DNA from: a virus
Virus record (IMG/VR): IMGVR_UViG_3300033149_001257
Location: 32,001-96,000 of that record
Strand: one strand, 5' to 3'
DNA: 64,000 bases
In this document: positions 1-64,000 of the stretch, piece after piece
Position numbering within the stretch: the first letter of the stretch is position 1
Layout: the number at the start of each line of letters is the position of its first letter
Program-made: the position numbers and the translations under genes
Notes under the pieces: generated by a model
Told to the model about the DNA's origin: nothing
Seen by the model: the letters and a program-made list of their open reading frames with translations, nothing else
Databases searched by the model: none

Positions 1-182
1 GAGATAATTGGTATGTTCAGGAGATTAGTCCATCAGTTTGAAACACCGGGCAATTATCATAAGTTAAAGAAGTTTACATTTGACGAATTAGTTGAGTTAG
101 TGGGCGAGTTTTTTGATATGGGCATTGACGAAAGGGAAGTCTAACCCGCAACACGAATAATCGGAGAGGGAGAGGAGAAGAA

Positions 183-356
183 ATGAAAATATCTGAGAAA
201 TTAGAGAACATAAAAAGTGAAATACTGAATACGGTGGATAGGTTGCCGGATAACCTTATGACAAATAAAATGAGGGAAGAACTGACGGAAATGGCAGGCA
301 CGATAGCAGGAATGAGTATCTTATTAAAGTTCTCATTATTTAACGAAGAGGGCTAA
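183..356 (+). CDS. small hypothetical protein (57 aa, not in ORF track)
   Basis: ATG at 183 preceded by GAGGAG; open to TAA 354-356. Confidence 0.55.
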   Translation: MKISEKLENIKSEILNTVDRLPDNLMTNKMREELTEMAGTIAGMSILLKFSLFNEEG

Positions 357-503
357 CAACAAACCAGACAGAGAGGAGGGGGGAGAGGTGAATAAAATAG
401 TAAAAGAAGTTGACATGGATATTCTGGCTAAGGGCTACTTGCGAGAGGAAATGAATTTGATTATGCCCGGGGTGGTTCGGGTGGTATTTATAATTATCAT
501 GCG

Positions 504-761
504 TTGTTTTATATTCTTGCATTGAAATATGCCAAATGGGAGAATTATACCACAGTAGGAGGCATACAGAACGGAAAAAGAATATCATATTATGAAATGT
601 TTGACCAAACAATAGACGGGCTATGTAAAGAAATAGGATTTCTCCCCGAAAGCATATCAATGCTATTGTCAGCAATGTCAAGATACAGCAATAAAAATGC
701 AATGAAAAAAATAAAATCAGTGTTATCTAAATATGACAAGTTAGGAGGTAAAACGAAATGA
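504..761 (+). CDS. hypothetical protein (start uncertain, possibly frameshifted from GTG at 388)
   Basis: ORF overlaps next start (ATGA); strong RBS lies before GTG 388 in another frame. Confidence 0.45.
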   Translation: MFYILALKYAKWENYTTVGGIQNGKRISYYEMFDQTIDGLCKEIGFLPESISMLLSAMSRYSNKNAMKKIKSVLSKYDKLGGKTK

Positions 762-1168
762 GAGATAAGAAAGATATTATTTACGAGGGAGATACCAGTA
801 AAGATAAAATGAAGTATGTATGGTGTGGGTGCAGAGGTTGTTATGAGTTTCGCAAAAGAATAGAGGAGTTATCTAAATCCATTGCCGAGAAAGACCGCAA
901 GATAGCGGAGCTGGAAGAGAAACAGAAACACATTGACAGCATAAAAGAGAAGTTTGAGAATATAAGGGGGGCACGAACAGTAACAAGACAAGACATCATA
1001 GACCATCAGGCAGTCAAGATAGCGGAGCAGGGGAAAGAGATAGCCAAGAAAGGCGAATGTTTGAATAGGATAAGAATATTAACAAAACGATTTGAGGACA
1101 AAACAAGCAATTCAAGTTATTGTATGTGGGAAATAAAACAGATGGTTGAGAAAGGAGAAAGCAAATGA
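758..1168 (+). CDS. coiled-coil hypothetical protein with CxCxxC motif
   Basis: AGGAGG RBS, ATGA coupling, heptad-like K/E-rich repeats. Confidence 0.7.
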   Translation: MRDKKDIIYEGDTSKDKMKYVWCGCRGCYEFRKRIEELSKSIAEKDRKIAELEEKQKHIDSIKEKFENIRGARTVTRQDIIDHQAVKIAEQGKEIAKKGECLNRIRILTKRFEDKTSNSSYCMWEIKQMVEKGESK

Positions 1169-1893
1169 GTAATACAGAAGACAGGATTAAAGAAGTTGAA
1201 ACTGTTTTGAATGAGTTAATATCTGACAGAGATAAGATGCTTTCAAAACTTAACACCTCACTGGTGGAAAAAGGGAAAGAGATAGGGGAATTGAAGAAAG
1301 ACAAAACAAAATGGGGAGAGTATCTGTCAAAAAAGACAAAAGAACTCCGCACATCACTAAAAAAGAAAGACGAGGAGATAGGGAGGTTGGAGAAAGCGGT
1401 AGGGGAATGGCAAAAGCAGTATGATGAAATGACAGGAACACGCAATAATGTAATCACAAGACAACAAGACGAAATAAGCAGATTGGATTTTGAATATAAA
1501 TTATTAACAGAAAGTGCCAATGGAACATTTGAAATCCACAAACAAGAGTTTTTTGAAATAGAAAAACTTAAATCCGAGATAGCCCGATTAGAGAAGTCGG
1601 GGGATATGCTGAAAGAGGAGAACAAAAAATTACACAGAATGCTTGAGGGTGTAGAAAGATACAGAGATTGCACAGGCGAGCAAAAAGTAATAATATTATC
1701 AGCAACGCAATATAAAGAAATGGCAGAGAGTGGGGATATGCTGAAAGAGTTGGAGAAGTTGATAAGAAGTGGATATAATGTTCTAATCACTCTCGGTGGG
1801 GAAATAGTGTTGCAGAGTAGAGATAATGAGTATCGTGGCAAAACCATATCCGAGGCGATAGCCAGTGCGAGTAAGAAAGGGGAAAAGGAATGA
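1165..1893 (+). CDS. coiled-coil hypothetical protein with internal repeats
   Basis: RBS AAGGAG; repeated EK(G/D)xEIxxL and SGDMLKE units. Confidence 0.7.
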   Translation: MSNTEDRIKEVETVLNELISDRDKMLSKLNTSLVEKGKEIGELKKDKTKWGEYLSKKTKELRTSLKKKDEEIGRLEKAVGEWQKQYDEMTGTRNNVITRQQDEISRLDFEYKLLTESANGTFEIHKQEFFEIEKLKSEIARLEKSGDMLKEENKKLHRMLEGVERYRDCTGEQKVIILSATQYKEMAESGDMLKELEKLIRSGYNVLITLGGEIVLQSRDNEYRGKTISEAIASASKKGEKE

Positions 1894-2219
1894 AAGACAG
1901 AACAGAAAAAGAAGTAAAAAGGCAATTGGAAATGTTGAAAGAGCATAGGGACTTAATAATCAAGACAGGGCGTAGATATAGTTTATTTGGTGATGATAGG
2001 ATACAGCAGGATGACGACCAGATAGAAGTTTTAGAGGAGTACCTTGAATCAGGTACAATCCCAGACTCTGTATATCAAGACGAAATAGATGATGATGGTG
2101 TAAGTGAAGATGGCGAAGAGTTTAGCGAGGCAAGAAATAATGCTATTGAATATCTTGAGGGGTGTGATGAAATAATATGCCAAGATGATATTAATGGTGA
2201 AAAAAGTTTTATTAAATAA
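1890..2219 (+). CDS. acidic hypothetical protein
   Basis: ATGA coupling; D/E-rich C-terminal half. Confidence 0.7.
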   Translation: MKDRTEKEVKRQLEMLKEHRDLIIKTGRRYSLFGDDRIQQDDDQIEVLEEYLESGTIPDSVYQDEIDDDGVSEDGEEFSEARNNAIEYLEGCDEIICQDDINGEKSFIK

Positions 2220-2260
2220 TCAGTCAGTGGGGACAATAATTCAAGGGAAAGGGAAAAGCA

Positions 2261-2488
2261 ATGCCGACTTGCTATAAGATGAAAGAACGTAAAATTACGA
2301 AATATAAATTCGTGCCCAGGTCCACAATCTGTGGGCAGTGTAAAAAGAAATTTAAGTATGAATCTAAGACATATAAAAATAGTGGGATACCCGTCAACAT
2401 AAGAACCGTTTGTAGGAAATGTCAAAAATTAAGCGCTGCCAGAAAAGCAAGAGAAGCAAGACAGAAAAAAGGGGAGAGAGGAGAATAA
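2261..2488 (+). CDS. small zinc-finger-like protein
   Basis: CGQC ... CRKC pairs. Confidence 0.6.
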   Translation: MPTCYKMKERKITKYKFVPRSTICGQCKKKFKYESKTYKNSGIPVNIRTVCRKCQKLSAARKAREARQKKGERGE

Positions 2489-2490
2489 AA

Positions 2491-2739
2491 ATGGCAAGAA
2501 AAAAGATGACGTTGCAGGCGAGGATTGAATACTTCAATGCCACGCACAGAAAAACAATGCGGGAGTTGGTTAAGATGTACCGGCAGGGAATGACATTCAA
2601 AACCATGTCTGTAAGTTCGGGTATGAGCCCCCAGACAATATCCAACGACCTGGTGCGCCTGGGTAGGATTACCGAAGCCGACAGGATAGAGCACGCCAGA
2701 AACAGCAACGAGCAGCGGGCCTCATGGCGTAGGCAATAG
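2491..2739 (+). CDS. helix-turn-helix protein
   Basis: GAGGAG RBS before ATG 2491; MTFKTMSVSSGMSPQTISNDL resembles an HTH. Confidence 0.6.
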   Translation: MARKKMTLQARIEYFNATHRKTMRELVKMYRQGMTFKTMSVSSGMSPQTISNDLVRLGRITEADRIEHARNSNEQRASWRRQ

Positions 2740-2770
2740 GGTGTATAGTAAACTTTTTTTCATTTTTTCC

Positions 2771-2799
2771 TTGACAAGTAGTAAACTATATGGTATATT
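2771..2799 (+). promoter_or_regulatory. sigma70-type promoter with extended -10 for the recombinase
   Basis: TTGACA-17 nt-TATATT with TG at extended position; inverted repeat GTAAACTA-N10-TAGTTTAC (2781-2806) overlaps it. Confidence 0.75.
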
Positions 2800-2839
2800 A
2801 GTTTACGAAGTGAATAAATGAAGATGGGAGGGGAATGTA

Positions 2840-3751
2840 ATGAACAAGCTAATCGGGATATTCAAAAGATTCTTTATTGCGCAAAGGGGAAATTCTGTAT
2901 CCTCAGTTAAGGGGTATGTATCAGTAATTAGGGATTTTGGAACTTTCGTTTCCAAAAAAGGCATTAATGTGGAATCGGCTACTCCAGAAACGGTTATGGA
3001 GTACGTTTCGGTGGTTAAGAAACGCTGCAAACCCCAGACTGCTGCGGGATATGTTACCAAATTAAAGACGTTTTATCAGATATTGGTACAGAAGGGGCTT
3101 GTAAAGGCCTCTCCTGTAGGGGAAATACACATAAAGTGGCATCAGGAGCCACGTGATATACTGTCCGATAATGAGGTTGAGGGTATTCTGGGTCAGGCAA
3201 GGGTGAATTATGGCAGTAAAGGCTCATTGTACGCCAATAAACAGGGGTTCTGTAAGTGTTCCAAGGAAGTCCGGGCGCTCAGGGATTACCTTATATTGTC
3301 ACTTCTGTCTGAAACCGGTGTCAGAATAGCCGAGTTACTTAATATTAAGCCAATGGACATTGATTTTGAGGCAAAGAGGATAAGGATACTGGGTAAGGGT
3401 AATAAGGTAAGGATACAGCCCATCACAGCCCAAACTGGTGCCCTCATGGGAACCTTTTTAGCCCAAAGTGGTTCCGTAATAAATAGGGATGCCCCGGTAT
3501 TTGATATCACGCGACCGGGTGTTGATAATATAATAAAATTCTTCTGCGGACTTGCGGATGTATCAAAAAGCATATCCCCCCACTCGTTTCGTCACTATTT
3601 CATTACCGCCTGCCACCGCAGGGGGCTTGACCTCATAAGCCTACAAAGACTGGCGGGCCACGCGAACCTTAATACGACTTCCAGGTATACGCATATAAGC
3701 ATAGATGACCTGCAGGAAAAATACGAGAGTGTCCAAGGAGGTACTTGTTAA
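2840..3751 (+). CDS. tyrosine recombinase (XerC/XerD-like)
   Basis: GVRIAEL (Arg), GKGNK, HSFRH, LAGH, TSRYT (Tyr) catalytic motifs; N-terminal core-binding domain. Confidence 0.93.
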   Translation: MNKLIGIFKRFFIAQRGNSVSSVKGYVSVIRDFGTFVSKKGINVESATPETVMEYVSVVKKRCKPQTAAGYVTKLKTFYQILVQKGLVKASPVGEIHIKWHQEPRDILSDNEVEGILGQARVNYGSKGSLYANKQGFCKCSKEVRALRDYLILSLLSETGVRIAELLNIKPMDIDFEAKRIRILGKGNKVRIQPITAQTGALMGTFLAQSGSVINRDAPVFDITRPGVDNIIKFFCGLADVSKSISPHSFRHYFITACHRRGLDLISLQRLAGHANLNTTSRYTHISIDDLQEKYESVQGGTC

Positions 3752-3945
3752 TGAAAAAAACAGCTACGTATTATCTGAGCCAACCAATGATAGGGAAACC
3801 GTGGTTTTTTACCAGATGCCCCGGATGTGATTCTCGTATCGCATGGCCTGATGAAAAAAAGAATAGCACAAAATGCACTAAGTGTGGGGAAAGTTTCAAT
3901 CTTAAATTTGTGGGTGAGAAAAAAAGGAGGTACGATGAAAAATAA
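3751..3945 (+). CDS. zinc-ribbon protein
   Basis: CPGC ... CTKCG; RBS AGGAGG. Confidence 0.6.
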   Translation: MKKTATYYLSQPMIGKPWFFTRCPGCDSRIAWPDEKKNSTKCTKCGESFNLKFVGEKKRRYDEK

Positions 3946-4198
3946 AGTGGAGATTGTTGTAGGAGATATATGGATAAGAAAATCCGGGGGCGGGGAAGCA
4001 AAAGCAGAAGTGATTGACATAAGAGATGGTTGTGTGTTTATTTATAATCGTGATAAGATAACCCCCCTAAAAGAGGAAGTGTTTTTAGATAAGTTTAGAA
4101 AAGAAGTATGGAATATTATAAGTGATGGCTCAAACAAGAAACCTAAAAAGCAGATAAAAAAGATTGAGGATATTATAGTAATGGACGGGGTGGATTAA
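3935..4198 (+). CDS. hypothetical protein
   Basis: AGGAGG before ATG 3935 (internal to predicted 3827 ORF). Confidence 0.6.
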   Translation: MKNKVEIVVGDIWIRKSGGGEAKAEVIDIRDGCVFIYNRDKITPLKEEVFLDKFRKEVWNIISDGSNKKPKKQIKKIEDIIVMDGVD

Positions 4199-4741
4199 AT
4201 GAAAATTAATCACGGGTTGGGAAAACTAAAAAATAAAATAATTGTATGGTGGTGGTGGATATGTGGTAAGCGATGCCATAATTGTTATCACATAAAAATG
4301 CAACCATTTGGGGTTAAAAGTGGGTATATTAAATGTTGGATGTGGAAAATTGAATATAGAAAAAATCATACATGTTGGCAATATACTAAAAAGGAGGAAA
4401 TGGTTGTTACGACAATGGAAGCGATGGTCGAGTTTTCTAAAAAACTAAGAGAACTTATTAATTTAATAATGGAGGAATCTGGCATGGATAAATTTCTAAA
4501 AAAACTTAATAATCTTGTTGAAGAGTGCAGTTCGTTTGAATTGGAGTGGTGGCATTTTACATTTAGTTATTTCGCTATTTATAAATACGGGTTCCATATT
4601 GGTATTTGTTTATATCCAGATTGTGAGCATGGTGTTGAACCTATGGTTACCAGGGGGGCATGTCTTTCAATTTTCCTACTTGTTTTCACGTTTAGGATAT
4701 ACCAGAGAAGGGATGTGCACAAAGTAAGAGAGGAGAATTAA
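4199..4741 (+). CDS. hypothetical protein, probably membrane associated
   Basis: adjacent to previous stop; hydrophobic/aromatic segments; internal AGGAGG-ATG at ~4400. Confidence 0.5.
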   Translation: MKINHGLGKLKNKIIVWWWWICGKRCHNCYHIKMQPFGVKSGYIKCWMWKIEYRKNHTCWQYTKKEEMVVTTMEAMVEFSKKLRELINLIMEESGMDKFLKKLNNLVEECSSFELEWWHFTFSYFAIYKYGFHIGICLYPDCEHGVEPMVTRGACLSIFLLVFTFRIYQRRDVHKVREEN

Positions 4742-5269
4742 ATGGAATTAATGTCTTGCCCTAAATGTAAGTGCGACTGGTTTGAAGAAAGAGAGATAGC
4801 GCGATTTGATAAAAAGGCTGTTAATTTTCATACCGAGACAATGGCCGAAGAAAAAAAGATTTTGTATGCTTGCGTGGAATGTGGACATACAATAGCATCC
4901 CCAGAAAAGCAGGTGTTTAGAGATGTGAAAGTTATCGTGTTTGCCCGGGAGAGTGGTAAGATAAATTATATTAAATCAATCGCTCTCCCCTATTCCGAGA
5001 AAAAAGAAAAAACACACGTGGTGTTTAAGCATCTAAAAACTATGAACAATTTTTCTCAAAGCATTGGTTTTAAAAAAATAAATGTTTTGCTTTGGGTGGG
5101 ACATGAATCCATGGAGGGAATGGACGTGGAGTACGAATATTGTGGACTTCCTGACACCAAAACAATCCTACTGACCAATAAAGAATACTCTGCTGTGAAT
5201 GAGAGAATAAAACAGGATTATCCTGATGATAAGTATAATGTGGAAATCGTGGACAGGACTGAGGATTAA
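4742..5269 (+). CDS. zinc-ribbon-containing hypothetical protein
   Basis: CPKC ... CVECG; GAGGAG RBS; last gene of + arm, stop overlaps stop of - arm. Confidence 0.65.
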   Translation: MELMSCPKCKCDWFEEREIARFDKKAVNFHTETMAEEKKILYACVECGHTIASPEKQVFRDVKVIVFARESGKINYIKSIALPYSEKKEKTHVVFKHLKTMNNFSQSIGFKKINVLLWVGHESMEGMDVEYEYCGLPDTKTILLTNKEYSAVNERIKQDYPDDKYNVEIVDRTED

Positions 5270-6045
5270 TTCTTTTCTTTTTTAGCCTTTTCGTTGGAAT
5301 TTATTATGGCATCGAAGAAATCTGACTTGAATAATAATTTTAATGTTTCGGCATTCTCCATTTGGCAGTGCCCCCCAATTATCCCCGGAAATAGTAACGG
5401 CCGTAGATACTGGTCAAGTCCGAGCTTTTTATAGCCCTTATTGTAGAGCCGGGTCACTTCTCTTACCGTAATGTTGTAGTCTGCCCCTATTTCCTTACAG
5501 AATCGCTCCATTTCTTGATTAAATGCCACCATGAGGGCATATTGGGTGGTTGATAGTATTTTGCCAAGGGCGACCGTTCTGGTGCCCTTTACGGGCAATA
5601 CCTTAAAGCACTGGCGTAGGTATCCAATACCCATTTCCTTGGCCTTAATTGTATCATATCCCATCATCTGGTCGCAGGCTCTCACGCTATCCGGTATGGC
5701 AAGTTCCAGGATAAATAAGGGGCAGTGTACTATATTTACCACTCCCCCTACTATTTTCTGGATATTCTCGCAAGCCATGGGACCAATGGAGCTCCATATC
5801 ACTACCAATTTGGGCTTATATTGCTTGATATACTCTGCCACGCTATGAATGAACTCTTTATTGTAAATATAGCATATATGTAATACTTCAAAATCGGGCT
5901 TATGATAATACGTACTTTCGTTCCCATTATAGGAATATTCCATATTCTCTATATCTCTCCAGTATGTATCATTCGGGTACCCCTGTCTTAATATTTCGCC
6001 TATCCTTTTACCTTCTTCGCCGTGTCCGATAATCAATCCTCTCAT
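5266..6045 (-). CDS. UDP-glucose/GDP-mannose dehydrogenase family protein (short form)
   Basis: N-terminal IIGHGEEG Rossmann motif; K-x3-TTQYA helix; PGIIGGHC catalytic Cys motif; ATG 6045 couples with upstream stop. Confidence 0.8.
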   Translation of the reverse strand: MRGLIIGHGEEGKRIGEILRQGYPNDTYWRDIENMEYSYNGNESTYYHKPDFEVLHICYIYNKEFIHSVAEYIKQYKPKLVVIWSSIGPMACENIQKIVGGVVNIVHCPLFILELAIPDSVRACDQMMGYDTIKAKEMGIGYLRQCFKVLPVKGTRTVALGKILSTTQYALMVAFNQEMERFCKEIGADYNITVREVTRLYNKGYKKLGLDQYLRPLLFPGIIGGHCQMENAETLKLLFKSDFFDAIINSNEKAKKEKN

Positions 6046-7010
6046 TTTGAAATCCTTTCGCGCCAATAATTTAATATATCTTTTAGTGTATCGTCTATTG
6101 AGTATCTGCGTTCCCATCCTGTTTTCTTTACAAAGGCACTGTTATCTCCCCATAAAATAGGCACATCAGACGGCCTCATGCGCGCGGGGTCCTCTTTTAC
6201 TTGTATCTCACCCTTAACCGTAGACATTCCAATAAGTTTTCCCAATAAACTCTCCATGGTATGGGTTTCACCTGAGCATATATTATAGACCGCGCCGGCC
6301 TCGCAGTGCTCAGTGGCCAACCAATATGCACGAACCATGTCCCTCACATCCGTAAAATCTCTTTTTGCTGTAAGATTTCCCACGTTAATTACCGGTTGCC
6401 TAACACCTACCTCTATTTCGGCTATTTGTTTGGCAAAATTTGATAGCACAAAGACATCTCCCCTGCGGGGCCCGGAGTGATTGAATGCCCGGGTACGCTT
6501 GATATTCATGTTGTAACTCATGGCATATTGATACCCCATCATATCTTGAGCCACCTTACTTACTCCATATGGAGAGAGCGGCCGTAATGGATTAGTTTCC
6601 TTAATCGGACACTCGTTTTCATATACCATTCCGTACTCCTCCGACGAACAACATATCTGAATAATGCTGTCAAGTTTAAGCGCTCTCGTTGCCTCAAATA
6701 TATTCATTTGTCCGATGGTATTTACTTTCATTGTTTCTGCAGGGGCCGTCCATGATGCCGGGACATAAGATTGCGCGGCCATGTGAAATATTTTATCTGG
6801 CCGGACCTCTTTGAGCACATTATATACTGCGGTATAGTCCTGGATATCACACTCAAAAAACTTAACCTTATCCGTTAAGTGTTTTACGTTATCCATTTTA
6901 CTGCGCCAGCGCTTAATACCAAATACTTCGTAGTCTTTGTGTTCGCTAAGAATATAATCTGCCATGTGGCTGCCAACAAAGCCTGTAATTCCCGTAATCA
7001 ATACTTTCAT
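6042..7010 (-). CDS. GDP-mannose 4,6-dehydratase / Rmd-like extended SDR
   Basis: ITGITGFVGSH, HMAAQSYV, SSEEYG, YGVSK, FNHSGPRRG, GNLTAKRDFTDVRD, RPSDV. Confidence 0.9.
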   Translation of the reverse strand: MKVLITGITGFVGSHMADYILSEHKDYEVFGIKRWRSKMDNVKHLTDKVKFFECDIQDYTAVYNVLKEVRPDKIFHMAAQSYVPASWTAPAETMKVNTIGQMNIFEATRALKLDSIIQICCSSEEYGMVYENECPIKETNPLRPLSPYGVSKVAQDMMGYQYAMSYNMNIKRTRAFNHSGPRRGDVFVLSNFAKQIAEIEVGVRQPVINVGNLTAKRDFTDVRDMVRAYWLATEHCEAGAVYNICSGETHTMESLLGKLIGMSTVKGEIQVKEDPARMRPSDVPILWGDNSAFVKKTGWERRYSIDDTLKDILNYWRERISK

Positions 7011-7546
7011 TTCTTTTTCTCCTCTTTTTTGAATTTCTCGGTTGCCCCAAATAAATAAGGATAGTTTTTTAGCGCTATCCATTTCTGGGTATACCTTTTA
7101 GCCATTGACCTTTTTGATGCCTGTTCTCCCTCTGATAATTCTACCGTATAGTTTGTATCGGTAATTCCAAATCCAAAACAGTATCTAACCGAATACAAAT
7201 CTTCCATAATCTTATATACCTGCCTGTGTTGATAGTGTCCGTATTCTCCATTCGCGTTATGGGTGAATATCATATCCCAGAAACCGTTACCGCCCGATAT
7301 GTTTAATATGTCTTGAGCTACTTTATTATTATCCCAGCCCACGTTAAGGCCCTGCTTAAATCCCAGGATATATCCATCGGCATTTAATCTTTCGCAATTA
7401 TCCATAAATTGGGGATCCCTGCCATGTGTATCATCGGTAGTTACACAGATGATTGTCCAATTAAAATCCATGAACTTATTGAGTGTGCCGCCCATCCATA
7501 ATGTTTCGTCGTCGGTGTGGGCAATTACTACCAATCCGTTTTTCAT
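7007..7546 (-). CDS. PIG-L/LmbE family N-deacetylase
   Basis: AHTDDE and THNANGEYGHYQH motifs. Confidence 0.85.
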   Translation of the reverse strand: MKNGLVVIAHTDDETLWMGGTLNKFMDFNWTIICVTTDDTHGRDPQFMDNCERLNADGYILGFKQGLNVGWDNNKVAQDILNISGGNGFWDMIFTHNANGEYGHYQHRQVYKIMEDLYSVRYCFGFGITDTNYTVELSEGEQASKRSMAKRYTQKWIALKNYPYLFGATEKFKKEEKKK

Positions 7547-8148
7547 GTTTTCCTCCTCATGCTCAATATTCTGGTATTGAACTTATCAAATTCTTCCTGT
7601 TGATATGGTTCAAGTATCTCGTTTAATTTGGGGTCAAAATCCTCTTTCTTAAACTCCGTTCCCCAGTCATGCGACATGATTAAATCCCCGGGTTTAAGTA
7701 TGTTGGCATAGAGTGGGAACTCCTCTACCTTACGGCCGTTATCGCAGAAGATGAGCGCCCTTTCATCACTTATAAAACTTTCCACATTCTCAACAGTAGC
7801 TTCACTGAAAACATCTGCCTGTATGAAATCTATATTAAGTCTTGTGAATATCTCGCGCAGGTTTCTGTCTTTATCTAAATCCGGCATTTTTTTATGGAAG
7901 TCAAATATATCCTTAGTGTCTATGGTTAGCACCCTACCCTTTTCCCCTTTCCACGTTTTACCTTTAGTCATCATGTGTAATCCAAAAAGTAATGTTAGTC
8001 CACCCCTGTCAGTACCAAGTTCCACCACTCTATTAATATCTGTTTCGGTACTTAATATATGGCTCAGTATACAAAAAGCACCCCAATTCTGGAATGCCGT
8101 ATATCCCGCAAACTCAAATCCTATTTTATCCAAATCGTAGTTAATCAT
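7543..8148 (-). CDS. class I SAM-dependent methyltransferase (CmcI/Methyltransf_24-like)
   Basis: VVELGTDRGG motif I; LKPGDLIMSHD. Confidence 0.75.
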   Translation of the reverse strand: MINYDLDKIGFEFAGYTAFQNWGAFCILSHILSTETDINRVVELGTDRGGLTLLFGLHMMTKGKTWKGEKGRVLTIDTKDIFDFHKKMPDLDKDRNLREIFTRLNIDFIQADVFSEATVENVESFISDERALIFCDNGRKVEEFPLYANILKPGDLIMSHDWGTEFKKEDFDPKLNEILEPYQQEEFDKFNTRILSMRRKT

Positions 8149-9326
8149 TTTGTGAGCTCTCCCTTGAATGTTTTATAGGAATCGCCGTTTACCGGATCAG
8201 TTGTATATAATGAACAAAACTGCGTATTAAATCCACGGCAACTGAGCCATACTTCTAATACTTCCTGCGGTATTACATATGGATGTCCTATATTAAGTTG
8301 CTCTGATATTCTCAGGTGGACCAGTAGATATAGCTTACCTCCGGGTTTGAGTACCCTGTGCATTTCTTTGATGGCACGCTCTGGATTGTTTGTGTGGTCT
8401 AATACGTTCGTGCAGAACACTATATCAAAAGAGTTGTCATTTGCTGGTATGTTTTCCGCGGCACCACTTTTCAATAAAATATTATCTGCTTTTATTATCC
8501 TCTTGTATTCTTCTGCCAACGTGTCTACCCCCACGAGCATCTTGGCATCTTTTATCTTTGAGCATAATCCACCAAGTGGGCCGCACCCCACGTCAAGTAT
8601 TGCCATACCTTTTGTTTTGGGCTTAAATAAATCAAGGTATTTCTGATATATCTCCGTACCTTTTCTTATCCCCGTGAGTTTCCAGTACTTCATTTCATAG
8701 GCCTTGTTATCTGCATTGTCCATCTTCTTAAAATATCCTATATTCTTGGGGTGACATTTAGTGCTTATCTTTGTAAGCATCATGGAATGTGTCATGGCAA
8801 ACTCTATCATGTCAGATATTGATTTTCTATTATAATACGGATATGTTTTCTCGGGATTCCATCCGGGGTCAACCACGTCAAGTATGAGATGCCCCCCCAC
8901 GTTAAGTCTTTCGGAACAATGATTAAAAAGCCAATCCTGTTTTATTTCCTTGAAATATGTAAACCCCATGGGTATGATTACATCGAAGTCCCCCATCTGT
9001 TCCGGTATCCCATCATTCACATCTCCATTAAATAGTACTGCCGGACACTTGAAATGGTGCACCATGTCGACTGCGCCCATGTACGTTGCCTGGTCTTTTT
9101 CAATACCATGTAGATTAGTGAATCCCCAATCTGCGAGCTGAATTAAATTATGTCCTATTCCACATCCGAGTTCCAATATCTTTGCATCTTTCGGTACGTT
9201 CCTATTTATCCAGTTAAGTATCTCGCGCTGATAATCCCCATGCTTCGGTAAATGATTAAACCACTTCTGTAGTCTATACTTATCTACCACATAATTAGTA
9301 TGCGCCATGAATTCTTTACTATCCAT
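8145..9326 (-). CDS. tandem double class I SAM methyltransferase
   Basis: two motif-I copies (ILELGCGIG, ILDVGCGPLG); FDIVFCTNVLDH, RVLKPGG. Confidence 0.85.
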   Translation of the reverse strand: MDSKEFMAHTNYVVDKYRLQKWFNHLPKHGDYQREILNWINRNVPKDAKILELGCGIGHNLIQLADWGFTNLHGIEKDQATYMGAVDMVHHFKCPAVLFNGDVNDGIPEQMGDFDVIIPMGFTYFKEIKQDWLFNHCSERLNVGGHLILDVVDPGWNPEKTYPYYNRKSISDMIEFAMTHSMMLTKISTKCHPKNIGYFKKMDNADNKAYEMKYWKLTGIRKGTEIYQKYLDLFKPKTKGMAILDVGCGPLGGLCSKIKDAKMLVGVDTLAEEYKRIIKADNILLKSGAAENIPANDNSFDIVFCTNVLDHTNNPERAIKEMHRVLKPGGKLYLLVHLRISEQLNIGHPYVIPQEVLEVWLSCRGFNTQFCSLYTTDPVNGDSYKTFKGELTK

Positions 9327-10242
9327 TGAGCCCCTCCTGTATCAATCTATCCCACTGTCCTATCTTTGCCTCCCATGACCAATTTTTCTTAATGTTTTTC
9401 GCCATAAGATTCCCCATGGTTTTACATTTTTCTTTACTGAGCTTCTTGAATGCCGAAACAATTGATGGCACATCCCTGTTTATAAGAAATCCCGTGATAC
9501 CATCTTGTATAATGTCCTCAGCAGCGCCAACCTTCGTTGCTATGATTGGTATTCCACATGCGGCCGCCTCAAGTATCGTGAGTGAACACCCCTCGCTCTC
9601 GCTTGCATTTATGTAGCAATCCAGGGAATTGTAAAAATCCGGCATTAGTCCATGGTACACCGGCTCCCTATCAGCATCAAGCATCTTAAACTCTATGGTG
9701 CTATCACAAATACAAGCAGCTTCTGCTATTAAGTCAAGCCCCCGGAAGGCGGATTGTCGGCCGCGGCCAGACCAACCCAGTACTATCCGGGGGTTTTTAT
9801 TGTTTATGTTCATCGGGTTGAATACCATCGTATCAACCCCATTTTCTGTTAATACCAAATTATTTATATCGTTATGGAATCTTGAATATAATGTTCTATT
9901 TATTATGCCCGTGGCACAATATGTTCTGGCTATATATTTTGTTGCCGACGCTACACTTCGGCAATCATTGATTGTCCTTATACTGTGAATCACCCCAACA
10001 TGTTTATCTATTGGTATATTATCTATTGGTTTGAGTATTACGTTGTTTTTTGGGTCGGTATATTTCCACCCCATACTTAATACTAAATCATGGTTTTCGT
10101 GTTTAGTCTCACTTAATTGCGAAGGTGTTTTCTTGTCAAACTTATATTTATGTTTCAATAATCTTATAATGTTATTGGCTATCACGTCATATGCCCACCC
10201 TATCCTATCCACAACTATTAATACTCTCGGCCTACCATCCAT
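9319..10242 (-). CDS. GT4 (GT-B) glycosyltransferase
   Basis: SESEGCSLTILEAAACGIPIIAT (E-x7-E) motif. Confidence 0.88.
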   Translation of the reverse strand: MDGRPRVLIVVDRIGWAYDVIANNIIRLLKHKYKFDKKTPSQLSETKHENHDLVLSMGWKYTDPKNNVILKPIDNIPIDKHVGVIHSIRTINDCRSVASATKYIARTYCATGIINRTLYSRFHNDINNLVLTENGVDTMVFNPMNINNKNPRIVLGWSGRGRQSAFRGLDLIAEAACICDSTIEFKMLDADREPVYHGLMPDFYNSLDCYINASESEGCSLTILEAAACGIPIIATKVGAAEDIIQDGITGFLINRDVPSIVSAFKKLSKEKCKTMGNLMAKNIKKNWSWEAKIGQWDRLIQEGLNG

Positions 10243-11122
10243 TTTTCGCTCCAAACCTTAAATTGTAGTATGGGTGCTTTTTCATTATATCGGGATGTTC
10301 ACCCTTGAAATGTTTTATTTTCATATCTTTATAGAATTTATTTTTGTGGATACCCTTTCCAAACCATGTGGACATCCAGTTTGTCATGTCATGCCGGAGC
10401 CCTTTAGCCATTAATTCCTTACGCCTGGCCCTGTCTACTGTAAAAGGAGTATTCTTGTCATATATGTGTGAGTAATGATAATACATTGCCTGTGTGGGTT
10501 GTAGTATCCTGCACCATGCGTTATACTCATCCAGGGAACAGTTAATACATGAAGTATATGGACCGTGTGGGACCTGGCCGGGTGGATGACTATTAGCATA
10601 TTTCGGATTTTTATATAGTGCGTTCCGCAAACCATGGAGCCTGCTCCCGGGCAACTTCTTTATCATTATGGCACCACTGCTATCAGCATAGTGCCAGAAA
10701 TCTCCGAAGAACCTAATTGCGTATACTATGACGTGCCTTACCTCTGGTTCCCTCACTATCAAATCAAATATATATTTTAAATCCTTAGGTTTATAAATTT
10801 CATCCGCGTCGACGACGAAACAGTAATCACCGGAAGCTTCATCGTACATATATCTACGTTTCACACCTTCCTTTTTCCATTTACCATATTTCAGGTTTAT
10901 TTTTTTATCTGTACGAGCAAGTTTCTTTAAATATTGAAACGTACCGTCGTCAGAAACGCCATTGTCTCCGTGAGTAATAGCACCCTTAGAATTGAAAGCA
11001 TCAATAATCCCATCGCATACTAGTATCTCATCTACCCATGGATGTATGGCATCTATGGAATATTTTATATAATTTATCTCGTTGAATACAGACATTAATG
11101 CTGTTACGCGTGGCTTTTTCAA
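10232..11122 (-). CDS. GT2 (GT-A) glycosyltransferase
   Basis: MSVFNE, SDDGT, VDADE (DxD). Confidence 0.85.
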   Translation of the reverse strand: MKKPRVTALMSVFNEINYIKYSIDAIHPWVDEILVCDGIIDAFNSKGAITHGDNGVSDDGTFQYLKKLARTDKKINLKYGKWKKEGVKRRYMYDEASGDYCFVVDADEIYKPKDLKYIFDLIVREPEVRHVIVYAIRFFGDFWHYADSSGAIMIKKLPGSRLHGLRNALYKNPKYANSHPPGQVPHGPYTSCINCSLDEYNAWCRILQPTQAMYYHYSHIYDKNTPFTVDRARRKELMAKGLRHDMTNWMSTWFGKGIHKNKFYKDMKIKHFKGEHPDIMKKHPYYNLRFGAKNGW

Positions 11123-11703
11123 AACTTAATATTACCTTTCTTCTTTAAGAAGTAGCTGGTAAATATGGTGCCGCCAACAGGGGGTGGCCCAGCCTCAGCT
11201 TTTTCCATTTTGAAATTCGTTTTGTTGAACAATTGTTTCATCTGGTCGCTATAAAATAAACTGTAATGATAATCTTCGTTCTGCCATTGGCGCACGTCGG
11301 GGACCACGATTAAACAGAACCCACCATCTTTCAGTAGTCTATTGAATTCACATAAAACCACGTAGGGGGCCAAGGAATGCTCAAATGAGTCCTTGCTATT
11401 TATGGCATCGAACGACGAATCTCCAAACGGAATTTCGTGCATATCGCCGTATCTTATGGGATGGTCTTTACCATACCTGGCCTTACCAACGCTCACTTCT
11501 TTTTGGGTTATGGTTATCCCCTGAGCATCAATACCTTTACCGCGGAGCCAGTTTACGAGAAGGCCCGTACCGCACCCGACATCAAGTACCTTCTTATATT
11601 TAAGCATTTCCTTGCCATAAAATTTCATATTATCTTCTTGCTCGCTGGCAGCGAACGGCTCATTCGGGATTCTTAAATATTTCAACCATTTTTTGTGATC
11701 CAT
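11119..11703 (-). CDS. class I SAM methyltransferase (Methyltransf_11-like)
   Basis: VLDVGCGTG, GDMHEIPFGDSSFD, SFEH, RLLKDGG. Confidence 0.88.
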   Translation of the reverse strand: MDHKKWLKYLRIPNEPFAASEQEDNMKFYGKEMLKYKKVLDVGCGTGLLVNWLRGKGIDAQGITITQKEVSVGKARYGKDHPIRYGDMHEIPFGDSSFDAINSKDSFEHSLAPYVVLCEFNRLLKDGGFCLIVVPDVRQWQNEDYHYSLFYSDQMKQLFNKTNFKMEKAEAGPPPVGGTIFTSYFLKKKGNIKF

Positions 11704-11705
11704 TT

Positions 11706-12437
11706 TTAAGCTCCTTTTCCAGTAGAATCTGTTCCCCTTGGGAAACATGACGACGGGTGGCAGTGTACACCATGCGCGCCAATGTGGTCCACTAAACTGG
11801 GATTTTTCATATAAACCAGCGCGTGCTCAAATCCTCTTTTAAATAATCTTGTACGGTACGAACCGTCGTCGATATGTGGCGATGTCCATATCTTGGGAAA
11901 GTTCTTCGTGGGCTCCAATTCATCCCACCCACCGGCTTCCAACACATCCATGGACATTATCCAACCCAGTCCACCTATCCAGTTACTCCATGCGTACTTC
12001 TTGCCCTCAAACTCATACTTTGTACCAGTATGGACTTTCTCTCCACGATTAAAACCTGTCATTATAGATATGGGGCGCTTGCCGGTCCAGTTCTTTTTAA
12101 GTGTTTCGTAGGCCGAAATCATTTCGCCGAGCCAGCCCTTTACTACGGTACAGTCATTATCAAGCATTACTGCATATTTACATCCGGATTTGTAGGCATG
12201 ATACCTCTTTAGCGCAAATGAATGCTGCCGGCCGGTACGAGTTTTCTTGAGTATCAACTTAATTTTACCCTTACTCTCAAGGTCCTGTAAGTATGGAATG
12301 GTGCCATCCGTAGACATGTCATCCACTACGACAATTTTATACCCTACTACAGTATTGTCAAATATTGAATTCAGGGTACGCTTCGTATAATTTAGTCTGT
12401 TGTAAGTATGCACGCATATTACATTGTCATTTTTCAT
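11706..12437 (-). CDS. GT2 glycosyltransferase
   Basis: HTYNR, VDDMSTDGT, LDNDC, HIG. Confidence 0.85.
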   Translation of the reverse strand: MKNDNVICVHTYNRLNYTKRTLNSIFDNTVVGYKIVVVDDMSTDGTIPYLQDLESKGKIKLILKKTRTGRQHSFALKRYHAYKSGCKYAVMLDNDCTVVKGWLGEMISAYETLKKNWTGKRPISIMTGFNRGEKVHTGTKYEFEGKKYAWSNWIGGLGWIMSMDVLEAGGWDELEPTKNFPKIWTSPHIDDGSYRTRLFKRGFEHALVYMKNPSLVDHIGAHGVHCHPSSCFPRGTDSTGKGA

Positions 12438-12464
12438 ACAATTTTTTGTATGGAAATATACAAT

Positions 12465-13562
12465 TTATTGTATACCCCAAACTCCTTTCAATCGGATTAA
12501 TTCGTCCTTTATGTTCTTTGTCAGATTGTACCGGTCATATACCGCCCTTTGTCCGGTGGCAGCTACTCTTTCGCGTAATGCGTCGTTTCTTGCGAATTGC
12601 AATATCTTATTTTCCATATCGTCAAGGCTGTCCCAGAACACTGCTTCACTACCGTGCTTAAATATATCGGGGCATCCCTTTTCCTTATATGTCAAGAGAA
12701 GGCTCTTGCATCCCATCATCTGGAACGTCTTTGCATCAAAATACTTATCCGCAGGAACCCCATCCCAGTTCCGGGTATTTACGCATATCTTAGTATTGGA
12801 ATATATCTTCCATATCTCATGCTCGTTTACCCAGGGTTGTAGATATTTTACGGTACGGCTGTCGTTATCTGATACACCCCACCTTGTTCCTGGATTACCA
12901 CCCCACAGTTTATAGGTTAATCCAGTTCTCTCTGCTATGTCCATGAGCCTTGTGTTGACCTCTGCGCGGTTAGGACTTCCTATGGCATCCCATGTACCGG
13001 CAAAACATATATCAGCCTTATAATAATCTCTTTCTTCCGGTGTCATTTTATCTTTATTCGTTTCGTTATGGTGGTTAGGATTACACCCCGGATAGAATAA
13101 TACGGATTCTTTTATCCCGAGTTTATCTCTATAATAATTCTGGCTACTCTCAGCGCATGTCCATACCACATCAAAATACTTGCATTTCTCTACAATATCA
13201 CATCTGTTATTAAATACCCAGCCGGGGTCATCGTATATCCAGAATATCACATGCTTGACCTTCTCTCTTATCTTTTTAATTGTTTCGGTAAATGTGAAAT
13301 CTGCCTTAAATATTATAATCACGTCCGGCTTGTATCGGTCAATGGTATCAAGCGTGTCCTTCTGCATCATGTCAATTGCTTTCAATCTGGCCTTCGTGGG
13401 GTCCATCTTGGTTTTCCTTACAATGGCATCTCGTATATTCTTAACCACTGTCCTGGGTGCATAATACAAATAATCAAATCCAGCAGCATTTACTCCCTCT
13501 TCTACGCTTTCCCAGAAGGGGCCACCTGTAAGACTAAACCCTATGTTCATTAATTTCATCAT
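12465..13562 (-). CDS. CgeB-like glycosyltransferase (GT-B, Glyco_trans_1_2 type)
   Basis: WIYDDP, DICFAGT, IYSNTKICVN, KTFQMMGC, R..A..GQ C-terminal pattern. Confidence 0.8.
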   Translation of the reverse strand: MMKLMNIGFSLTGGPFWESVEEGVNAAGFDYLYYAPRTVVKNIRDAIVRKTKMDPTKARLKAIDMMQKDTLDTIDRYKPDVIIIFKADFTFTETIKKIREKVKHVIFWIYDDPGWVFNNRCDIVEKCKYFDVVWTCAESSQNYYRDKLGIKESVLFYPGCNPNHHNETNKDKMTPEERDYYKADICFAGTWDAIGSPNRAEVNTRLMDIAERTGLTYKLWGGNPGTRWGVSDNDSRTVKYLQPWVNEHEIWKIYSNTKICVNTRNWDGVPADKYFDAKTFQMMGCKSLLLTYKEKGCPDIFKHGSEAVFWDSLDDMENKILQFARNDALRERVAATGQRAVYDRYNLTKNIKDELIRLKGVWGIQ

Positions 13563-14068
13563 GCTTTAATCCCTTCGAGATTCAAAGAAAATATGGAATT
13601 AGAGGCATCGTCTGGGGTGCCCCTAAACGACTTAAAATCTTTAATGCCGAGCGGTTGCAGGTAAGCTATTAATCTTATTTTATCAAATCCGTTCCTATGG
13701 AAAGACCCCGGCTCGTTATCGCGCTGATTACCATATATGTAACTTATCGCATTCCCTATGTTAAGTTTTCTGCATGTCAGGAAAGCGCAAATCATATCAA
13801 GGTTTGGTACGCATACCTTGAGAATTCCGCCGCGCTTTAAAACCCTTATCCAACCTTTTAATACCGGGCTACATTCAGCAGATGACATATGCTCTAAAAG
13901 ATGAGATGCGTAAACAAGGTCAAATTCGCCATCTTTAAATGTTAGTTTTCTTGCATCCATTTTAGTTACGGCCCCATTGGTGGGAACGCAGTCTATGTGT
14001 GTCCATGTAATATTCTTATCTGACTTCTTGACATTCCCCCCGCATCCTACGTTGAGAGCCTTAATCAT
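13559..14068 (-). CDS. SAM methyltransferase-domain protein
   Basis: LNVGCGG, YASHLLEH, RVLKRGG, VPN; GGAGG RBS before ATG 14068. Confidence 0.82.
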   Translation of the reverse strand: MIKALNVGCGGNVKKSDKNITWTHIDCVPTNGAVTKMDARKLTFKDGEFDLVYASHLLEHMSSAECSPVLKGWIRVLKRGGILKVCVPNLDMICAFLTCRKLNIGNAISYIYGNQRDNEPGSFHRNGFDKIRLIAYLQPLGIKDFKSFRGTPDDASNSIFSLNLEGIKA

Positions 14069-14880
14069 TTCACTTCCTCCAATCCATAGTATGGGTGTTT
14101 CTTCATTACTTCTGGGAGTTTGCCAGTGAATGGCTTCACCACCCCTCCAGAATTGGTCCATTGAGTATCTTGGCCAGGTCGCCATTCTGTATAAGTATTT
14201 TTTACGGTCTGCCCACGCCGTTCATAGTATTTCAGCTTACCCAAAACATTCTCAAATTTCTTTGCCGGTCCGAAGTGATAGCAATTAATTCCGGTGTTTA
14301 CTGCATGTGCCTTATAGAATGGGTCTGAGAGCCACACCTTATGTCCATTCTTGTCCGTTAGATAGGAATGGTGGTGTCTGTGTTTAAGATTCATGCTCGG
14401 GTCTATTCTGGCGCATCTAAATAGTTGCATGTTCCATGCCGACCCCACGGTTATCTGGCGAAAGTTTTTCCACATATGGATGTGATTTACAAGAAAAATG
14501 ATGGCCTCTGGGTCGTTATCTGCAAGTTCTGAGAGCGCATATAAATCCTTGAGATGGTATATCTCGTCAGCATCTATGAATAGGAGCAATTCCCCTTTCA
14601 TCATTTCAAGGCATTTATCGCGCATTTGTATTTTGTCGTTCCAGAAACCGTCTTTCTTGAATACGTGCACCTTGCTATGTTTTTTTTCAAGGTCAGTTAT
14701 AATCTGAACCGTATTGTCTTTTGAGTGCCCACTACTGTTCGCCATATGAGAGGCGTTCTTTACCGCGCCCTCAACTATATTAATGTCGGTTACGCATGAA
14801 CACTTTAATGGAGCGTCCATCGCGTACTCTAAGTACTCTGCTTCATTCAGACAAATTACGCAGACGCTTATCGATGCCAT
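14065..14880 (-). CDS. GT2 glycosyltransferase
   Basis: ICLNE, SKDNT, IDADE, HFG; similar to 10232-11122 incl. C-terminal MKKHPYY. Confidence 0.83.
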   Translation of the reverse strand: MASISVCVICLNEAEYLEYAMDAPLKCSCVTDINIVEGAVKNASHMANSSGHSKDNTVQIITDLEKKHSKVHVFKKDGFWNDKIQMRDKCLEMMKGELLLFIDADEIYHLKDLYALSELADNDPEAIIFLVNHIHMWKNFRQITVGSAWNMQLFRCARIDPSMNLKHRHHHSYLTDKNGHKVWLSDPFYKAHAVNTGINCYHFGPAKKFENVLGKLKYYERRGQTVKNTYTEWRPGQDTQWTNSGGVVKPFTGKLPEVMKKHPYYGLEEVK

Positions 14881-16285
14881 TCGGAATTACCCTTTCTATT
14901 ATTTTTCTCAAATTATCACAGTATGCCTGGAATGTCATAATACCCTCAATGTATTCTTTACCCTGCTTACCACGTTGCGTTCTATACGTTTTATTAGTCA
15001 GTACCTTATTTAATTTTACCCCGAGGTCGTCAGCGCCTTTCTTGAAATCGGCATACTCTAAAAAGTCTTTATATTCCTCCCTGAAAAATGGAGTATCGTA
15101 GCATATACATGGTTTTTCACAATATAGGGCCTCTGCTGGAAACATTCCAAATCCTTCCATTGTTGACGGAAAAATTGCAGCCTTGGATCTTTTTATAATC
15201 CTAAACTTTTCAAGGTCGTCTACGTTCATGTGGAATTCCATGGAAATGTTTGTGCCCTTAGCGAGGTCCTGATACATCTTTTTTCTGTCCTCACCAATTG
15301 GATTACAAATAAAATTAATCTTTGGGGGATTAGGGATGTTCCTTAAACACGTGATTACATGTTCGGGGTGTTTATGAGCAACCAGTCTTGATACGAAAAC
15401 TATTTCATGCTGTTCTGTTTGTTCCGGTACGAGGTCTGCCACTTTATCGTTAATGAATGGATATAGCGCAGATATGTTTTCGGGTTTGTATGTATTACCA
15501 AGCCACCGTCCTGTATAATCTTTACATAGTTCATTCAGGCTCAGTACGTGTGTTGCTATTGATAGTGCTTTTTTGTATTTATCCCAGTACTCGTCAGTCG
15601 AGTCTGTTCCTTCGCGGAATAGTCTGGTATAGTTGGGGGATTCAAATATGAGTAGGGCCGAGGGAACATTCATGTTCTTCCCACTCATGGCGGCCTTTAC
15701 TCCCCCCTCTCTTGGTATGCCAACGAATAAATCAAACATATTTTCTGGCATATCAAAATCAAGGTAGAGGTTATTCATTATTCTTATTCTGTCATGGTGT
15801 GGATAATTCTTAAAGTCCATGGCAAAAGTGGGCTTAATGTTGGTACATACGGTTACATCAAATCCTATGTTAGCTAAGGCATATATCATTCCCCACGCAT
15901 AATACCTGCCACCACTATAATGAGTAGCTATGTTCTCCATAAAGAACGCCACCTGTGGTCTTTTAGACATCGGGCCCTTTATGGCGAATGGTAGCATCTC
16001 TGCCGGTAAGTGGTGTTTTACTACCTCAAATATTCCAGGGGATACGTTTATTTTTTCATATACCACGTTCCTGCCTATTTCTACCCCTATCACACTATCG
16101 TCTATCTTTTTAATCCTTCCATGCGCAACCCATGATTGTACGCTGGGATCACATAAGTCAATACCTTTAAGTATAAGTATTTCCCCCACCTCTGCGGCCT
16201 GACCTTTGAATAATAGTTGCTTTTTGTCAATGCCTACGTTCAGGTATTTACCCGATACTAACGAGTGCCTTTTGTAGTGAGCCAT
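14843..16285 (-). CDS. GT4 glycosyltransferase with N-terminal extension
   Basis: YSGGRY, SRLVAHK, PSTMEGFGMFPAEA. Confidence 0.85.
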   Translation of the reverse strand: MAHYKRHSLVSGKYLNVGIDKKQLLFKGQAAEVGEILILKGIDLCDPSVQSWVAHGRIKKIDDSVIGVEIGRNVVYEKINVSPGIFEVVKHHLPAEMLPFAIKGPMSKRPQVAFFMENIATHYSGGRYYAWGMIYALANIGFDVTVCTNIKPTFAMDFKNYPHHDRIRIMNNLYLDFDMPENMFDLFVGIPREGGVKAAMSGKNMNVPSALLIFESPNYTRLFREGTDSTDEYWDKYKKALSIATHVLSLNELCKDYTGRWLGNTYKPENISALYPFINDKVADLVPEQTEQHEIVFVSRLVAHKHPEHVITCLRNIPNPPKINFICNPIGEDRKKMYQDLAKGTNISMEFHMNVDDLEKFRIIKRSKAAIFPSTMEGFGMFPAEALYCEKPCICYDTPFFREEYKDFLEYADFKKGADDLGVKLNKVLTNKTYRTQRGKQGKEYIEGIMTFQAYCDNLRKIIERVIPNGIDKRLRNLSE

Positions 16286-17367
16286 ATTTTATCTAACCTC
16301 TCAAGGTATTTTTTACTTACCAATTCTATGTCAAACTTGTTTTTTATTGTAGTTCTTGCCCTCTTCCCTTTTCTTTCAAGCATTTCTCTATCAGATACTA
16401 TGTTCTGCAGCGCATATATTAAGGAACCCATCTGCGGATTCTGGAATTTAAGTCCTTTATAGTGAGTGCTCATAGACCCATACTGTGGGTATTTCGTTGT
16501 GAGTTCTCCACATTCTATGATATATCCATTCTCTTTGTTACAGAAATCTGCCATGGCCGAACGCTCAGGAACTATGATGGGTTTCCCACACGACATACAT
16601 TCAGCAGCCGGTAGATTAAATCCATCTCCAAGTGATGGGAATAGCCCTATATCACAGTCTGTATAAACCCCGGGGAGTGAGTTTTCCTCAAACCTTACGG
16701 TAGTGAATACGATATTAGGCAACTCTTTATCTCCGAGTTTATTTCTGGCCCCATTTATCATATCAACGATATTCTTTTTATCGGTATAGTATGTCGCAAG
16801 CATAAGAGTAGCCTGGTGTTTATCAAACGCTCTCAGGAAAGCATTTATGGCTAAGTGGAACCCCTTGCGAGAGCACCAACGCCCAAGCATTAATATCCTA
16901 AGTCCTTCGGGATTCATAAAATTCATGGGTTTATGTGTGGGATTGAACGTCCCGGTATCTATACCAAGTGGCATTACGTATATTTTGTCCTCGGGATATA
17001 TGCGGCTAAACACTTCTTTGTTAATTTCGGAGGGTACCCATAGTTCATCAAAAGCATTGAGTTTATCGGTGAAACTCTCCGGTAATTGCATGGCCTCAAA
17101 CATAGTATATGCTATATTATATCTTGAATTGTCTGGTATTTCCAGTAGGAACGGTGGGCCTATGCCAATAAAAATAGGCCTCTCAACTGTATTCTTGAGA
17201 AGCCTATGTATCGTATCTCTTTTTTCTATTTTCTCGTCTGTATTCTCTGCATTTGTTGATACTATTTTCACATTAGCTTTAAGGCTATCAAGCCCTGTCG
17301 CTATGTTCCGTAGTGCCGTTGCGAAACCTGTAAACCCCCATGCTTGTCCGCGTATCTCAATATCCAT
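16258..17367 (-). CDS. GT4 glycosyltransferase
   Basis: TGFATA, TMFE, DELWVPS, RKG, PSLGDGFNLPAAECMSCGKP. Confidence 0.87.
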   Translation of the reverse strand: MDIEIRGQAWGFTGFATALRNIATGLDSLKANVKIVSTNAENTDEKIEKRDTIHRLLKNTVERPIFIGIGPPFLLEIPDNSRYNIAYTMFEAMQLPESFTDKLNAFDELWVPSEINKEVFSRIYPEDKIYVMPLGIDTGTFNPTHKPMNFMNPEGLRILMLGRWCSRKGFHLAINAFLRAFDKHQATLMLATYYTDKKNIVDMINGARNKLGDKELPNIVFTTVRFEENSLPGVYTDCDIGLFPSLGDGFNLPAAECMSCGKPIIVPERSAMADFCNKENGYIIECGELTTKYPQYGSMSTHYKGLKFQNPQMGSLIYALQNIVSDREMLERKGKRARTTIKNKFDIELVSKKYLERLDKIWLTTKGTR

Positions 17368-17385
17368 GCCGAATGCCTTTCAGTC

Positions 17386-17664
17386 TTATTTTATGGTATT
17401 CTTTATTTGCTGAATACCATCTTTTATTGCATTATGCACAACTTCATATAGACCGGATGCTATTGCCGCTGACCATAATCCAAGAATTATGGCTGAGTAC
17501 ACATTGTCTACCATGCCCTGTAGGTGGAAAAATAATCCAACTCCCACTCCCGAACCAAAAGATACTATAATCTTCCATGTCTTATTAAGTCCCGGAACTA
17601 TACCCTTTATCATTTCTACGATAAGGTTGATACTTGCTACCATTTTAATTATAGTTGCTTCCAT
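17386..17664 (-). CDS. probable holin
   Basis: 92 aa, 2-3 TM segments, ASGLYE motif, basic C-terminus, near endolysin. Confidence 0.7.
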   Translation of the reverse strand: MEATIIKMVASINLIVEMIKGIVPGLNKTWKIIVSFGSGVGVGLFFHLQGMVDNVYSAIILGLWSAAIASGLYEVVHNAIKDGIQQIKNTIK

Positions 17665-17712
17665 GTTAATCCTCCTTACAAACTTTTACCTTCTGAGTCT
17701 ATTTTCATTATT

Positions 17713-18084
17713 TTATATGTCAAGTAAAACGCCTATGGAAATTCCCGCGCGCCATACTTTTCCAATAAAATCACGCGCACAAAATACGCCCATTTTAACC
17801 TTGTCGTCCATGGCCCACTTCCAGTTAAGTTTGTTTGAAAGTTCTCTGAGGTCTAAATTTATTGAAATGAGATAGGAGATTGAAGACATTTCGGTTATTA
17901 GTCCGGCATCTAAAGATACAACCTTATTGAAGTTTACTACCGATATGGTACCGCCCACCAAAAGCGTATCCGTGCACGCATCATAAAATGTTGATGCAGT
18001 CAAATCTCCACTTTCCGCAAATGCTATTCCTCCCCATCCACCCAAAACCAAAACCAGCGCCATTACCAAAAACAATTTCTTCAT
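17713..18084 (-). CDS. secreted beta-rich protein in lysis cassette
   Basis: Sec signal MKKLFLVMALVLVLGGWGGIAFA; amphipathic beta strands; AGGAGG upstream. Confidence 0.6.
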   Translation of the reverse strand: MKKLFLVMALVLVLGGWGGIAFAESGDLTASTFYDACTDTLLVGGTISVVNFNKVVSLDAGLITEMSSISYLISINLDLRELSNKLNWKWAMDDKVKMGVFCARDFIGKVWRAGISIGVLLDI

Positions 18085-18193
18085 CTTCACCCTTGCCTCC
18101 TTTACCTTCTTTTTGTACTTCTTTTTCATCTTTCTAATTGTAACACATAAGCCGATAGAAATCAAGCATTTCCTGATATTTGTTGGGATTTTT

Positions 18194-18451
18194 TTACTTC
18201 CCCAGTGCAGAGATATTAATTCTATCAACGCTTTTCTGGACTTCTTTAATCCTTTTTTGGTTGTCTTTTTCCACATAAAATGCCGCTTCCATATAGCCCA
18301 TCGTCCCTCGATGATATGAGTTAGATAGTTCTATTTTAATTTCGTTACAGAATATCCTGTGCTCAAATTTATTTAGATTCGTGGATATTAAAAGCCATGC
18401 TATTATAGCTACCAATATCACGATGAGATAATCTTTTATTTTACTTGGCAA
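18194..18451 (-). CDS. N-terminally anchored membrane protein (i-spanin-like)
   Basis: single N-terminal TM followed by helical region, directly after endolysin. Confidence 0.45.
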   Translation of the reverse strand: MPSKIKDYLIVILVAIIAWLLISTNLNKFEHRIFCNEIKIELSNSYHRGTMGYMEAAFYVEKDNQKRIKEVQKSVDRINISALGK

Positions 18452-18848
18452 TTAAACCCTCCCACTGAAAATGAGATGGGTCACGCTTGTATAGTCTATC
18501 TCCCCAGGATAGCCACTCTCCGCCCCAGCCTATCTTATACCCATACCACATCTTTGCAACAAATGGTATCATGTACCCTAATACATAGGCCTCTTTCTCG
18601 TATTTTTTGTATTTCCAGGACCAATCCGGAACTCTCAATACAAAATCTATGGCCTCGCCTTTAAGGTGCTTACTTTTTAACGTCCTGCCGTATCCAAGCA
18701 TTACGATTTCTTTCTGTCGCTCTAATGTCCGGCGCGTTTCAAATATACCAAAAGGTAGGCCATATGCTTTTATTACCACATTGCCTATCCTCGCCACGTT
18801 CTGCATCTCCGGCGTTAAACTACTTGTGCTGTTGATTCTTTTTGACAT
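18441..18848 (-). CDS. endolysin, M15 family (L-Ala-D-Glu) peptidase
   Basis: RTLERQ, SKHLKGEAIDF, WGGEW, DPSHFQ. Confidence 0.88.
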   Translation of the reverse strand: MSKRINSTSSLTPEMQNVARIGNVVIKAYGLPFGIFETRRTLERQKEIVMLGYGRTLKSKHLKGEAIDFVLRVPDWSWKYKKYEKEAYVLGYMIPFVAKMWYGYKIGWGGEWLSWGDRLYKRDPSHFQWEGLIAK

Positions 18849-19062
18849 CTCGCCACGTCCTTTTCAGTTTATTTAGTTGGTCCCGGGATGCGTCAACAAA
18901 CATCTCCAGGTTCTCTTGCGTTATTTCCAAGTCCTTCAAAAAGTGGTTCATCGCTTTAATCTGTTCTCTCGTCATCGGCATCCACCTCTTTTTTTCTAAT
19001 CCTCACCTTTTTTAGAATTGCCAATACCGCGGTTATTAAAAACTTAATTAAAGTCTTACTCA

Positions 19063-19368
19063 TTACTGTATAAACAGTTGAAAATTAACTGCCACCTCGT
19101 TTGACCTTATGTATACCTTCGTTACGTCATCACAGGGGTCAGAGAAATCCTGTCCACCATATAGCCTGCCCGCTACTGTAGTGCCTGCGTTAATTGACCA
19201 TTCAAGCCAGAGAGCGGAATCTGATTCGGCATTCACAAATACCAGCGATTTGGCATCAAAGTCAATGTTTATTTCTATCCACGTTGTTCCATCTCCCACT
19301 GTTCTATGCGCCGTGTTTCTTTGGTCCGTATACATTCTGTTTTTCGTTCCTTTGGTCACGTGCTCCAT
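19063..19368 (-). CDS. small beta-rich hypothetical (virion-type) protein
   Basis: GGAGG RBS; position in tail cluster. Confidence 0.65.
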   Translation of the reverse strand: MEHVTKGTKNRMYTDQRNTAHRTVGDGTTWIEINIDFDAKSLVFVNAESDSALWLEWSINAGTTVAGRLYGGQDFSDPCDDVTKVYIRSNEVAVNFQLFIQ

Positions 19369-19430
19369 TTTTACTTCCTCCTTTTTATAGAATTACTCTA
19401 AAAACTATCCGTCTTTAGCCACCATCAGTG

Positions 19431-21038
19431 TTAAGGTTTTGTGGCCGTTATCACCCCACCGATTACTTCTATTTTCCATGGTTGCGTGGGATGGGTTACG
19501 TCATAAACAATTACTGATTTACTGTCATTGTAATCCCCCACGGTAAGGTCAACAAATATCTTCTTACCATTCGGCGTTCCTGTTGACACCTTTGTTCCCC
19601 CCGCATATTCTCTTGTTGTATCCTCATCTGCGGTATACTCTGTTTCAAAATATGTATCATTATCATCGTCTGATATTCTACTTCCACCACCACCACCACT
19701 ACCTCCACCTCCGGCGGCGGATGGTAAAACACCTCTGAGATTTTGATATTCAGCTACTGGATTTGTTGTATGTTCAAAATCCTGTTTAACCAATGCGCCA
19801 GCAACTACCTTATAAATCACCCTGCATATTAATACCGAACCCGATTTTAAGTCGGACGGAATAGTATACACCGCCTGATTCTTCTCGTCATTTTCTGCAT
19901 CTGATAAACTTATGTATTTTGTTTCTCCTGTCGGTGCGTTCATGTACAATATAGACTTACTCTCATTGGCAAGAGCGGCGAATATTACTATGTTAATATA
20001 CTTGTTATTAGAAAATGCGTCGCCATTGGCATATTTGGCTATGTCTATTGAGTAATGGTTGCTGTATGGTGTGTCAGGGTCGTTTACCCATGTTATTGTG
20101 CTACCTGCCACCACCGCGTCCGTGGTGAAATCACTTTTACCAATATATCCTTTTACTACTGATACGGCAACCAATCTTTCGCCTGTACCTGAAAACGTCG
20201 GACTTCCACCACTTGAATATTGACCGCCTGTAATATAAAGCCTTTGTGTCAATCCATGTATTGATTCATAGGTAGCTGTTATCCCACTCCACACCTGGGA
20301 TACTGTTGCCGAAGTAGTAAATACTTCGTATATCTGTGCCTCACCAACTTCTGCGTGTTCTATACCTGCGTCGTCAGGGTCGGTTTCGGAAGCAACTACC
20401 ACCGCATTGGAAGTAGCATATACATAATATCTTTTAGGTACTGTCGCTGTACCACCCGTGAGAGTTACGGTTCCGCTTGATATTGTTACAAAAGATTGGT
20501 TTATGTTGGCATTGAATGAACCGCAATCGTCATCAGCACAATAATGAAAACTCGCTACTCCGCCCGTGACGGCAATCCATACAGAAGTCTTTTCAAGCAG
20601 TACATCATCTGTGATGTTGGCCATGTGTCCAATCAGGGCATTGTTTACATGGGTTTGATTTGAAATGTTAGGATTTACCGGGTTCGTGTATGCAACATCT
20701 CCCGTATCCAGATTATCCAATCTTCCTTTTAGTGTTGCCGATGATTCTTCCAATACGGCAATATTCCCAGCATTGGTAGCTGTAGAAACCTCCAGTATTG
20801 CTATTTTGGCAGCATTCGTTGTAGCCGACGATGCCGTTGCATCAAAACTAGAATAATCTTCCTTGGATATAAAACCGTCCTGCGTTGCAGAAGCCTCCGG
20901 TATGCTTATCTGGGTACCACTTATATCTACAGGAGCTACCCCCTTATAAGACCTACCAAACTTTCCACCACCCACTCCCTCTGATAATGATACCGAAAAC
21001 ACCATTATCCCCAAAACACAAATTAATACTCTTTTCAT
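19431..21038 (-). CDS. fibre/adhesin-like protein with N-terminal signal-like peptide
   Basis: short coiled coil, S/T-rich beta regions, Gly-rich linker. Confidence 0.6.
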   Translation of the reverse strand: MKRVLICVLGIMVFSVSLSEGVGGGKFGRSYKGVAPVDISGTQISIPEASATQDGFISKEDYSSFDATASSATTNAAKIAILEVSTATNAGNIAVLEESSATLKGRLDNLDTGDVAYTNPVNPNISNQTHVNNALIGHMANITDDVLLEKTSVWIAVTGGVASFHYCADDDCGSFNANINQSFVTISSGTVTLTGGTATVPKRYYVYATSNAVVVASETDPDDAGIEHAEVGEAQIYEVFTTSATVSQVWSGITATYESIHGLTQRLYITGGQYSSGGSPTFSGTGERLVAVSVVKGYIGKSDFTTDAVVAGSTITWVNDPDTPYSNHYSIDIAKYANGDAFSNNKYINIVIFAALANESKSILYMNAPTGETKYISLSDAENDEKNQAVYTIPSDLKSGSVLICRVIYKVVAGALVKQDFEHTTNPVAEYQNLRGVLPSAAGGGGSGGGGGSRISDDDNDTYFETEYTADEDTTREYAGGTKVSTGTPNGKKIFVDLTVGDYNDSKSVIVYDVTHPTQPWKIEVIGGVITATKP

Positions 21039-21068
21039 CTTTACTCCTCCTTTTTTAATTTTATCTCC

Positions 21069-21734
21069 TCATTCGTGTAATATCTTTATTGGCGGTCCGT
21101 CTACCCATGTTGGGTTTCCACCGAATGTTCCGTGATGTTCATTTCCAGAATAATCCGTTACGTCAACTCCACCCGGCGCAAGATTGTCTGCACCATTATC
21201 CATTCTTGAATAATTCAAAACATTTGCATCTGGTATTAAACTTCGGTGCATCATATTATATACTTCACCTTGAGCTAGTTCTTTATCCCATAAAGAAAAC
21301 TCTGCCATTTTGCCATAATAATTATTTCCTGCAAATCCTCTGATTCTGCCAATAGTTAAATAATCATTACTTGCGTTATTGAATGTTATTGCACCAGAAA
21401 CAGCAGATACCCCATTCACATATATTATCGTATTCCCCGTTCCGTTGTTATGTGTCCAAACTACCCAATGCCAAGTGCTAAAATCATAAATATATCCCGT
21501 GTTTAGTGAGCCGGGATTCCCCAATATAGCAAATCTTATGTTTGCTCCATTGTCTCCCGTTATAACCACTGGTCTATAATTTGCCGCTCCCGTAGTAGAG
21601 CCGATATGAACGGGATATTCTTCCCCTGATCCACTATCATCTTGCCACATCCAACAAGCAATAGAAAAGTCGGTGAAAGAAAACGCATTTGTATATGATA
21701 TATAATCTCCTGAACCGTCAAAAGATACTGCCAT
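21069..21734 (-). CDS. LamG/concanavalin A-like lectin domain protein
   Basis: FDGSGDY, FSIACW, WHWVVWT, IYVNG, G.MAEFSLWDKEL, DYSGNEHHG. Confidence 0.85.
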   Translation of the reverse strand: MAVSFDGSGDYISYTNAFSFTDFSIACWMWQDDSGSGEEYPVHIGSTTGAANYRPVVITGDNGANIRFAILGNPGSLNTGYIYDFSTWHWVVWTHNNGTGNTIIYVNGVSAVSGAITFNNASNDYLTIGRIRGFAGNNYYGKMAEFSLWDKELAQGEVYNMMHRSLIPDANVLNYSRMDNGADNLAPGGVDVTDYSGNEHHGTFGGNPTWVDGPPIKILHE

Positions 21735-21761
21735 TATTTTACTCCTTCTTTATCAATTTAT

Positions 21762-21992
21762 TTATTTTACCGATTCCAACTCTGTATTAAGTGTCACTAT
21801 GCCAGCTTCTATTTGTGATATTTTCGCATCGTGTTGTTGATTAATAATGATTACTGCATCATCATAATCTTTTTGTGCCTGTTGCATAGCACTTGCCTTT
21901 TTAACCAATAAATCATTTCGCTGATTCTCTGTAAACTTTAATTCTGCCATCTTGTCTTTGATTGTTTCCTTCTGAATACTCGTGATTTCCAT
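21762..21992 (-). CDS. small coiled-coil protein (fibre chaperone-like)
   Basis: heptad pattern; follows fibre gene. Confidence 0.55.
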   Translation of the reverse strand: MEITSIQKETIKDKMAELKFTENQRNDLLVKKASAMQQAQKDYDDAVIIINQQHDAKISQIEAGIVTLNTELESVK

Positions 21993-24908
21993 TTAATCCT
22001 CCTCTATTTTTATATATAAAACTTCGCAAAACTTATCACCAACATCGTAATCCGAATCGCTTATATCAACCCATGCGTAAAACTTCATCATTTCTCCTGC
22101 TGTTGGTAAATTTGAAGTCCATGCTATCGTATCTACCAATAAATCTCTTGCTGCTGCTGTGGGATTTATGTCTACCGCGCCTATGGACGTATACCCCCCA
22201 CCCGGGTCCCATGGCTCATCATGCGCTATTGAAATTCTTTCTATGTGAAAATCTGCCTTATGCGCAGCATTGGTATCCTCACTTAGGGAATATATCGTTA
22301 TGGTTAAATTACCCCCACTGTAAAATGCAGGCATAGCAACCTGCCAATATGCTTTATAATCTGTACCCACCCCACCGTCTGCAAGAAACTTTGTCACATA
22401 ATCGGGTCCACAGTTTGTTCTTGAAACTTTTTCTATAAGCGCGAAATCGCTATTCGGTAATACTGCTGCCCCTGGATTCATAAATAAGGCAACTTTCCCA
22501 CCACCCATGTTATCGTCCACATATTTCTTAATGCTTTGCTGGGTAGCTAAAGCGGTGGGGCTATCTGAACCCATGGCATCTTCATCGAGAACTGTTGTTA
22601 CTCTCGCATTAGCGCTTCCCATTTGAATACCCGAAGCGTTTATGTTTAACCTGTCGTTTCCGTTTTCTCCGATGGTTATTAATTCAGCAGCATTTGTGGT
22701 GTCTATTTTAATGAAATTCCCATCACCAGTTTTTATCTCTAAAGCACTGGCGACATTATCAGTCATGTCTATGTCCATGGTGGTTCCGTCAGCGCTTATG
22801 GAATCAAGCGCAACATCTCCTACGTTTGTAATGTTGTTGTCGCCAAAACTTTGATTCCCACCAAATGCCCGGGTACCGTCAGCCTTAATATACACGGTAT
22901 GTAAATCAGATGCTATGTCAGGATGATTATGAACATGGTCTTTACGGCAAAACTCCGTCGCACTTCCTTCCGCATTGGCTTCCGCTATATTTGAGGGTAC
23001 TCCAACGTCTATGCCGTGCGCATGGTCGGCACGCGCAAGATAATCAGATGTTCCCTCTGACGCTACCACGTCAACCGAGGTTATGTCAAGAGGCGATGCG
23101 CATATAATCGGGTCGCCACCTGTCTGCGGTGCGTGGGCTGTGGCATGGTCTTTTGGTGGTTGGTCGTCTGCTAATTCACCGCTAAGACCAGCAACGCTAA
23201 TTTCATCTCCACCCCCATTTTCGTGAGATGCTGCATGGGCCGCCGGTGCTGCTCCATCCACATAGGCCTTGACGGCCTTTTCTGTCGGCAATGCTGTATC
23301 GGAATTACCTGCTAATGTTCCGTCAATAGAAAACTCGTCTATCCTCGCGTTAGCTCCACTGACCTGGATTCCGGAAGCATTAATATTCAACTCATCACTT
23401 CCATTAACCCCTATGGTTACTTTTTCGGAAGCGTTGGTGCTGTCTATTTTCAGGAAGTTACCATCAGATGTTTTTATTTCTAAAGCGTTGGCCCTGTTAT
23501 CGTTGACATTAAAATCAACATCTATGGCCGCTCCATTTGGGCTAACGGATACGAGTTCTATATCGTTTACCTTGGTAATATTATTATCATCATGTGATAT
23601 TGTCCCATTGAATTCCGTGCTTCCATTCCGTAGCATTACTAATCCGGAATATGGATGCACGTGGTCATCCCTTGATGCCTTTACCCCAACACCTGGTGAA
23701 GCCGCCGCTGCATCGGAAACAGGGTTGTTATCACTTACCTCTGCTCCTGACCCAGATAGTGCCGTCCATGCACCATCTGTATAGCATACATATATTCTAT
23801 TAGTGTCCGTGGTTAAAACAATCATGCTTTCTGTGGGAGTAATTACTAGCCGTTCAGCGTTTGTCATTTTCCTTAAATTACCAATCCCATTAGAAACATA
23901 GGAAGAATTTAAGCAATCCACCTTAAAGTGGTTATTGTAAACAAAATAGTTCTGTTTATTGGTTTCTGTGGAATTCGTCATTATGTGTGTTTTACCCTCA
24001 TAATACCTACTTCCAGTATTAGGTAGGGTCACATACACATATCCGTTATAATAGCACCACGCATAGTCTTTATTGGCCAATTCTGTCCTACCGAGGCTCA
24101 ACAGGTTAATTACGGTGTTTGAGGGCATTATATACCAACAGGAGGCCTCTTTACCTGATATGGGCCTTGTTAGTGTGGTTATCTTAATATAATAATAATC
24201 CGCATCATATCCGGCATTATCACCAACTCCACTTTTTGCCCAATCAGAAGGAGATGTGAATGTTATTTGACCATTCGACTTGAAATTCAGGGTGTTGTCT
24301 GCAAGGTCATCGGCCGTGGCGGTTAATTGTGTCCATGCGCTACCATTCCAGTACTCAACCTTCAGCGTATAAGCAGACCCGAATCCACTGAAATTGAAGT
24401 CTACCCCATTAAATGTCGTGCCTAGCCCAACATATAAAGCATCTCCCGTGGCTAGCATTAAATCAAATGCCGTACCACCCTGAGTGCCGGCCTCTATGGT
24501 ATCGTCTATATAAGCAGCGCCATCCCATAAAAGTACAGAACTGAAAGAACCGTATGTTTCCCCGGATGCCTGACCTTTCTTTTCAAGGTCTTTCTCGTTC
24601 ATATATAATTCGTTGATAGTATCATAAGCATAATGGAGCGATGTTACCGGATATTTCCAGATACTATAATTTGTTAGAGTTTGCAGGACCTGCCATAACC
24701 CATAATTCGTTGTGGCGTGTCCTATATCAATATCTCTAAGCCATTTCTCGGGTAATCCGGAATCGCTTATGATGGCATCGCATTGGTTCTTATTAAACTT
24801 CGCATTTACCCTGGTTCCACGCAATGTTTCAAAGTTATCGTTCACCCCCGTGGTAAACTCTGCGTCGGGTATCTGGTCGTTTAATCTTTTCAGTTTTATG
24901 TCCGACAT
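21993..24908 (-). CDS. tail fibre protein with internal duplication
   Basis: duplicated ~120-aa module, R.DHxH repeats, PTEKAVKAYVD fibre motif. Confidence 0.72.
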   Translation of the reverse strand: MSDIKLKRLNDQIPDAEFTTGVNDNFETLRGTRVNAKFNKNQCDAIISDSGLPEKWLRDIDIGHATTNYGLWQVLQTLTNYSIWKYPVTSLHYAYDTINELYMNEKDLEKKGQASGETYGSFSSVLLWDGAAYIDDTIEAGTQGGTAFDLMLATGDALYVGLGTTFNGVDFNFSGFGSAYTLKVEYWNGSAWTQLTATADDLADNTLNFKSNGQITFTSPSDWAKSGVGDNAGYDADYYYIKITTLTRPISGKEASCWYIMPSNTVINLLSLGRTELANKDYAWCYYNGYVYVTLPNTGSRYYEGKTHIMTNSTETNKQNYFVYNNHFKVDCLNSSYVSNGIGNLRKMTNAERLVITPTESMIVLTTDTNRIYVCYTDGAWTALSGSGAEVSDNNPVSDAAAASPGVGVKASRDDHVHPYSGLVMLRNGSTEFNGTISHDDNNITKVNDIELVSVSPNGAAIDVDFNVNDNRANALEIKTSDGNFLKIDSTNASEKVTIGVNGSDELNINASGIQVSGANARIDEFSIDGTLAGNSDTALPTEKAVKAYVDGAAPAAHAASHENGGGDEISVAGLSGELADDQPPKDHATAHAPQTGGDPIICASPLDITSVDVVASEGTSDYLARADHAHGIDVGVPSNIAEANAEGSATEFCRKDHVHNHPDIASDLHTVYIKADGTRAFGGNQSFGDNNITNVGDVALDSISADGTTMDIDMTDNVASALEIKTGDGNFIKIDTTNAAELITIGENGNDRLNINASGIQMGSANARVTTVLDEDAMGSDSPTALATQQSIKKYVDDNMGGGKVALFMNPGAAVLPNSDFALIEKVSRTNCGPDYVTKFLADGGVGTDYKAYWQVAMPAFYSGGNLTITIYSLSEDTNAAHKADFHIERISIAHDEPWDPGGGYTSIGAVDINPTAAARDLLVDTIAWTSNLPTAGEMMKFYAWVDISDSDYDVGDKFCEVLYIKIEED

Positions 24909-24918
24909 TTAAGCCCTC

Positions 24919-25272
24919 CTATCCTCCGAATATTGTTTTTGCTATACCTGTCCTTACAAGAATTACCGCCGTTCCTACCATGAGAGTTATCGCCAAAATT
25001 ACCAATCGTCTATTTATTCCTATGTCTTTATCGTGTCCCACGGACTTGGCAACGAGCCCGCCATCTGGATTGCCATTACCGTCCAGTGTTTTTTTGTTAC
25101 TTAATACTGTTCTCCAATACTTGTCTGCAACTTTATCATGGTTGACCTTGAACTCATCAAAAGAGTTTTGCTGTTGTATTTTATATTCCTCAAAAGCCTT
25201 GTTCTGATGTTTATTTTCTCTCAGAATCAAATCCTTTAGTTCGGTAAAGGAATCTCTTATGTCCTGTTCCAT
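24919..25272 (-). CDS. membrane protein with C-terminal TM
   Basis: LDGNG..GLV then hydrophobic helix. Confidence 0.6.
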   Translation of the reverse strand: MEQDIRDSFTELKDLILRENKHQNKAFEEYKIQQQNSFDEFKVNHDKVADKYWRTVLSNKKTLDGNGNPDGGLVAKSVGHDKDIGINRRLVILAITLMVGTAVILVRTGIAKTIFGG

Positions 25273-25284
25273 GTGATATCCTTT

Positions 25285-25518
25285 CTATATTGGCTTTTTC
25301 GGTTCTTCTTTTTTGGGCGCATCTTTCTTTTCTTCTTTCTTTTCTTTTAGTACTATCACGACATTTTCTTTATCTCCGTCTTTGTGTACCTTAATCTCTA
25401 CTCCGCCTTCAATACCCTTCTTTGCAAATGCCGTGAACTCATACGACTCAATCGGTAATTCCGGCTGGAACATTACAAATGCTACTCCGTTTGCATCTTT
25501 GCTAAATGTCGTTTTCAT
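25285..25518 (-). CDS. hypothetical protein
   Basis: AAGGAG RBS. Confidence 0.6.
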   Translation of the reverse strand: MKTTFSKDANGVAFVMFQPELPIESYEFTAFAKKGIEGGVEIKVHKDGDKENVVIVLKEKKEEKKDAPKKEEPKKPI

Positions 25519-25544
25519 TGCCGTTTTCTCCTTTTCCTTTTATT

Positions 25545-27962
25545 TTAACTTCCTGTCGTGTATGCGTAAATATAATACGTAGTTCCTCCAATGTCCACGG
25601 CAATTTGTTTTGAAAGGGTGCCTGCCGATGATACCGCATCGTCTACCGCCTTTATTAATGGCTCGTCTACCGAGAAACTGCTCATGTCTATTCCCCCGGG
25701 ATTGCCTGCTCCGTCATTGATTGAGGTTATTTCTATAGCATAAACATCATCCGCATGTCTACTTCGTTGGTTTATTTCCAATATCATCACATTGTTCGTC
25801 ATCGTGCCAGCCACCTGTGCTCCCGCTGATGTTATTTTCAACACAGAGCCACTTGAATTGAGTGTCCCCCCTGCCCCGGTCTGTGATTCTGACCTTGTTA
25901 TTTCAACCAGGTCGTAATTGAATGTTGTGGTTCCTGAAGTTCTTGTCTCAAGAGATAGCGTTCGAAATACATTTTTACTGCCCACCGTGTCCCCCAATGA
26001 AGAACCAAGCCTGGTTATCTGGGAGTTAAATACCTTTCCGCTTGTTATACTGGTAGACTGACACAACATATTCATGATTGTCCCATCCACTAAACCATCC
26101 GCTGATATATCAATTACCTTACCAGACGTAACCGCACCTGCATTTATGTCAACAACTATCCCCGATGTTGTTGCAGCATCAATATTTATTACGTCAGCAG
26201 TTGTGGCATCCGAATCTATGTTTAATGATATAGCATCCGTATCCTGGTCAATAGTTACCGTACTATCAAAAAATGAAAGTCCATCGACTTCAAGTTTACC
26301 GGAAACCATTAAATCATCTTCTGCGGCAAGTCCGTGTCCGGTGGTGCCGGCATCGCCTATCCTTAAATATGCGCCCACCCCGAATATTGAAGGTATGTTT
26401 GCTGCGGTTTCAAACTTGAAATAATCATCTGCATCACTGTTCGGGAGTAAATGAATTGCTCCATTGCTTGTTATGTGATTACCACCAAGTGCAATGTTAC
26501 CTACCATGGTAGATGTGCCGTCAAGTTTTAGAAATGCTCCACCAGCCACCGCGCCATCAATATATGTTTTTACGGCTTTTTCTGTAGGCAACGCAGTATC
26601 GCTATTTCCACCCAATGTTCCGTCGATTGAGAACTCGTCTATTGTCGCACCCAGATTAAGCGTGATACTCGGGGATGCTGAAATGGTTTTGTTGGTCAAT
26701 GTCTGTGTTGGTGAAGTGCCCACCACATCTACCCACGTGGTACCATCGTTGGATAATTGTAGCTTATCGGTACCCTCATTCCACCTTAATCCGGGGTCCT
26801 CGTCAGTTCCGGGACCGGTGGCGCTTGTTCCTGATATTTTCAGCATGGGATAATTGGGATTACCACCAGTGAATGGGGTAGCAAAGTAAAAATAGGTTCC
26901 TGATACATTGTGGGGTATTATGGGTATTGACCTTTGGGCTATGATACCATTTAATCCCCTGACACCACTCAGCCTGAGTAGGGCGTTCATCTGGTTGGTA
27001 CCATCTATTTTCAAATAATCCTCTAAGTCGCCCACGTTGGCCACGAGTTCTCCCCGAACAAGAAGATTATTAAACTCCGCATCTCCATTATCCTGTATCT
27101 GAAAACCCGACACCCCGGAAAGATAATTAAAGGATTCAAGTGTTGTGGGGGTTACTCTTATGTTGCCTATGCGCGCATCGTCCTCAGTAAACCTCGCCGT
27201 TTCTGTTCCATCCTCGTCAAAGAAGAATATTCCATGCTGATTAAACCTTGCTGCCACTGCGCCCGTAACGTATTTAATAAGTATTTCTTTTGAATTCAAC
27301 TCAAGTGATTCCTGCGATGATACTATTTTTAACTGTTCCGTGAGTGTTAATGTTCCCTGTAAATTATCAGCAAGCATATTCTCAACAATGTTACGAATAG
27401 CATTTATGGTGTCATCATCTACCACGTATCTATTATTGAAAAGTAAATCCCGAGAATCTACGATATGCCCATTGAGTCCTTCGTGGTCCTGGTCCTGCTG
27501 AATAGCCACTGTATCATCCGAGGGAATAATTATCTTGGCAATGGTTACTTTATTAGAAAATATCGCATCGTCAAGCGTGATTAATCCATTGTATAGATTA
27601 ATGAATATCTCGCCAGCCTTGCCTAATGGAACCTCTAATTTCCTTTCTTCTTCGTCTATTTTATGTAGTATCCCATCGGCTATCCCAAGATGCTCGGTAT
27701 CGAACTTTCTTCTTATATATATGTATTCGGAAGCCGGGTCGTCTGCCTCTACATAAAGACCGGAAAGGACTTTATTCCCCCCTATTTTAGCCACTAAATC
27801 AGATAGCCATTTCATGCCACGGTTATCACTGGACTGAGATACGGAACTGGCGCTAACACCTCTCGGCAAAGAAGAACTACCTTTAGTTTCGGCGCTCTTA
27901 TCCGTACCCTGTAATCGGGTAATTTGCTGATGTAATGTTTCAAATGTCTTTTTTCCTACCAT
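25545..27962 (-). CDS. tail spike/fibre protein
   Basis: NYLSGVSGFQIQDNGDAEFNNL tail motif; beta-helix-like repeats; shares module with 21993-24908. Confidence 0.7.
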   Translation of the reverse strand: MVGKKTFETLHQQITRLQGTDKSAETKGSSSLPRGVSASSVSQSSDNRGMKWLSDLVAKIGGNKVLSGLYVEADDPASEYIYIRRKFDTEHLGIADGILHKIDEEERKLEVPLGKAGEIFINLYNGLITLDDAIFSNKVTIAKIIIPSDDTVAIQQDQDHEGLNGHIVDSRDLLFNNRYVVDDDTINAIRNIVENMLADNLQGTLTLTEQLKIVSSQESLELNSKEILIKYVTGAVAARFNQHGIFFFDEDGTETARFTEDDARIGNIRVTPTTLESFNYLSGVSGFQIQDNGDAEFNNLLVRGELVANVGDLEDYLKIDGTNQMNALLRLSGVRGLNGIIAQRSIPIIPHNVSGTYFYFATPFTGGNPNYPMLKISGTSATGPGTDEDPGLRWNEGTDKLQLSNDGTTWVDVVGTSPTQTLTNKTISASPSITLNLGATIDEFSIDGTLGGNSDTALPTEKAVKTYIDGAVAGGAFLKLDGTSTMVGNIALGGNHITSNGAIHLLPNSDADDYFKFETAANIPSIFGVGAYLRIGDAGTTGHGLAAEDDLMVSGKLEVDGLSFFDSTVTIDQDTDAISLNIDSDATTADVINIDAATTSGIVVDINAGAVTSGKVIDISADGLVDGTIMNMLCQSTSITSGKVFNSQITRLGSSLGDTVGSKNVFRTLSLETRTSGTTTFNYDLVEITRSESQTGAGGTLNSSGSVLKITSAGAQVAGTMTNNVMILEINQRSRHADDVYAIEITSINDGAGNPGGIDMSSFSVDEPLIKAVDDAVSSAGTLSKQIAVDIGGTTYYIYAYTTGS

Positions 27963-30900
27963 TATCCTGGATACCTCGCTAACATAAATGTTGGCTGACT
28001 TTTCTTCGCAGACATTTTCTCAAGAAAATAGTTCTGGTTAATATTGTTTACTGTATCAATTACTCTTAGCGTCATGCCCATTATTATATGCGGCGCAAGC
28101 ATAGACGTTATTCTCACCTTACTCTTGTTTTTCTGGAACTCATAGAGCATTAATTTACCACGCCTGTCAATTATCGGTTGAGTAGATAATTCTATATGTA
28201 CGTCCCTGTCCTTATAAACCTTATCTCCATATATGGGTAATAGTCCGGCATCGTCAAATAAAGAACTGGCTGTTTCAAGCTCCTGCGATACCCTGACATC
28301 TATGGCATGATTATTGTCGGCGGTGTCGGTAGTACTTACAAACGTAGTGGGAGTTTTGCTCGTATACACAAACGCCTCAGCACCATCAATATATATCGTT
28401 CCGGTATCAGAAAATGCCGAGGTATCATCTACATTTATCGTTGAATCGCCTGCTGTTACTCCCACCGAAACCTGCGTTGTCGGTATCAGTGTAGCATCGG
28501 TTTCGAGTACCGTGTTGCCATATATCGCAAGCTCTGCCAGGCAAACAGCATAGAATGTTTCTCCTGCATGTTCAATCGCTCCCAACTCTTCAAGAATTAT
28601 CTTTACATATCTCGCTTGAAAAAACTCGCCTAAAATATCTTCTTCAAATGATACTTTCTCCCCACCCTTCATAATAAAATCTCTCGCATCCGAAGATATG
28701 GAACTGTAGCTCGTGCCATCTATGGAATATTCCAAACTGTATCTATTCTCTATGTCAAGCTTGTTTTTAATATCATTGGTATACGGATAATAAAAACCTT
28801 GAAGTAAATCAATGGCTCTTATATCCCGAAGTGAGCCCAGGTCTATAATTAAAAACTGTGTACCCGATAATGTCTTGTTCTTAAACTTTACCTGTAATTG
28901 TGTGTTGCTTAATCCATCTATCATTAGTGGCGCGCTTGTTGAGGGCTTAATTATATTGTTTGATGCGTAAGATAAATCCATTGACACTAATCCATTTCTG
29001 GTATTCTCAAATATACGAACTTCTTTATAATAAGCGTTTCCTGTATACCAATAAACACTAAGACCTACAGGGTGCCTATTGATTGCTTTTATTCTTGACA
29101 ATATCCTTATTTTTTTTATATATTTAGGAGCACCACTTTCATTAGGATACCATGTGGTGGTATACAAATCTGTTTCCCCTGCGGGAAATTCTATGTGGGA
29201 TGCTACCCAGTGGGTACCTGTCCACCAACTGCCCATATAATTCCACGTATCGTCAACGTCTTGATACATAACCGCATAATCTCCCCCATATAATCTTATG
29301 TCATCATTCATAATGGCACCCACGTCTAATTCAACTTTTGAAATATACCGTGTTCCGCCTAAGTCAAAGTTAATATTCTTTGAATATAGCACATCTTTTA
29401 CTCTTAATCTTTCCGAAGCATATACTCCTATGTGGGTGAAATATGTACTGGTATTCCCATCTATCATGTGGCCGGTAATTCCGGATGACCTACCACCTGG
29501 GGCTCCTATTGTTATGGTGGTATCCTCTGCTATGTTCGGAGTGGTAAACGCAGCATCTGGATCGCTTGGGAAATGAGTCGAATCTTTTTCTATCCTTACC
29601 GTGGCATTCGCACAATCTATAAGCACGTCATCTGCACTTATTGATTTATAAAAATCGGCATATGATGTTTGATTTAGTTTTGTATAATTCGTAGAAGAAG
29701 GCGCATACCAGATACCATTAGAATAATCCACGTTAGCGTTACCGGCAGCTATTGTGAAAAGACGTTCTCCGTCTGTTGTGTATATAATAATAGGATACTC
29801 TCTGGATATTTTATATCCAAACCTTACCTCATAATGAGATTGCGATAAATATGATGGTATTTCCGATGGGTCGGAATTAGAAAAATCATCCACGCTTGTC
29901 ACTCCCGGAGCAAATAATGTTAGAGCTCCATTTCCCGTGGGTGAAATCACTTGAGATTGAAATTGTACATCATTGTCGGATATTGGTACACCATTAAATC
30001 TCACGTTTGGTATTGTAGGATAAGATAGTATTGCGGGTGAAAAATAAACCCCATTGGCATCCGCAAGATAAAGTTTATAGTTGGCGTATGTTATATCATC
30101 GCCTGTCCATTGGAGTGGCTGATTCTCTGCCGTGGCGCTATATGTTCCTATGTCAACAAAAGATACCACTCTGTTTCCATCCTCATCAACCGCCTGCATA
30201 TAATTTGTGGGATTCTCGTTCTGTCCATACATTTTTACCCTTGTGTATATCTCCCCATCTGATATATAGTCCAAGGAAATCTGTCCCGGTACGGTATAAT
30301 CAGCATTTACTTTCTGGGTAAGATAAGACCCCCAGACCTTCTGCGAACCAGCCGTACGAAAAATATAATTAGGCGCAAGCAGACTCCTGATTTCATTTAT
30401 AGCATCAAACCGGTTATTAATCTTACTCGCAGAAAACTCTATCACCGGTATTTGTATTCCGGTGGCCTGTATGGTGCAAAATGTGTAATCCACATCACAG
30501 GTTACGGTAGCCCCTGTGCCCCCCGTGGGGGGAGTGGTCAATATAATCTTACCATACCTTTTATCAAACCTGTTAAACTGCGCCGCAAGTATACCCGGGA
30601 TAGTAAAATTGCCATGCACAAGGTCGGTACTCACGTTGTTATAAGTTAAATACCATACCTGCCCAACTGGATATGCTTGATATACGGTAGCTTTATCATT
30701 ATGGGCCGCCGCAATAGAAGATAATTCTCCACGTGTACATCCAGTAAGCGTGGTGGCTGTTTTCCCGGTATATTCAATAAACTCATTATCTATTTTAATA
30801 TACCCCGTATCGTCAAAATCAGCAGTATCTTCCTTCGTGGTTATGGTGTCAATAGCATCCGTCACTGAACCCTTGAGATGTACTTTCACGTCAATTGTTT

Positions 30901-31771
30901 CGGGATTAAAATTCGGTACCATGGTATCAATAATAACCCCATCTTCCGTGTTCTTCGTGGTGGTTAAGTTACCAGCCACGGTATATGGGATATTTCCATA
31001 ATGGTCCTCTTTTGTCATTATTTCCTGTATCACATCCTCAGCATAATTAATAGTAGATGTGGGATAATACCAATATGGTTCTACAACTAAATCAAAATCT
31101 TCCCGTACATTTATGGGCGCATTTAATATTATCTGACCATATTCATAATCAATCGTAATATCCTGTATTTTCTCGCCAGCCACAGCACTTCCCCTGAAAA
31201 TTACTTTTATATTCAACGGCGGTTTCTGCGCTATATTTGTGTGTGGTAAATTAAATATTACTGCCAATTTATGGTCAGCATTTTCTGTATCATCTGACAT
31301 GTAATGCGGCGTAATGTACTCAACCCCAGTAAGCGCGGTATTCGTTGTAGCATATGTTACCTCGGTTTTGGGTGATTCATATTTCTTGTCAATATCAACC
31401 CACTGCAACTTAATCATGGCATCTGATACGTTCAATACAAGCGTTGCCGCACCCTGATTAATCACCGGATTTATTTCCTGTATCGTTCCATAGAACTTAT
31501 TAAATAATTCGGGGGTCCCATAAACGTCTATCCCCTCAAATATCTCAACCAATTCCCCTTTGGATATAGGATTAGTTCCACCTGCCGAATATTTACCATC
31601 GGTGTTTTTTATTATTACCCTTAATGTCGCGGTACCATACTTATCATCAAAAGAGTAATCCCAATCGATAGCATCGGTATTTGTAGCGCTGGCTATATCG
31701 CAACGGAACTCTCTTGGAGCCTCGCCGCGGGTTAATATAGCTTGCGCATCTGATGATAATTGTTTAGGCAT
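27962..31771 (-). CDS. large tail tip/hub protein with carbohydrate-binding (discoidin-like) insertions
   Basis: second gene after TMP; two MIDG...DLG..R.I modules, QARYVKI. Confidence 0.68.
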   Translation of the reverse strand: MPKQLSSDAQAILTRGEAPREFRCDIASATNTDAIDWDYSFDDKYGTATLRVIIKNTDGKYSAGGTNPISKGELVEIFEGIDVYGTPELFNKFYGTIQEINPVINQGAATLVLNVSDAMIKLQWVDIDKKYESPKTEVTYATTNTALTGVEYITPHYMSDDTENADHKLAVIFNLPHTNIAQKPPLNIKVIFRGSAVAGEKIQDITIDYEYGQIILNAPINVREDFDLVVEPYWYYPTSTINYAEDVIQEIMTKEDHYGNIPYTVAGNLTTTKNTEDGVIIDTMVPNFNPETIDVKVHLKGSVTDAIDTITTKEDTADFDDTGYIKIDNEFIEYTGKTATTLTGCTRGELSSIAAAHNDKATVYQAYPVGQVWYLTYNNVSTDLVHGNFTIPGILAAQFNRFDKRYGKIILTTPPTGGTGATVTCDVDYTFCTIQATGIQIPVIEFSASKINNRFDAINEIRSLLAPNYIFRTAGSQKVWGSYLTQKVNADYTVPGQISLDYISDGEIYTRVKMYGQNENPTNYMQAVDEDGNRVVSFVDIGTYSATAENQPLQWTGDDITYANYKLYLADANGVYFSPAILSYPTIPNVRFNGVPISDNDVQFQSQVISPTGNGALTLFAPGVTSVDDFSNSDPSEIPSYLSQSHYEVRFGYKISREYPIIIYTTDGERLFTIAAGNANVDYSNGIWYAPSSTNYTKLNQTSYADFYKSISADDVLIDCANATVRIEKDSTHFPSDPDAAFTTPNIAEDTTITIGAPGGRSSGITGHMIDGNTSTYFTHIGVYASERLRVKDVLYSKNINFDLGGTRYISKVELDVGAIMNDDIRLYGGDYAVMYQDVDDTWNYMGSWWTGTHWVASHIEFPAGETDLYTTTWYPNESGAPKYIKKIRILSRIKAINRHPVGLSVYWYTGNAYYKEVRIFENTRNGLVSMDLSYASNNIIKPSTSAPLMIDGLSNTQLQVKFKNKTLSGTQFLIIDLGSLRDIRAIDLLQGFYYPYTNDIKNKLDIENRYSLEYSIDGTSYSSISSDARDFIMKGGEKVSFEEDILGEFFQARYVKIILEELGAIEHAGETFYAVCLAELAIYGNTVLETDATLIPTTQVSVGVTAGDSTINVDDTSAFSDTGTIYIDGAEAFVYTSKTPTTFVSTTDTADNNHAIDVRVSQELETASSLFDDAGLLPIYGDKVYKDRDVHIELSTQPIIDRRGKLMLYEFQKNKSKVRITSMLAPHIIMGMTLRVIDTVNNINQNYFLEKMSAKKSQPTFMLARYPG

Positions 31772-31773
31772 TG

Positions 31774-32169
31774 TTAAATATCCTTTAGTACCTTCAGACT
31801 CATTTTTATCTGGTACTTCTGTGTTGAACCAGATAATTTATCTAACTTATTGAGGGACCGTATTTCACCCTGGATTATCTCTCCGTTTGTCTTGGTTATT
31901 TCAAGCCTGGTGTTATTGTCGGCATATGTTTCCAATCTACTCCATAGGGTAAGAGTAGAATCTTTTGTGAGAAATACAAAATTTGTAATCTCGTGGATTT
32001 TCTTCTCCGGGGGCGAATCCTGTCCTTCCGATCCATCGTACAGCACCACATCTTTCGTCAATGAAACAATGTTTTCCTCTATGGGAACCACTCCGGGAGC
32101 CGGTATTGTGTGCTCGTTTACCCACACTCCACTTTCGTATTTTCTCACTGCCCACCTTATATCAGCCAT
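31774..32169 (-). CDS. distal tail protein candidate
   Basis: immediately after TMP; size and beta-rich composition. Confidence 0.5.
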   Translation of the reverse strand: MADIRWAVRKYESGVWVNEHTIPAPGVVPIEENIVSLTKDVVLYDGSEGQDSPPEKKIHEITNFVFLTKDSTLTLWSRLETYADNNTRLEITKTNGEIIQGEIRSLNKLDKLSGSTQKYQIKMSLKVLKDI

Positions 32170-32178
32170 TTATATCTC

Positions 32179-35100
32179 CTATATCGGTTGAATACCTCTT
32201 AATGAATTCTCTGCAAAATAGTACGATTCTGGCATGGCATATGGATCCCCACTCTTTGCCATGGCGCTCGTATCCCTACTTATACTTTCAAGTAACTTAT
32301 TGGTATAATCAATCTTCGGGGCTATTTCATGCCACCCCTTGGTTATCTCATCCTGTTTATTTTCTTTTTCGGGTGTCATTGCTATCCCGGCTATCATACC
32401 CAATACTCCGCCTATTGCTCCACCCGCAGGACCAAATACTCCACCCATCATAGAACCCACCCCGAAACCGGATGCTGCCTCTCTTGAAATCAATCCACCG
32501 GCTATTACTCCACCTACCCGGAAAGCATTGAGCATTTTATCCGCAGCTGATATTCCACCAACCTCCATACTGGTCGTCATGGCATTCCCATCGGTTATTG
32601 ACGATGATATACCAGCAGATGTCGCTATTCCGGCAGCTGAAATAGCCGTCATGCCAGGAGCTACCTTGGGAATAGATGTTTTTTTACCCATACCACCTGT
32701 CCTGCCAACCGTGCTAGCCCCCATTGAAGAAAATATCCCATAGTTGGCTTCCATCATATCAAGGAACCTATTTGTCATTCTCTTTAATACCACATCCCCC
32801 ATGTTATTCATTAATCCCCTGATGTTATCCAGGGCATCTTCCCACGATTCCGTATGGTGAAGTATGGTCATCATGTAATCAGCCGCTATGCTCTTATACT
32901 GCTTACCAAGTTCGGCCGCCTGTTCCATCTGTTGTAATTGAACACCGTTTATAAGTCCATGTAATTTAAGTATGGTTTCAAGGTCACTTGTGACTTCAAG
33001 ATACTTGTTTTCGCGATCATCCAACCCATCATTAAGGTCTACGGAAAAGTCTTTTTCAAATCCGAGCTTGGCAAGCATCTCGTCTTGACTTTTTAATGCT
33101 TTTTCTGATAAATTGCCACGATTGTCCTCAATGTTTTCAAGTATGGTCTGCGCTGCTATTTGATTAGCAAGCCACGTGTCTGCCATTGATAATTTCGCTT
33201 TTTCAAGTTCAAAATCCTGTTGCTTGTCCCTGAGTTTTCTGCGTAAATTCTCGGTGATCTCTGTTTCTATTGTTTCTTCCTCGTCTTTATCGTCAACTGT
33301 TTTTTTACCCACCCCTGCATTTTTCTTATTTATTTCCAACTGCTTTTCTTTTTCGGTGGTTATTTCTTTTTCTCCATTTAGATGTGCAAGCATATAATCA
33401 TACGATTCTTGAAAATCTGCCCCCTCTTCTCTCCTTTTTTTCCAAGCATACCGCGTAGATAAGGTTTCCTTCATTGCGGTGGACATCACATCCCCTATGG
33501 CACCCCCCATAGATACTAAGACTTTTGCAGGCAATCCCATGGCCTTACTAAGCAATGAATACCTGTTCTGTGATTCTATTAGAGAATCTATAAGTTCTTT
33601 CATTGGTCCTTTTGTGTCTTCTAATGATTCTATGAAGTCTGTCTGTATGGCATTCCCGAGAATTTTAAATGATGCCGCCAATGTGTTCTCTACTTTATCG
33701 GCCGTATTCTCTGCAAAATCCTTAAATGTTTCATCGCTTGTTTTTACCGTGGCTTCCCATTTTTTGAAATCGTTAAGTATTGCCCCAACCGCTCTACCAC
33801 CCCTTAATCCAAATATGTCCATAAGCCTACGCAAATCGTCTACGGAAAGAGCCGCCCCCTCAAATCTCCAGCTCAACTGTTCCATCATGTCATTAAGGTC
33901 CAACGGAGCTGCAGGGTCAAATATTAACCCAAACTCGGTTTTTAACTTACCAGATTTTTTGGCTATCATCAAAAATGTTGACATCAGCGACGTACCTGCT
34001 CGAGTGTTCCCGCACCATACCGGCTTGCCGTTTCTTCTGACGTAAAGCAATTCGTTTGGCACGGAAACGCAATGTTGTCTACCATTATAATCTATTTCTT
34101 TATGTTGATGGGATAATAACATTGGTTCGTTTTTGAATGTATTTATTCCTATGTTATACATATCTTTATTATCATTATTGTGTTTTAAAATGTATTTTTT
34201 GCAATCTCCACTCAACCCAATTTTTAATAATAATTCTATAAAATCATCTTTAAGTTTTTTTGAACTTGTGTGATATCTGAATCCACACTCAATCCTTTTG
34301 TCTTTACTGCCATCCCCCATCATTAATGAATTATATATAATTTTTAATTGACGTGACGATAGTTGTAATATTTCTCTGGGTATAAATTTATCTCTTGCAT
34401 GTCCAAATTGTTTCAAGTAAGACCACAATTGCTTAGAAGTTATGACTATCTTTTTATGTTTTGGATATGCTTGTACATTGAATGGTAGTTTTGACATAAT
34501 GGTTGTCATTTTATTAAATGTTTTACCATACTTTTGTGTAACTACAACATCATAATTACCATTATATCCTTTGGTTGCGTGTCCTTCTGCAATCCATATG
34601 CCTAAAAATGCTAACCAATGATCCATCTTGATTTTTATATTATTTACTGTTCGTGTTTTATTTTCTACGGATGGTAAATGAAAATATTTAGTTTCCCTAC
34701 CGTTCCATTTTGAATTTTTCTTAAGTATTCTATTTTTTTGATACATATTTTCAGCAATTTCTATTTGATAATCTTTTTTTATTCTCTTGTCGGATTTAAC
34801 ATACATTCTATGGTTAGGGGTAACCAATAAATTGACTTTCTTATTAGAAAATAATATCATTTTCCCTTTGTAGGGTGCATCAACATATTCATAGGGTTTC
34901 TGGTATTCAAGTTCTTTTGTTTCTGGATTTAGAGTGGCTACCTTTTCAGTCTTATTTAGGTCCTTGAAATATTTCCATCCCTGGTTTGTTAGTATTTCTG
35001 TTTCATCATCATAGCATCCCTTAAGCAATCCAGAATTTAGGAATCCTATGGTTCCTATGAGTGTTTTAATGTCAACATTCATTATTGCACCAGCGGAACC

Positions 35101-35922
35101 AACTAACCTCATGGCTGATTCTATTTCGGAGAGCTCCACCTGTTGATTACTATACGTAAATGTTAGGAGGTCGGCTATGTATTGAAACTTTTCTTGAGCC
35201 GTGTTTGCATTCTCAATATTCTTTCCGAAAACATTATACATCCCGGCCACGAGTTTACCGGTTTCGTTTATGTCGCCGTATGTACCTACCGTCATGTCCA
35301 TTACATGCTTATGTCCAGCCATTATCTCCGTCGTGGAAAGGCCAGCCGTGCCAAGAAAATAAAGTGCTTTTGCTGAATCCATAAGCGATGCGCGAGATGT
35401 CTTGCCATAATCAAGCACCTGCCCTTTAAGCATTTTCATGGTGCCACTAAAATCATCTCCAAACCCCCTGGCTACAGTACTTACGCGCCCCATTATATCG
35501 TCAAGTTCTACGAATCCCTTTACGAGATTTGTAATCATCCTTACTGTCCCAAACATTACTCCACCAATTAATGCCCATGATGCAAATTTAGATACCACGT
35601 CTCCCAAAGACTGACTTATACCAAGAAACCCCCATTTTATCTTTTTCTGGGAACTTATGAGTTTACCTGTGGAGTTATTATATTTTCTAATGGTTCCATC
35701 GTGCTTTCGGTATGATTTTGTAAGTATACCCTGCGCGTTTGTTTCTTCTTTTATGAGCTTACCACGTCTTCCCATTACCCTTTCTTGGGCCCGCGTGGAT
35801 TGCGTTACCTTCTTTGTGGCAGTATCCAGCTTATTAAGTTTGTTAGATGCCTGCATTATCTTATCAAACTTTTTAGTGTCTATGGTAACTTCAATATTAA
35901 TTCTGTCAGTGAATAGAGCCAT
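32179..35922 (-). CDS. tail tape measure protein (TP901-like core) with intein
   Basis: A..LYFLGTAGL, AGTSL, IFGLRG TMP-type motifs; Gly/Ala-rich C-terminus. Confidence 0.88.
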   Translation of the reverse strand: MALFTDRINIEVTIDTKKFDKIMQASNKLNKLDTATKKVTQSTRAQERVMGRRGKLIKEETNAQGILTKSYRKHDGTIRKYNNSTGKLISSQKKIKWGFLGISQSLGDVVSKFASWALIGGVMFGTVRMITNLVKGFVELDDIMGRVSTVARGFGDDFSGTMKMLKGQVLDYGKTSRASLMDSAKALYFLGTAGLSTTEIMAGHKHVMDMTVGTYGDINETGKLVAGMYNVFGKNIENANTAQEKFQYIADLLTFTYSNQQVELSEIESAMRLVGSAGAIMNVDIKTLIGTIGFLNSGLLKGCYDDETEILTNQGWKYFKDLNKTEKVATLNPETKELEYQKPYEYVDAPYKGKMILFSNKKVNLLVTPNHRMYVKSDKRIKKDYQIEIAENMYQKNRILKKNSKWNGRETKYFHLPSVENKTRTVNNIKIKMDHWLAFLGIWIAEGHATKGYNGNYDVVVTQKYGKTFNKMTTIMSKLPFNVQAYPKHKKIVITSKQLWSYLKQFGHARDKFIPREILQLSSRQLKIIYNSLMMGDGSKDKRIECGFRYHTSSKKLKDDFIELLLKIGLSGDCKKYILKHNNDNKDMYNIGINTFKNEPMLLSHQHKEIDYNGRQHCVSVPNELLYVRRNGKPVWCGNTRAGTSLMSTFLMIAKKSGKLKTEFGLIFDPAAPLDLNDMMEQLSWRFEGAALSVDDLRRLMDIFGLRGGRAVGAILNDFKKWEATVKTSDETFKDFAENTADKVENTLAASFKILGNAIQTDFIESLEDTKGPMKELIDSLIESQNRYSLLSKAMGLPAKVLVSMGGAIGDVMSTAMKETLSTRYAWKKRREEGADFQESYDYMLAHLNGEKEITTEKEKQLEINKKNAGVGKKTVDDKDEEETIETEITENLRRKLRDKQQDFELEKAKLSMADTWLANQIAAQTILENIEDNRGNLSEKALKSQDEMLAKLGFEKDFSVDLNDGLDDRENKYLEVTSDLETILKLHGLINGVQLQQMEQAAELGKQYKSIAADYMMTILHHTESWEDALDNIRGLMNNMGDVVLKRMTNRFLDMMEANYGIFSSMGASTVGRTGGMGKKTSIPKVAPGMTAISAAGIATSAGISSSITDGNAMTTSMEVGGISAADKMLNAFRVGGVIAGGLISREAASGFGVGSMMGGVFGPAGGAIGGVLGMIAGIAMTPEKENKQDEITKGWHEIAPKIDYTNKLLESISRDTSAMAKSGDPYAMPESYYFAENSLRGIQPI
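34006..35016 (-). mobile_element. intein (337 aa) with LAGLIDADG-type homing endonuclease
   Basis: N-junction LKG|CYDDETEILT, block B VTPNHRM, LGIWIAEG and LMMGDG, C-junction CVSVPN...WCGN|T; segment is AT-richer than flanks. Confidence 0.93.
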
Positions 35923-35924
35923 TT

Positions 35925-36404
35925 TTAGACCTCGGTATAGTGATTATACTCTAAAGTTATTGTATGTAAATTCTGGAAAAAACTATCATCTCCTGGCATT
36001 ATTTCTACTCCTGCGGATATATCAAACTTCTTTATTCCGTCTGTTCCAAATGCGGACCTGTATGTATTGGCAAACTTATTTAATTCCAATGAAATCAAAT
36101 CTCTCTTCTTTTCTCCACCAGAACCTCTTGTCGTTGTTACTATTATGTTATAGCTCAGAGTGTATCGTATACCCTTCTGTTCGTTACCTGCCCCATTCTT
36201 ACCCTGTGTCCTCTGTCCACCAATAGCATCGGGTAATTGGTCAATCACAAAGAATCTTATCACCGGTTTCGTGAGAGTCGTGGGTATTTTCTTTCTGCGA
36301 TAGATTATATTACAATCAATCGACCCTGTAAAATATACCCTCATGCGCGCGGCAATGTTGGTCTTTATGCTATTATAGAAATTGTCATTATTAACTACTG
36401 ACAT
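35925..36404 (-). CDS. tail terminator/completion protein candidate
   Basis: size, position, KPVIRF...Y.I.V pattern. Confidence 0.5.
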   Translation of the reverse strand: MSVVNNDNFYNSIKTNIAARMRVYFTGSIDCNIIYRRKKIPTTLTKPVIRFFVIDQLPDAIGGQRTQGKNGAGNEQKGIRYTLSYNIIVTTTRGSGGEKKRDLISLELNKFANTYRSAFGTDGIKKFDISAGVEIMPGDDSFFQNLHTITLEYNHYTEV

Positions 36405-36883
36405 TATCCTCTCCTCATTGTTCGTCTTATTGCTGATTTTACTGTGTTATTATATTCTGATGGAATCACGCTTCCAAAATATATCTTCCATAATGGCAAC
36501 CAGTTTCGTGCGCCCACTATTTGCCCTACCGAACCTGTTCCTGCAAGAACATCTTTACTGTACGTATTATGAACATCATAATAGCGACTATCCCCGGAAC
36601 CTCTTTGCCCTGGTGTCATTGATGGGTCGCAGAATATTATCATGTTTGTGTTCCCCACATGCACGGCCGTTGCCTTGGCACTGTTCAGGAGTTTATATGT
36701 CCTGGTATACGCATATGGTTTATATGTATCATAAACAACCTGCTTAACTATTTCTTTGGCCTTCGTGGTGAATCTCTTTTCATTTGCCTTAAAATACACC
36801 TTACCGCCTGTCCTTACAGATGCAGGTAGGTTCTTTAGGTTGCGCTTTATTCGTTTTAATCCATGTACCTTAATCTTAATCAT
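36404..36883 (-). CDS. HK97 gp10-like neck protein
   Basis: IKVHGLKRIKRNL N-terminus, YTRTYKLLNS, ARNWL. Confidence 0.6.
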   Translation of the reverse strand: MIKIKVHGLKRIKRNLKNLPASVRTGGKVYFKANEKRFTTKAKEIVKQVVYDTYKPYAYTRTYKLLNSAKATAVHVGNTNMIIFCDPSMTPGQRGSGDSRYYDVHNTYSKDVLAGTGSVGQIVGARNWLPLWKIYFGSVIPSEYNNTVKSAIRRTMRRG

Positions 36884-36884
36884 A

Positions 36885-37391
36885 TCACCACGTTATCCCA
36901 TCTTCGGTACCATCTGCTCCGGTATCGCTTACCGGTTCAGCAACCGCTTTTTCTTTTCTCTTGCAGGGAATAGCCTGGCTCATCTGGCTTATCCCCAGTG
37001 GAACAGTCGTTTGTTCTGCAATGGCCGGATCGGTATTTATCGGGTACCATTTAATATCTCTGTATGTGAAATACCATCTTTTTTCATGGGCATCCAAAAG
37101 CGCTCCTATATCAGTACTCCTATTAATAAAGAATATGCAATCACCTACCGTTACCGCACCTGTATTGATGAGAAGTTTATCATACATGGTCACTATTTTA
37201 AGAATAGCTTTTAATGATGCGCTACCCCATGTTCCAACCCCACCATCATAAGCCCCTTCATCGGGCTCCCATGTGCCCGTATGGCTTGCCAGATAATGCA
37301 GCGTTATTTCCGTTGCTTCAGGAGAATCCAGAAGAACAGCAAAATCTGTTTTCATCCTGGCTATCCCGCGATTGTTTATGAAACCTTTCAT
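36885..37391 (-). CDS. head closure/stopper candidate
   Basis: position and G.V..GD motif. Confidence 0.5.
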   Translation of the reverse strand: MKGFINNRGIARMKTDFAVLLDSPEATEITLHYLASHTGTWEPDEGAYDGGVGTWGSASLKAILKIVTMYDKLLINTGAVTVGDCIFFINRSTDIGALLDAHEKRWYFTYRDIKWYPINTDPAIAEQTTVPLGISQMSQAIPCKRKEKAVAEPVSDTGADGTEDGITW

Positions 37392-37400
37392 TCGTCCTCC

Positions 37401-37706
37401 TCAATGCTTGGGGTACTTACTTTTCTTCTTTCCTTTGCCATCGACCTGTTTCCTTGCGCTCGCTATCTTATCATCAGATTTCGCAAGATAATATCTCTCT
37501 ATCGCAGACTTTACTTCAAGAAACGCCACCATTTCAGCCTTATCTTCCCTACTTAATCTATCAAACTCCGATGGGGTCTTTCCCCATTCCATTGCGGTGT
37601 TGAGTTCCTGATAGCGAAAGTTGATTTTTATTCCGTCTTTATCTTCCTTAACATTTAATAAGAAATCTTTTAATTTCTTATCCGCTATCAGGTTGTTACG
37701 AAAGGG
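37401..37706 (-). CDS. tail assembly chaperone C-terminal extension (gpT-like), reached by -1 frameshift
   Basis: -1 frame open from the slippery site through MEWGKTPSEFDRL to stop at 37401. Confidence 0.75.
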   Translation of the reverse strand, partial: PFRNNLIADKKLKDFLLNVKEDKDGIKINFRYQELNTAMEWGKTPSEFDRLSREDKAEMVAFLEVKSAIERYYLAKSDDKIASARKQVDGKGKKKSKYPKH

Positions 37707-38329
37707 TTTACTAGCCCCCCGTATCCTGTTAATTCAAAGATAATGTAATTGTAAAGCCTTTCAACATCGCCCGCCGGTATCTTTTTGCCTAAATTGGTCC
37801 ATCTCTCTTGCCAGTCCTTACCTGGTATCTTTATCTGCGGCATACTCTTTTCAAGCACGAGCAATTTTTCTTTTCTGGTCATTAATGTCTTTTTCTTGAT
37901 ATATTCAGGGTCGTTAATATCATCCTCATATTGAACGAGACCCCTACCGTCAACCAAAACCTTGTTGGTTATGGGGTTTCTCTTCTCTTTTTTAGGAACC
38001 TTTACGTCACACTGCCTATTTATATCCTCTGTCATTTCGTGCGATAGTGGTCTGCATTCAAATACCACCCCACCACCACCCGACCTCAAGAATGTGGTTT
38101 TGTATACTTCCTCTTTATTCCAATCATCAAAGCTGTTTATTGTCCTTAATTCTTTCTTGCCGCTGGTCTTCCCTTCTGGAATACCAAGTTCAGCCTTAAT
38201 CTCCGCAGTGAGTTCTTCTTTGAACTCATCTTTTACCATTTCAACCACTTCTCCAACAACCTGTTTTGCGGTTTCTTCTTTTACTCCGGAATCCGTAAGC
38301 AGTTTTTCTACAACTTCTCTTTTTGCCAT
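37688..38329 (-). CDS. tail assembly chaperone (gpG-like)
   Basis: follows tube genes; ends ...LVNPFVTT over slippery heptamer. Confidence 0.72.
   Translation of the reverse strand: MAKREVVEKLLTDSGVKEETAKQVVGEVVEMVKDEFKEELTAEIKAELGIPEGKTSGKKELRTINSFDDWNKEEVYKTTFLRSGGGGVVFECRPLSHEMTEDINRQCDVKVPKKEKRNPITNKVLVDGRGLVQYEDDINDPEYIKKKTLMTRKEKLLVLEKSMPQIKIPGKDWQERWTNLGKKIPAGDVERLYNYIIFELTGYGGLVNPFVTT
37700..37706 (-). other. programmed -1 ribosomal frameshift site C CCT TTC
   Basis: X XXY YYZ heptamer 4 codons before the stop; -1 frame open for ~100 codons. Confidence 0.78.
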
Positions 38330-38344
38330 TTTTTACTTCCTCCT

Positions 38345-38767
38345 TTAGCTAATTTTGCCCGGCTTGAATCTTGCTGTTACTCTGACCGTATCGTTATCTC
38401 TGAATAATACCTGCCACATCGTGTTCTTGCAATCCTCAAGGGTATATATATCTTCCTGCGCGGTTGTTAAATTCTCAAATGTTACCACTATCTCATACTT
38501 CTTTGTTCTATCGGTAGCATTAAATTCCAGGTCCTTGCTATAATAGAAATTCCCCATACTGAAATCGTAGGATTGCGTTTCGTCTTGAATGTCTATGTCA
38601 TCTGTGCCGTACTGGTATTCTTCTGTGGTGGTAAGTGATTTGAGTAGTGATACGTCCTGGGTGTACTTACATGTGAAGAGTAGGGTAGTAGAGGATCCAT
38701 AATCGCCCACTACTACCTCATATATAGAAACACTGGCTTCATTGGCTGTGAAGACTTCTTCTGTCAT
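38345..38767 (-). CDS. tail-tube-like protein
   Basis: 140 aa acidic beta-rich protein between major tail candidate and chaperone. Confidence 0.5.
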   Translation of the reverse strand: MTEEVFTANEASVSIYEVVVGDYGSSTTLLFTCKYTQDVSLLKSLTTTEEYQYGTDDIDIQDETQSYDFSMGNFYYSKDLEFNATDRTKKYEIVVTFENLTTAQEDIYTLEDCKNTMWQVLFRDNDTVRVTARFKPGKIS

Positions 38768-38840
38768 GATATGCCTCCGCTATGGATTTTTTATGCGCCG
38801 TGCCTAACCGTATGCCGTATGCCGTTTCCGAAAGCCTAGT

Positions 38841-39587
38841 TTACGCTATACACATCAGCGTGTTGTACATCCCTGTACCTGATACTGCTCCATCGGAGTT
38901 ATCAGAGAAATCTACAGGAGCTGATTGTATACGTGTTTTATTGAAATAATATGTTTCTGTGGCAGTTGACCCGCCATCGTCTTTAATCTCAACCTTTAAG
39001 AGTATGTTTCTATCCCTTACCCACGTGAGTCCTGCAGTAAAGGCCTGGTACAGTTTATTGATATTAATTGAGGTTTCACCACGTGCCCTTTTCCAATGAT
39101 CCGCAACTTCATACTTGTTGGCTATTGCCCTGGATGTGGTTCCTTCATCATATGTAAATCCAGTATCATATCCTATGGTTCCACCAAGCGCATTGTCCCA
39201 GTATGAAGCAGGTGGAATAGAAATAAGTTCTACCTTCTCTCCGGCCGCTCCACCAGTGAATGTCACGGAAGTTACATCAGTATATGTTTCAATGGCAGCA
39301 TATGAATCGGTAATCACAACACCTGACCCTTCCTGGCTTCTCGCATCCAGTGTGACTGTTCCTGACGTTCCTGTTCCGGTTACTGTTAATACCACGGCCG
39401 CAGAACCTACTGCGTTTTCTTTCACCCTGGCATATATCGGAGTTCCACCAGCAAATATAGCAGTATCTGCCGTATATGTTCCAGCTCCTGAACCGGTGAT
39501 TACTAACTCGCCCACCACAATCCAGTCCGTAAAGCTATACGACAGCTCCACTTCCAATTGGTTTTTTACTGTTAATGTTCTTGCCAT
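38841..39587 (-). CDS. major tail protein candidate
   Basis: G/T/A-rich N-terminal beta domain plus tube-like C-terminal domain; synteny. Confidence 0.55.
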   Translation of the reverse strand: MARTLTVKNQLEVELSYSFTDWIVVGELVITGSGAGTYTADTAIFAGGTPIYARVKENAVGSAAVVLTVTGTGTSGTVTLDARSQEGSGVVITDSYAAIETYTDVTSVTFTGGAAGEKVELISIPPASYWDNALGGTIGYDTGFTYDEGTTSRAIANKYEVADHWKRARGETSININKLYQAFTAGLTWVRDRNILLKVEIKDDGGSTATETYYFNKTRIQSAPVDFSDNSDGAVSGTGMYNTLMCIA

Positions 39588-39873
39588 CGTTACCCTCCCT
39601 CTTGAATTTTTTAATCAAATCCTTGCGGATTATTATATCTCCATCGTCTATGGCGTTCATAATTTTAGTATAATTTCCTACCGCTTGCCGGCTGGGGCCT
39701 ATAATCCTTTTATTCTTTATTTCCTTCTGGCCCTTGGCAAGACTATCGTCACCTAAAACCATATCTATCATATCCATCCCATCGCATACTTTACGTAGAC
39801 AATATAAGAAATATGCTTTCAGTTCCTTGGTTTCAACCTCATCAGCTTGTATAAAATCTTTAGGCGTTCGCAT
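39535..39873 (-). CDS. hypothetical protein
   Basis: coupled ORF in head-tail block. Confidence 0.55.
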   Translation of the reverse strand: MRTPKDFIQADEVETKELKAYFLYCLRKVCDGMDMIDMVLGDDSLAKGQKEIKNKRIIGPSRQAVGNYTKIMNAIDDGDIIIRKDLIKKFKREGNDGKNINSKKPIGSGAVV

Positions 39874-40312
39874 CGATTATCTCCTCAACTCTATCGGCCA
39901 TAGTTAAGTACTGGTCAACCGAACCGTCAGATGTTATGGGAACATTTCCACCGGCGGCAAGTTTCTGCAGAGCATCCTCTATGGCTGTAAGTAAATCTTC
40001 CTTAGTGGTATCTCCGCTCCGGTCAATACTTAGCACCACCGTTCTGTAGCTAAATGTCGGCTCAGGAGCCAATATCATCTTGGCTGCTTTTAATGATAAT
40101 TCTTTCGTCTTATCATTATCCGCCGTAATGTCCGGCGTTATCTCGGTCACACCGGACACTTTACTGTATCCTGAAACACTATCAAAGAGCAATACTTGCG
40201 TTATCGAGGCATCCAATATGTTGTTAGAATAATCATATACACCGTCCGTGCCCCAATCTCCTAACCATGTGCGTATGTAGTCATACACTGTGCTGTAAGC
40301 AATATCCGCCAT
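39860..40312 (-). CDS. head-tail adaptor candidate
   Basis: IRTWLGD...YS...L pattern typical of adaptors; follows capsid. Confidence 0.6.
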   Translation of the reverse strand: MADIAYSTVYDYIRTWLGDWGTDGVYDYSNNILDASITQVLLFDSVSGYSKVSGVTEITPDITADNDKTKELSLKAAKMILAPEPTFSYRTVVLSIDRSGDTTKEDLLTAIEDALQKLAAGGNVPITSDGSVDQYLTMADRVEEIIDANA

Positions 40313-40324
40313 GGCTCTATCTCC

Positions 40325-40570
40325 TTACATTATTTTAATGCTACCGGTTTCAATGGTGGCTTTCTTGAAAATCTTTATCGCTCCTTTTGAAACCAGGTGG
40401 TCTACTTCTTTTTTGTACTTACTGGCAACCTCTACCACACCGTCCTCTATTGAGATAATCTTGCTGCCTATTGAAACGATGTGGCCATCATCTGCCTTCG
40501 CCTTTTTTTTAACCTGAATGAAAAATGTCTCATCCACGTTTGTAGCGTTCTTCTCGGTTTCCGGTGCCAT
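40325..40570 (-). CDS. small hypothetical protein after capsid
   Basis: AAGGAGG RBS. Confidence 0.65.
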   Translation of the reverse strand: MAPETEKNATNVDETFFIQVKKKAKADDGHIVSIGSKIISIEDGVVEVASKYKKEVDHLVSKGAIKIFKKATIETGSIKIM

Positions 40571-40619
40571 TTGCTTATCCTCCTTTTATTTTACCAACAT
40601 CAACATCTACGAGTTAGTA

Positions 40620-40697
40620 TTGGCACTCTCCATGTGGGGATTCTCAGGACTAAGCCTGAAGGCTCTGCCCGAGCCCTGTGTGCTTATTGCCACATTA
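40620..40697 (-). ncRNA. orphan TnpB omegaRNA-like scaffold copy 1
   Basis: TAATGTGGCAATAA..GGCTC-GGGCA-GAGCC-TTCAGG..CCTGAGAATCCCC..GGAGAGTGCCAA; colinear with the tnpB 3' end/right end at 45407-45510. Confidence 0.7.
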
Positions 40698-41762
40698 CGA
40701 ATTAGTGATAACCCGTATTGTGTTTTTCCTATAAGGGGCCGGTATCAGAAGATGTAAACATTTCGTTATCTGCACGGCTTCCTTGTGGTCAGAACCATCA
40801 AATACCTTCATCATTATCTCGTTGAAGTGCATTGTTTTATCCTGACTCGGTTTCTTCGAATATTTACCAACCGGCTGATCTGAGAAACAATACATCCTGT
40901 TTACTTCCAGGGTATTGTCAACTATCCAGGTCACGTTGTATCCAAAGAGGTTGTTTACAACACCATTCTGCATAATAAGCTGCTGCGTTGCTAAAGGAAC
41001 CTCGCTGTTGTATCCACCCGGTGAACCGGCGGCATTATATACAGGCACCCAATCCCATATCTCAGGAAGTGTCGTAGGTGACAGATATATTTTGTTGATC
41101 TTTATACCAAGCCTCAATGAAAGCGCAAACAGAGACTTCATGGTATTTATGGTTATCCCACCCTGCGCAGAAGCGTCAATCGAGTTGGTTGTCGGGAAAG
41201 AAACCACGTCGGAATCCGTATTGAATGTTCCTGTCGGGAACGTACCATATATGGACTTAATGAGTGTCCATATGTCCTGGTTTATCTTACTGGCAACATT
41301 CTTCGATGCCCTCTTGTTGACCCTATCGGAAACCTTGAGCCGACCAGTTACGGCACTCGCTGTAGGATAATCAATGAGGTCGGATGATACATAATATGGC
41401 TTATATGCCGTCACGCCATCTTCGTTAGTAAACGAATCTTTCGGCGCGCCACCGAGCTGAGATATTTCCTTAACCTCGTATTTCTGATTCTTCTCGGTAT
41501 AGACTTCCGGCCACTGGTCATCCTTCAAAGTCTCCGTCTCAAATAACTGTGATGCCAGAATATCAGCATCGATGTCAACATTTATTCTCGTCTGCCTACC
41601 AGCAGCAAACTCTATGGCCGCTGCCGGACTTGAGGCTGATGCCATGAGCATCTTTTCCCTCTCACTGTCGGGCTTCCTTGCGGCATCCAGCGCCTTATCT
41701 TCGGCTTCGATTCTCGCCCTGTTGGCGGGTAACATTAAATCCAGTTTCTCTCTCGCAATCAT
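40695..41762 (-). CDS. major capsid protein (HK97 fold, inferred)
   Basis: 355 aa, strong AAGGAGG RBS, after protease and decoration genes; NLFGYNV motif. Confidence 0.72.
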   Translation of the reverse strand: MIAREKLDLMLPANRARIEAEDKALDAARKPDSEREKMLMASASSPAAAIEFAAGRQTRINVDIDADILASQLFETETLKDDQWPEVYTEKNQKYEVKEISQLGGAPKDSFTNEDGVTAYKPYYVSSDLIDYPTASAVTGRLKVSDRVNKRASKNVASKINQDIWTLIKSIYGTFPTGTFNTDSDVVSFPTTNSIDASAQGGITINTMKSLFALSLRLGIKINKIYLSPTTLPEIWDWVPVYNAAGSPGGYNSEVPLATQQLIMQNGVVNNLFGYNVTWIVDNTLEVNRMYCFSDQPVGKYSKKPSQDKTMHFNEIMMKVFDGSDHKEAVQITKCLHLLIPAPYRKNTIRVITNS

Positions 41763-41837
41763 TTTACATTCCTCCTTCTTTCAAGATTTTTTTCTTTCTT
41801 TTTTTACGCAATTACTGTATATCTATTTCAACTTCGT

Positions 41838-42299
41838 TTACGAATACACTTCTATATGATACTCTCCTGACGTACCATCCCACAATCCTACAAGCCTACC
41901 CTTGATGTCATATGTGCCCTGGGACACACGCCATAATCCATTATATACTTCAAGGTCAGCATCGTGCGCTGTGCTATCAGAAATCGCGCCTACTGCACCA
42001 TACGCAGCAACCAGGCTGGTTACTATGTATCCACCACCACTGGCTACGGTTACGGGGCTACCTATCACAACGTCCGTATTGGGAACATTGTTCAGCATCT
42101 CAATATGGGAAATCCCTGTAGCTGTTACGTTCTGAATCAGGGGCCCAATAAACTTACTCGTTGCAAGTTCAAGCGTGCCAGGCGCACTCGCGCTGACCTG
42201 TGTGCCTGAAGCAACATCAACGAAATATCCCCTTGTCATTGCTACGCTAGTAAGAAACCATCCCGTCTTTTCTCTGAAACCTTTCACGATTTTGAACAT
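41838..42299 (-). CDS. head decoration/cement protein candidate
   Basis: 153 aa between protease and capsid. Confidence 0.55.
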   Translation of the reverse strand: MFKIVKGFREKTGWFLTSVAMTRGYFVDVASGTQVSASAPGTLELATSKFIGPLIQNVTATGISHIEMLNNVPNTDVVIGSPVTVASGGGYIVTSLVAAYGAVGAISDSTAHDADLEVYNGLWRVSQGTYDIKGRLVGLWDGTSGEYHIEVYS

Positions 42300-42361
42300 T
42301 TTGAAATCCTCCTTTTAGAGATTTTTATTTTTACTTAATGTCCGTTCTTGTTCTTAACTAC

Positions 42362-44437
42362 TTAAAACGCACCTTCTACATTAGAAACAATGCCTGTTGA
42401 AGCAACTGCCTGGACTGAGGGTTTGAGTGTTTCTTTGCCCTTAGTATCGGTCGTGCTTGCTGTTGCTTTGGTGGCCGTGGCTTTCAGATCCTCTTTCCAT
42501 GCCACAAACTCTTTTTCGCCAACTTCGTCAAAACCAAACCTGCCCATCTGCTCTTTCTTATACTCAGAAAGCTCAATACCGGAATCCTTTATATCTTTAT
42601 CACGAGCTGCTACTTTCGTGGCTATCTCAGCCTGTTCAGTCCTGTCAGTTTCAACCGCTGCCTTAATTCCCACCTTGACGGCTTCGGCAATCTCGGTCTT
42701 GACTGTTTCGGCATCTTTGTAATCTTTAAACTTATCAGTCATTTCAGTTTCTTTCTCAGAAACCGCGCTTCCAGCAACTTCCTGCATTGCCGATACTATC
42801 GCAGTGGCTGCCAGCGTTACCTGGTCCCCTGTCAAATCAAACGTCTTAAACAAACTTGCTACACTTTCCGGCATCTTCAGTGTCGTTAAGTCCATGTCAT
42901 TTCCTCCTTTTACTAAATTTTTTATTTCATTTATGTGCGAAACCATTTGCCCCATCGTCATGCTACCCGTGTCTATGCTCATTTCGTTAAGCCTTATATC
43001 TTTCATGCTTTTCTTTGCCGATACTTCCAATGTCCTCGATGCTGTACTCCTGAGCTCTTTCTTGCTGATTGATTTAGTCTTTGGCTCTATGTGGTCAGCC
43101 ATGATTAAAGCGCTCCTTAAATGAGCCAAATCAATATGCCCTGCCCCATCTTTATAGGGAAGGTGCCTGGAATCCTTATCCTTGGATGCTCCACTTATAT
43201 AGTCAGGCTCTATCGCTGCAAACGAGCTATCCGGTAGAGCGTCAATAAACGTCTTTGTCCATTTTTCAACAGTGTCTGTTTTTACAAACTCACTCGCTAA
43301 TGAAAAATATCTCGGTGATTCAAACCCACCATCCTTTTCCTCTATTACTGAATATGACGAATATACCCTTATCCCATCATCGTCATTACTGTCCATGTAT
43401 GCACAAAAATCAAAAGTGTCAAACTTTACTTCCTTATCATTTATTTCTATTCTCGTACCACCGGCAGTTTTATCAGTCTCTATCAGTATTCTTGTTTTCT
43501 TCATAGTGTCTCCTCCTGTAGATTTTTGTCCAGGGCCCGGTCTGTCGGCCCTTCTCATCTGTCCCCCACAACTGCTGCATGTCTGGTCTTTGCAGTGACT
43601 CGTAGATGTCGCCTTTTTCCCACATTCAATACATTCACATTCGTATTTGGTAGCTCCTGATTCTACTTTATCTTCAACCTTCTTGCCATCCTTGTTCGTA
43701 AGAGAACCGTCGCTGGCTACGGCGAGATTTAAGGGCTCAAAACCATTTGCGTTGCGATCAGCTGGTGAGAGCGTCAATGCCGCCCCAACAAAGACTACGT
43801 TGCCATTCTCGCCACCAAGTGCAAATTCCATTGGTTTATCTTTGTATGGTAGGCACCGGTCCTCAGAAAGACATTCCTTCATGTCGTCGGTGGCATCTTC
43901 ATAGTTGATAAAATTGCCACCGAGGAAGAAAGCCGAGTCAGAATAAGAAAAAAGGCACTCCATCGATGATTTATACTCGGCCAGCCCTGCATCGTACAAC
44001 TCAAGAATGTCCCTCACCTTCTTTATTCTCTTGTATAGTACGCCATACATGGTTACGGGGACCGCCTCTGCCGGAACAGCCACATCTCCCGCATCTCCCA
44101 TGCTAACATCAATTATATGCCCAAGTATGTCATTGTCGTCTTTTTTGGGATTGTTGGCATTATCCTCAATCCTGTGCTCAAGATTTACCATGTTATGCGG
44201 CACCGTATTAATTGAGTTGGACAACACCTTATATGAAAAACATCTGTTTTTTGAATTTGAAATAGGAAGAGAGTTGCATAAGATGAGCTTGAAAAACTGT
44301 AAAGATGAATTCGGCGTGAGCTTAACTCCCGATGCCAACGAAATCGGTTCTTTTATAAATGATACTTTGGCATCTCCAAGCGCAAATCTTTTTTTGTTTT
44401 CCAATTTTTTTTCTCCATAAAAAAAAGACATTGACAC
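42362..44437 (-). CDS. prohead protease/scaffold fusion (real start possibly TTG ~44404)
   Basis: VNLEH, ILGHI, SSMEC, GAALTLSPAD protease-like motifs; Zn finger; LPDSSFA...RHLPYK domain; helical acidic C-terminus. Confidence 0.72.
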   Translation of the reverse strand: MSMSFFYGEKKLENKKRFALGDAKVSFIKEPISLASGVKLTPNSSLQFFKLILCNSLPISNSKNRCFSYKVLSNSINTVPHNMVNLEHRIEDNANNPKKDDNDILGHIIDVSMGDAGDVAVPAEAVPVTMYGVLYKRIKKVRDILELYDAGLAEYKSSMECLFSYSDSAFFLGGNFINYEDATDDMKECLSEDRCLPYKDKPMEFALGGENGNVVFVGAALTLSPADRNANGFEPLNLAVASDGSLTNKDGKKVEDKVESGATKYECECIECGKKATSTSHCKDQTCSSCGGQMRRADRPGPGQKSTGGDTMKKTRILIETDKTAGGTRIEINDKEVKFDTFDFCAYMDSNDDDGIRVYSSYSVIEEKDGGFESPRYFSLASEFVKTDTVEKWTKTFIDALPDSSFAAIEPDYISGASKDKDSRHLPYKDGAGHIDLAHLRSALIMADHIEPKTKSISKKELRSTASRTLEVSAKKSMKDIRLNEMSIDTGSMTMGQMVSHINEIKNLVKGGNDMDLTTLKMPESVASLFKTFDLTGDQVTLAATAIVSAMQEVAGSAVSEKETEMTDKFKDYKDAETVKTEIAEAVKVGIKAAVETDRTEQAEIATKVAARDKDIKDSGIELSEYKKEQMGRFGFDEVGEKEFVAWKEDLKATATKATASTTDTKGKETLKPSVQAVASTGIVSNVEGAF

Positions 44438-44545
44438 TCTCCTTTAAGGAGATTCTCAGGTTGAGGATACGGAATCCTGAAGGCTCTGCCCGAGCCTTAA
44501 AATGTTTATCGCCACATTATGGTCACAACCTAATTCAAAACCATA
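44431..44545 (-). ncRNA. orphan TnpB omegaRNA-like scaffold copy 2 (tnpB 3' remnant plus right end)
   Basis: reads YGFELGCDHNVAINILRLGQSLQ (cf. TnpB CGLEIGRDHNAAMNILMAGQAIR) then GAGAATCTCC-TTAAA-GGAGAGTGTCAA. Confidence 0.78.
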
Positions 44546-44553
44546 AAGTCAAT

Positions 44554-44605
44554 AAAAAAATGGCAATACACATTATCAGTTAATTTTGATAATACATATT
44601 GCCAC
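44554..44605 (-). terminator. intrinsic terminator
   Basis: ~19-bp stem GTGGCAATATGTATTATCA/TGATAATGTGTATTGCCAT running into a T7 tract. Confidence 0.8.
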
Positions 44606-44668
44606 TTCAAGTACATTGATGAGGGGGTTGCCCTCGGGCTTTTTCTGGTACTTCGCTGTCTGAGGGTA

Positions 44669-44697
44669 ATTATATCAGATATTTATTGTTTTGTCAA
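44669..44697 (-). promoter_or_regulatory. consensus sigma70 promoter
   Basis: TTGACA-17 nt-TATAAT with TG extension. Confidence 0.8.
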
Positions 44698-44847
44698 GCA
44701 TTTTGGAGAATTAGGTGGAAGTTATTTTTCGGATATTTTTTGAATTTCGCTTATTCTCGTCGCTGTTTGCTGTTTATGTTTTTAGTATTTTCAATTATGA
44801 TTTCACTTAATCATTGAATCTGGCTTGTTTGTTTTATTGAAAATCCG

Positions 44848-44887
44848 CCCATTCATCCCCGCGGTTAAAATCGGAGGTTTTCTGGGA
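44848..44887. repeat. degenerate IS200/IS605-type end hairpin
   Basis: CATTCATCCCCGCGGTTAAAATCGGAGGTTTTCTGGG resembles IS605-family subterminal palindromes. Confidence 0.45.
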
Positions 44888-44903
44888 TGTTTCTATAATA
44901 GTT

Positions 44904-45152
44904 CTATTGTTTTTTCCTGAAACTTGTGGTAAGGTTTTTAGAAACATCCCGGACATCATCATGGTTGGGGAAATTTTTATTTTTTATTTTTTTTAAAAAC
45001 TCTGACGCTTTCATTACTTCCCGGGGTCCATTAAAATATCTTATGAGTAACGGAAAATCTCCGCTTTCTTTCAATATCTTTTTAATACCCGTGACCCCGG
45101 TAAAAAAATCGCTGTCTAATGAATTTGATTTCTTTTTTCTATTATCTTTCAT
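44904..45152 (-). CDS. basic hypothetical protein
   Basis: GAGGAG RBS. Confidence 0.55.
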   Translation of the reverse strand: MKDNRKKKSNSLDSDFFTGVTGIKKILKESGDFPLLIRYFNGPREVMKASEFLKKIKNKNFPNHDDVRDVSKNLTTSFRKKQ

Positions 45153-45198
45153 TTTTGGCTCCTCTCTGATTTTAATTACTCCGATTTCTAAATTTGGC

Positions 45199-45400
45199 CC
45201 TTAACTGCCCTGTGTTGAGCTTTGGGGGTTCCTGGCGTGTTCTCCAGTCCTCATTCTCCTTTCATTGAAGATTTGCCCGCGTTCTGCCCTGTCCTACCTG
45301 TTCTGTGTCGTTCCCTACGGGCGGTCTTGCCTTTGCCCTATGTATAATGAGTAGAAACCCAGAACAGAGAGAGCAAGCAAGAACACTTAAACAGCTAAAA
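45199..45400 (-). ncRNA. candidate ~200-nt structured RNA of unknown family
   Basis: five nested helices with G-U pairs valid on the minus strand; no ORF. Confidence 0.55.
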
Positions 45401-45448
45401 CAATATTTGACACTCTCCGTGGCTAAAGCCGGGAGATTCTCGGGACTT

Positions 45449-46540
45449 CTATGAAGCCTTCCGAATGGCCTGCCCAGCCATTAAAATATTCATTGCTGCG
45501 TTGTGGTCACGACCTATCTCCAAACCACACCTACACTTATGCACACGAACTGACAATTCTTTTTTGACTATCTTTCCACACTTTGAGCACATCTGGGATG
45601 TGTTTTTGGCAGGAACCTCAATGACTTCTTTTCCAACTTCTTCCGCTTTGAAACGAAGTATATTGAAGAAATTAAACCAAGCAACATCCCTCATAGACCG
45701 ATTGAGCTTTCTGAATGTTTTCCAACTGTGAAGTTTTTCTATACAGATTATGTCGTTCTCTTTAACCAACTTATTAGCAACTTTAAAATGAAAATCTCGT
45801 CTTTGGTTGGCAATCTTTTCGTGAACCTTAGCGACAAGCAACTTTGCCTTTTTTCTTCTACTGGAACCTCTCTTTTTACGAGAAAGCGCTTGTTGGCGCT
45901 CAGTCAGAACACTATCGGCCTCATTAAGAAATCGGGGATTATCTATGGAATTACCATTAGAGTCGGTCAGAAAAGATTCACAGCCCACGTCAATACCGAT
46001 AGTCTTGCCAGTTTTGGACAACGGTTTACCAGGAACATCTTTACAGGAAAAACAAGCAAACCATTTCCCGGCTGGGGTTTTGCGGATAGTTACGGTTTTA
46101 ATTGCGCCCTCGGTAGGCCGAGAAAGTTTCATCTTGAACTTACCAATTTTATTAATAGTAAAGCACCTTCCGTTAAGTTTCCATCCACATTGTTTAAGTG
46201 TGAAAGAATCGTATCTTCCCATCCCCTTGAATCTCGGGAACCCAGCCTTTTCCCCGGACTTAACTCTACGGAAAAAAGATTGGTATGATTTATTGAGACG
46301 CTCAGTCACGTCCTGGAGTGATTCACTTGGCACTTTTTTAAATTCGGGAAAACCTTTTTTCAGGTCGGAAAGCTGATTCGCTTGGTCATACCCGGAAATA
46401 AATTTCCCGTGACATTTCCAAGCATTTATTCTCTGCTCAAGGCAGAGATTATAAAGTATTCTGCAAAGATTAAGAACTTCTTCGGTTTTGGTGAGAGTTT
46501 CTCGATTGGCATATATTCTATATTTAAAAGTCTTTTTCAT
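45449..46540 (-). CDS. tnpB: RNA-guided endonuclease TnpB
   Basis: KTFKYRIY, GFPRFK, IGIDVG (D), ICIEKL (E), TSQMCSKCG..C.CG Zn finger, RDHNAA (D): RuvC triad intact. Confidence 0.96.
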   Translation of the reverse strand: MKKTFKYRIYANRETLTKTEEVLNLCRILYNLCLEQRINAWKCHGKFISGYDQANQLSDLKKGFPEFKKVPSESLQDVTERLNKSYQSFFRRVKSGEKAGFPRFKGMGRYDSFTLKQCGWKLNGRCFTINKIGKFKMKLSRPTEGAIKTVTIRKTPAGKWFACFSCKDVPGKPLSKTGKTIGIDVGCESFLTDSNGNSIDNPRFLNEADSVLTERQQALSRKKRGSSRRKKAKLLVAKVHEKIANQRRDFHFKVANKLVKENDIICIEKLHSWKTFRKLNRSMRDVAWFNFFNILRFKAEEVGKEVIEVPAKNTSQMCSKCGKIVKKELSVRVHKCRCGLEIGRDHNAAMNILMAGQAIRKAS

Positions 46541-46926
46541 TTTTTTGATTGCTCCTCTATATATTTTTTCACAACCTTACTTGATATATTTCCGGCAGTA
46601 CATACAAAATATGAATGAGTCCATAGAGAGGGAATTTTTAGCAGGTGTGGAAATTCTCTACGAAGATAATTTGATGTTCTTCCCTTGAATGCTTTTATTA
46701 TTTTATGGATAGATATTGTGGGGTATGCTGAAACAAAAACATGGAGATGATCTGGTTGAATCTCAAAAGCAATTATGTCTATACTTTTTTCTTTAGCAAC
46801 TTCTCGCATGATTACGCGAAGTCTATTTTTTACTTTTCCTATCAGAACTTTTTTTCTTCTCTTCGGGCACCATATCAGGTGGTAGTTTATGAGATATATT
46901 TGATTGCGTGAATGTTTATATTTCAT
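46537..46926 (-). CDS. tnpA: IS200-family HUH (Y1) transposase
   Basis: YHLIWCPKRR, PDHLHVF (HUH), KGRTS, LWTHSYFV, YIEEQ. Confidence 0.96.
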   Translation of the reverse strand: MKYKHSRNQIYLINYHLIWCPKRRKKVLIGKVKNRLRVIMREVAKEKSIDIIAFEIQPDHLHVFVSAYPTISIHKIIKAFKGRTSNYLRREFPHLLKIPSLWTHSYFVCTAGNISSKVVKKYIEEQSKK

Positions 46927-46935
46927 CTTGTTGAT

Positions 46936-46964
46936 AGTATAGCATATATCAACAATCTTGTCAA
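46936..46964 (-). promoter_or_regulatory. sigma70 promoter for tnpA-tnpB (near-leaderless)
   Basis: TTGACA-17-TATACT, TG extension, 9 nt before ATG; inverted repeat TTGTTGATA-N10-TATCAACAA. Confidence 0.75.
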
Positions 46965-46972
46965 GGAAAAAA

Positions 46973-48772
46973 TTACTTTTTCTTTTTCGTCCACTTCTTT
47001 GTCTTGGGGTCCTGTTTGTAGGTTTCCTTTACTACCGACCACGCCTTCCTGGCAGCAACAGCATCTTTGTCGCCTGCCTTCTTTCTTTCCTTATAGACCT
47101 TTTCCCATATAGAAACTCCCCCTTTGGGTAGCGATCCCAGGACTGCAACTTCGAGTGCAAACTCCTCTATGTCATCTGCATATGGGTCCAAATAAAGATG
47201 TACGGCATCCTTTGCTGTTGAGGGCCTTGGTTTATTGTCTAGGTCGCCATCTTTTGTTCTTGGCCTGCCATTCTCATCCATGTTATCGTTTTTCTTATCA
47301 CCTGCAAGCATCGTGAGTGCCAAGAACGACTGCCCCTGGCTTTTCTCGAAGATGGGTGTGTAATCCATTGGGTTTTCCTGTTCTTTCTTTTTTCTGGCTA
47401 AAATATTAGATGAGTGCCTACCCGTCTCTTCCAGTACCGTGCCGGCATCCATTATGCCTTGTGAATATAAAACCTTGAGCTCTTCTATCAATACTCTTGG
47501 TTCTTTAAGCGCCTGCTCATCAAATCGTACCTTGGGTATGCTTGTTTCTTTTATGAAGGATTTCCCTGCCCTTCCGTCGGCAGCTATCACATAAACTTCT
47601 TCCCACATCCTTGATATTATCCTACGGAGTTTCTTTATGTATGCGATTAAATCCTTCATTTTTATATACATCATGCTGTAATTTCCACCTGTTCCAGAAA
47701 TAAGACTAGACCCTAAATGCGACCATGCCGTTATCCTTTCTAACAGCGCAGAATATTTCTCCGGTGCCCATACTTTGGGGTCCGGGAAAACATATTTCAT
47801 TTCCCAGTAATGTTGGGTAAATATCCTTAAAGCCTTTGATACGTTACGGAAGTTGCTCTTCATTGCCTTTAAATCAGCATCGTTTACCATGTAGGCCTTA
47901 CTGCCTGCTTTCTGGCCAGATTTAATGGACTCTCCTCCTTTTACATGCAAAACCACGTTTTTAGTGTAAAAGGCCACCTGTGAATCACCGTCTATGAGCA
48001 TTTCCAGGATAGATATATCGTAGAATATAGACTGCATCCGCGGGGGGATAAGCCTGTCGTTTAGCCCCTTTTCGTTCTTCAGTATCACATATTCCCCATC
48101 AGCCTCGCTCATTAGCGCATACTGGCGTGTTTCGTCAGCCCCGTTGCCATTGGCTGCCTCGTAAAATTTCTTTGCTGTAGCATCCTCGCCTATAAGCGAT
48201 TCTATTGCTGTTCTTGCGTTTTCATCGGAATTAGAAACAGTGAAAACCTTTGCCATCTCGGCATCTGGTTTCACATACACCAACTTCTTGCCCCACAATG
48301 GAACCACCTTACACAACTCGGGGTCAAGCATTACGATGTAATCTATTTTCTTTGTTTGCGTATCCTTTTTTACCAGGATAAGGGCATTTGACTTCGTTAC
48401 CATGTTTTCCCATGTAGTGAGCATCCTACTGTCAATGTCGTGTTCTTTACCGAAATCATCGAAAAACTTACCGGCAACCTTTTCGTCAGGAGTTGAGTTA
48501 TGGTATCCTGCCATTCCAAAGTTTACCGTGGTATCAACTATCGCCTGGATATAAGCATTTTCATCCCGATACTTTTGAGCCCTACTGAATTTATCTGTAA
48601 GGTCCACAGGGATAGCGTTCTGCCTCATATTCTTTAATACCCCAGTATTGGCATAGTTATCAAGTGACATTGCCACCAATTCCCCATTGCCGTCCATGGT
48701 CCATCCTACCATTGGGGCCATCTCCTTTTTACCTGTAGATTTATTTGTTTTACCTGGTTTTCTTTTGGCCAT
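46973..48772 (-). CDS. portal protein with C-terminal ChaB-like domain
   Basis: position after TerL, size, GRP motif; tail LPKGGVSIWEKVY...AARKAWSVVKETY is ChaB-like. Confidence 0.75.
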   Translation of the reverse strand: MAKRKPGKTNKSTGKKEMAPMVGWTMDGNGELVAMSLDNYANTGVLKNMRQNAIPVDLTDKFSRAQKYRDENAYIQAIVDTTVNFGMAGYHNSTPDEKVAGKFFDDFGKEHDIDSRMLTTWENMVTKSNALILVKKDTQTKKIDYIVMLDPELCKVVPLWGKKLVYVKPDAEMAKVFTVSNSDENARTAIESLIGEDATAKKFYEAANGNGADETRQYALMSEADGEYVILKNEKGLNDRLIPPRMQSIFYDISILEMLIDGDSQVAFYTKNVVLHVKGGESIKSGQKAGSKAYMVNDADLKAMKSNFRNVSKALRIFTQHYWEMKYVFPDPKVWAPEKYSALLERITAWSHLGSSLISGTGGNYSMMYIKMKDLIAYIKKLRRIISRMWEEVYVIAADGRAGKSFIKETSIPKVRFDEQALKEPRVLIEELKVLYSQGIMDAGTVLEETGRHSSNILARKKKEQENPMDYTPIFEKSQGQSFLALTMLAGDKKNDNMDENGRPRTKDGDLDNKPRPSTAKDAVHLYLDPYADDIEEFALEVAVLGSLPKGGVSIWEKVYKERKKAGDKDAVAARKAWSVVKETYKQDPKTKKWTKKKK

Positions 48773-48826
48773 TGGTTCCTCCTTTTTAGATTAATCCTAT
48801 GTGTTTTTTAATATGAACTGCCACGT

Positions 48827-49033
48827 TTAATCTTTGCCCATCTTGAGGATTTGTATTATTATATCACTCAACCCTGCGCCTATCCACGCAAGAACCTCGT
48901 CAGTTTCGTCGGCAACGTAGTATCTTATGTCACCCACTATTTTTTCAGAAACTTCTTGCCCTTTTTCTTCCGCCTCTTTTTGAAAATCATTAATCAGTTT
49001 TTTAATCTTGTCAGATTCTTCTTTTGTGAACAT
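48827..49033 (-). CDS. small hypothetical protein
   Basis: AAGGAGG before ATG (MFTKEE...). Confidence 0.55.
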   Translation of the reverse strand: MFTKEESDKIKKLINDFQKEAEEKGQEVSEKIVGDIRYYVADETDEVLAWIGAGLSDIIIQILKMGKD

Positions 49034-49043
49034 TAAATCCTCC

Positions 49044-50867
49044 TTAAAATATAGTATCTGCGATTCCACCGCTCATTACATCATCACCATCATCAGCGCC
49101 ACCGTCGTCTGTTACCATGCAGGTCTTTTTAATTTCGCTGTCTACTTCGTCTTTAGCCAACAAGGTTTCATATACATCTATGGCAAATAAAGCATAAACA
49201 AAGCTCATGAAAGCATCGGTCTTGCCGTGTTGTTTAATATACTTGAATACCCCATTTTTAGTCTTCATTGGTAATCCACTTGCGTCCTTGGCTCTGCCTA
49301 TATTGCCGGACTCCGCCTTTATGTCTTTAATCACGGACATTACCGCGGACTTGCCTGTTATGTCATATGCTCGTAAAGGAACAGACTGTCCATTCACTAT
49401 TGTGAATTCTTCGTATTCTGATGGCAGCTTTATTCTCTCTTTTTCCATTCTTGCCTTGGCTATTGTGTGGATTTTGTCTACCAGGACATCATCCCCGAGC
49501 ATTTTACCATAGGCCCTTTTTACTGTTTCGTTCCGGCTAACCCACAATAAGCAGTGGTGCCCCTCTTTATCCTCGTCATCCACTCTCAGCATGGGCGTTA
49601 CTTCCTTTTCTATACCATTTACTGTTATTTTCTCAAGTTCAAGGCGCTCTGCTACCCAGTGTCCACCGCCCCCTGGGTCCATGGCGAGATATATGAAATT
49701 AAATGCCTTATCTGCCGTATGTATAATATCTGCCATTTCGTCCTCAGATATACCCCTCACCTTTATGGCATGTACCACGCAATCCTCTTTTGAGTTGGTT
49801 TTGTGGTATTTTATGACTGTTAATGTGAAGAAATCGCCTTTATTGTCATATCCTTTTGCTACATCGCATCCCCCGAAATACCTGTCTTTTTTGCTGCCTT
49901 TCAGCTCTATCTTTAAATATGGTACAAATAGTGGGAAAAACAGGGTTGATGGATATACCTCGCTACCGCCCTCTACCCATTTGCCAAGCCATTCCATATC
50001 AAAAGAATCTTTGTCCATTATCTCTTTATCCATGGCTAATTGCGTTTGGTCTATTGTCCATAGGAATTCTTTTGAAACATGAGTATAATTTCTATTAAAA
50101 TGGACTACAGACAACTCTCCCTTTTTTTCTTCCCTGTCAAACCATTCCACGCGCTTATATGCGGCATTTAACTTGTAATTTGCCGAGGATTCATATATAA
50201 TCTGGTTATCATAGACCATGTCCCCTGTTTTCTCAAACATAGGGCTCTTAACCTCTGTTACTATAGGGCCTATTACGTCCGTGAGTATCTTCTGGTCCGG
50301 GAAGAATGTCCATTCGTTCACTATGGCACCATTCCATCTCTGACTACGGAGCCGGAGGCCCTTCCCCCGGAGAATATATGGGGGTATCACGACGAATTCA
50401 GAGTTATTTGTGTACTTAATTGAGTGAATATCCGGACCATGGAACGGTTTAGCCTCACTATTTGACGTTTTTCCCCTTATTTCTGCCTGATATACGGGGC
50501 ATTTCTCAAACCACCTATCAACATATTTTACGAATATATCCTTAGCGCCACCGAATGTGTGTGAAATAAAGCCCCATTTCTGATTATCTATCAATATACA
50601 CTTCATGTGTGCAATTAAGTAGTAAATAAAGGTTTTTGCGTTATCTCTACCGGAATCGTCCAGGACAAAGTGGGTTTTCCATGCGGCCTCAAATCGTTCT
50701 TTCTGATGCGGAGCGAATCCCTTCCCATACAGGGGGTCAAATATCGTCTGTGCGGCATATATTGGGTCCTGTAGCATTTGCAGCTTAACCTCTGCCGTTA
50801 ATATTGGCTTTGTGTTATTTCCACGAATCATATTTATTGTCCTTTTTGTATTTATTTGATATGTCAT
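49044..50867 (-). CDS. terminase large subunit
   Basis: PHQ adenine motif, SGRDNAKT, AIVNE, ESSA coupling motif, FDMEWLG, GCDVAK, AMDPGGGG, KTDAFMS nuclease acids. Confidence 0.85.
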   Translation of the reverse strand: MTYQINTKRTINMIRGNNTKPILTAEVKLQMLQDPIYAAQTIFDPLYGKGFAPHQKERFEAAWKTHFVLDDSGRDNAKTFIYYLIAHMKCILIDNQKWGFISHTFGGAKDIFVKYVDRWFEKCPVYQAEIRGKTSNSEAKPFHGPDIHSIKYTNNSEFVVIPPYILRGKGLRLRSQRWNGAIVNEWTFFPDQKILTDVIGPIVTEVKSPMFEKTGDMVYDNQIIYESSANYKLNAAYKRVEWFDREEKKGELSVVHFNRNYTHVSKEFLWTIDQTQLAMDKEIMDKDSFDMEWLGKWVEGGSEVYPSTLFFPLFVPYLKIELKGSKKDRYFGGCDVAKGYDNKGDFFTLTVIKYHKTNSKEDCVVHAIKVRGISEDEMADIIHTADKAFNFIYLAMDPGGGGHWVAERLELEKITVNGIEKEVTPMLRVDDEDKEGHHCLLWVSRNETVKRAYGKMLGDDVLVDKIHTIAKARMEKERIKLPSEYEEFTIVNGQSVPLRAYDITGKSAVMSVIKDIKAESGNIGRAKDASGLPMKTKNGVFKYIKQHGKTDAFMSFVYALFAIDVYETLLAKDEVDSEIKKTCMVTDDGGADDGDDVMSGGIADTIF

Positions 50868-51534
50868 CGAGTTGCTTTTTGCGTGCCGCCTCTTCTCTAT
50901 CCCTCAGAGACCCCTCACCCCCTAATTTTCCACCCTTCTTACCTATCAATCCCATGTCAATTTTTATCTGCCGTCTCTCTCTTTCGGCCTCCTTGATTAG
51001 AGAATTCCACCCCTTCGCCTGTTCCACATTGGACGCATTGTTCATCTTTCGGGTCATTCTCCACACTATCAAATCCTTGTCTATTATTGACCGAATTGCC
51101 TCTCTGTGAAGAAAATTGCCCATGTCAACCCCCGGCATTTTACTATAATCTGATATTTTTTCCAGAACTATTGCCATTTCGTGGGGATTATATTCATAAC
51201 CACTAAATAATTCAGAACGAACCGGCTTCATGCACGCATCCATCTGCGCCTTAAATGTTTCAGCATCCTCACTTACTTTTATATTGGACCTGATTAATAT
51301 GACATTGTTGATAAATGCCAACGGCCCCTTGGATACTTGCATACCATACTGCCATTCATCGTCCCCTGTCCATGTTCCGGCAGCCTTCCCCTCCTCTTTC
51401 TTTTTTATCCACTTCTCACGATTGTTAATCATGTATTCTTTGGCTCGTTTCACATCCTCGTCGGTACATGGTATCATACAGATGTCATGCTCATATAAGC
51501 GCTTACGTTTGGATATTTCTTTTTCCTCATCCAT
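50815..51534 (-). CDS. terminase small subunit candidate
   Basis: helical protein immediately upstream of TerL. Confidence 0.55.
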   Translation of the reverse strand: MDEEKEISKRKRLYEHDICMIPCTDEDVKRAKEYMINNREKWIKKKEEGKAAGTWTGDDEWQYGMQVSKGPLAFINNVILIRSNIKVSEDAETFKAQMDACMKPVRSELFSGYEYNPHEMAIVLEKISDYSKMPGVDMGNFLHREAIRSIIDKDLIVWRMTRKMNNASNVEQAKGWNSLIKEAERERRQIKIDMGLIGKKGGKLGGEGSLRDREEAARKKQLDDISNKYKKDNKYDSWK

Positions 51535-51715
51535 TTGCCTTCTCCTTGAAAATGATTTCTCCCGCGAACTTAATTGATTTGATTTTGCCCTTGGCTATTT
51601 GAGTTGTAATCACTATATATGGGAACAATTCCCTAATGAGATTTTCTACCTTTTTCTTCTCATCTTCGGTTTTTCCCATGGTATCTTCCAGTATTTCAGG
51701 TTTAATCGCTTCCAT
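51527..51715 (-). CDS. small hypothetical protein, first gene of late arm
   Basis: follows promoter at 51759-51787. Confidence 0.5.
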   Translation of the reverse strand: MEAIKPEILEDTMGKTEDEKKKVENLIRELFPYIVITTQIAKGKIKSIKFAGEIIFKEKANG

Positions 51716-51758
51716 TTATATCACGCTTACCTTTTTTTAACTAATATTTACACCTCAT

Positions 51759-51787
51759 ATTTTACCATAACCTCAAACAAAAGTCAA
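51759..51787 (-). promoter_or_regulatory. promoter of packaging/structural arm
   Basis: TTGACT-17-TAAAAT with TG extension. Confidence 0.7.
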
Positions 51788-51879
51788 CAATTTTGGAATA
51801 TTTCTCCCCTCTTTTTTTTCAGGCCAATTTAATATTATTTGCCAAATATTAAAATACCGACGAGGATTGAATTATTTAC

Positions 51880-51908
51880 TTGACAAGATATTATGGATAT
51901 GGTATACT
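51880..51908 (+). promoter_or_regulatory. promoter of early/replication arm
   Basis: TTGACA-17-TATACT with TG extension. Confidence 0.78.
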
Positions 51909-51982
51909 CCTTTTGAAACGAAAGGAATGTGTGAAATGGGAATAAGGCATCGGAGAAATCATTTAATTAATTTTTGTTTTAT

Positions 51983-52057
51983 GTGGGGTGTGGACACTTC
52001 CCTCGGTACTAAGGCTTTGCCTGAACCCGGCTCCGATGAGTCTGCACCCCGCTTTTT
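51983..52057 (+). ncRNA. structured leader RNA / attenuator
   Basis: 13-bp stem GTGGGGTGTGGAC/GTCTGCACCCCGC (3 G-U), inner TCGG/CCGA helix, followed by T5. Confidence 0.6.
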
Positions 52058-52084
52058 ATGGGGTAAGAAAGAGAGGATTGTATA

Positions 52085-52360
52085 ATGAGAATTGAGTGGT
52101 CACTGAATGGGGAATCCTATGTTTCCGAGGGAACCATGGATGAGTGTATGAAAATGATTAGTCGGTTCACTTTGAAGATTTGTGAAGAGTGTGATGCATC
52201 TTCTGCCATAGATGATTTGAATGAAATTAAGGTAAACTTCAAAGCCTTCTGTCGTGGTGATATTGATGGCATTGAATTTGCAGATGCAATTTCAGATATA
52301 TTTGAAAGAATTGAAAGGTGCACCAAGTGTAAGCATACGACGAAGGGAGGGATTGTATAA
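52085..52360 (+). CDS. hypothetical protein, paralog family A
   Basis: MRIEW...EGTMDECM. Confidence 0.7.
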   Translation: MRIEWSLNGESYVSEGTMDECMKMISRFTLKICEECDASSAIDDLNEIKVNFKAFCRGDIDGIEFADAISDIFERIERCTKCKHTTKGGIV

Positions 52361-52623
52361 TGAAAATTGAATTATCCCGGGATGGAATATTGTTCGCTAT
52401 TGAGGGAAATAAAGCAGAGTGTATGGAAATGCTCAATGTCGCCATGGAGGATATATTCAAGGATAAAGGTGTCCTATCTTCCAAGGCGGATAAGTTTAAT
52501 AAAATAAAAAGGGCTGCTATACTTCACCACTTTGGATTAACCTCACGGTCCAAACTTATGGATGTTGTTGAGGGGGTGATGTTCCCATCGGACTCTGTGT
52601 GGGTTGGTGGTGAGGAACATTAG
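52360..52623 (+). CDS. hypothetical protein, paralog family A
   Basis: MKIEL...EGNKAECM. Confidence 0.7.
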   Translation: MKIELSRDGILFAIEGNKAECMEMLNVAMEDIFKDKGVLSSKADKFNKIKRAAILHHFGLTSRSKLMDVVEGVMFPSDSVWVGGEEH

Positions 52624-52739
52624 GCATGTGGCACAAGAGGGGCGGTAGAGTTAATCGTGTTTCTCCGGACGGCTCGCTAATTAGTATATCCAGCGCTCTA
52701 ACGAAGAAACTCCTGCCCTAAAAAAAGGAGAATGGCAAT

Positions 52740-53114
52740 ATGAAAAAGAAAAGAAAGCTGAATCGTAAAACTTATTATTTCTATGATGAACCTATCGGGG
52801 TCGCACTATGTTTCGGGGCTTTTAAGTATATCTTGACATGGTTTCTTTCCCGACATCCAAAGAAGTTGGTGAAGTGCGTGGACATTCCAATGAGTTTTAT
52901 TTTTGCTTGGTTAGAAAGAACCCATGATGATGCTGTCGCTAAAGACTTGAATGGGAAATGTGAGGGCTTGAAAGGGTGTAACCCCTCGCGTGAGGCAAGA
53001 AGGCTCTTGGAGCATTATATAAATAAGTTGGACTTATTAGAAAAGCTGAAAATGGAGCATGAGAAACTGGTGTACTCACAGCAAAGGTTGTGTAATATGG
53101 AAAAATTTGATTAG
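52740..53114 (+). CDS. hypothetical protein
   Basis: AAGGAG RBS. Confidence 0.6.
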   Translation: MKKKRKLNRKTYYFYDEPIGVALCFGAFKYILTWFLSRHPKKLVKCVDIPMSFIFAWLERTHDDAVAKDLNGKCEGLKGCNPSREARRLLEHYINKLDLLEKLKMEHEKLVYSQQRLCNMEKFD

Positions 53115-53254
53115 GCAAGTAATTAAAAGGAGGATACGGCAATGGCAGACAAAGTTAAGGTTCCAGAAAACTGGGATAAAATATGGAGAGATACTTACCT
53201 CTCTCAGGTTGCAGATAAAAAGAGGTTGGCTATAGCAAGTAATAAATAGGGGAT

Positions 53255-53575
53255 ATGGAAATGACAAAAAAACAATGCACTAAATGTAAGGAGTGGAAAG
53301 AAGTAAATACCGATAATTTTTATAAGGATAAGTCCATGAAGGATGGATTTCGAGGGCAGTGTAAGAAGTGTAATATGGCATATGCGATGGTCTACCGTAA
53401 AGAAAATAAAGAGAAGATTGCGGCGGCATGTAAGAAATGGCAAGAAAAAAATAAAGATAGGTGTATTGAGTGTGGAAAACTCATCAGTCCAACAGCTATG
53501 AGATGTAAACCCCGCCTTGGTATACTCACTAGCGACAAATGTAAAGAAAAGAAAGATGCGCGTTGGTATGAATAG
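53255..53575 (+). CDS. zinc-finger protein resembling the N-terminus of phage HNH endonucleases (no HNH core)
   Basis: CTKCKEWK..FYKDKSMKDG...QCKKC. Confidence 0.6.
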   Translation: MEMTKKQCTKCKEWKEVNTDNFYKDKSMKDGFRGQCKKCNMAYAMVYRKENKEKIAAACKKWQEKNKDRCIECGKLISPTAMRCKPRLGILTSDKCKEKKDARWYE

Positions 53576-53646
53576 AATAAAAGATGGTGAGGTGGCTAGA
53601 AAAAAAGAAGGAATTAACAAAAATATAAAATAAAAAGGAGATAAAA

Positions 53647-54750
53647 ATGAATCTGAAAATTGACAAACAGTTGTATGATTTGGTCCCACTTTTGACCGAT
53701 GAGGAATATGCTGGTTTGGAGCAGAACTGTATCAAGAATGGCATAAGAGATTCTATTGTTATTTGGAAAGAAACAAAAGAGCCTGTTTATACGGTTATTG
53801 ATGGCCATAATCGATATAAAATTGCTCAAAAGAATAAGTTGAAGTATGATACGGTTATGGTTAATTTTGAATCAAAAGATGAGGCCAAGATATGGATTAT
53901 TAATAATTGCTTAGATAGGCGCAATTTGAATGATGCTCAAAGAATTATGTTGGCTTTGAAAATGGATGATATTATAAAAGCAAAAGCAAAAACACAGCAA
54001 ATTAGAAAACCCAAATCTGTTCCGACAATGTTGTCGGAACAAAAGCCAATAGAAACAAGGAGGGAAGTTGCAAAGATTGCTGGCACTGGACGGCTTGCGG
54101 TTGATAAAATGAGAACTATTTTGGATAAGGGTACTCCGGAGCAGAAAGAAAAAGTATTGAGTGGGAAAAGCACAATTAGCGCAGTATCTCGCGACATAAA
54201 GAGGGTTGAAAAAAAAGAAGAAATTAAGCGTATCCCGCCATCAAAGCTCGAGGGTAAGTATAATGTTCTACTGGCAGATCCACCATGGCAATATGATATT
54301 ACAAATACTGCCATTAGGGGTAATGCTGATGACCAATACCCCACAATGGATATAGAAAAAATAAAAGAGTTGCCTATTGAAAACATTACCCTTGATAATG
54401 CTGTCTTGTTTTTATGGACGACGTCCTCAATGATAAGAAAAGCATTTGATGTAATTGAGGCGTGGGGATTTGAGTTTAAGACTTCCATGGTGTGGGTTAA
54501 GGACCGTATAGGAACAGGTTTTTATGTGCGAAGTAAGCATGAGATATTATTAATAGGTGTTAAGGGAAGTTTTACCCCAATGACCACAAAGTTACCAGAT
54601 AGCGCAATAATGGCAAAAAAGGAAAAGCATAGTAAAAAACCCGAAATATTTTATGATATAATAGAAAAAATGTATGCTGGACAAAAATACATAGAGTTGT
54701 TTGCCAGGAATGAGAGAGATGGTTGGGATTCGTGGGGAGAGGAAATATAA
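53647..54750 (+). CDS. ParB-like N-terminal domain fused to MT-A70 family N6-adenine methyltransferase
   Basis: IDGHNRY, RRNL; YNVLLADPPW, YPTM, LFLW, WGF..KT..VWVK, RSKHE, HSKKP, IELFAR, WGEE. Confidence 0.9.
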   Translation: MNLKIDKQLYDLVPLLTDEEYAGLEQNCIKNGIRDSIVIWKETKEPVYTVIDGHNRYKIAQKNKLKYDTVMVNFESKDEAKIWIINNCLDRRNLNDAQRIMLALKMDDIIKAKAKTQQIRKPKSVPTMLSEQKPIETRREVAKIAGTGRLAVDKMRTILDKGTPEQKEKVLSGKSTISAVSRDIKRVEKKEEIKRIPPSKLEGKYNVLLADPPWQYDITNTAIRGNADDQYPTMDIEKIKELPIENITLDNAVLFLWTTSSMIRKAFDVIEAWGFEFKTSMVWVKDRIGTGFYVRSKHEILLIGVKGSFTPMTTKLPDSAIMAKKEKHSKKPEIFYDIIEKMYAGQKYIELFARNERDGWDSWGEEI

Positions 54751-55257
54751 ATGTCATTTAGTGAAGATTTAGATTTGGAATATAAATTTTATGATAAATA
54801 TTTCAGAAAATACCTGAGCGATAAGGGGTATGGTGAAATATATATCTGGTGGGATGATAAAAATATAATTCATCAAGAATTGCAGAAAAAAAAAGATATT
54901 GATGTTGTGATAGAAAATAGAGCTGAGAAAAAAAATATTTCATTGTCATTGAAAGTTGTGCGACATATTTATGAACAAATATTCTTTGAGACGGTAAGTA
55001 ATATCGGCAAGAAAACCCCGGGGTGGGGATATTATTCACAAGCAGATTGGATTGTTTATGCCATGGGTGATTATAGAAATGGATTTCCTTCGCATTTTAA
55101 AATTCATAAATTCAAAAAAGACGATGTTTTGAAATTGAATATTAATAATTATCCAATTGGTTATGGTAAAACTTATGATAGTGCCGGTAATTTGCTTTAT
55201 AGAACCGAGGGTAGACTTATACCGCTAAGTGATTTTGATAATGAATTGATAAAATAA
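54751..55257 (+). CDS. putative PD-(D/E)xK-like nuclease
   Basis: Q..DID..I...SLK...FET.SN...GW...ADWIVY pattern. Confidence 0.45.
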   Translation: MSFSEDLDLEYKFYDKYFRKYLSDKGYGEIYIWWDDKNIIHQELQKKKDIDVVIENRAEKKNISLSLKVVRHIYEQIFFETVSNIGKKTPGWGYYSQADWIVYAMGDYRNGFPSHFKIHKFKKDDVLKLNINNYPIGYGKTYDSAGNLLYRTEGRLIPLSDFDNELIK

Positions 55258-55270
55258 AAGGAGAATTATA

Positions 55271-55693
55271 ATGTGGAGATACATTAAAATATTGCTTGAA
55301 CTGGAACTTGCGCGTCTTACCGGCGTGGTTTATGGAAAAGAGGAAAAGGAGAGGATTGTCGGTATGTTAAAGGGTGCTATAAAAGAGTGTATCGCCAAAG
55401 ATGATGAACTGGGAACATTATTGGATAGGGTTGATAAAATTGATTGTGGGGAATGTGATAATAAAATAATAACCGGGGACTGTGGGCATATGGTATATGC
55501 CAATACGAAACCCGTTTCTATTGCAGATTATGATGAGCCTGGTAATCGTTGCGTTTCACGTAAGATGCTGTGTCCCGATTGTTGTTTGGTAGAGGATAGG
55601 GCAGGTATGGTGTTGGAAGGTAAGGTAGCAGAAACCAATTGGATTAAATTTGGTGTTCCTTGTGGTATGCCTGATGACGAACCTGACCTTTGA
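55271..55693 (+). CDS. hypothetical protein with Cys motifs
   Basis: AAGGAG RBS; CGEC, CGH, CPDC. Confidence 0.6.
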   Translation: MWRYIKILLELELARLTGVVYGKEEKERIVGMLKGAIKECIAKDDELGTLLDRVDKIDCGECDNKIITGDCGHMVYANTKPVSIADYDEPGNRCVSRKMLCPDCCLVEDRAGMVLEGKVAETNWIKFGVPCGMPDDEPDL

Positions 55694-55870
55694 CGAATGG
55701 TATGAAATATTAGAAAAGAGGGGTATGTGAAAAAGAAAAATAAAGAAAAGAAGAGTGTTAAGAAAAAAGCCGGTAAGGGATATTATTCAGAAACATATTC
55801 CATAGGAGTACCTGTGTTGAGAAAATACCCTCGTGGTATATCAAACAAAACTAAAAAAGGGAGGAGTTGA

Positions 55871-56329
55871 ATGTTAAAATTAACGAGTAATAAGCAGGTG
55901 AAGAGGTTGGTTGAGAATGGAGGTGGAGTGTTGAGGGTTGATGGTGATATTATGATTTGCGTTGATGACCTTATTGTTCCGGGTGATATTGAATGTGTGA
56001 ATATTTACAGTTGGGAATCTAGGAAAAGTATCAGCGCAGAAAATATTACAGCGCGGGAGATTGTGGTGGGTAATATTACAGCAGGCGACATTGATGCCAC
56101 GGACATTGTGGCGCTGAGTATTCTTGCGAGAAGTATTGACGCGATAGGGATTATCGCAACCGATATTAGATCGGGTGATATTCGTTATAGGGGTGGATGT
56201 TTTGTCACTGGTAATATTAAATGTGGGTCAATTACTGGTCGCACAAAAAAATGTAGACATTTCTGTGTGAAAGGTAAAGTTAAAATAACCAGAAATTGGT
56301 ATGTGTTGGGAATGGGAGGAACTAAATGA
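55871..56329 (+). CDS. beta-helix repeat (bactofilin/pentapeptide-like) protein
   Basis: 5-residue repeats I-x-A-x-(N/D/E). Confidence 0.65.
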   Translation: MLKLTSNKQVKRLVENGGGVLRVDGDIMICVDDLIVPGDIECVNIYSWESRKSISAENITAREIVVGNITAGDIDATDIVALSILARSIDAIGIIATDIRSGDIRYRGGCFVTGNIKCGSITGRTKKCRHFCVKGKVKITRNWYVLGMGGTK

Positions 56330-56613
56330 GTTATGAGGGATACTCACAATACTGGTGCAAGAATGGTCATTATTGGGAGCACGACTGCATGGAAAGAGAT
56401 GATGTGTGTAATCACTGTGGAGAAAAAGCAGTATTTGAGAATTCAGTAGACCAAACGAATGGTTCCTGCGACGAGAATGGCAAAAGAATTGATGGGCATA
56501 TAGACCCGGTATTAGACAAGGAAGTCGCAGAAGTTTGCGATAAGTGTGGGTACAAAAAAATACTGGAACGAAGGTATCTTATCCCGAGAAAAAGGAGAAA
56601 TCTAAATGAGTAA
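56326..56613 (+). CDS. zinc-binding hypothetical protein
   Basis: MSYEGY...CKNGH, CNHCG, CDKCG. Confidence 0.65.
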   Translation: MSYEGYSQYWCKNGHYWEHDCMERDDVCNHCGEKAVFENSVDQTNGSCDENGKRIDGHIDPVLDKEVAEVCDKCGYKKILERRYLIPRKRRNLNE

Positions 56614-56869
56614 TAAGTTAATCGCTGAGGGTTTTGGGATTATGAGGACGGTGTTACGCGGTGGCCTTAAAAAAGAGAGGAAAATCCTGCTGTTGGCAAA
56701 GTTGGAAAAGGTAATAGATGAATTAGAGAACGAACCAGAAAACATTGAATTGGAGGTAAAATCTAAAGTGGATGCCGTAGGAAAGGTTGTTGTTGGTAGC
56801 AAGAGAATCGAGAAAAGAAACGGACGTATTATTTCTCACGATAAGGGCGGTTCAGAAATCATTGGTTGA
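56606..56869 (+). CDS. hypothetical protein
   Basis: coupled ORF with RBS. Confidence 0.6.
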   Translation: MSNKLIAEGFGIMRTVLRGGLKKERKILLLAKLEKVIDELENEPENIELEVKSKVDAVGKVVVGSKRIEKRNGRIISHDKGGSEIIG

Positions 56870-56888
56870 AAAATAAAAGGAGATTATT

Positions 56889-57917
56889 ATGCCAGATGCT
56901 AAAATATCGTTGGACCCTGGGATTTTTACTGAGGAAGTGTTTAGAGAGGCATCTTCTGAGAAGTTAGAGCCGTCGTGTGTTGTATGCTTCTATCTTTATT
57001 CTGCCGGGAATTCAGATTCAACAGGAGTCTTCGAACCTAAGATTTCCACCCTCACATATAACGCATTACCGGGTAAGGTATCTCAAGATGGTATGAAAAT
57101 ATATAAATATTTATTAGACAATAATAAGTATCTGGAGTTCATAGCATCAAATGGTAAAAGATATACCTACATCCCAGCATATCTTAAAATAAACACTCTT
57201 AATCACCCGAGGAAACCTATTTTACCATTCCCCCCTAAAGATTGGCTATTGGATGCCCATTACGCCATCGCAAAGAAGTGGGGAATCGACCTGGATAAAA
57301 TGAAAACCAGAAAACCTCAGAAAGAACTGACAATTTTTGATGATGATAATATGGGGAATGGCGCAGAAGGGAATGGGAAAAAAGATACTCCTGTTGCGGA
57401 AAAAGCTGTGGAAAATAAAGACACTGTTGTGCCTGAAAAAAAGGAAAGCGTGCCAGAAAAGCCTGATGAAAAGAAAGAAAGTCCGTCGGTAAAAGAAGAA
57501 AAGAATCCCATGGATAATACGAATGAAATAATTGATGCGATAGTGTCATTGTGGAATAAAACAAATCTAAAACATGTCACTAAGATTACCGATACAAGAA
57601 AATCTAAAATAAAAACAAGGTTGAAAGAAAAAGAATTTATTGATGGGTGGGAAACTGCAATCTTGAAAATGTCGGAATCCAATCTGTGCCTCGAGGCCGG
57701 ATGGGCCACAATGGACTTCCTTATTGATAATTCTAATAATTACATTAAGGTTTTGGAAGGTAAATACGATAATCCGGGGGTCCGTAAGGTTGAATTGAGT
57801 GCCAATAAAAGACCTGACATAAAAGACTATGGTAATTTATCTGACCCTCGTATGCGCGTTAAGGCGTATCAGGAGGATATGAAGAAGTGGGTTGAAAAGT
57901 ATGGAGATAAAAAGTGA
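56889..57917 (+). CDS. phage replication initiator (O-like)
   Basis: two domains with charged linker; IVSLWN, ITDTRKSKIKTRL, WATMDFLI..NNYIKVLEGKYD; upstream of DnaB. Confidence 0.8.
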   Translation: MPDAKISLDPGIFTEEVFREASSEKLEPSCVVCFYLYSAGNSDSTGVFEPKISTLTYNALPGKVSQDGMKIYKYLLDNNKYLEFIASNGKRYTYIPAYLKINTLNHPRKPILPFPPKDWLLDAHYAIAKKWGIDLDKMKTRKPQKELTIFDDDNMGNGAEGNGKKDTPVAEKAVENKDTVVPEKKESVPEKPDEKKESPSVKEEKNPMDNTNEIIDAIVSLWNKTNLKHVTKITDTRKSKIKTRLKEKEFIDGWETAILKMSESNLCLEAGWATMDFLIDNSNNYIKVLEGKYDNPGVRKVELSANKRPDIKDYGNLSDPRMRVKAYQEDMKKWVEKYGDKK

Positions 57918-58095
57918 TGAATTACGGTAAGTCTACGGTTATACTACGTGAAGGCTACCGTGGTGATACGGTAAACTACTCGCAGTCTACACGAAGGTCG
58001 CGTTGTAGTAAGTAGAATATCTAGAGTAGAATTATTATAATAGGCTGTTATAGATAGTATTAGTATTAGTATAAAAGAGTTATAGTATGTCAAGA
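57918..58095. other. candidate replication origin
   Basis: between initiator and helicase; repeated TACGGT/CTAC units then AT-rich TAGTAT repeats. Confidence 0.45.
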
Positions 58096-58117
58096 AAATC
58101 GCAGAAAGGACTTGGAA

Positions 58118-59461
58118 ATGGACGATTTCACAAAGGTACCCCCACAGAATGCTGAAGCCGAAAGGTCGTTGCTTGGTGCAATGATGATAGAAGGCGATGC
58201 GATATCTACTGCTTTGGACATTGTTACTAAAGACGATTTTTATGATAATAATAATGGCGTGATATTTACTGCTATTAAAAATCTTCATCTTAAAAATGCT
58301 CCGGTTGATATGGTTACAGTTTCTGACCTCTTAAAGAAAGAAGGTACATTCGATAGTGTAGGGGGTGCCACTTACCTTGTGGATACCATAGACACCGTAT
58401 CTACTGCTGTGAATATAGATTACTACTGTAAAATAGTTAAAGAGAAGTCTATACTCAGGAACAATATAAAACTGGCGAGTAATATTATCCAGCAGTGTTA
58501 TTCCGGGTTAGATCACCAAGAAATATTCAATGGCGTGCAAAAGGAATATGAATCAATATTTAGTATAGACGAAAAAACGGAACATAACTTAGTTATGGCT
58601 ACGAGCGATGATTTTCTTCGTGAATACCAGGATGTTCTTGATAAACGACACGAGATGTTTAAAGACGGCCCTGAGTTTCCATCGGGATTCCGGGATTTAG
58701 ATAAACTGTTGCAGGTTGGATTTCTTAGAGGCCAAATCGCCACTATTGGAGCGCGGCCGAGTGTTGGGAAGACGGCTTTGTGTATAAATCTCATATCTAA
58801 TTTTCTGAAAAAAAAGAAAAGGACATTGATATTTACTACGGAGATGACCCGACATAATGTTTTTGATAGGGTGCTTTCTATGAATTATGGAGTTAATGGG
58901 TACGACCTCCTTATGGGAAGGGTGGATAAAAAAGTATCAGATGCTATAAACTCTTTTAGGGAAGATTTTTTTGAGAGAGAGTTCTTTATCTGCGACATAC
59001 CTGAACCCACGTCCAGGGACATTGAGGACATAATTGTTAAAGTTAAACCCGATGTGTTTATATTTGACTATTTCAATAGGGCCATTACTGCGAATATGGA
59101 TAAACGCGCCATTGAATTGGAGATGATAATAAACAAAATGCAGACACTGGCGCTACGGTATAATTGTGCCGGCATAGTAGCCGCCCAGCTTAATAGAGAG
59201 TATGAGAAAAGTAAGTCGGCGGAACCTCTAATGTCACACCTTAAAGACACCGGTGGATTAGAGCAGGTATCATCGCTGATTATATGTTTAGCCAGGCTTG
59301 CTCCTGAAACAAGTGACGAGGCAGATGAGATGTTTGCTAAGGGTACGGAAAAAATAAAACTATGGATACTTAAAAACAGGTTTGGTGAAATAGGAACGGT
59401 GGAGTTAAATTTCAATGGCAGTAGGTTAAGGTTTGAGGATTTACCAGAAAAACACTTTTAA
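58118..59461 (+). CDS. dnaB: replicative DNA helicase
   Basis: PPQNAEAERSLLG, GARPSVGKT, FTTEM, FIFDY, AQLNR, LKDTGGLEQ, KNRFGE.G. Confidence 0.93.
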   Translation: MDDFTKVPPQNAEAERSLLGAMMIEGDAISTALDIVTKDDFYDNNNGVIFTAIKNLHLKNAPVDMVTVSDLLKKEGTFDSVGGATYLVDTIDTVSTAVNIDYYCKIVKEKSILRNNIKLASNIIQQCYSGLDHQEIFNGVQKEYESIFSIDEKTEHNLVMATSDDFLREYQDVLDKRHEMFKDGPEFPSGFRDLDKLLQVGFLRGQIATIGARPSVGKTALCINLISNFLKKKKRTLIFTTEMTRHNVFDRVLSMNYGVNGYDLLMGRVDKKVSDAINSFREDFFEREFFICDIPEPTSRDIEDIIVKVKPDVFIFDYFNRAITANMDKRAIELEMIINKMQTLALRYNCAGIVAAQLNREYEKSKSAEPLMSHLKDTGGLEQVSSLIICLARLAPETSDEADEMFAKGTEKIKLWILKNRFGEIGTVELNFNGSRLRFEDLPEKHF

Positions 59462-59471
59462 GGGAGGATTT

Positions 59472-60044
59472 ATGAAAAAAGAGTATGGCTATGGCGAAAA
59501 GTATTTTGAGGGCAAGAGAAGGTACTACAGTGTCAGGAAGATGGGGTTGAGGATTAAGGTCATCCGCGTAAAGAAGTCAATTTATGAAATGCTCAAAATG
59601 GATAAATTGTATATCCAGATGAATTGGGCGGTGAATGAGTATTTCAATGTGACTCACCTGGAACAGATAAGAAGGCAGAAATGTATGGACGTGGAAAAGA
59701 TGAATGGGCCAGCGCAGTCGGGAGTTGAGGTTGTTGTGAAGGTGGGAATGTGGGAGAGAATTAAAAAGTTTTTCAAAAAAATCTTTAAAGGGGGAATTGA
59801 AATGAAAAATCAGAAAGGATTTTCATTAATTGAGCTTATGTTGGTGGTGGTCATTCTGGGGTCTATAGCGTTCCTTGCTATTGGGGCATGGACAGATAGA
59901 ACATTGGAATTCTGGTTGTCTTTTTTTAAGGGGGAGGCCGTAAGTGTTCCATTTATTCTAAGTGGAATATTAAGTGTTGTTCTTAATGTCATCGCAGTTG
60001 TAATAAATATTATATCTGAAATAGCCAGAATATTTATTGCATAA
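59472..60044 (+). CDS. hypothetical protein in frame with a prepilin-like C-terminal unit (internal start 59802)
   Basis: GGGAGG before ATG 59472; AAGGGGG before ATG 59802 MKNQKG|FSLIELMLVVVILG. Confidence 0.7.
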   Translation: MKKEYGYGEKYFEGKRRYYSVRKMGLRIKVIRVKKSIYEMLKMDKLYIQMNWAVNEYFNVTHLEQIRRQKCMDVEKMNGPAQSGVEVVVKVGMWERIKKFFKKIFKGGIEMKNQKGFSLIELMLVVVILGSIAFLAIGAWTDRTLEFWLSFFKGEAVSVPFILSGILSVVLNVIAVVINIISEIARIFIA

Positions 60045-60078
60045 TATTGGAAATAAAATAAATAAAAGGAGGATTTAA

Positions 60079-60321
60079 ATGAGAGTTGAATGGGCGTTTG
60101 ACGATTCTTCTCATGCTGTTGAGGGAACCATGAATGAATGTGTGGAGATGGGTAATATTATTATGCCGGGATATTTTGGTGGTGATAATAATGGGGATGC
60201 CATGGGTGAGATAGAAAAATCTTTCAATGAGTATGCGGATGGCAAGATTGGCGATACTGATTTCATAAGTAAGGTTGTGGCGGTATTAAAAAATAAAAAT
60301 AAAAAGGAGGTAGCGAAATGA
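60079..60321 (+). CDS. hypothetical protein, paralog family A
   Basis: MRVEW...EGTMNECV. Confidence 0.7.
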   Translation: MRVEWAFDDSSHAVEGTMNECVEMGNIIMPGYFGGDNNGDAMGEIEKSFNEYADGKIGDTDFISKVVAVLKNKNKKEVAK

Positions 60322-60785
60322 GGTTAGACAATGGTACGTTTGGAGTTGATTTGATTTGTGTAAGAAAGTTGGACAAGCGGACAGGTAATGTAGTGAATTG
60401 TGTTTTGAACATGGCAAACATTTCGGACTATTCTGGGGTTCCAGACAATGACCGGCAGATGACGGTTGTTTATGGAGCAGGCCAGAGTTCGGTTACGATT
60501 ACGTTAATGGAGAGTATCTACGAGTTTATCAAGTTGGTCTGTATGCCTGCCGATGATAATGTGGATGTCGTAAAAGAGCCAGTAGAAGATGTGGTGGAAA
60601 AGAAGACGGATGTGCCCAAGAAAAGCAAGGCCGATTCTGGTGGTGGACCCTCCACCCCAGCGTCTGACGAAAAAAATATCAGTACTCAAACGCCAAAAAA
60701 AACAACACCCGGGAATGGTAGTGCCGGCACGGGTGGCCCTATTACCACATCACAAAATTCCCCGGAGGGAGAAAAGAATGTTTAG
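60318..60785 (+). CDS. hypothetical protein with low-complexity tail
   Basis: AGGAGG RBS, ATGA coupling. Confidence 0.6.
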   Translation: MRLDNGTFGVDLICVRKLDKRTGNVVNCVLNMANISDYSGVPDNDRQMTVVYGAGQSSVTITLMESIYEFIKLVCMPADDNVDVVKEPVEDVVEKKTDVPKKSKADSGGGPSTPASDEKNISTQTPKKTTPGNGSAGTGGPITTSQNSPEGEKNV

Positions 60786-60972
60786 AGCTGACTATGTATA
60801 TTCTACTAAGTGTGATGGTGATAAATGTAGGGTGGTTCTCAATAAAGTATTTTTTGATATAGCCACAATGGTAGAGCATCTGAAAAAAAGAGGATGGTCA
60901 GTAAATACAATGGTGGGGAAATGCTTTTGCCCCGAATGTAGTAAAAAGGAGAATAAGAATGGAAAACGATAA
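60778..60972 (+). CDS. small zinc-binding protein
   Basis: CDGDKC ... GWS ... FCPEC. Confidence 0.6.
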   Translation: MFRADYVYSTKCDGDKCRVVLNKVFFDIATMVEHLKKRGWSVNTMVGKCFCPECSKKENKNGKR

Positions 60973-61210
60973 TAAGATTATTAATATGGGAACGAATAGT
61001 GATGGTGAAAAGAAAAACGACAAAAAAAAGGAAACAGTTCCACCAATTTTTTGTCCAGAGTTATCAACCACAATGCTTGTTCCTGCCGGAGCGTCATTAT
61101 CACCCAATGCTCCGGAGGTTGCTGTTAAAACATTTTACATAAAATGTATTAAAGAAAAATGTAAGCACTATAAGAAAGAAACTGACGGTTGTAAATTGGA
61201 ACACTCTTGA
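60959..61210 (+). CDS. Cys-rich hypothetical protein
   Basis: FCP...CIKEKC..Y. Confidence 0.6.
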   Translation: MENDNKIINMGTNSDGEKKNDKKKETVPPIFCPELSTTMLVPAGASLSPNAPEVAVKTFYIKCIKEKCKHYKKETDGCKLEHS

Positions 61211-61301
61211 AAAAGAAAGGACCCTACTTCGCAAGAATAATAATAAGGGGAGGCGCGAAGTAGGGCTTATATGAAGAACTACGTTGGTCGGGAATACCAA
61301 C
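61210..61301 (-). ncRNA. candidate antisense small RNA (~90 nt)
   Basis: promoter at 61308-61336, two hairpins, U-rich end. Confidence 0.6.
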
Positions 61302-61307
61302 AAGACG

Positions 61308-61336
61308 AGTATACCATACGAGGTATAGTTTGTCAA
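61308..61336 (-). promoter_or_regulatory. sigma70 promoter antisense to the early arm
   Basis: TTGACA-17-TATACT, TG extension. Confidence 0.72.
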
Positions 61337-61364
61337 GGAATATTTTTTCAAGAAAGGATTTGGA

Positions 61365-61577
61365 ATGAAAAAGAAACCAGAGGAAAAGAAAGCAGAGATG
61401 TTGGTGTTCCACATTGAAGATTATGGGTTGACGATTACCTACGACCCCGTGGCATGGTTGGAGTATGACTTGAAAAGATTTATTCTCAAGAAACTTGAGG
61501 AAGGTTTATCTCCCGAGAAGTGTTTTGAACCCGAGATTAAAAAGGGTATGTTGAAAATCAAAAGGAGGAAAGCATAA
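61365..61577 (+). CDS. hypothetical protein
   Basis: RBS and TAATG coupling. Confidence 0.6.
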   Translation: MKKKPEEKKAEMLVFHIEDYGLTITYDPVAWLEYDLKRFILKKLEEGLSPEKCFEPEIKKGMLKIKRRKA

Positions 61578-62659
61578 TGTCAATACCTGCAAAATTATGG
61601 ACCAGAGATGATGTCATAAAATTAAAGGAACTTAGGGCGAAGAATATGCCATGGAGGGATATTGCTTCTATCATGTGTAGGTCAGAGAAATCTGTAACAT
61701 GGAGATGGTATAAACTCATTAGGAACGGTGATGCAAAAGAAACGGAGCCGGAAGAAGTTTCAGTTCCTGATAATTATGGAGTCCCCGAGAGTAAACTAAA
61801 GGGGTTGCAGGATATTGAAGAAATTAAAAAGTGGTACAAGGAAAGAGTGGACAGTATAAGGAAGAAGTGTAAGTTTGAATCTGATTTTGAGTTTAATCTT
61901 TCCAAGACACATCCATATATCATAGTGAAAATTCCAGACATGGATTTCAATAAAATAAAAATAGTTCCTATCGGTGATTTTCATTATGGGGTTGCCCAAT
62001 GTAGCGTAGACAAACTTAAAGAATGGATTGATTGGATAAGAAGAACCCCCAACGCTTTTGTTGTGCTCATGGGTGATACTACTGAAAATTCTACCAGATA
62101 TTCTATAGGGAGTGGTGTCTACGAACAGATACTAAGACCCCGGCAACAGAAGGTTGATATGATGGAAATACTTGCTCCCATAAGACATAAGATTATTGCT
62201 ATGGTTGAGGGGAATCATGGGAGAAGGAGTGTGAAAGAGGTAGATTATTCACCGGAACAAGAAATTGCCAATACCCTGGAAATACCATTTTTCAGATATA
62301 CGGCATACATTGATATTGTTTGGGGTGGACACCTGTTTGAAATATTCGCTACCCATGGAGTTACCGGTGCTGTTACCGAGGGTGGTAAAATAAACGCGAT
62401 AGCAAAGCCAACTATGTTTACTCGCGCAGATATATTTCTACAGGGACATACTCACGACAAGTTTGCAAAATCTAAACTTGAGCTTATTCGTGACAGGAAA
62501 AGTTTGGAGATTAAAAGACGTAAGTATTATCTTGTAAACACTGGTTCGTTTATGAACTACTGGGATTCATACGCAGAAGGAAAACTGTATGCTCCAGTAC
62601 CAATAGGCACGGTGAATGTAGAACTGTATAAAGACGGCGATTATCATTGTACATCTTAA
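61577..62659 (+). CDS. calcineurin-like metallophosphoesterase with N-terminal Myb/HTH domain
   Basis: WTRDD...WRDIASIMCRS; GDFH, GD, GNHG, THG, GHTH. Confidence 0.87.
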   Translation: MSIPAKLWTRDDVIKLKELRAKNMPWRDIASIMCRSEKSVTWRWYKLIRNGDAKETEPEEVSVPDNYGVPESKLKGLQDIEEIKKWYKERVDSIRKKCKFESDFEFNLSKTHPYIIVKIPDMDFNKIKIVPIGDFHYGVAQCSVDKLKEWIDWIRRTPNAFVVLMGDTTENSTRYSIGSGVYEQILRPRQQKVDMMEILAPIRHKIIAMVEGNHGRRSVKEVDYSPEQEIANTLEIPFFRYTAYIDIVWGGHLFEIFATHGVTGAVTEGGKINAIAKPTMFTRADIFLQGHTHDKFAKSKLELIRDRKSLEIKRRKYYLVNTGSFMNYWDSYAEGKLYAPVPIGTVNVELYKDGDYHCTS

Positions 62660-62677
62660 AAAAGAAAGGAGTATCTG

Positions 62678-63775
62678 ATGCCGAAAGCAAAAGAGTTAAT
62701 TTTTGACGGAGAACTTTTAAGAGAAATAGCCCCAATCCCAGGTATTAGTGGAGACGAGGGGCCCATAAGAGAAAGGGTTATGAAAGAATTTAAGAAGTGT
62801 GAAAATGTGGACAATGTTAAAGTGGATGGTATGGGCAACGTCATGGCATACATCAATGTGGGAAAAGATAAGGACACTATTCTCATAAGCGCGCACATGG
62901 ATACCCCGGGCATGAGGGTAACTAAGATACACGATGGTACTATTGATGGATCTCAGGAAGGGTCGCTTATATTTCAAGATATAGGGCTCGCCCGGGACCA
63001 ACTGGGCAGCACTAGGGTAAGAATACATACGGCAAAAGGGGATGTCCCTGGTATTATATGTACCCATGGAGTTCACATAAGAGAGGAGGATGAGGAAGAA
63101 TATAATTTATATAAAATGGTAATAGACCCTGGCACAGATAGCTATAATGAAGTTAGGAGAATGGGAGTTGATATAGGCGATGGAGTATCATATGATAGCG
63201 CGATAGAACCCATTGGGGCAAGTAGATTATCTGGAGCATTTCTTGACAATAGAATAGGAGTTACCAATATAATAACTCTTGCTCAAAAATTAAATAAAAA
63301 GAAATTGAATGTTAATGTGGTTCTTGCTTGTACCGTACACGAAGAGAGTGATTTAAGCGGAATAAAATGTTTAGTAAACAATGTTAATCCCGCGGCCGTC
63401 ATTGTTATGGATACGACTACGGCAATGCAGCACGACGTTGATACTGATATGTCGCTTGCTAAACTCAACGGCGGAACCACGCTGGAGATGGGAACTTATG
63501 TTAATAAAAAATTGCTTGCATTATCAATAGCAACGGCTAAAAAGTATGGCATAAAACACCAGAGAGAGGTTTTTGTAGACATCTATGAAACTGGCTGTAC
63601 TGAATCATATGCTGCTAGGTGGTATGGTTCTGGAGTACCGGCTATCACCCTATCTTATCCGGTAAGGTATCTGCATAGTTCAGTTGAAACCGTAGATATG
63701 AGAGATGTTTCTGATACGCTGACATTGGTTAAGTACATGCTCTATAATATCAAATCAGGGGAGAAATATATCTAA
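62678..63775 (+). CDS. M42 family (TET/FrvX-like) metallo-aminopeptidase
   Basis: ISGDE, AHMD, LDNRIG, HEE, MDTT, RYLHS. Confidence 0.88.
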   Translation: MPKAKELIFDGELLREIAPIPGISGDEGPIRERVMKEFKKCENVDNVKVDGMGNVMAYINVGKDKDTILISAHMDTPGMRVTKIHDGTIDGSQEGSLIFQDIGLARDQLGSTRVRIHTAKGDVPGIICTHGVHIREEDEEEYNLYKMVIDPGTDSYNEVRRMGVDIGDGVSYDSAIEPIGASRLSGAFLDNRIGVTNIITLAQKLNKKKLNVNVVLACTVHEESDLSGIKCLVNNVNPAAVIVMDTTTAMQHDVDTDMSLAKLNGGTTLEMGTYVNKKLLALSIATAKKYGIKHQREVFVDIYETGCTESYAARWYGSGVPAITLSYPVRYLHSSVETVDMRDVSDTLTLVKYMLYNIKSGEKYI

Positions 63776-64000
63776 TGGCTGATATTGTTGGTTGGATAGC
63801 AAATATATTTTTTGTTGTAGGGGTTATATTGATAGCCAGAAAGAAAGCGATGGGATTTCATTTTAATATAATTGGAAACATTGGCTATCTTTCGCAAGGG
63901 GTAATACTAAAAACAAATAGCCTGACAATACTTTCTTTTGTATTGATATTGACCAACATCTATGGAATATGGAAATGGAGGAAATGCGATGAAAAAACAG
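63775..64000 (+). CDS. PnuC-like small membrane protein (runs off window)
   Basis: MADIVGWIANIFFVVG...NIYGIWKW, three TM helices. Confidence 0.5.
   Translation, partial: MADIVGWIANIFFVVGVILIARKKAMGFHFNIIGNIGYLSQGVILKTNSLTILSFVLILTNIYGIWKWRKCDEKT

What the first reader, a model, noticed from the sequence alone, without database searches (positions are those of the whole stretch)
40600..46964. Phage TnpB with two orphan omegaRNA-like scaffolds bracketing the capsid module: possible domesticated multi-guide RNA system
Seen in sequence: two extra copies of the IS605 omegaRNA region (tnpB 3' end plus right end, 45407-~45510) lie on the same strand. One is at 44431-44545, directly before the protease gene; the other is at 40620-40697, starting in the capsid stop codon. 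All three keep a stem with a GGGCA loop, a second stem, a GAATC(T/C)CC..GGAGA stem, and a GTG(T/C)CAA end that can pair with the GGGCA loop as a pseudoknot. Stem sequences differ between the IS and the orphans but pairing is kept. Both orphans have lost the GGCTTTAGCC tip of the terminal hairpin. They share features with each other (AATGTGGC, GGCTCGGGCAGAGCCTTCAGG) that the resident IS lacks. Each has a different downstream guide: ATATTGTTTTAGCTGTTTAA (IS), TGTCTTTTTTTTATGGAGAA (copy 2), TACTAACTCGTAGATGTTGA (copy 1). Established: TnpB uses a right-end-derived RNA whose guide is the 3' flank, can use guides in trans, and processes its own transcript; TnpA binds the subterminal hairpin. Inference: the phage keeps TnpB-binding RNA modules stripped of mobility. 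They could be extra guides against host or competitor DNA, or TnpB-dependent processing/regulatory sites flanking the protease-decoration-capsid mRNA.
Basis: partly seen in the sequence, partly recalled or inferred. Interest (0 to 1): 0.9.

Follow-up and report, generated by a model that had tools for sequence, protein, structure and literature searches.

The report
Gene-less TnpB guide-RNA remnants flanking phage head genes
A 110-kb uncultured phage carries two TnpB nuclease genes and two gene-less leftovers of the same IS608-like mobile element around its head genes; both leftovers keep the guide-RNA scaffold, and one sits beside a silently recoded copy of its own target, the layout expected of a "cut the rival phage, spare myself" element, though nothing has been shown at the bench.

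Summary
A covariance model finds exactly four copies of the scaffold in the 110-kb genome. Two are gene-less. The orphans are of the tnpB-2 type.

Comparison of left ends shows an IS608-like family: target motif TTAC or TTAT, right end TCAA.
- Copy 2 is the right end of a 464-nt gene-less mini-IS (left end, promoter, leader, hairpin, scaffold). It sits at a TTAT between a small ORF and the head-protease gene.
- Copy 1 is a 5'-truncated scaffold. It is joined 12-15 nt after a TTAT to a copy of its own guide sequence, which forms the last capsid codons. The two copies differ only by silent changes.
- No left-end/right-end pair is intact, so nothing here can transpose.

Best reading (about 45%): immobilised remnants still usable in trans by the phage's RuvC-intact TnpBs, aimed at insertion-free alleles in related phages (homing or exclusion). 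Inert scars is the main rival (about 35%). A CRISPR-like anti-host guide set is not supported. Gene-less omegaRNA elements are already known in bacteria, and this scan has noted similar phage cases on other DNA.

The parts
46537..46926 (-). tnpA (129 aa, Y1 HUH transposase; HUH motif and catalytic Tyr present)
   Evidence: Pfam PF01797, E 1e-39; sequence read
46936..46964 (-). Sigma-70-type promoter in front of tnpA. It is of the phage's own promoter type. No IS left end lies between it and the upstream gene.
45449..46540 (-). tnpB-1 (363 aa, RuvC D/E/D and zinc finger intact)
   Evidence: Pfam PF01385/PF07282/PF12323; alignment with tnpB-2
45407..45526 (-). omegaRNA scaffold and right end of IS-1, with the full subterminal hairpin; ends TCAA. 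The guide is the flank 45406-45391.
   Evidence: CM E 5e-27; alignment
44904..45152 (-). 82-aa ORF; its stop codon lies 9 nt before the mini-IS
44431..44894 (-). 464-nt gene-less IS608-like mini-element (PATE-like), inserted right after TTAT (44898-44895)
   Evidence: LE homology to L006 and L020; LE/TAM survey; RE by CM
44857..44877 (-). Left-end subterminal hairpin of the mini-element; mostly intact (one mismatch, one wobble)
44669..44697 (-). Perfect TTGACA-17-TATAAT promoter with extended -10, inside the mini-element
44559..44606 (-). 20-bp A+T-rich hairpin followed by U7 (terminator-like), between the promoter and the scaffold
44431..44542 (-). Orphan scaffold copy 2 (tnpB-2 type). It keeps about 24 codons of a tnpB C-terminus and all three stems. 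The RE hairpin tip is deleted. It ends TCAA.
   Evidence: CM E 5e-27; 83% identical to the tnpB-2 scaffold; tblastn remnant
44415..44430 (-). Would-be guide of copy 2. This is the native intergenic DNA that holds the GGAG Shine-Dalgarno (44416-44413) of the head-protease gene.
42362..44404 (-). Head protease/scaffold-like polyprotein (label from gene order only). The TTG at 44404 aligns with Met1 of homologues. An in-frame ATG at 44431-44429 is formed by the last A of the right end.
41838..42299 (-). 153-aa ORF between the scaffold-like and capsid genes (decoration-like by position only)
40695..41762 (-). Major capsid protein
   Evidence: Atlas look-alikes carry Phage_capsid_4 / YonB / SU10 MCP, TM 0.63-0.76; homologues
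40693..40711 (-). TTAT (40711-40708) followed by a 12-15-nt copy of copy 1's guide. It forms the last capsid codons (I T N S stop) and differs from the guide only by silent changes.
   Evidence: local alignment 13 of 15, empirical P 0.003; sequence
40620..40692 (-). Orphan scaffold copy 1. It is 5'-truncated, keeps three stems (one C.A mismatch in the last), has a short second stem, has lost the hairpin tip, and ends CCAA.
   Evidence: CM E 6e-15
40604..40619 (-). Would-be guide of copy 1. It reads as an alternative capsid gene end (T N S stop) followed by the native spacer to the next gene.

Best explanation
Both orphans are immobilised, gene-less derivatives of an IS608-like IS200/IS605 element of the tnpB-2 lineage. 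Copy 2 is the right end of a 464-nt PATE-like mini-IS that inserted at a TTAT between a small ORF and the head-protease gene. Copy 1 is a 5'-truncated right end. It is joined 12-15 nt downstream of a TTAT, roughly the distance at which TnpB cuts, to a copy of its own target, which forms the last capsid codons with only silent differences. I read this as the footprint of a TnpB-made break repaired by incomplete copying of an IS from a co-infecting relative, joined by microhomology. Both scaffolds lie inside the head-operon transcript and keep every conserved scaffold feature. They are therefore most likely bound in trans by the phage's two nuclease-intact TnpBs. The resulting complexes would be aimed at TTAY plus the flank, that is, at the insertion-free alleles of these same head-module sites in related phages. 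Cleavage during co-infection would exclude the rival or copy the element and neighbouring head genes into it. The phage's own DNA would be spared because the flank follows TCAA/CCAA rather than the target motif, and because the capsid-end copy is recoded. Shown here: anatomy, homology, structure conservation, target motif, immobility, intact catalytic residues. Inferred: expression, TnpB loading, cleavage, homing.
For: Exactly four scaffold copies exist in the genome; the two orphans score E 5e-27 and 6e-15. The stems are supported by covariation. A second tnpB (79% aa identity to tnpB-1, D/E/D intact, own consensus promoter) lies outside the window, and its scaffold is 83% identical to copy 2 and shares an exact 24-nt block with both orphans. 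The LE upstream of copy 2 is homologous to the LEs of L006 and L020. TTAC (14) or TTAT (3) lies 11-14 nt (19 in one ambiguous TTAT case) before the LE box in 17 family members, and the RE ends TCAA, as in IS608. Canonical PATEs with this scaffold occur in two other viral contigs. The target duplication at copy 1 is TTAT + 12-15 nt versus CCAA + guide, 13 of 15 identical, P about 0.003 before the positional and TTAT constraints are counted, and both versions encode T-N-S-stop. ISDra2 TnpB cuts 15-21 bp from its TAM, and the TAM equals the TnpA target site (PMC8612924). TnpB works equally well with its omegaRNA supplied in trans (10.1101/2023.11.20.567912). TnpB makes omegaRNA from longer transcripts by 5' processing (PMC10278001). 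PATEs often encode omegaRNAs that need a TnpB in trans (10.1101/2023.03.14.532601). No promoter-like site lies between the hairpin at 44559 and the protease start, so head-gene transcripts must contain copy 2.
Against: There is no orthologous comparison, because no related phage with accessible DNA was found. Conservation after the loss of tnpB therefore cannot be separated from recent ancestry. Intact stems and symmetric loss of hairpin tips can also arise from the known instability of palindrome centres. Copy 1 lacks the 5' third of the scaffold, and in ISDra2 that region forms stem 1 and the pseudoknot partner. Copy 1 also has a C.A mismatch in its last stem. Both sites carry TTAT, the minority form of the motif. 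The capsid-end copy differs from the guide at seed positions 1 and 7, so either cleavage preceded these changes or the junction has another origin. A terminator-like hairpin sits between the mini-IS promoter and scaffold 2.
Confidence: 0.45

Rival explanations
1. Inert scars. The orphans are decaying leftovers of past IS or PATE insertions. They persist only because deletions reaching further would damage the protease ribosome-binding site or the capsid stop. They are transcribed passively and have no effect.
For: IS200/IS605 remnants and PATEs are common. One viral contig has a PATE of this family but only a TnpB of another subfamily. Both orphans have lost parts: the hairpin tip in both, and the 5' third and LE in copy 1. 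The phage tolerates long non-coding stretches (44431-44903, 45153-45406). Central deletions in palindromes keep shorter stems without any selection.
Against: All three stems, the invariant loop and the 3' adaptor are retained in both orphans, while the rest differs by 17-27%. A cognate, apparently active TnpB is kept under a consensus promoter. The target copy beside copy 1 with only silent differences is not expected of passive decay.
Confidence: 0.35
2. Co-opted cis-regulatory RNA. The scaffolds act on the head-operon mRNA itself. TnpB binding or processing at copy 2 would mask or uncover the protease ribosome-binding site. At copy 1 it would separate capsid mRNA from downstream genes. The mini-IS promoter and hairpin would act as a late promoter and attenuator.
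For: The copy 2 guide region contains the native GGAG, and the 5' arm of its last stem can pair with that GGAG in the minimum-energy fold of a very structured leader (z -5.0). An in-frame ATG with an AAGGAG 7 nt upstream is created at the RE junction. A perfect promoter plus hairpin-U7 precedes the head genes. TnpB binding to an omegaRNA embedded in a longer transcript represses a competing RNA function in IStrons.
Against: The TTG aligned with Met1 of three homologues and its own GGAG suffice for initiation. The fold and the pairing are predictions only. Nothing distinguishes this from a tolerated insertion in a leader. There is no conservation data.
Confidence: 0.1
3. Copy 1 is a DNA copy of a mature omegaRNA (scaffold plus 16-nt guide) inserted at its own cut site by RNA-templated repair or reverse transcription.
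For: The inserted unit can be read as a truncated scaffold plus about 16 nt of guide placed 12-15 nt after the TTAT, which gives the observed duplication. The scaffold's 5' limit is close to that of a promoter-driven minimal scaffold in a PATE.
Against: No reverse transcriptase was seen near the element, and the only Rfam hint (RT-17) is far below threshold. The same anatomy follows from DNA-templated abortive homing with TAATG microhomology, which needs no new mechanism.
Confidence: 0.04
4. A CRISPR-like multi-guide defence or offence set whose guides were acquired against host, plasmid or unrelated phage DNA.
For: There are four scaffolds with four different flanks and two nucleases in one genome.
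Against: Each flank is contiguous native phage sequence: the protease leader, the capsid gene end, and the C-terminus of a convergent ORF. There is no array and no repeat-spacer unit. The only near-matches elsewhere in the genome lack the target motif and are compatible with chance.
Confidence: 0.03

Closest known systems
PATEs (palindrome-associated transposable elements) of IS200/IS605 that carry an omegaRNA (Meers et al. 2023, G. stearothermophilus; 10.1101/2023.03.14.532601)
   Same: They are gene-less, have an LE and RE of the parent IS, and carry a scaffold next to a flank-derived guide that needs a TnpB encoded elsewhere. L005 and L006 in other viral contigs are canonical examples of the same family.
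   Different: The copy 2 element is larger (464 nt). It has an internal promoter, leader and hairpin-U7, and has lost the RE hairpin tip, so TnpA cannot move it. Copy 1 has no LE at all. The setting is a phage head operon.
IS608 of Helicobacter pylori, with ISDra2 TnpB/omegaRNA as the studied model
   Same: TTAC-type target motif at the LE and TCAA at the RE (the IS608 values are from my own knowledge). Related LE and RE subterminal hairpins. The scaffold overlaps the tnpB 3' end and the guide is the RE flank. The scaffold is of ISDra2-like length (about 113 nt versus 116 nt).
   Different: Here no element has a working LE/RE pair. The proposed pseudoknot partner is the invariant GGGCA loop of stem 1, not a 5'-proximal segment as in ISDra2, and this is untested.
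Free-standing homing endonucleases of T-even phages (Seg, Mob): intronless homing and localized marker exclusion (reviewed in PMC13565253)
   Same: A nuclease system wedged between conserved structural genes. It would cut the allele that lacks the insert in a co-infecting relative, while the phage's own allele is protected by sequence differences. Neighbouring genes would be co-converted.
   Different: Target recognition here would be by RNA guide, with one protein serving several sites. No cleavage or exclusion has been shown.
TldR (TnpB-like nuclease-dead repressors, some prophage-encoded)
   Same: TnpB-derived, immobile, with the guide RNA used for a function other than transposon maintenance.
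   Different: Both TnpBs here keep the RuvC D/E/D triad. The guides are the flanks themselves, not promoter-matching sequences.

Membership tests
TnpB omegaRNA (right-end RNA) of IS200/IS605 | Sequence and secondary-structure homology to scaffolds attached to tnpB genes | tested here: met
   CM R1 gives copy 2 119.9 bits and copy 1 70 bits. All three stems are kept, with covariation across 9 sequences.
TnpB omegaRNA (right-end RNA) of IS200/IS605 | Overlaps the 3' end of a tnpB gene | tested here: not met
   No tnpB lies upstream of either orphan. Only about 24 codons of a C-terminus remain in copy 2. That is why they are called orphans.
TnpB omegaRNA (right-end RNA) of IS200/IS605 | Ends at the transposon right-end boundary, followed by a locus-specific guide | tested here: met
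   TCAA (copy 2) and CCAA (copy 1) are followed by unrelated flanks.
TnpB omegaRNA (right-end RNA) of IS200/IS605 | Bound and 5'-processed by TnpB; directs TAM-dependent DNA cleavage | not testable with these tools
   This needs RIP or small-RNA sequencing and interference assays.
PATE (gene-less IS200/IS605 derivative) | A left end with subterminal hairpin, preceded by the family's target motif | tested here: met
   Copy 2: TTAT at 44898-44895 and LE box/hairpin at 44857-44886, homologous to L006 and L020. Copy 1: no LE, so copy 1 is not a PATE.
PATE (gene-less IS200/IS605 derivative) | An intact right-end hairpin, so that TnpA can excise it | tested here: not met
   8-9 nt of the hairpin tip are missing in copy 2, copy 1 and the tnpB-2 RE, compared with IS-1, L020, L006 and L005.
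PATE (gene-less IS200/IS605 derivative) | No protein-coding gene between the ends | tested here: met
   There is no co-oriented (minus-strand) ORF of 50 aa or more with a ribosome-binding site in 44431-44894; the only ORF of that size wholly inside is a mechanical 74-aa plus-strand one at 44359-44583.
TldR / nuclease-dead domesticated TnpB | Loss of RuvC catalytic residues | tested here: not met
   The D (IDVG), E (ICIEKL) and D (RDxNAA) residues are present in both TnpBs.
CRISPR-like guide array | Tandem repeat-spacer units with spacers acquired from foreign DNA | tested here: not met
   The copies are dispersed and each guide is the contiguous native flank.
Homing / marker-exclusion cassette | The nuclease specificity matches the insert-free allele, while the phage's own allele is protected | tested here: inconclusive
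   The layout fits: guide preceded by CCAA/TCAA, and the capsid-end copy recoded at guide positions 1 and 7. No insert-free relative could be fetched.

The most novel reading that the evidence does not exclude
The phage runs a fixed, four-guide, two-nuclease TnpB system as an inter-phage weapon and gene drive for its head module. All elements have been stripped of mobility. Copy 1 is a molecular fossil of an actual TnpB cut at the capsid gene end, repaired by abortive homing. The phage's own capsid end was then silently recoded to escape its own guide. Because three of the four target sites lie in or next to the portal-to-capsid block, cleavage of a co-infecting relative would drive co-conversion of that block.
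Probability: 0.25. Interest if true: 0.8.

Novelty: new variant of a known kind. Interest (0 to 1): 0.58.

Why it matters
TnpB is the ancestor of Cas12, and its only shown natural role is keeping its own transposon in place. If gene-less scaffolds in a phage are used in trans against insertion-free relatives, TnpB would also act as an RNA-guided equivalent of phage homing endonucleases, with one protein serving several loci. That would be an intermediate step between a one-guide transposon nuclease and a multi-guide system. The copy 1 anatomy (target motif, recoded target, truncated scaffold, guide) gives a concrete, testable prediction for such inter-phage cutting. It may also be a sequence signature that can be searched for in other phages. 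If the orphans prove inert, this is a well-documented case of IS605 decay in a phage.

Tried and rejected
**Searches for related phages (positional conservation)**
- Megablast of 10 kb and tblastn of the capsid against GenBank phages found nothing.
- The capsid protein and the capsid alignment against IMG/VR found nothing.
- The same query against 185k prokaryote genomes found nothing.
- JGI metagenomes gave only a 2.4-kb fragment and two 26-27% relatives.
- The closest relatives are known only as proteins: P0002/P0007 on a 22-kb JGI contig and P0005.

**Other negative results**
- The exact 21-nt core is absent from other IMG/VR contigs.
- Rfam has no family for this RNA at gathering or E-value thresholds.
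- The AlphaFold model of the capsid was unusable (pLDDT 34).

**Ideas rejected**
- TTGAC as the target motif. It is the -35 box of phage-type promoters, and the LE survey gives TTAC/TTAT.
- A fifth, antisense or degenerate scaffold at 51983-52057. It is not detected by the model with filters off at E up to 10.
- Homology between the flanks of copy 1 and the tnpB-2 element (a shared 8-mer, P 0.007) as evidence of guide-carrying copies. The tnpB-2 flank is the C-terminus of a convergent ORF, so chance is more likely.
- The right end as the necessary provider of the protease start. Homologues align to the downstream TTG, which has its own GGAG.

**Limits**
- The terminal RE motif is shared by very diverse TnpB clades in bacteria and archaea. 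It therefore says nothing about the host, and my tblastn-based count of 'orphans' in that set is not valid.
- The statement that stand-alone omegaRNAs were reported by Altae-Tran et al. 2021 comes from memory and earlier scan notes. The paper is not held.

Full report
**Setting**

The window is bases 32001-96000 of a 110,457-nt IMG/VR virus record. The record is linear, with a CheckV completeness estimate of 66%.

All genes around the finding are on the minus strand. In transcription order they are:
- a terminase-like ORF (weak Terminase_6C match);
- a 599-aa portal-sized ORF with a ChaB C-terminus;
- tnpA (Y1 transposase, E 1e-39) and tnpB-1 (OrfB_IS605 plus the Cas12f-like zinc domain);
- an 82-aa ORF;
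- a 689-aa protease/scaffold-like ORF with no family match;
- a 153-aa ORF;
- a 355-aa protein that the ESM Atlas places among major capsid proteins (TM 0.63-0.76 to clusters carrying Phage_capsid_4, YonB or SU10 MCP).

My own AlphaFold model of that protein was unusable (pLDDT 34). The 'capsid' label is therefore supported, while 'protease' and 'decoration' rest on gene order only.

**Checking the observation**

The three copies align as described. I built a covariance model from nine sequences: the three copies, a fourth copy in this genome and five from other viral contigs.
- With filters off, it scores the IS right end (45407-45526) and copy 2 (44431-44542) at about 120 bits each, and copy 1 (40620-40714) at 70 bits. 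The next hit in the window has E 0.66.
- Across the whole genome there are exactly four copies.
- The three stems are supported: 97% of cells are paired, seven pairs have changes on both sides, and none of 500 shuffles or of the slid controls comes near.
It is almost invariant, so its only support is one G.U to G-C change, in copy 1.

The fourth copy lies outside the window, at genome 16646-16757 on the minus strand. It is the 3' end of a second full-length tnpB (tnpB-2, genome 16671-17771, 366 aa).
- tnpB-2 is 79% identical to TnpB-1, has the RuvC D/E/D triad and zinc finger intact, and has no tnpA beside it.
- Its scaffold is 83% identical to copy 2. It contains the exact 24-nt block that both orphans share and IS-1 lacks.

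So the orphans belong to the tnpB-2 lineage. This explains the 'features shared by the orphans but not by the resident IS'.

**The family**

Relatives of TnpB-2 (81% identical) in two other viral contigs (L020, L021) keep a full right-end hairpin and a left-end remnant.

A survey of left ends covered 17 family members from viruses, bacteria and archaea. It shows a conserved LE box and hairpin, preceded at 11-14 nt (19 in the one ambiguous case, L154) by TTAC in 14 cases and TTAT in 3. The LE and RE boxes are homologous to each other, and right ends finish in TCAA. This is the IS608 pattern; the IS608 values themselves are from my own knowledge.

For ISDra2, the TnpB TAM equals the TnpA target site, and cleavage is staggered at 15-21 bp from it (PMC8612924).

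Two other viral contigs (L005, L006) carry canonical gene-less mini-elements of this family. They consist of TTAC, an LE hairpin, in L006 a consensus promoter placed directly before stem 1, the scaffold, an intact RE hairpin, and TCAA. Meers et al. already noted that such PATEs 'often encode omegaRNAs' that need a TnpB in trans.

**Copy 2 is the right end of a mini-IS**

Another first-stage note (e1-5998040) suggested a left end upstream of copy 2. I tested this: 44835-44886 aligns with the LEs of L006 and L020, and it is the only LE in the genome. The element runs from 44894 to 44431 (464 nt) and begins right after a TTAT (44898-44895), 9 nt past the stop codon of the 82-aa ORF. It contains, in order:
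- a mostly intact LE hairpin (44857-44877);
- a perfect TTGACA-17-TATAAT promoter (44697-44669);
- a leader;
- a 20-bp hairpin followed by U7 (44606-44559);
- the scaffold.

The insert-free site would place the small ORF's stop 9 nt from the copy 2 flank. That flank holds a GGAG 8 nt before the TTG at 44404, and this TTG aligns with Met1 of three homologues.

An in-frame ATG with an AAGGAG 7 nt upstream is also created at the RE junction. Which start is used cannot be decided here.

No promoter-like site lies between the hairpin and the protease gene. Every head-operon transcript must therefore contain scaffold 2.

**Copy 1 sits beside a copy of its own target**

The scaffold starts at about 40692, immediately after the capsid stop codon. 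On the minus strand, upstream of it, lies TTAT (40711-40708) followed by the last capsid codons (I T N S stop). Downstream, after the CCAA end, the would-be guide (40619-40604) repeats that sequence at 13 of 15 aligned positions.
- The only differences are an Asn codon change, a stop codon change and the first base. Both versions encode T-N-S-stop.
- The empirical P is 0.003 for random 24-mers at any offset. This is before counting that both copies abut the element and that TTAT sits where the motif should.
- The closest capsid homologue ends ...RVITA, so the upstream copy is native capsid sequence.
- IS200/IS605 transposition makes no target duplication, so a canonical insertion cannot explain this.

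The simplest origin I can find is as follows. TnpB cut an insert-free capsid end. The break was repaired from a co-infecting genome that carried the IS at that site. DNA synthesis copied the donor flank, the right end and part of the scaffold, then stopped. The new strand was joined to the left break end by the TA/TAATG microhomology, 12-15 nt after the TTAT. This is inference. The alternative readings are given as rivals.

Whatever its origin, the present layout means that a copy 1 guide would match a rival's unmodified capsid end. The phage's own copy differs at guide positions 1 and 7.

**Nothing here can transpose**

- IS-1 has an intact tnpA (HUH and Tyr present) and a full RE. However, only 46 nt, occupied by a phage-type promoter, separate tnpA from the preceding ChaB-domain gene, and no LE box is found.
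- tnpB-2 lacks the LE hairpin that L020 still shows.
- tnpB-2, copy 2 and copy 1 have all lost 8-9 nt of the RE hairpin tip. By the loop sequences, this happened in at least two different ways.
- The only LE lies downstream of the only intact RE.

Loss of the tip could reflect selection against TnpA nicking at unpaired ends. It could equally reflect the usual instability of palindrome centres, and I cannot separate the two.

**How it most likely works**

Established facts:
- TnpB uses the RE flank as its guide.
- It works equally well with a trans-encoded omegaRNA.
- It makes its guide from longer transcripts by 5' processing.

Shown here:
- There are two catalytically intact TnpBs, one behind a perfect promoter.
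- There are four structurally intact scaffolds, two of them inside the head-operon transcript.
- Each guide specifies the insert-free allele of its own locus when preceded by TTAY.

Inferred: the orphans are loaded in trans, and during co-infection they direct cuts in relatives that lack the inserts, leading to exclusion or homing. This resembles the free-standing homing endonucleases of T-even phages. I put it at about 45%.

The main rival, inert scars, stands at about 35%. I found no orthologous copies with which to test for selection after the loss of tnpB. Copy 1 is truncated in a region that ISDra2 needs for stem 1 and its pseudoknot, although the L006 PATE starts its transcript at the same point as the conserved core.

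A cis-regulatory role is possible (about 10%). The leader is unusually structured (z -5.0), and in the predicted fold the last stem's 5' arm can pair with the native GGAG. TnpB binding represses a competing RNA function in IStrons.

A CRISPR-like set of acquired guides is not supported. All flanks are contiguous native sequence, and near-matches elsewhere in the genome lack the motif.

**Novelty**

Gene-less omegaRNA-bearing derivatives and trans use are known in bacteria. TnpB genes are common in phages: 80 GenBank phage records match at E below 1e-40. This scan's earlier notes list many orphan scaffolds in phages, several of them in head-gene leaders, and one with a guide matching the neighbouring head gene apart from silent changes. 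Those are unchecked leads, not evidence.

I found no paper describing orphan scaffolds in phages or the target-duplication layout.

I therefore class this as a new variant of a known kind. It has one specific and testable feature: the copy 1 footprint.

**Limits**

- The closest relatives are known only as proteins.
- The host is unknown. The nearest cellular TnpBs (61-64% identity) come from unrelated phyla.

Noticed in passing
genome 16671-17771 (-), about 14.2 kb before the window start (L002:1526-2626): A second, tnpA-less tnpB (tnpB-2) with its own perfect promoter. The TGA stop of a convergent 91-aa ORF is supplied by the reverse complement of the element's terminal TCAA, so the IS sits on the end of that gene.
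   Followed up: partly
window 46927-46972: The tnpA/tnpB-1 cassette has no recognisable left end. tnpA is intact but is preceded only by a phage-type promoter, 46 nt after the stop of the ChaB-domain gene.
   Followed up: partly
whole genome; in the window e.g. 2771, 44697, 46964, 51880, 61336: A family of about a dozen very strong sigma-70-type promoters, many of the form TTGACAAG ... TATG(C/G)TATA(A/C)T with an extended -10.
   Followed up: no
window 54402-54417 (+): A 15 of 16 match to the copy 2 guide inside a plus-strand gene. It is not preceded by TTAC/TTAT and the mismatch is at guide position 7. It is T-rich, so probably chance.
   Followed up: partly
window 43597-43608 (+): A 12-nt exact match to the middle of the copy 1 guide inside the protease/scaffold ORF. 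Guide positions 1, 3 and 5 mismatch and no target motif is present, so it is compatible with chance.
   Followed up: partly
window 40604-40619 versus genome 16630-16645: The flanks of copy 1 and of the tnpB-2 element share an 8-mer at offsets 6 and 7 after the right end (P about 0.007, post hoc). It is unexplained and probably chance, since the tnpB-2 flank is coding sequence of a convergent ORF.
   Followed up: partly
window 44395-44665 (-): The head-operon leader is exceptionally structured (MFE -81 kcal/mol, z -5.0). The native spacer carries a U8 and an A8 run on either side of the AUGGAG that holds the Shine-Dalgarno.
   Followed up: no
window 51983-52057: A terminator-like hairpin after the rightward promoter was flagged by other first readers as an antisense mimic of the scaffold. 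On the minus strand, 14 of 17 bases match stem 1, but the covariance model does not detect it at E up to 10.
   Followed up: partly
L056:1501-1593 (IMG/VR contig of 88.9 kb): Another viral contig with only about 30 codons of a TnpB C-terminus followed by a right-end-like hairpin, that is, another orphan of a different subfamily.
   Followed up: no
L005 (record G001): A canonical PATE of this scaffold family sits in a 51.7-kb viral contig. The only TnpB on that contig lies about 29 kb away, and its own right end is not recognised by the model.
   Followed up: partly
window 42362-44431 (-): The 689-aa head ORF has internal Shine-Dalgarno/ATG sites in frame (about 43505 and 42895) and a conserved four-Cys zinc ribbon. 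This suggests nested protease and scaffold products, as in lambda C/Nu3.
   Followed up: no

Follow-up and report, generated by a model that had tools for sequence, protein, structure and literature searches.

A 57-nucleotide omegaRNA-like scaffold behind a putative phage capsid gene, probably a truncated relic of an IS200/IS605 element

Gene-less elements that carry omegaRNAs have already been described (PMC10055086). PATE elements often encode omegaRNAs, and these would need TnpB from other elements in trans (Meers et al. 2023, PMC10055086). The PATE of Geobacillus stearothermophilus (PMC10055086) has no protein gene and keeps both of its ends, including a right end with the scaffold. The compatible TnpB comes from another place in the genome, and any use of the RNA would be in trans. 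In the omegaRNA of ISDra2, the loop region of the 5′ stem is base-paired with positions −5 to −3, and the last stem carries a UUUA loop (PMC10097598). According to the cryo-EM analysis, nothing that precedes the first stem on its 5′ side is required (Nakagawa et al. 2023, PMC10097598). A third related system is formed by the TldR proteins, nuclease-dead TnpB-like repressors in mobile elements, some of them phage-encoded, whose fixed guide serves the host or phage and not the maintenance of the transposon (PMC10705468).

Here, we describe an omegaRNA-like scaffold, hereafter called “copy 1”, that starts at the stop codon of a putative major capsid gene. The window, meaning the whole stretch of 64,000 nt that was analysed, is part of a 110,457-bp IMG/VR viral contig, which is linear and ~66% complete by the CheckV estimate. 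Copy 1 is a further example of a gene-less omegaRNA element, and differs from those described by its missing left end. Like the PATE, it contains no protein gene, retains a right end with the scaffold, and has a compatible TnpB encoded elsewhere in the genome, so that any use would be in trans. In contrast to the PATE, it is a solo right-end stump and not a mobile mini-element. The PATE pattern fits two other elements of the family: copy 2 in the same window, and a ~180-bp element in two further contigs (L057/L058).

The architecture of the present family resembles that of ISDra2, with a 5′ stem loop pairing with the bases ahead of the guide, a middle stem, and a last stem, the 5′ coding part being dispensable in ISDra2. 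The UUUA loop of the ISDra2 last stem is also found in several members. The lengths differ: the ISDra2 scaffold comprises 116 nt and those of the present family 64–90 nt, while copy 1, as read from its sequence, would comprise 57 nt with a damaged last stem. As for TldR, both TnpB proteins encoded here align with the active TnpB catalytic motifs (as judged by eye), unlike the nuclease-dead repressors, and a promoter-overlapping target of the copy 1 flank was not found in the contig.

Identity of the scaffold and its place behind the capsid gene

The minus strand from 40697 to 40620 aligns with 44540 to 44431, as well as with the 3′ end of the 363-aa tnpB gene and the right end at 45407. The composite motif GGGCAGRSC..GAGAATC..GAGAGTG, which covers the loop, the linker and the end, was found at three places in the window, as opposed to none in 100 shuffles; therefore, the scaffold resemblance of copy 1 is real and not a matter of chance. 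In addition, a covariance model (R1) built from 15 family members, with copy 1 left out, matches copy 1 over the full model length (Table 1). Judged by these comparisons, copy 1 is homologous to a TnpB omegaRNA scaffold, which forms the 3′ end of IS200/IS605 elements of the ISDra2/IS608 type. The alignments, the motif scan and the covariance model thus bear out the initial annotation, which had placed an omegaRNA-like scaffold at the capsid stop codon. Its extent of ~78 nt has to be revised: the scaffold proper is the 57-nt core, the 21 nt before it are a coding remnant, and the 20 nt after it are flank only.

Position 40697 is the 5′ limit of the homology, and the leader overlaps the capsid TAA. 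Copy 1 does not overlap an intact tnpB 3′ end; the ~21 nt of coding remnant lie directly behind the capsid ORF. The loss of the tnpB frame was correctly noted, since the remnant amounts to only ~7 codons' worth (NVAI...) and is out of frame with the capsid gene. Rfam searches, both at the gathering threshold and at E≤10, gave no match for any scaffold copy, including the tnpB-linked one in the window. A group I intron search likewise gave no match, and the reading of copy 1 as an IStron was rejected on that account. We also rejected copy 1 as an intrinsic terminator, because the minus strand from 40570 to 40700 contains no terminator-like site; the flank reads TACTAACTCG.

Table 1. Features of the copy 1 locus and of the related elements in the same contig
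Feature	Position	Strand	Evidence and remarks
Downstream gene, 81 aa	40325..40570	−	strong ribosome-binding site AAAGGAGG; co-oriented with capsid gene
Copy 1 flank, would-be guide TACTAACTCGTAGATGTTGA	40600..40619	−	sequence
Copy 1 scaffold core, 57 nt, ends CCAA	40620..40676	−	covariance model R1 match (51.1 bits, E 8.8e-13, full length); family covariation
Copy 1 leader, 21 nt, tnpB C-terminal coding remnant (..NVAI..)	40677..40697	−	alignments
Putative major capsid protein, 355 aa	40695..41762	−	TAA stop at 40697-40695
Copy 2, 464-bp gene-less element	44431..44894	−	left end 44894-44848 after TTAT
Copy 2 scaffold	44497-44431	−	covariance model, 67.7 bits
TnpB-1-linked scaffold core / right end	45407..45481	−	covariance model, 73.5 bits
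tnpB-1, 363 aa	45449..46540	−	domain matches: OrfB_IS605, Cas12f1-like TNB, HTH
tnpA, Y1 transposase, upstream of tnpB-1	46537..46926	−	PF01797, E 9.9e-41; coordinates hand-read
TnpB-2, 366 aa	genome 16671-17771, outside window	−	79% identical to TnpB-1
TnpB-2 scaffold			covariance model, 64.2 bits

All of the genes around copy 1 are carried by the minus strand. The 355-aa ORF preceding it is a putative major capsid protein, as indicated by its gene order behind the terminase, by a 70%-identical homologue (P0002) whose precomputed annotation is PF25209, and by ESM-Atlas look-alikes of the Phage_capsid_4/YonB/major capsid kind (TM 0.63–0.76). Pfam and PHROGs searches with the ORF itself gave no match, and the name “major capsid” given to it earlier is kept here with that qualification. 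The capsid C-terminus is conserved across three homologues, and hence the gene was not truncated by the element. No match to the capsid region was obtained by blastn against a phage collection, and searches of viral and genome contig collections with the capsid protein and its alignment found no relatives. Among metagenome contigs, the relatives comprise only one truncated locus and two distant ones (L007–L009), and a search for the scaffold in these three loci gave no match.

The placement directly past the capsid stop was confirmed: copy 1 lies in the sense orientation, and the minus strand showed no terminator-like site from the capsid gene to the 81-aa gene. Promoter-like sites adjoining copy 1 were not found either. 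Its flank is an ordinary intergenic spacer ahead of the ribosome-binding site of the next gene.

The RNA family and the state of the copy 1 fold

We collected the RNA family by a pattern scan of IMG/VR combined with tblastn. Some of its copies are linked to tnpB (L047/L055, L049, L054/L060, L057, L058, L061 and L062), and others have no tnpB upstream (L048, L052, L053, L056, L057, L058 and L063). The structure was derived from an alignment of 15 members, excluding copy 1. It consists of three stems, A to C, of which A has an invariant GGGCA loop and B and C are joined by a GAAU linker, together with a pseudoknot in which GGCA of the loop pairs with UGYC just ahead of the element end. Across the 15 members, 97.3% of the cells are paired and 10 pairs have changed on both sides, as compared to 34–46% paired in controls with slid partners; the pseudoknot is paired in 100%. 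This covariation within the alignment strongly supports the proposed structure of the scaffold family.

The core pattern is common in bacterial genomes, including Chloroflexota (among them Ktedonobacterales), Deinococcus antarcticus and others, although TnpB was undetected upstream of many of these matches and some of them are chance occurrences. In other phage contigs, the contexts of the orphan scaffolds are mixed (primase, tail, unknown), with no recurrent placement behind capsid genes. Among the orphans found in these contigs, the nearest counterpart of copy 1 is a structurally intact one of 84 bits, situated between two co-oriented phage genes (L056:5688-5774, minus strand). Natural tnpB-linked scaffolds can be as short as 64–67 nt from the first stem to the end (L062:4665-4728, plus strand; L064:16646-16712, minus strand, the latter belonging to TnpB-2), within the 64–90 nt natural to this TnpB family. 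According to the initial annotation, copy 1 would be a very compact natural scaffold. Compactness is a trait of the whole family, not one peculiar to copy 1.

In the 110-kb contig, the covariance model finds exactly four copies: two accompanied by an intact tnpB and two orphans, copies 1 and 2. Copy 1 has the lowest model score among 22 family members, the others scoring 59–91 bits. How much of the fold does it retain? Stem A with its GGGCA loop is intact, and all four pseudoknot pairs (GGCA with UGCC) can form. Stem B is short (UCAGG/CCUGA) and intact; only its distal part is lost, and the tnpB-linked scaffold of L062 is equally short at this place. Stem C, which follows the GAAU linker, is cut to four pairs and lacks the inner helix, as in the TnpB-2 scaffold and copy 2, and contains a C·A mismatch where 13 of the 15 aligned members pair U with A or C with G. 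The earlier statement that all three stems are kept therefore holds for stems A and B, and not fully for stem C.

The canonical fold of copy 1 has an energy of −16.6 kcal/mol versus −20.5 kcal/mol for the minimum free energy (MFE) structure, a deficit of 3.9 kcal/mol in which the pseudoknot is not counted. The alternative fold merges stems A and B. In most family members the canonical fold is the MFE structure, and copy 1 has the weakest canonical fold in the family. The folds of the 78-nt and 98-nt versions of copy 1 are not unusually stable (z = −1.8 and −1.5, respectively). When 201 nt of context are folded, stems A and B form (z = −2.06; frequency of the MFE structure, 0.005), while the 5′ strand of stem C is engaged in a helix that closes beside the downstream Shine-Dalgarno region. 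By model score and by fold, copy 1 is the most eroded member of the family.

The end of copy 1 reads GGAGAGTGCCAA, as opposed to GGAGAGTGTCAA in the other copies. The T-to-C change does turn the G·U pair of the family pseudoknot into a G-C pair, as the initial annotation had pointed out. Its further conclusion, that selection acts on RNA structure rather than on transposition, does not follow: the change is a single transition, the TGCCAA end is also present in the tnpB-linked element of L061 and is thus no proof of selection at the RNA level, and in the 201-nt context fold the variant C also lies within a local hairpin with a downstream GUUGAUGUUGG repeat. The same change makes the cleavage tetranucleotide CCAA instead of TCAA. 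Since the tnpB-linked L061 shares the variant, CCAA alone does not disqualify copy 1 as a right end of the family. In IS608, the right-end TCAA is reportedly read by the GAAT 5′ of the hairpin, and CCAA would accordingly weaken TnpA cleavage; for copy 1 this effect is irrelevant, because there is no left end.

Copy 2, left ends and the TnpB genes

In the left-end motif of the family, a hairpin whose loop is of the UUUA type is flanked by CCGAGAAAACC and GGATGAAT. The motif stands 1.3–1.5 kb upstream of the scaffold in the tnpB-linked elements of L057 and L062, and precedes the orphans in L052, L053 and L057 by 45–63 nt. This short distance identifies the latter three orphans as complete, gene-less, PATE-like mini-elements of ~180 bp. 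One ~180-bp element occurs at L057:382-587 (minus strand) and L058:10056-10140 (plus strand), with an 85-nt scaffold and a promoter-like TTGATT-17-TAAAAT; its left end is a perfect 51-nt copy of that of the tnpB element 7 kb off in the same contig. Upstream of the two structurally intact orphans in L056 and L048, the left-end motif was not found.

In the phage contig, the left-end motif occurs once, at 44848–44894, where it belongs to copy 2; the contig scan found none upstream of copy 1. Copy 2 is therefore a complete element, as the sole left-end motif of the contig stands at its start. It contains a promoter that matches the consensus at 12 of 12 positions with an extended −10 (44697–44669), a hairpin of 20 pairs with a T-run (44606–44559), and a tnpB C-terminal remnant. 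The right end of copy 2 abuts a 691-aa gene. Its stem C contains the Shine-Dalgarno sequence of this gene, and the final A of copy 2 (44431) doubles as the first base of the probable ATG. Copy 2 thereby seems to supply the promoter, the ribosome-binding site and the start codon to the head-gene operon.

Copies 1 and 2 are mutual nearest relatives, with 44 of 46 identical positions in the core blocks, 16 of 23 in the leader, and a common GTGGC variant. The differences between them affect 7 of 24 positions in the leader and loops and 2 of 49 structural positions (Fisher p = 0.005). An exact search of viral contigs for the 19-mer common to both orphans gave only two unrelated chance matches. A further match to the orphans was noticed at 52011–52027 (plus strand), in the leader past a strong rightward promoter (51880), where 14 of 17 positions agree with the reverse complement of the stem A region. 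With 0.04 matches expected, and with a 17-mer picked post hoc from many windows, this match is borderline and probably due to chance.

The 363-aa TnpB-1 of the window had been proposed as the partner of copy 1. We found a closer candidate in TnpB-2 outside the window, whose own scaffold is much closer to both orphans than the TnpB-1 scaffold is. TnpB-2 matches the ISDra2 TnpB structures over nearly the whole length (E 4e-47), and the RuvC catalytic D/E/D motifs are apparently conserved in both TnpBs, as read by eye from the alignments. The Y1 transposase gene tnpA adjoins only tnpB-1. The spacer upstream of tnpA (46927–46972, minus strand) is only ~50 nt long. It contains a promoter resembling the consensus and an inverted repeat of 9 bp without mismatches (TTGTTGATA..TATCAACAA); a left-end motif of the family type was not seen there. 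The TnpB-2 element (genome 16646–17771, minus strand; L002:1431-2556) has a 67-nt scaffold, no tnpA and no recognisable left-end hairpin. Its homology to the 81%-identical elements in L010 and L011 begins only ~70 nt ahead of the ATG, where a consensus promoter lies. The TnpB-2 element may be an immobilised copy.

If the copy 1 RNA were loaded into TnpB, its guide would be TACTAACTCGTAGATG... A second match to the copy 1 flank accompanied by a TAM was not found in the 110-kb contig. When all four flanks were searched for second targets, the only result was a 12-nt identity, ACTCGTAGATGT, at 43598–43609 (plus strand), inside a terminator-like hairpin of the opposite strand. We rejected it as a target of copy 1, as it has no TAM and contains TAM-proximal mismatches, and judged it to be a chance match. 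The stretch CTCGTAGA, common to the copy 1 and TnpB-2 flanks, was considered as a trace of a co-duplicated flank and set aside as too short to support this; it is probably also due to chance. The left-end borders carry TTAT or TTAC, and the end of the capsid gene (..TCGTAA) is unlike either.

Origin of copy 1 and its possible use

How did a scaffold without its element come to stand at the capsid stop codon? We propose that copy 1 is a 5′-truncated solo right end left by a deletion, a passively transcribed and tolerated relic without a function of its own, and estimate the probability of this explanation at roughly 0.6. A copy-2-like element, or a tnpB-bearing ancestor of copies 1 and 2, would once have been located downstream of the capsid gene. 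A deletion would then have fused the capsid stop codon with a point inside the tnpB 3′ end, so that the left end and the promoter were lost along with nearly the whole of tnpB. TAAT is present on both junction partners, which suggests that microhomology may have been involved. Copy 1 cannot transpose, because the left end is absent, the tetranucleotide is CCAA and not TCAA, and the TnpA-type hairpin is eroded. Its transcription is probably passive, just read-through with the capsid operon, as promoter-like and terminator-like sites are absent alongside. The RNA could still form the first stem with the pseudoknot, the second stem and a weakened last stem. TnpB-2 or TnpB-1 might bind this RNA, and the “guide” would then be simply the next 16–20 nt of spacer.

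Several observations speak against a mere relic. The pattern of differences between copies 1 and 2 fits purifying selection on the fold, although this selection may predate the truncation. Stems B and C have lost distal parts only and retain the basal pairs, a pattern reminiscent of engineered trimmed omegaRNAs (PMC10097598). Moreover, the pseudoknot of copy 1 is strengthened, not weakened. Copy 1 is sense-oriented in what is probably a highly expressed operon, two TnpB genes whose catalytic motifs appear to be intact reside in the same contig, and other phage contigs hold intact orphans for which no left-end motif was found (L056, L048).

Some of these observations would equally suit a working trans guide RNA, a reading that we regard as unlikely. 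TnpB would cut the scaffold from the capsid transcript, and TnpB-2 or TnpB-1 would then cleave DNA matching TACTAACTCG..., for example in co-infecting relatives without the insertion, with a homing or exclusion advantage as the effect. TnpB is reported to process the tnpB mRNA into omegaRNA (PMC10278001). The full core, equivalent to ISDra2 stems 1–4 plus the pseudoknot, is present in copy 1, its positions are conserved relative to the leader, and intact TnpB genes occur in the contig. However, copy 1 is the weakest family member by score and fold, with a mismatch in stem C, and lacks its own promoter. Since the left end is gone, the initial junction of TAM and target cannot be rebuilt: the scaffold itself now stands upstream of the flank, and the capsid end does not resemble the TTAT/TTAC of the left-end borders. 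In addition, a search of the contig found no target for the flank.

Alternatively, copy 1 could have been co-opted as a cis element of the late mRNA, either by stabilising the capsid message at its 3′ end or providing a processing site for it, or by tuning the translation of the next gene, with TnpB being optional. Its position between the capsid stop and the next ribosome-binding site is consistent with such a role, as is the 201-nt fold, with stems A and B present and the 5′ strand of stem C paired beside the Shine-Dalgarno region. We nevertheless hold this to be quite improbable, since copy 1 has neither a U-run nor a terminator-like call, the MFE structure of the context fold has such a low frequency, and the shorter folds are not unusually stable.

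There is little likelihood that the 57-nt scaffold, loaded into TnpB-2, and copy 2 constitute a two-guide set that brackets the head module and brings about an RNA-guided “marker exclusion” of the capsid module. Were this so, relatives without the insertions would suffer cuts on either side of the module, this phage would provide the template for their repair, and copy 1 would be among the shortest natural TnpB scaffolds in use. Finally, a composite IS200/IS605 transposon, in which the left end at 44894 and the right end at 40620 mobilise a 4.3-kb head module through tnpA, is barely credible: the left end (44894–44848) and the right ends (44431 and 40620) are co-oriented and bracket the 691-aa, 153-aa and capsid genes, but copy 1 ends in CCAA instead of TCAA with a TnpA-type hairpin of only four pairs including a mismatch, the intact right end at 44431 intervenes and would be used first, and no compositional break was found around the head module.

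As a truncated relic, copy 1 represents IS200/IS605 debris in a phage genome, a transposon end of which only an intergenic stump is left, placed precisely at a stop codon. The 64–90-nt scaffolds of these ISDra2-like TnpBs (363–366 aa) are of modest practical interest for the design of minimal omegaRNAs. Copy 1 shows that trimming can go as far as 57 nt with the family model still matching, which makes it a cheap test case for a minimal omegaRNA. Were copy 1 shown to be loaded into TnpB, this would provide evidence that additional guides for transposon nucleases are retained by phages.
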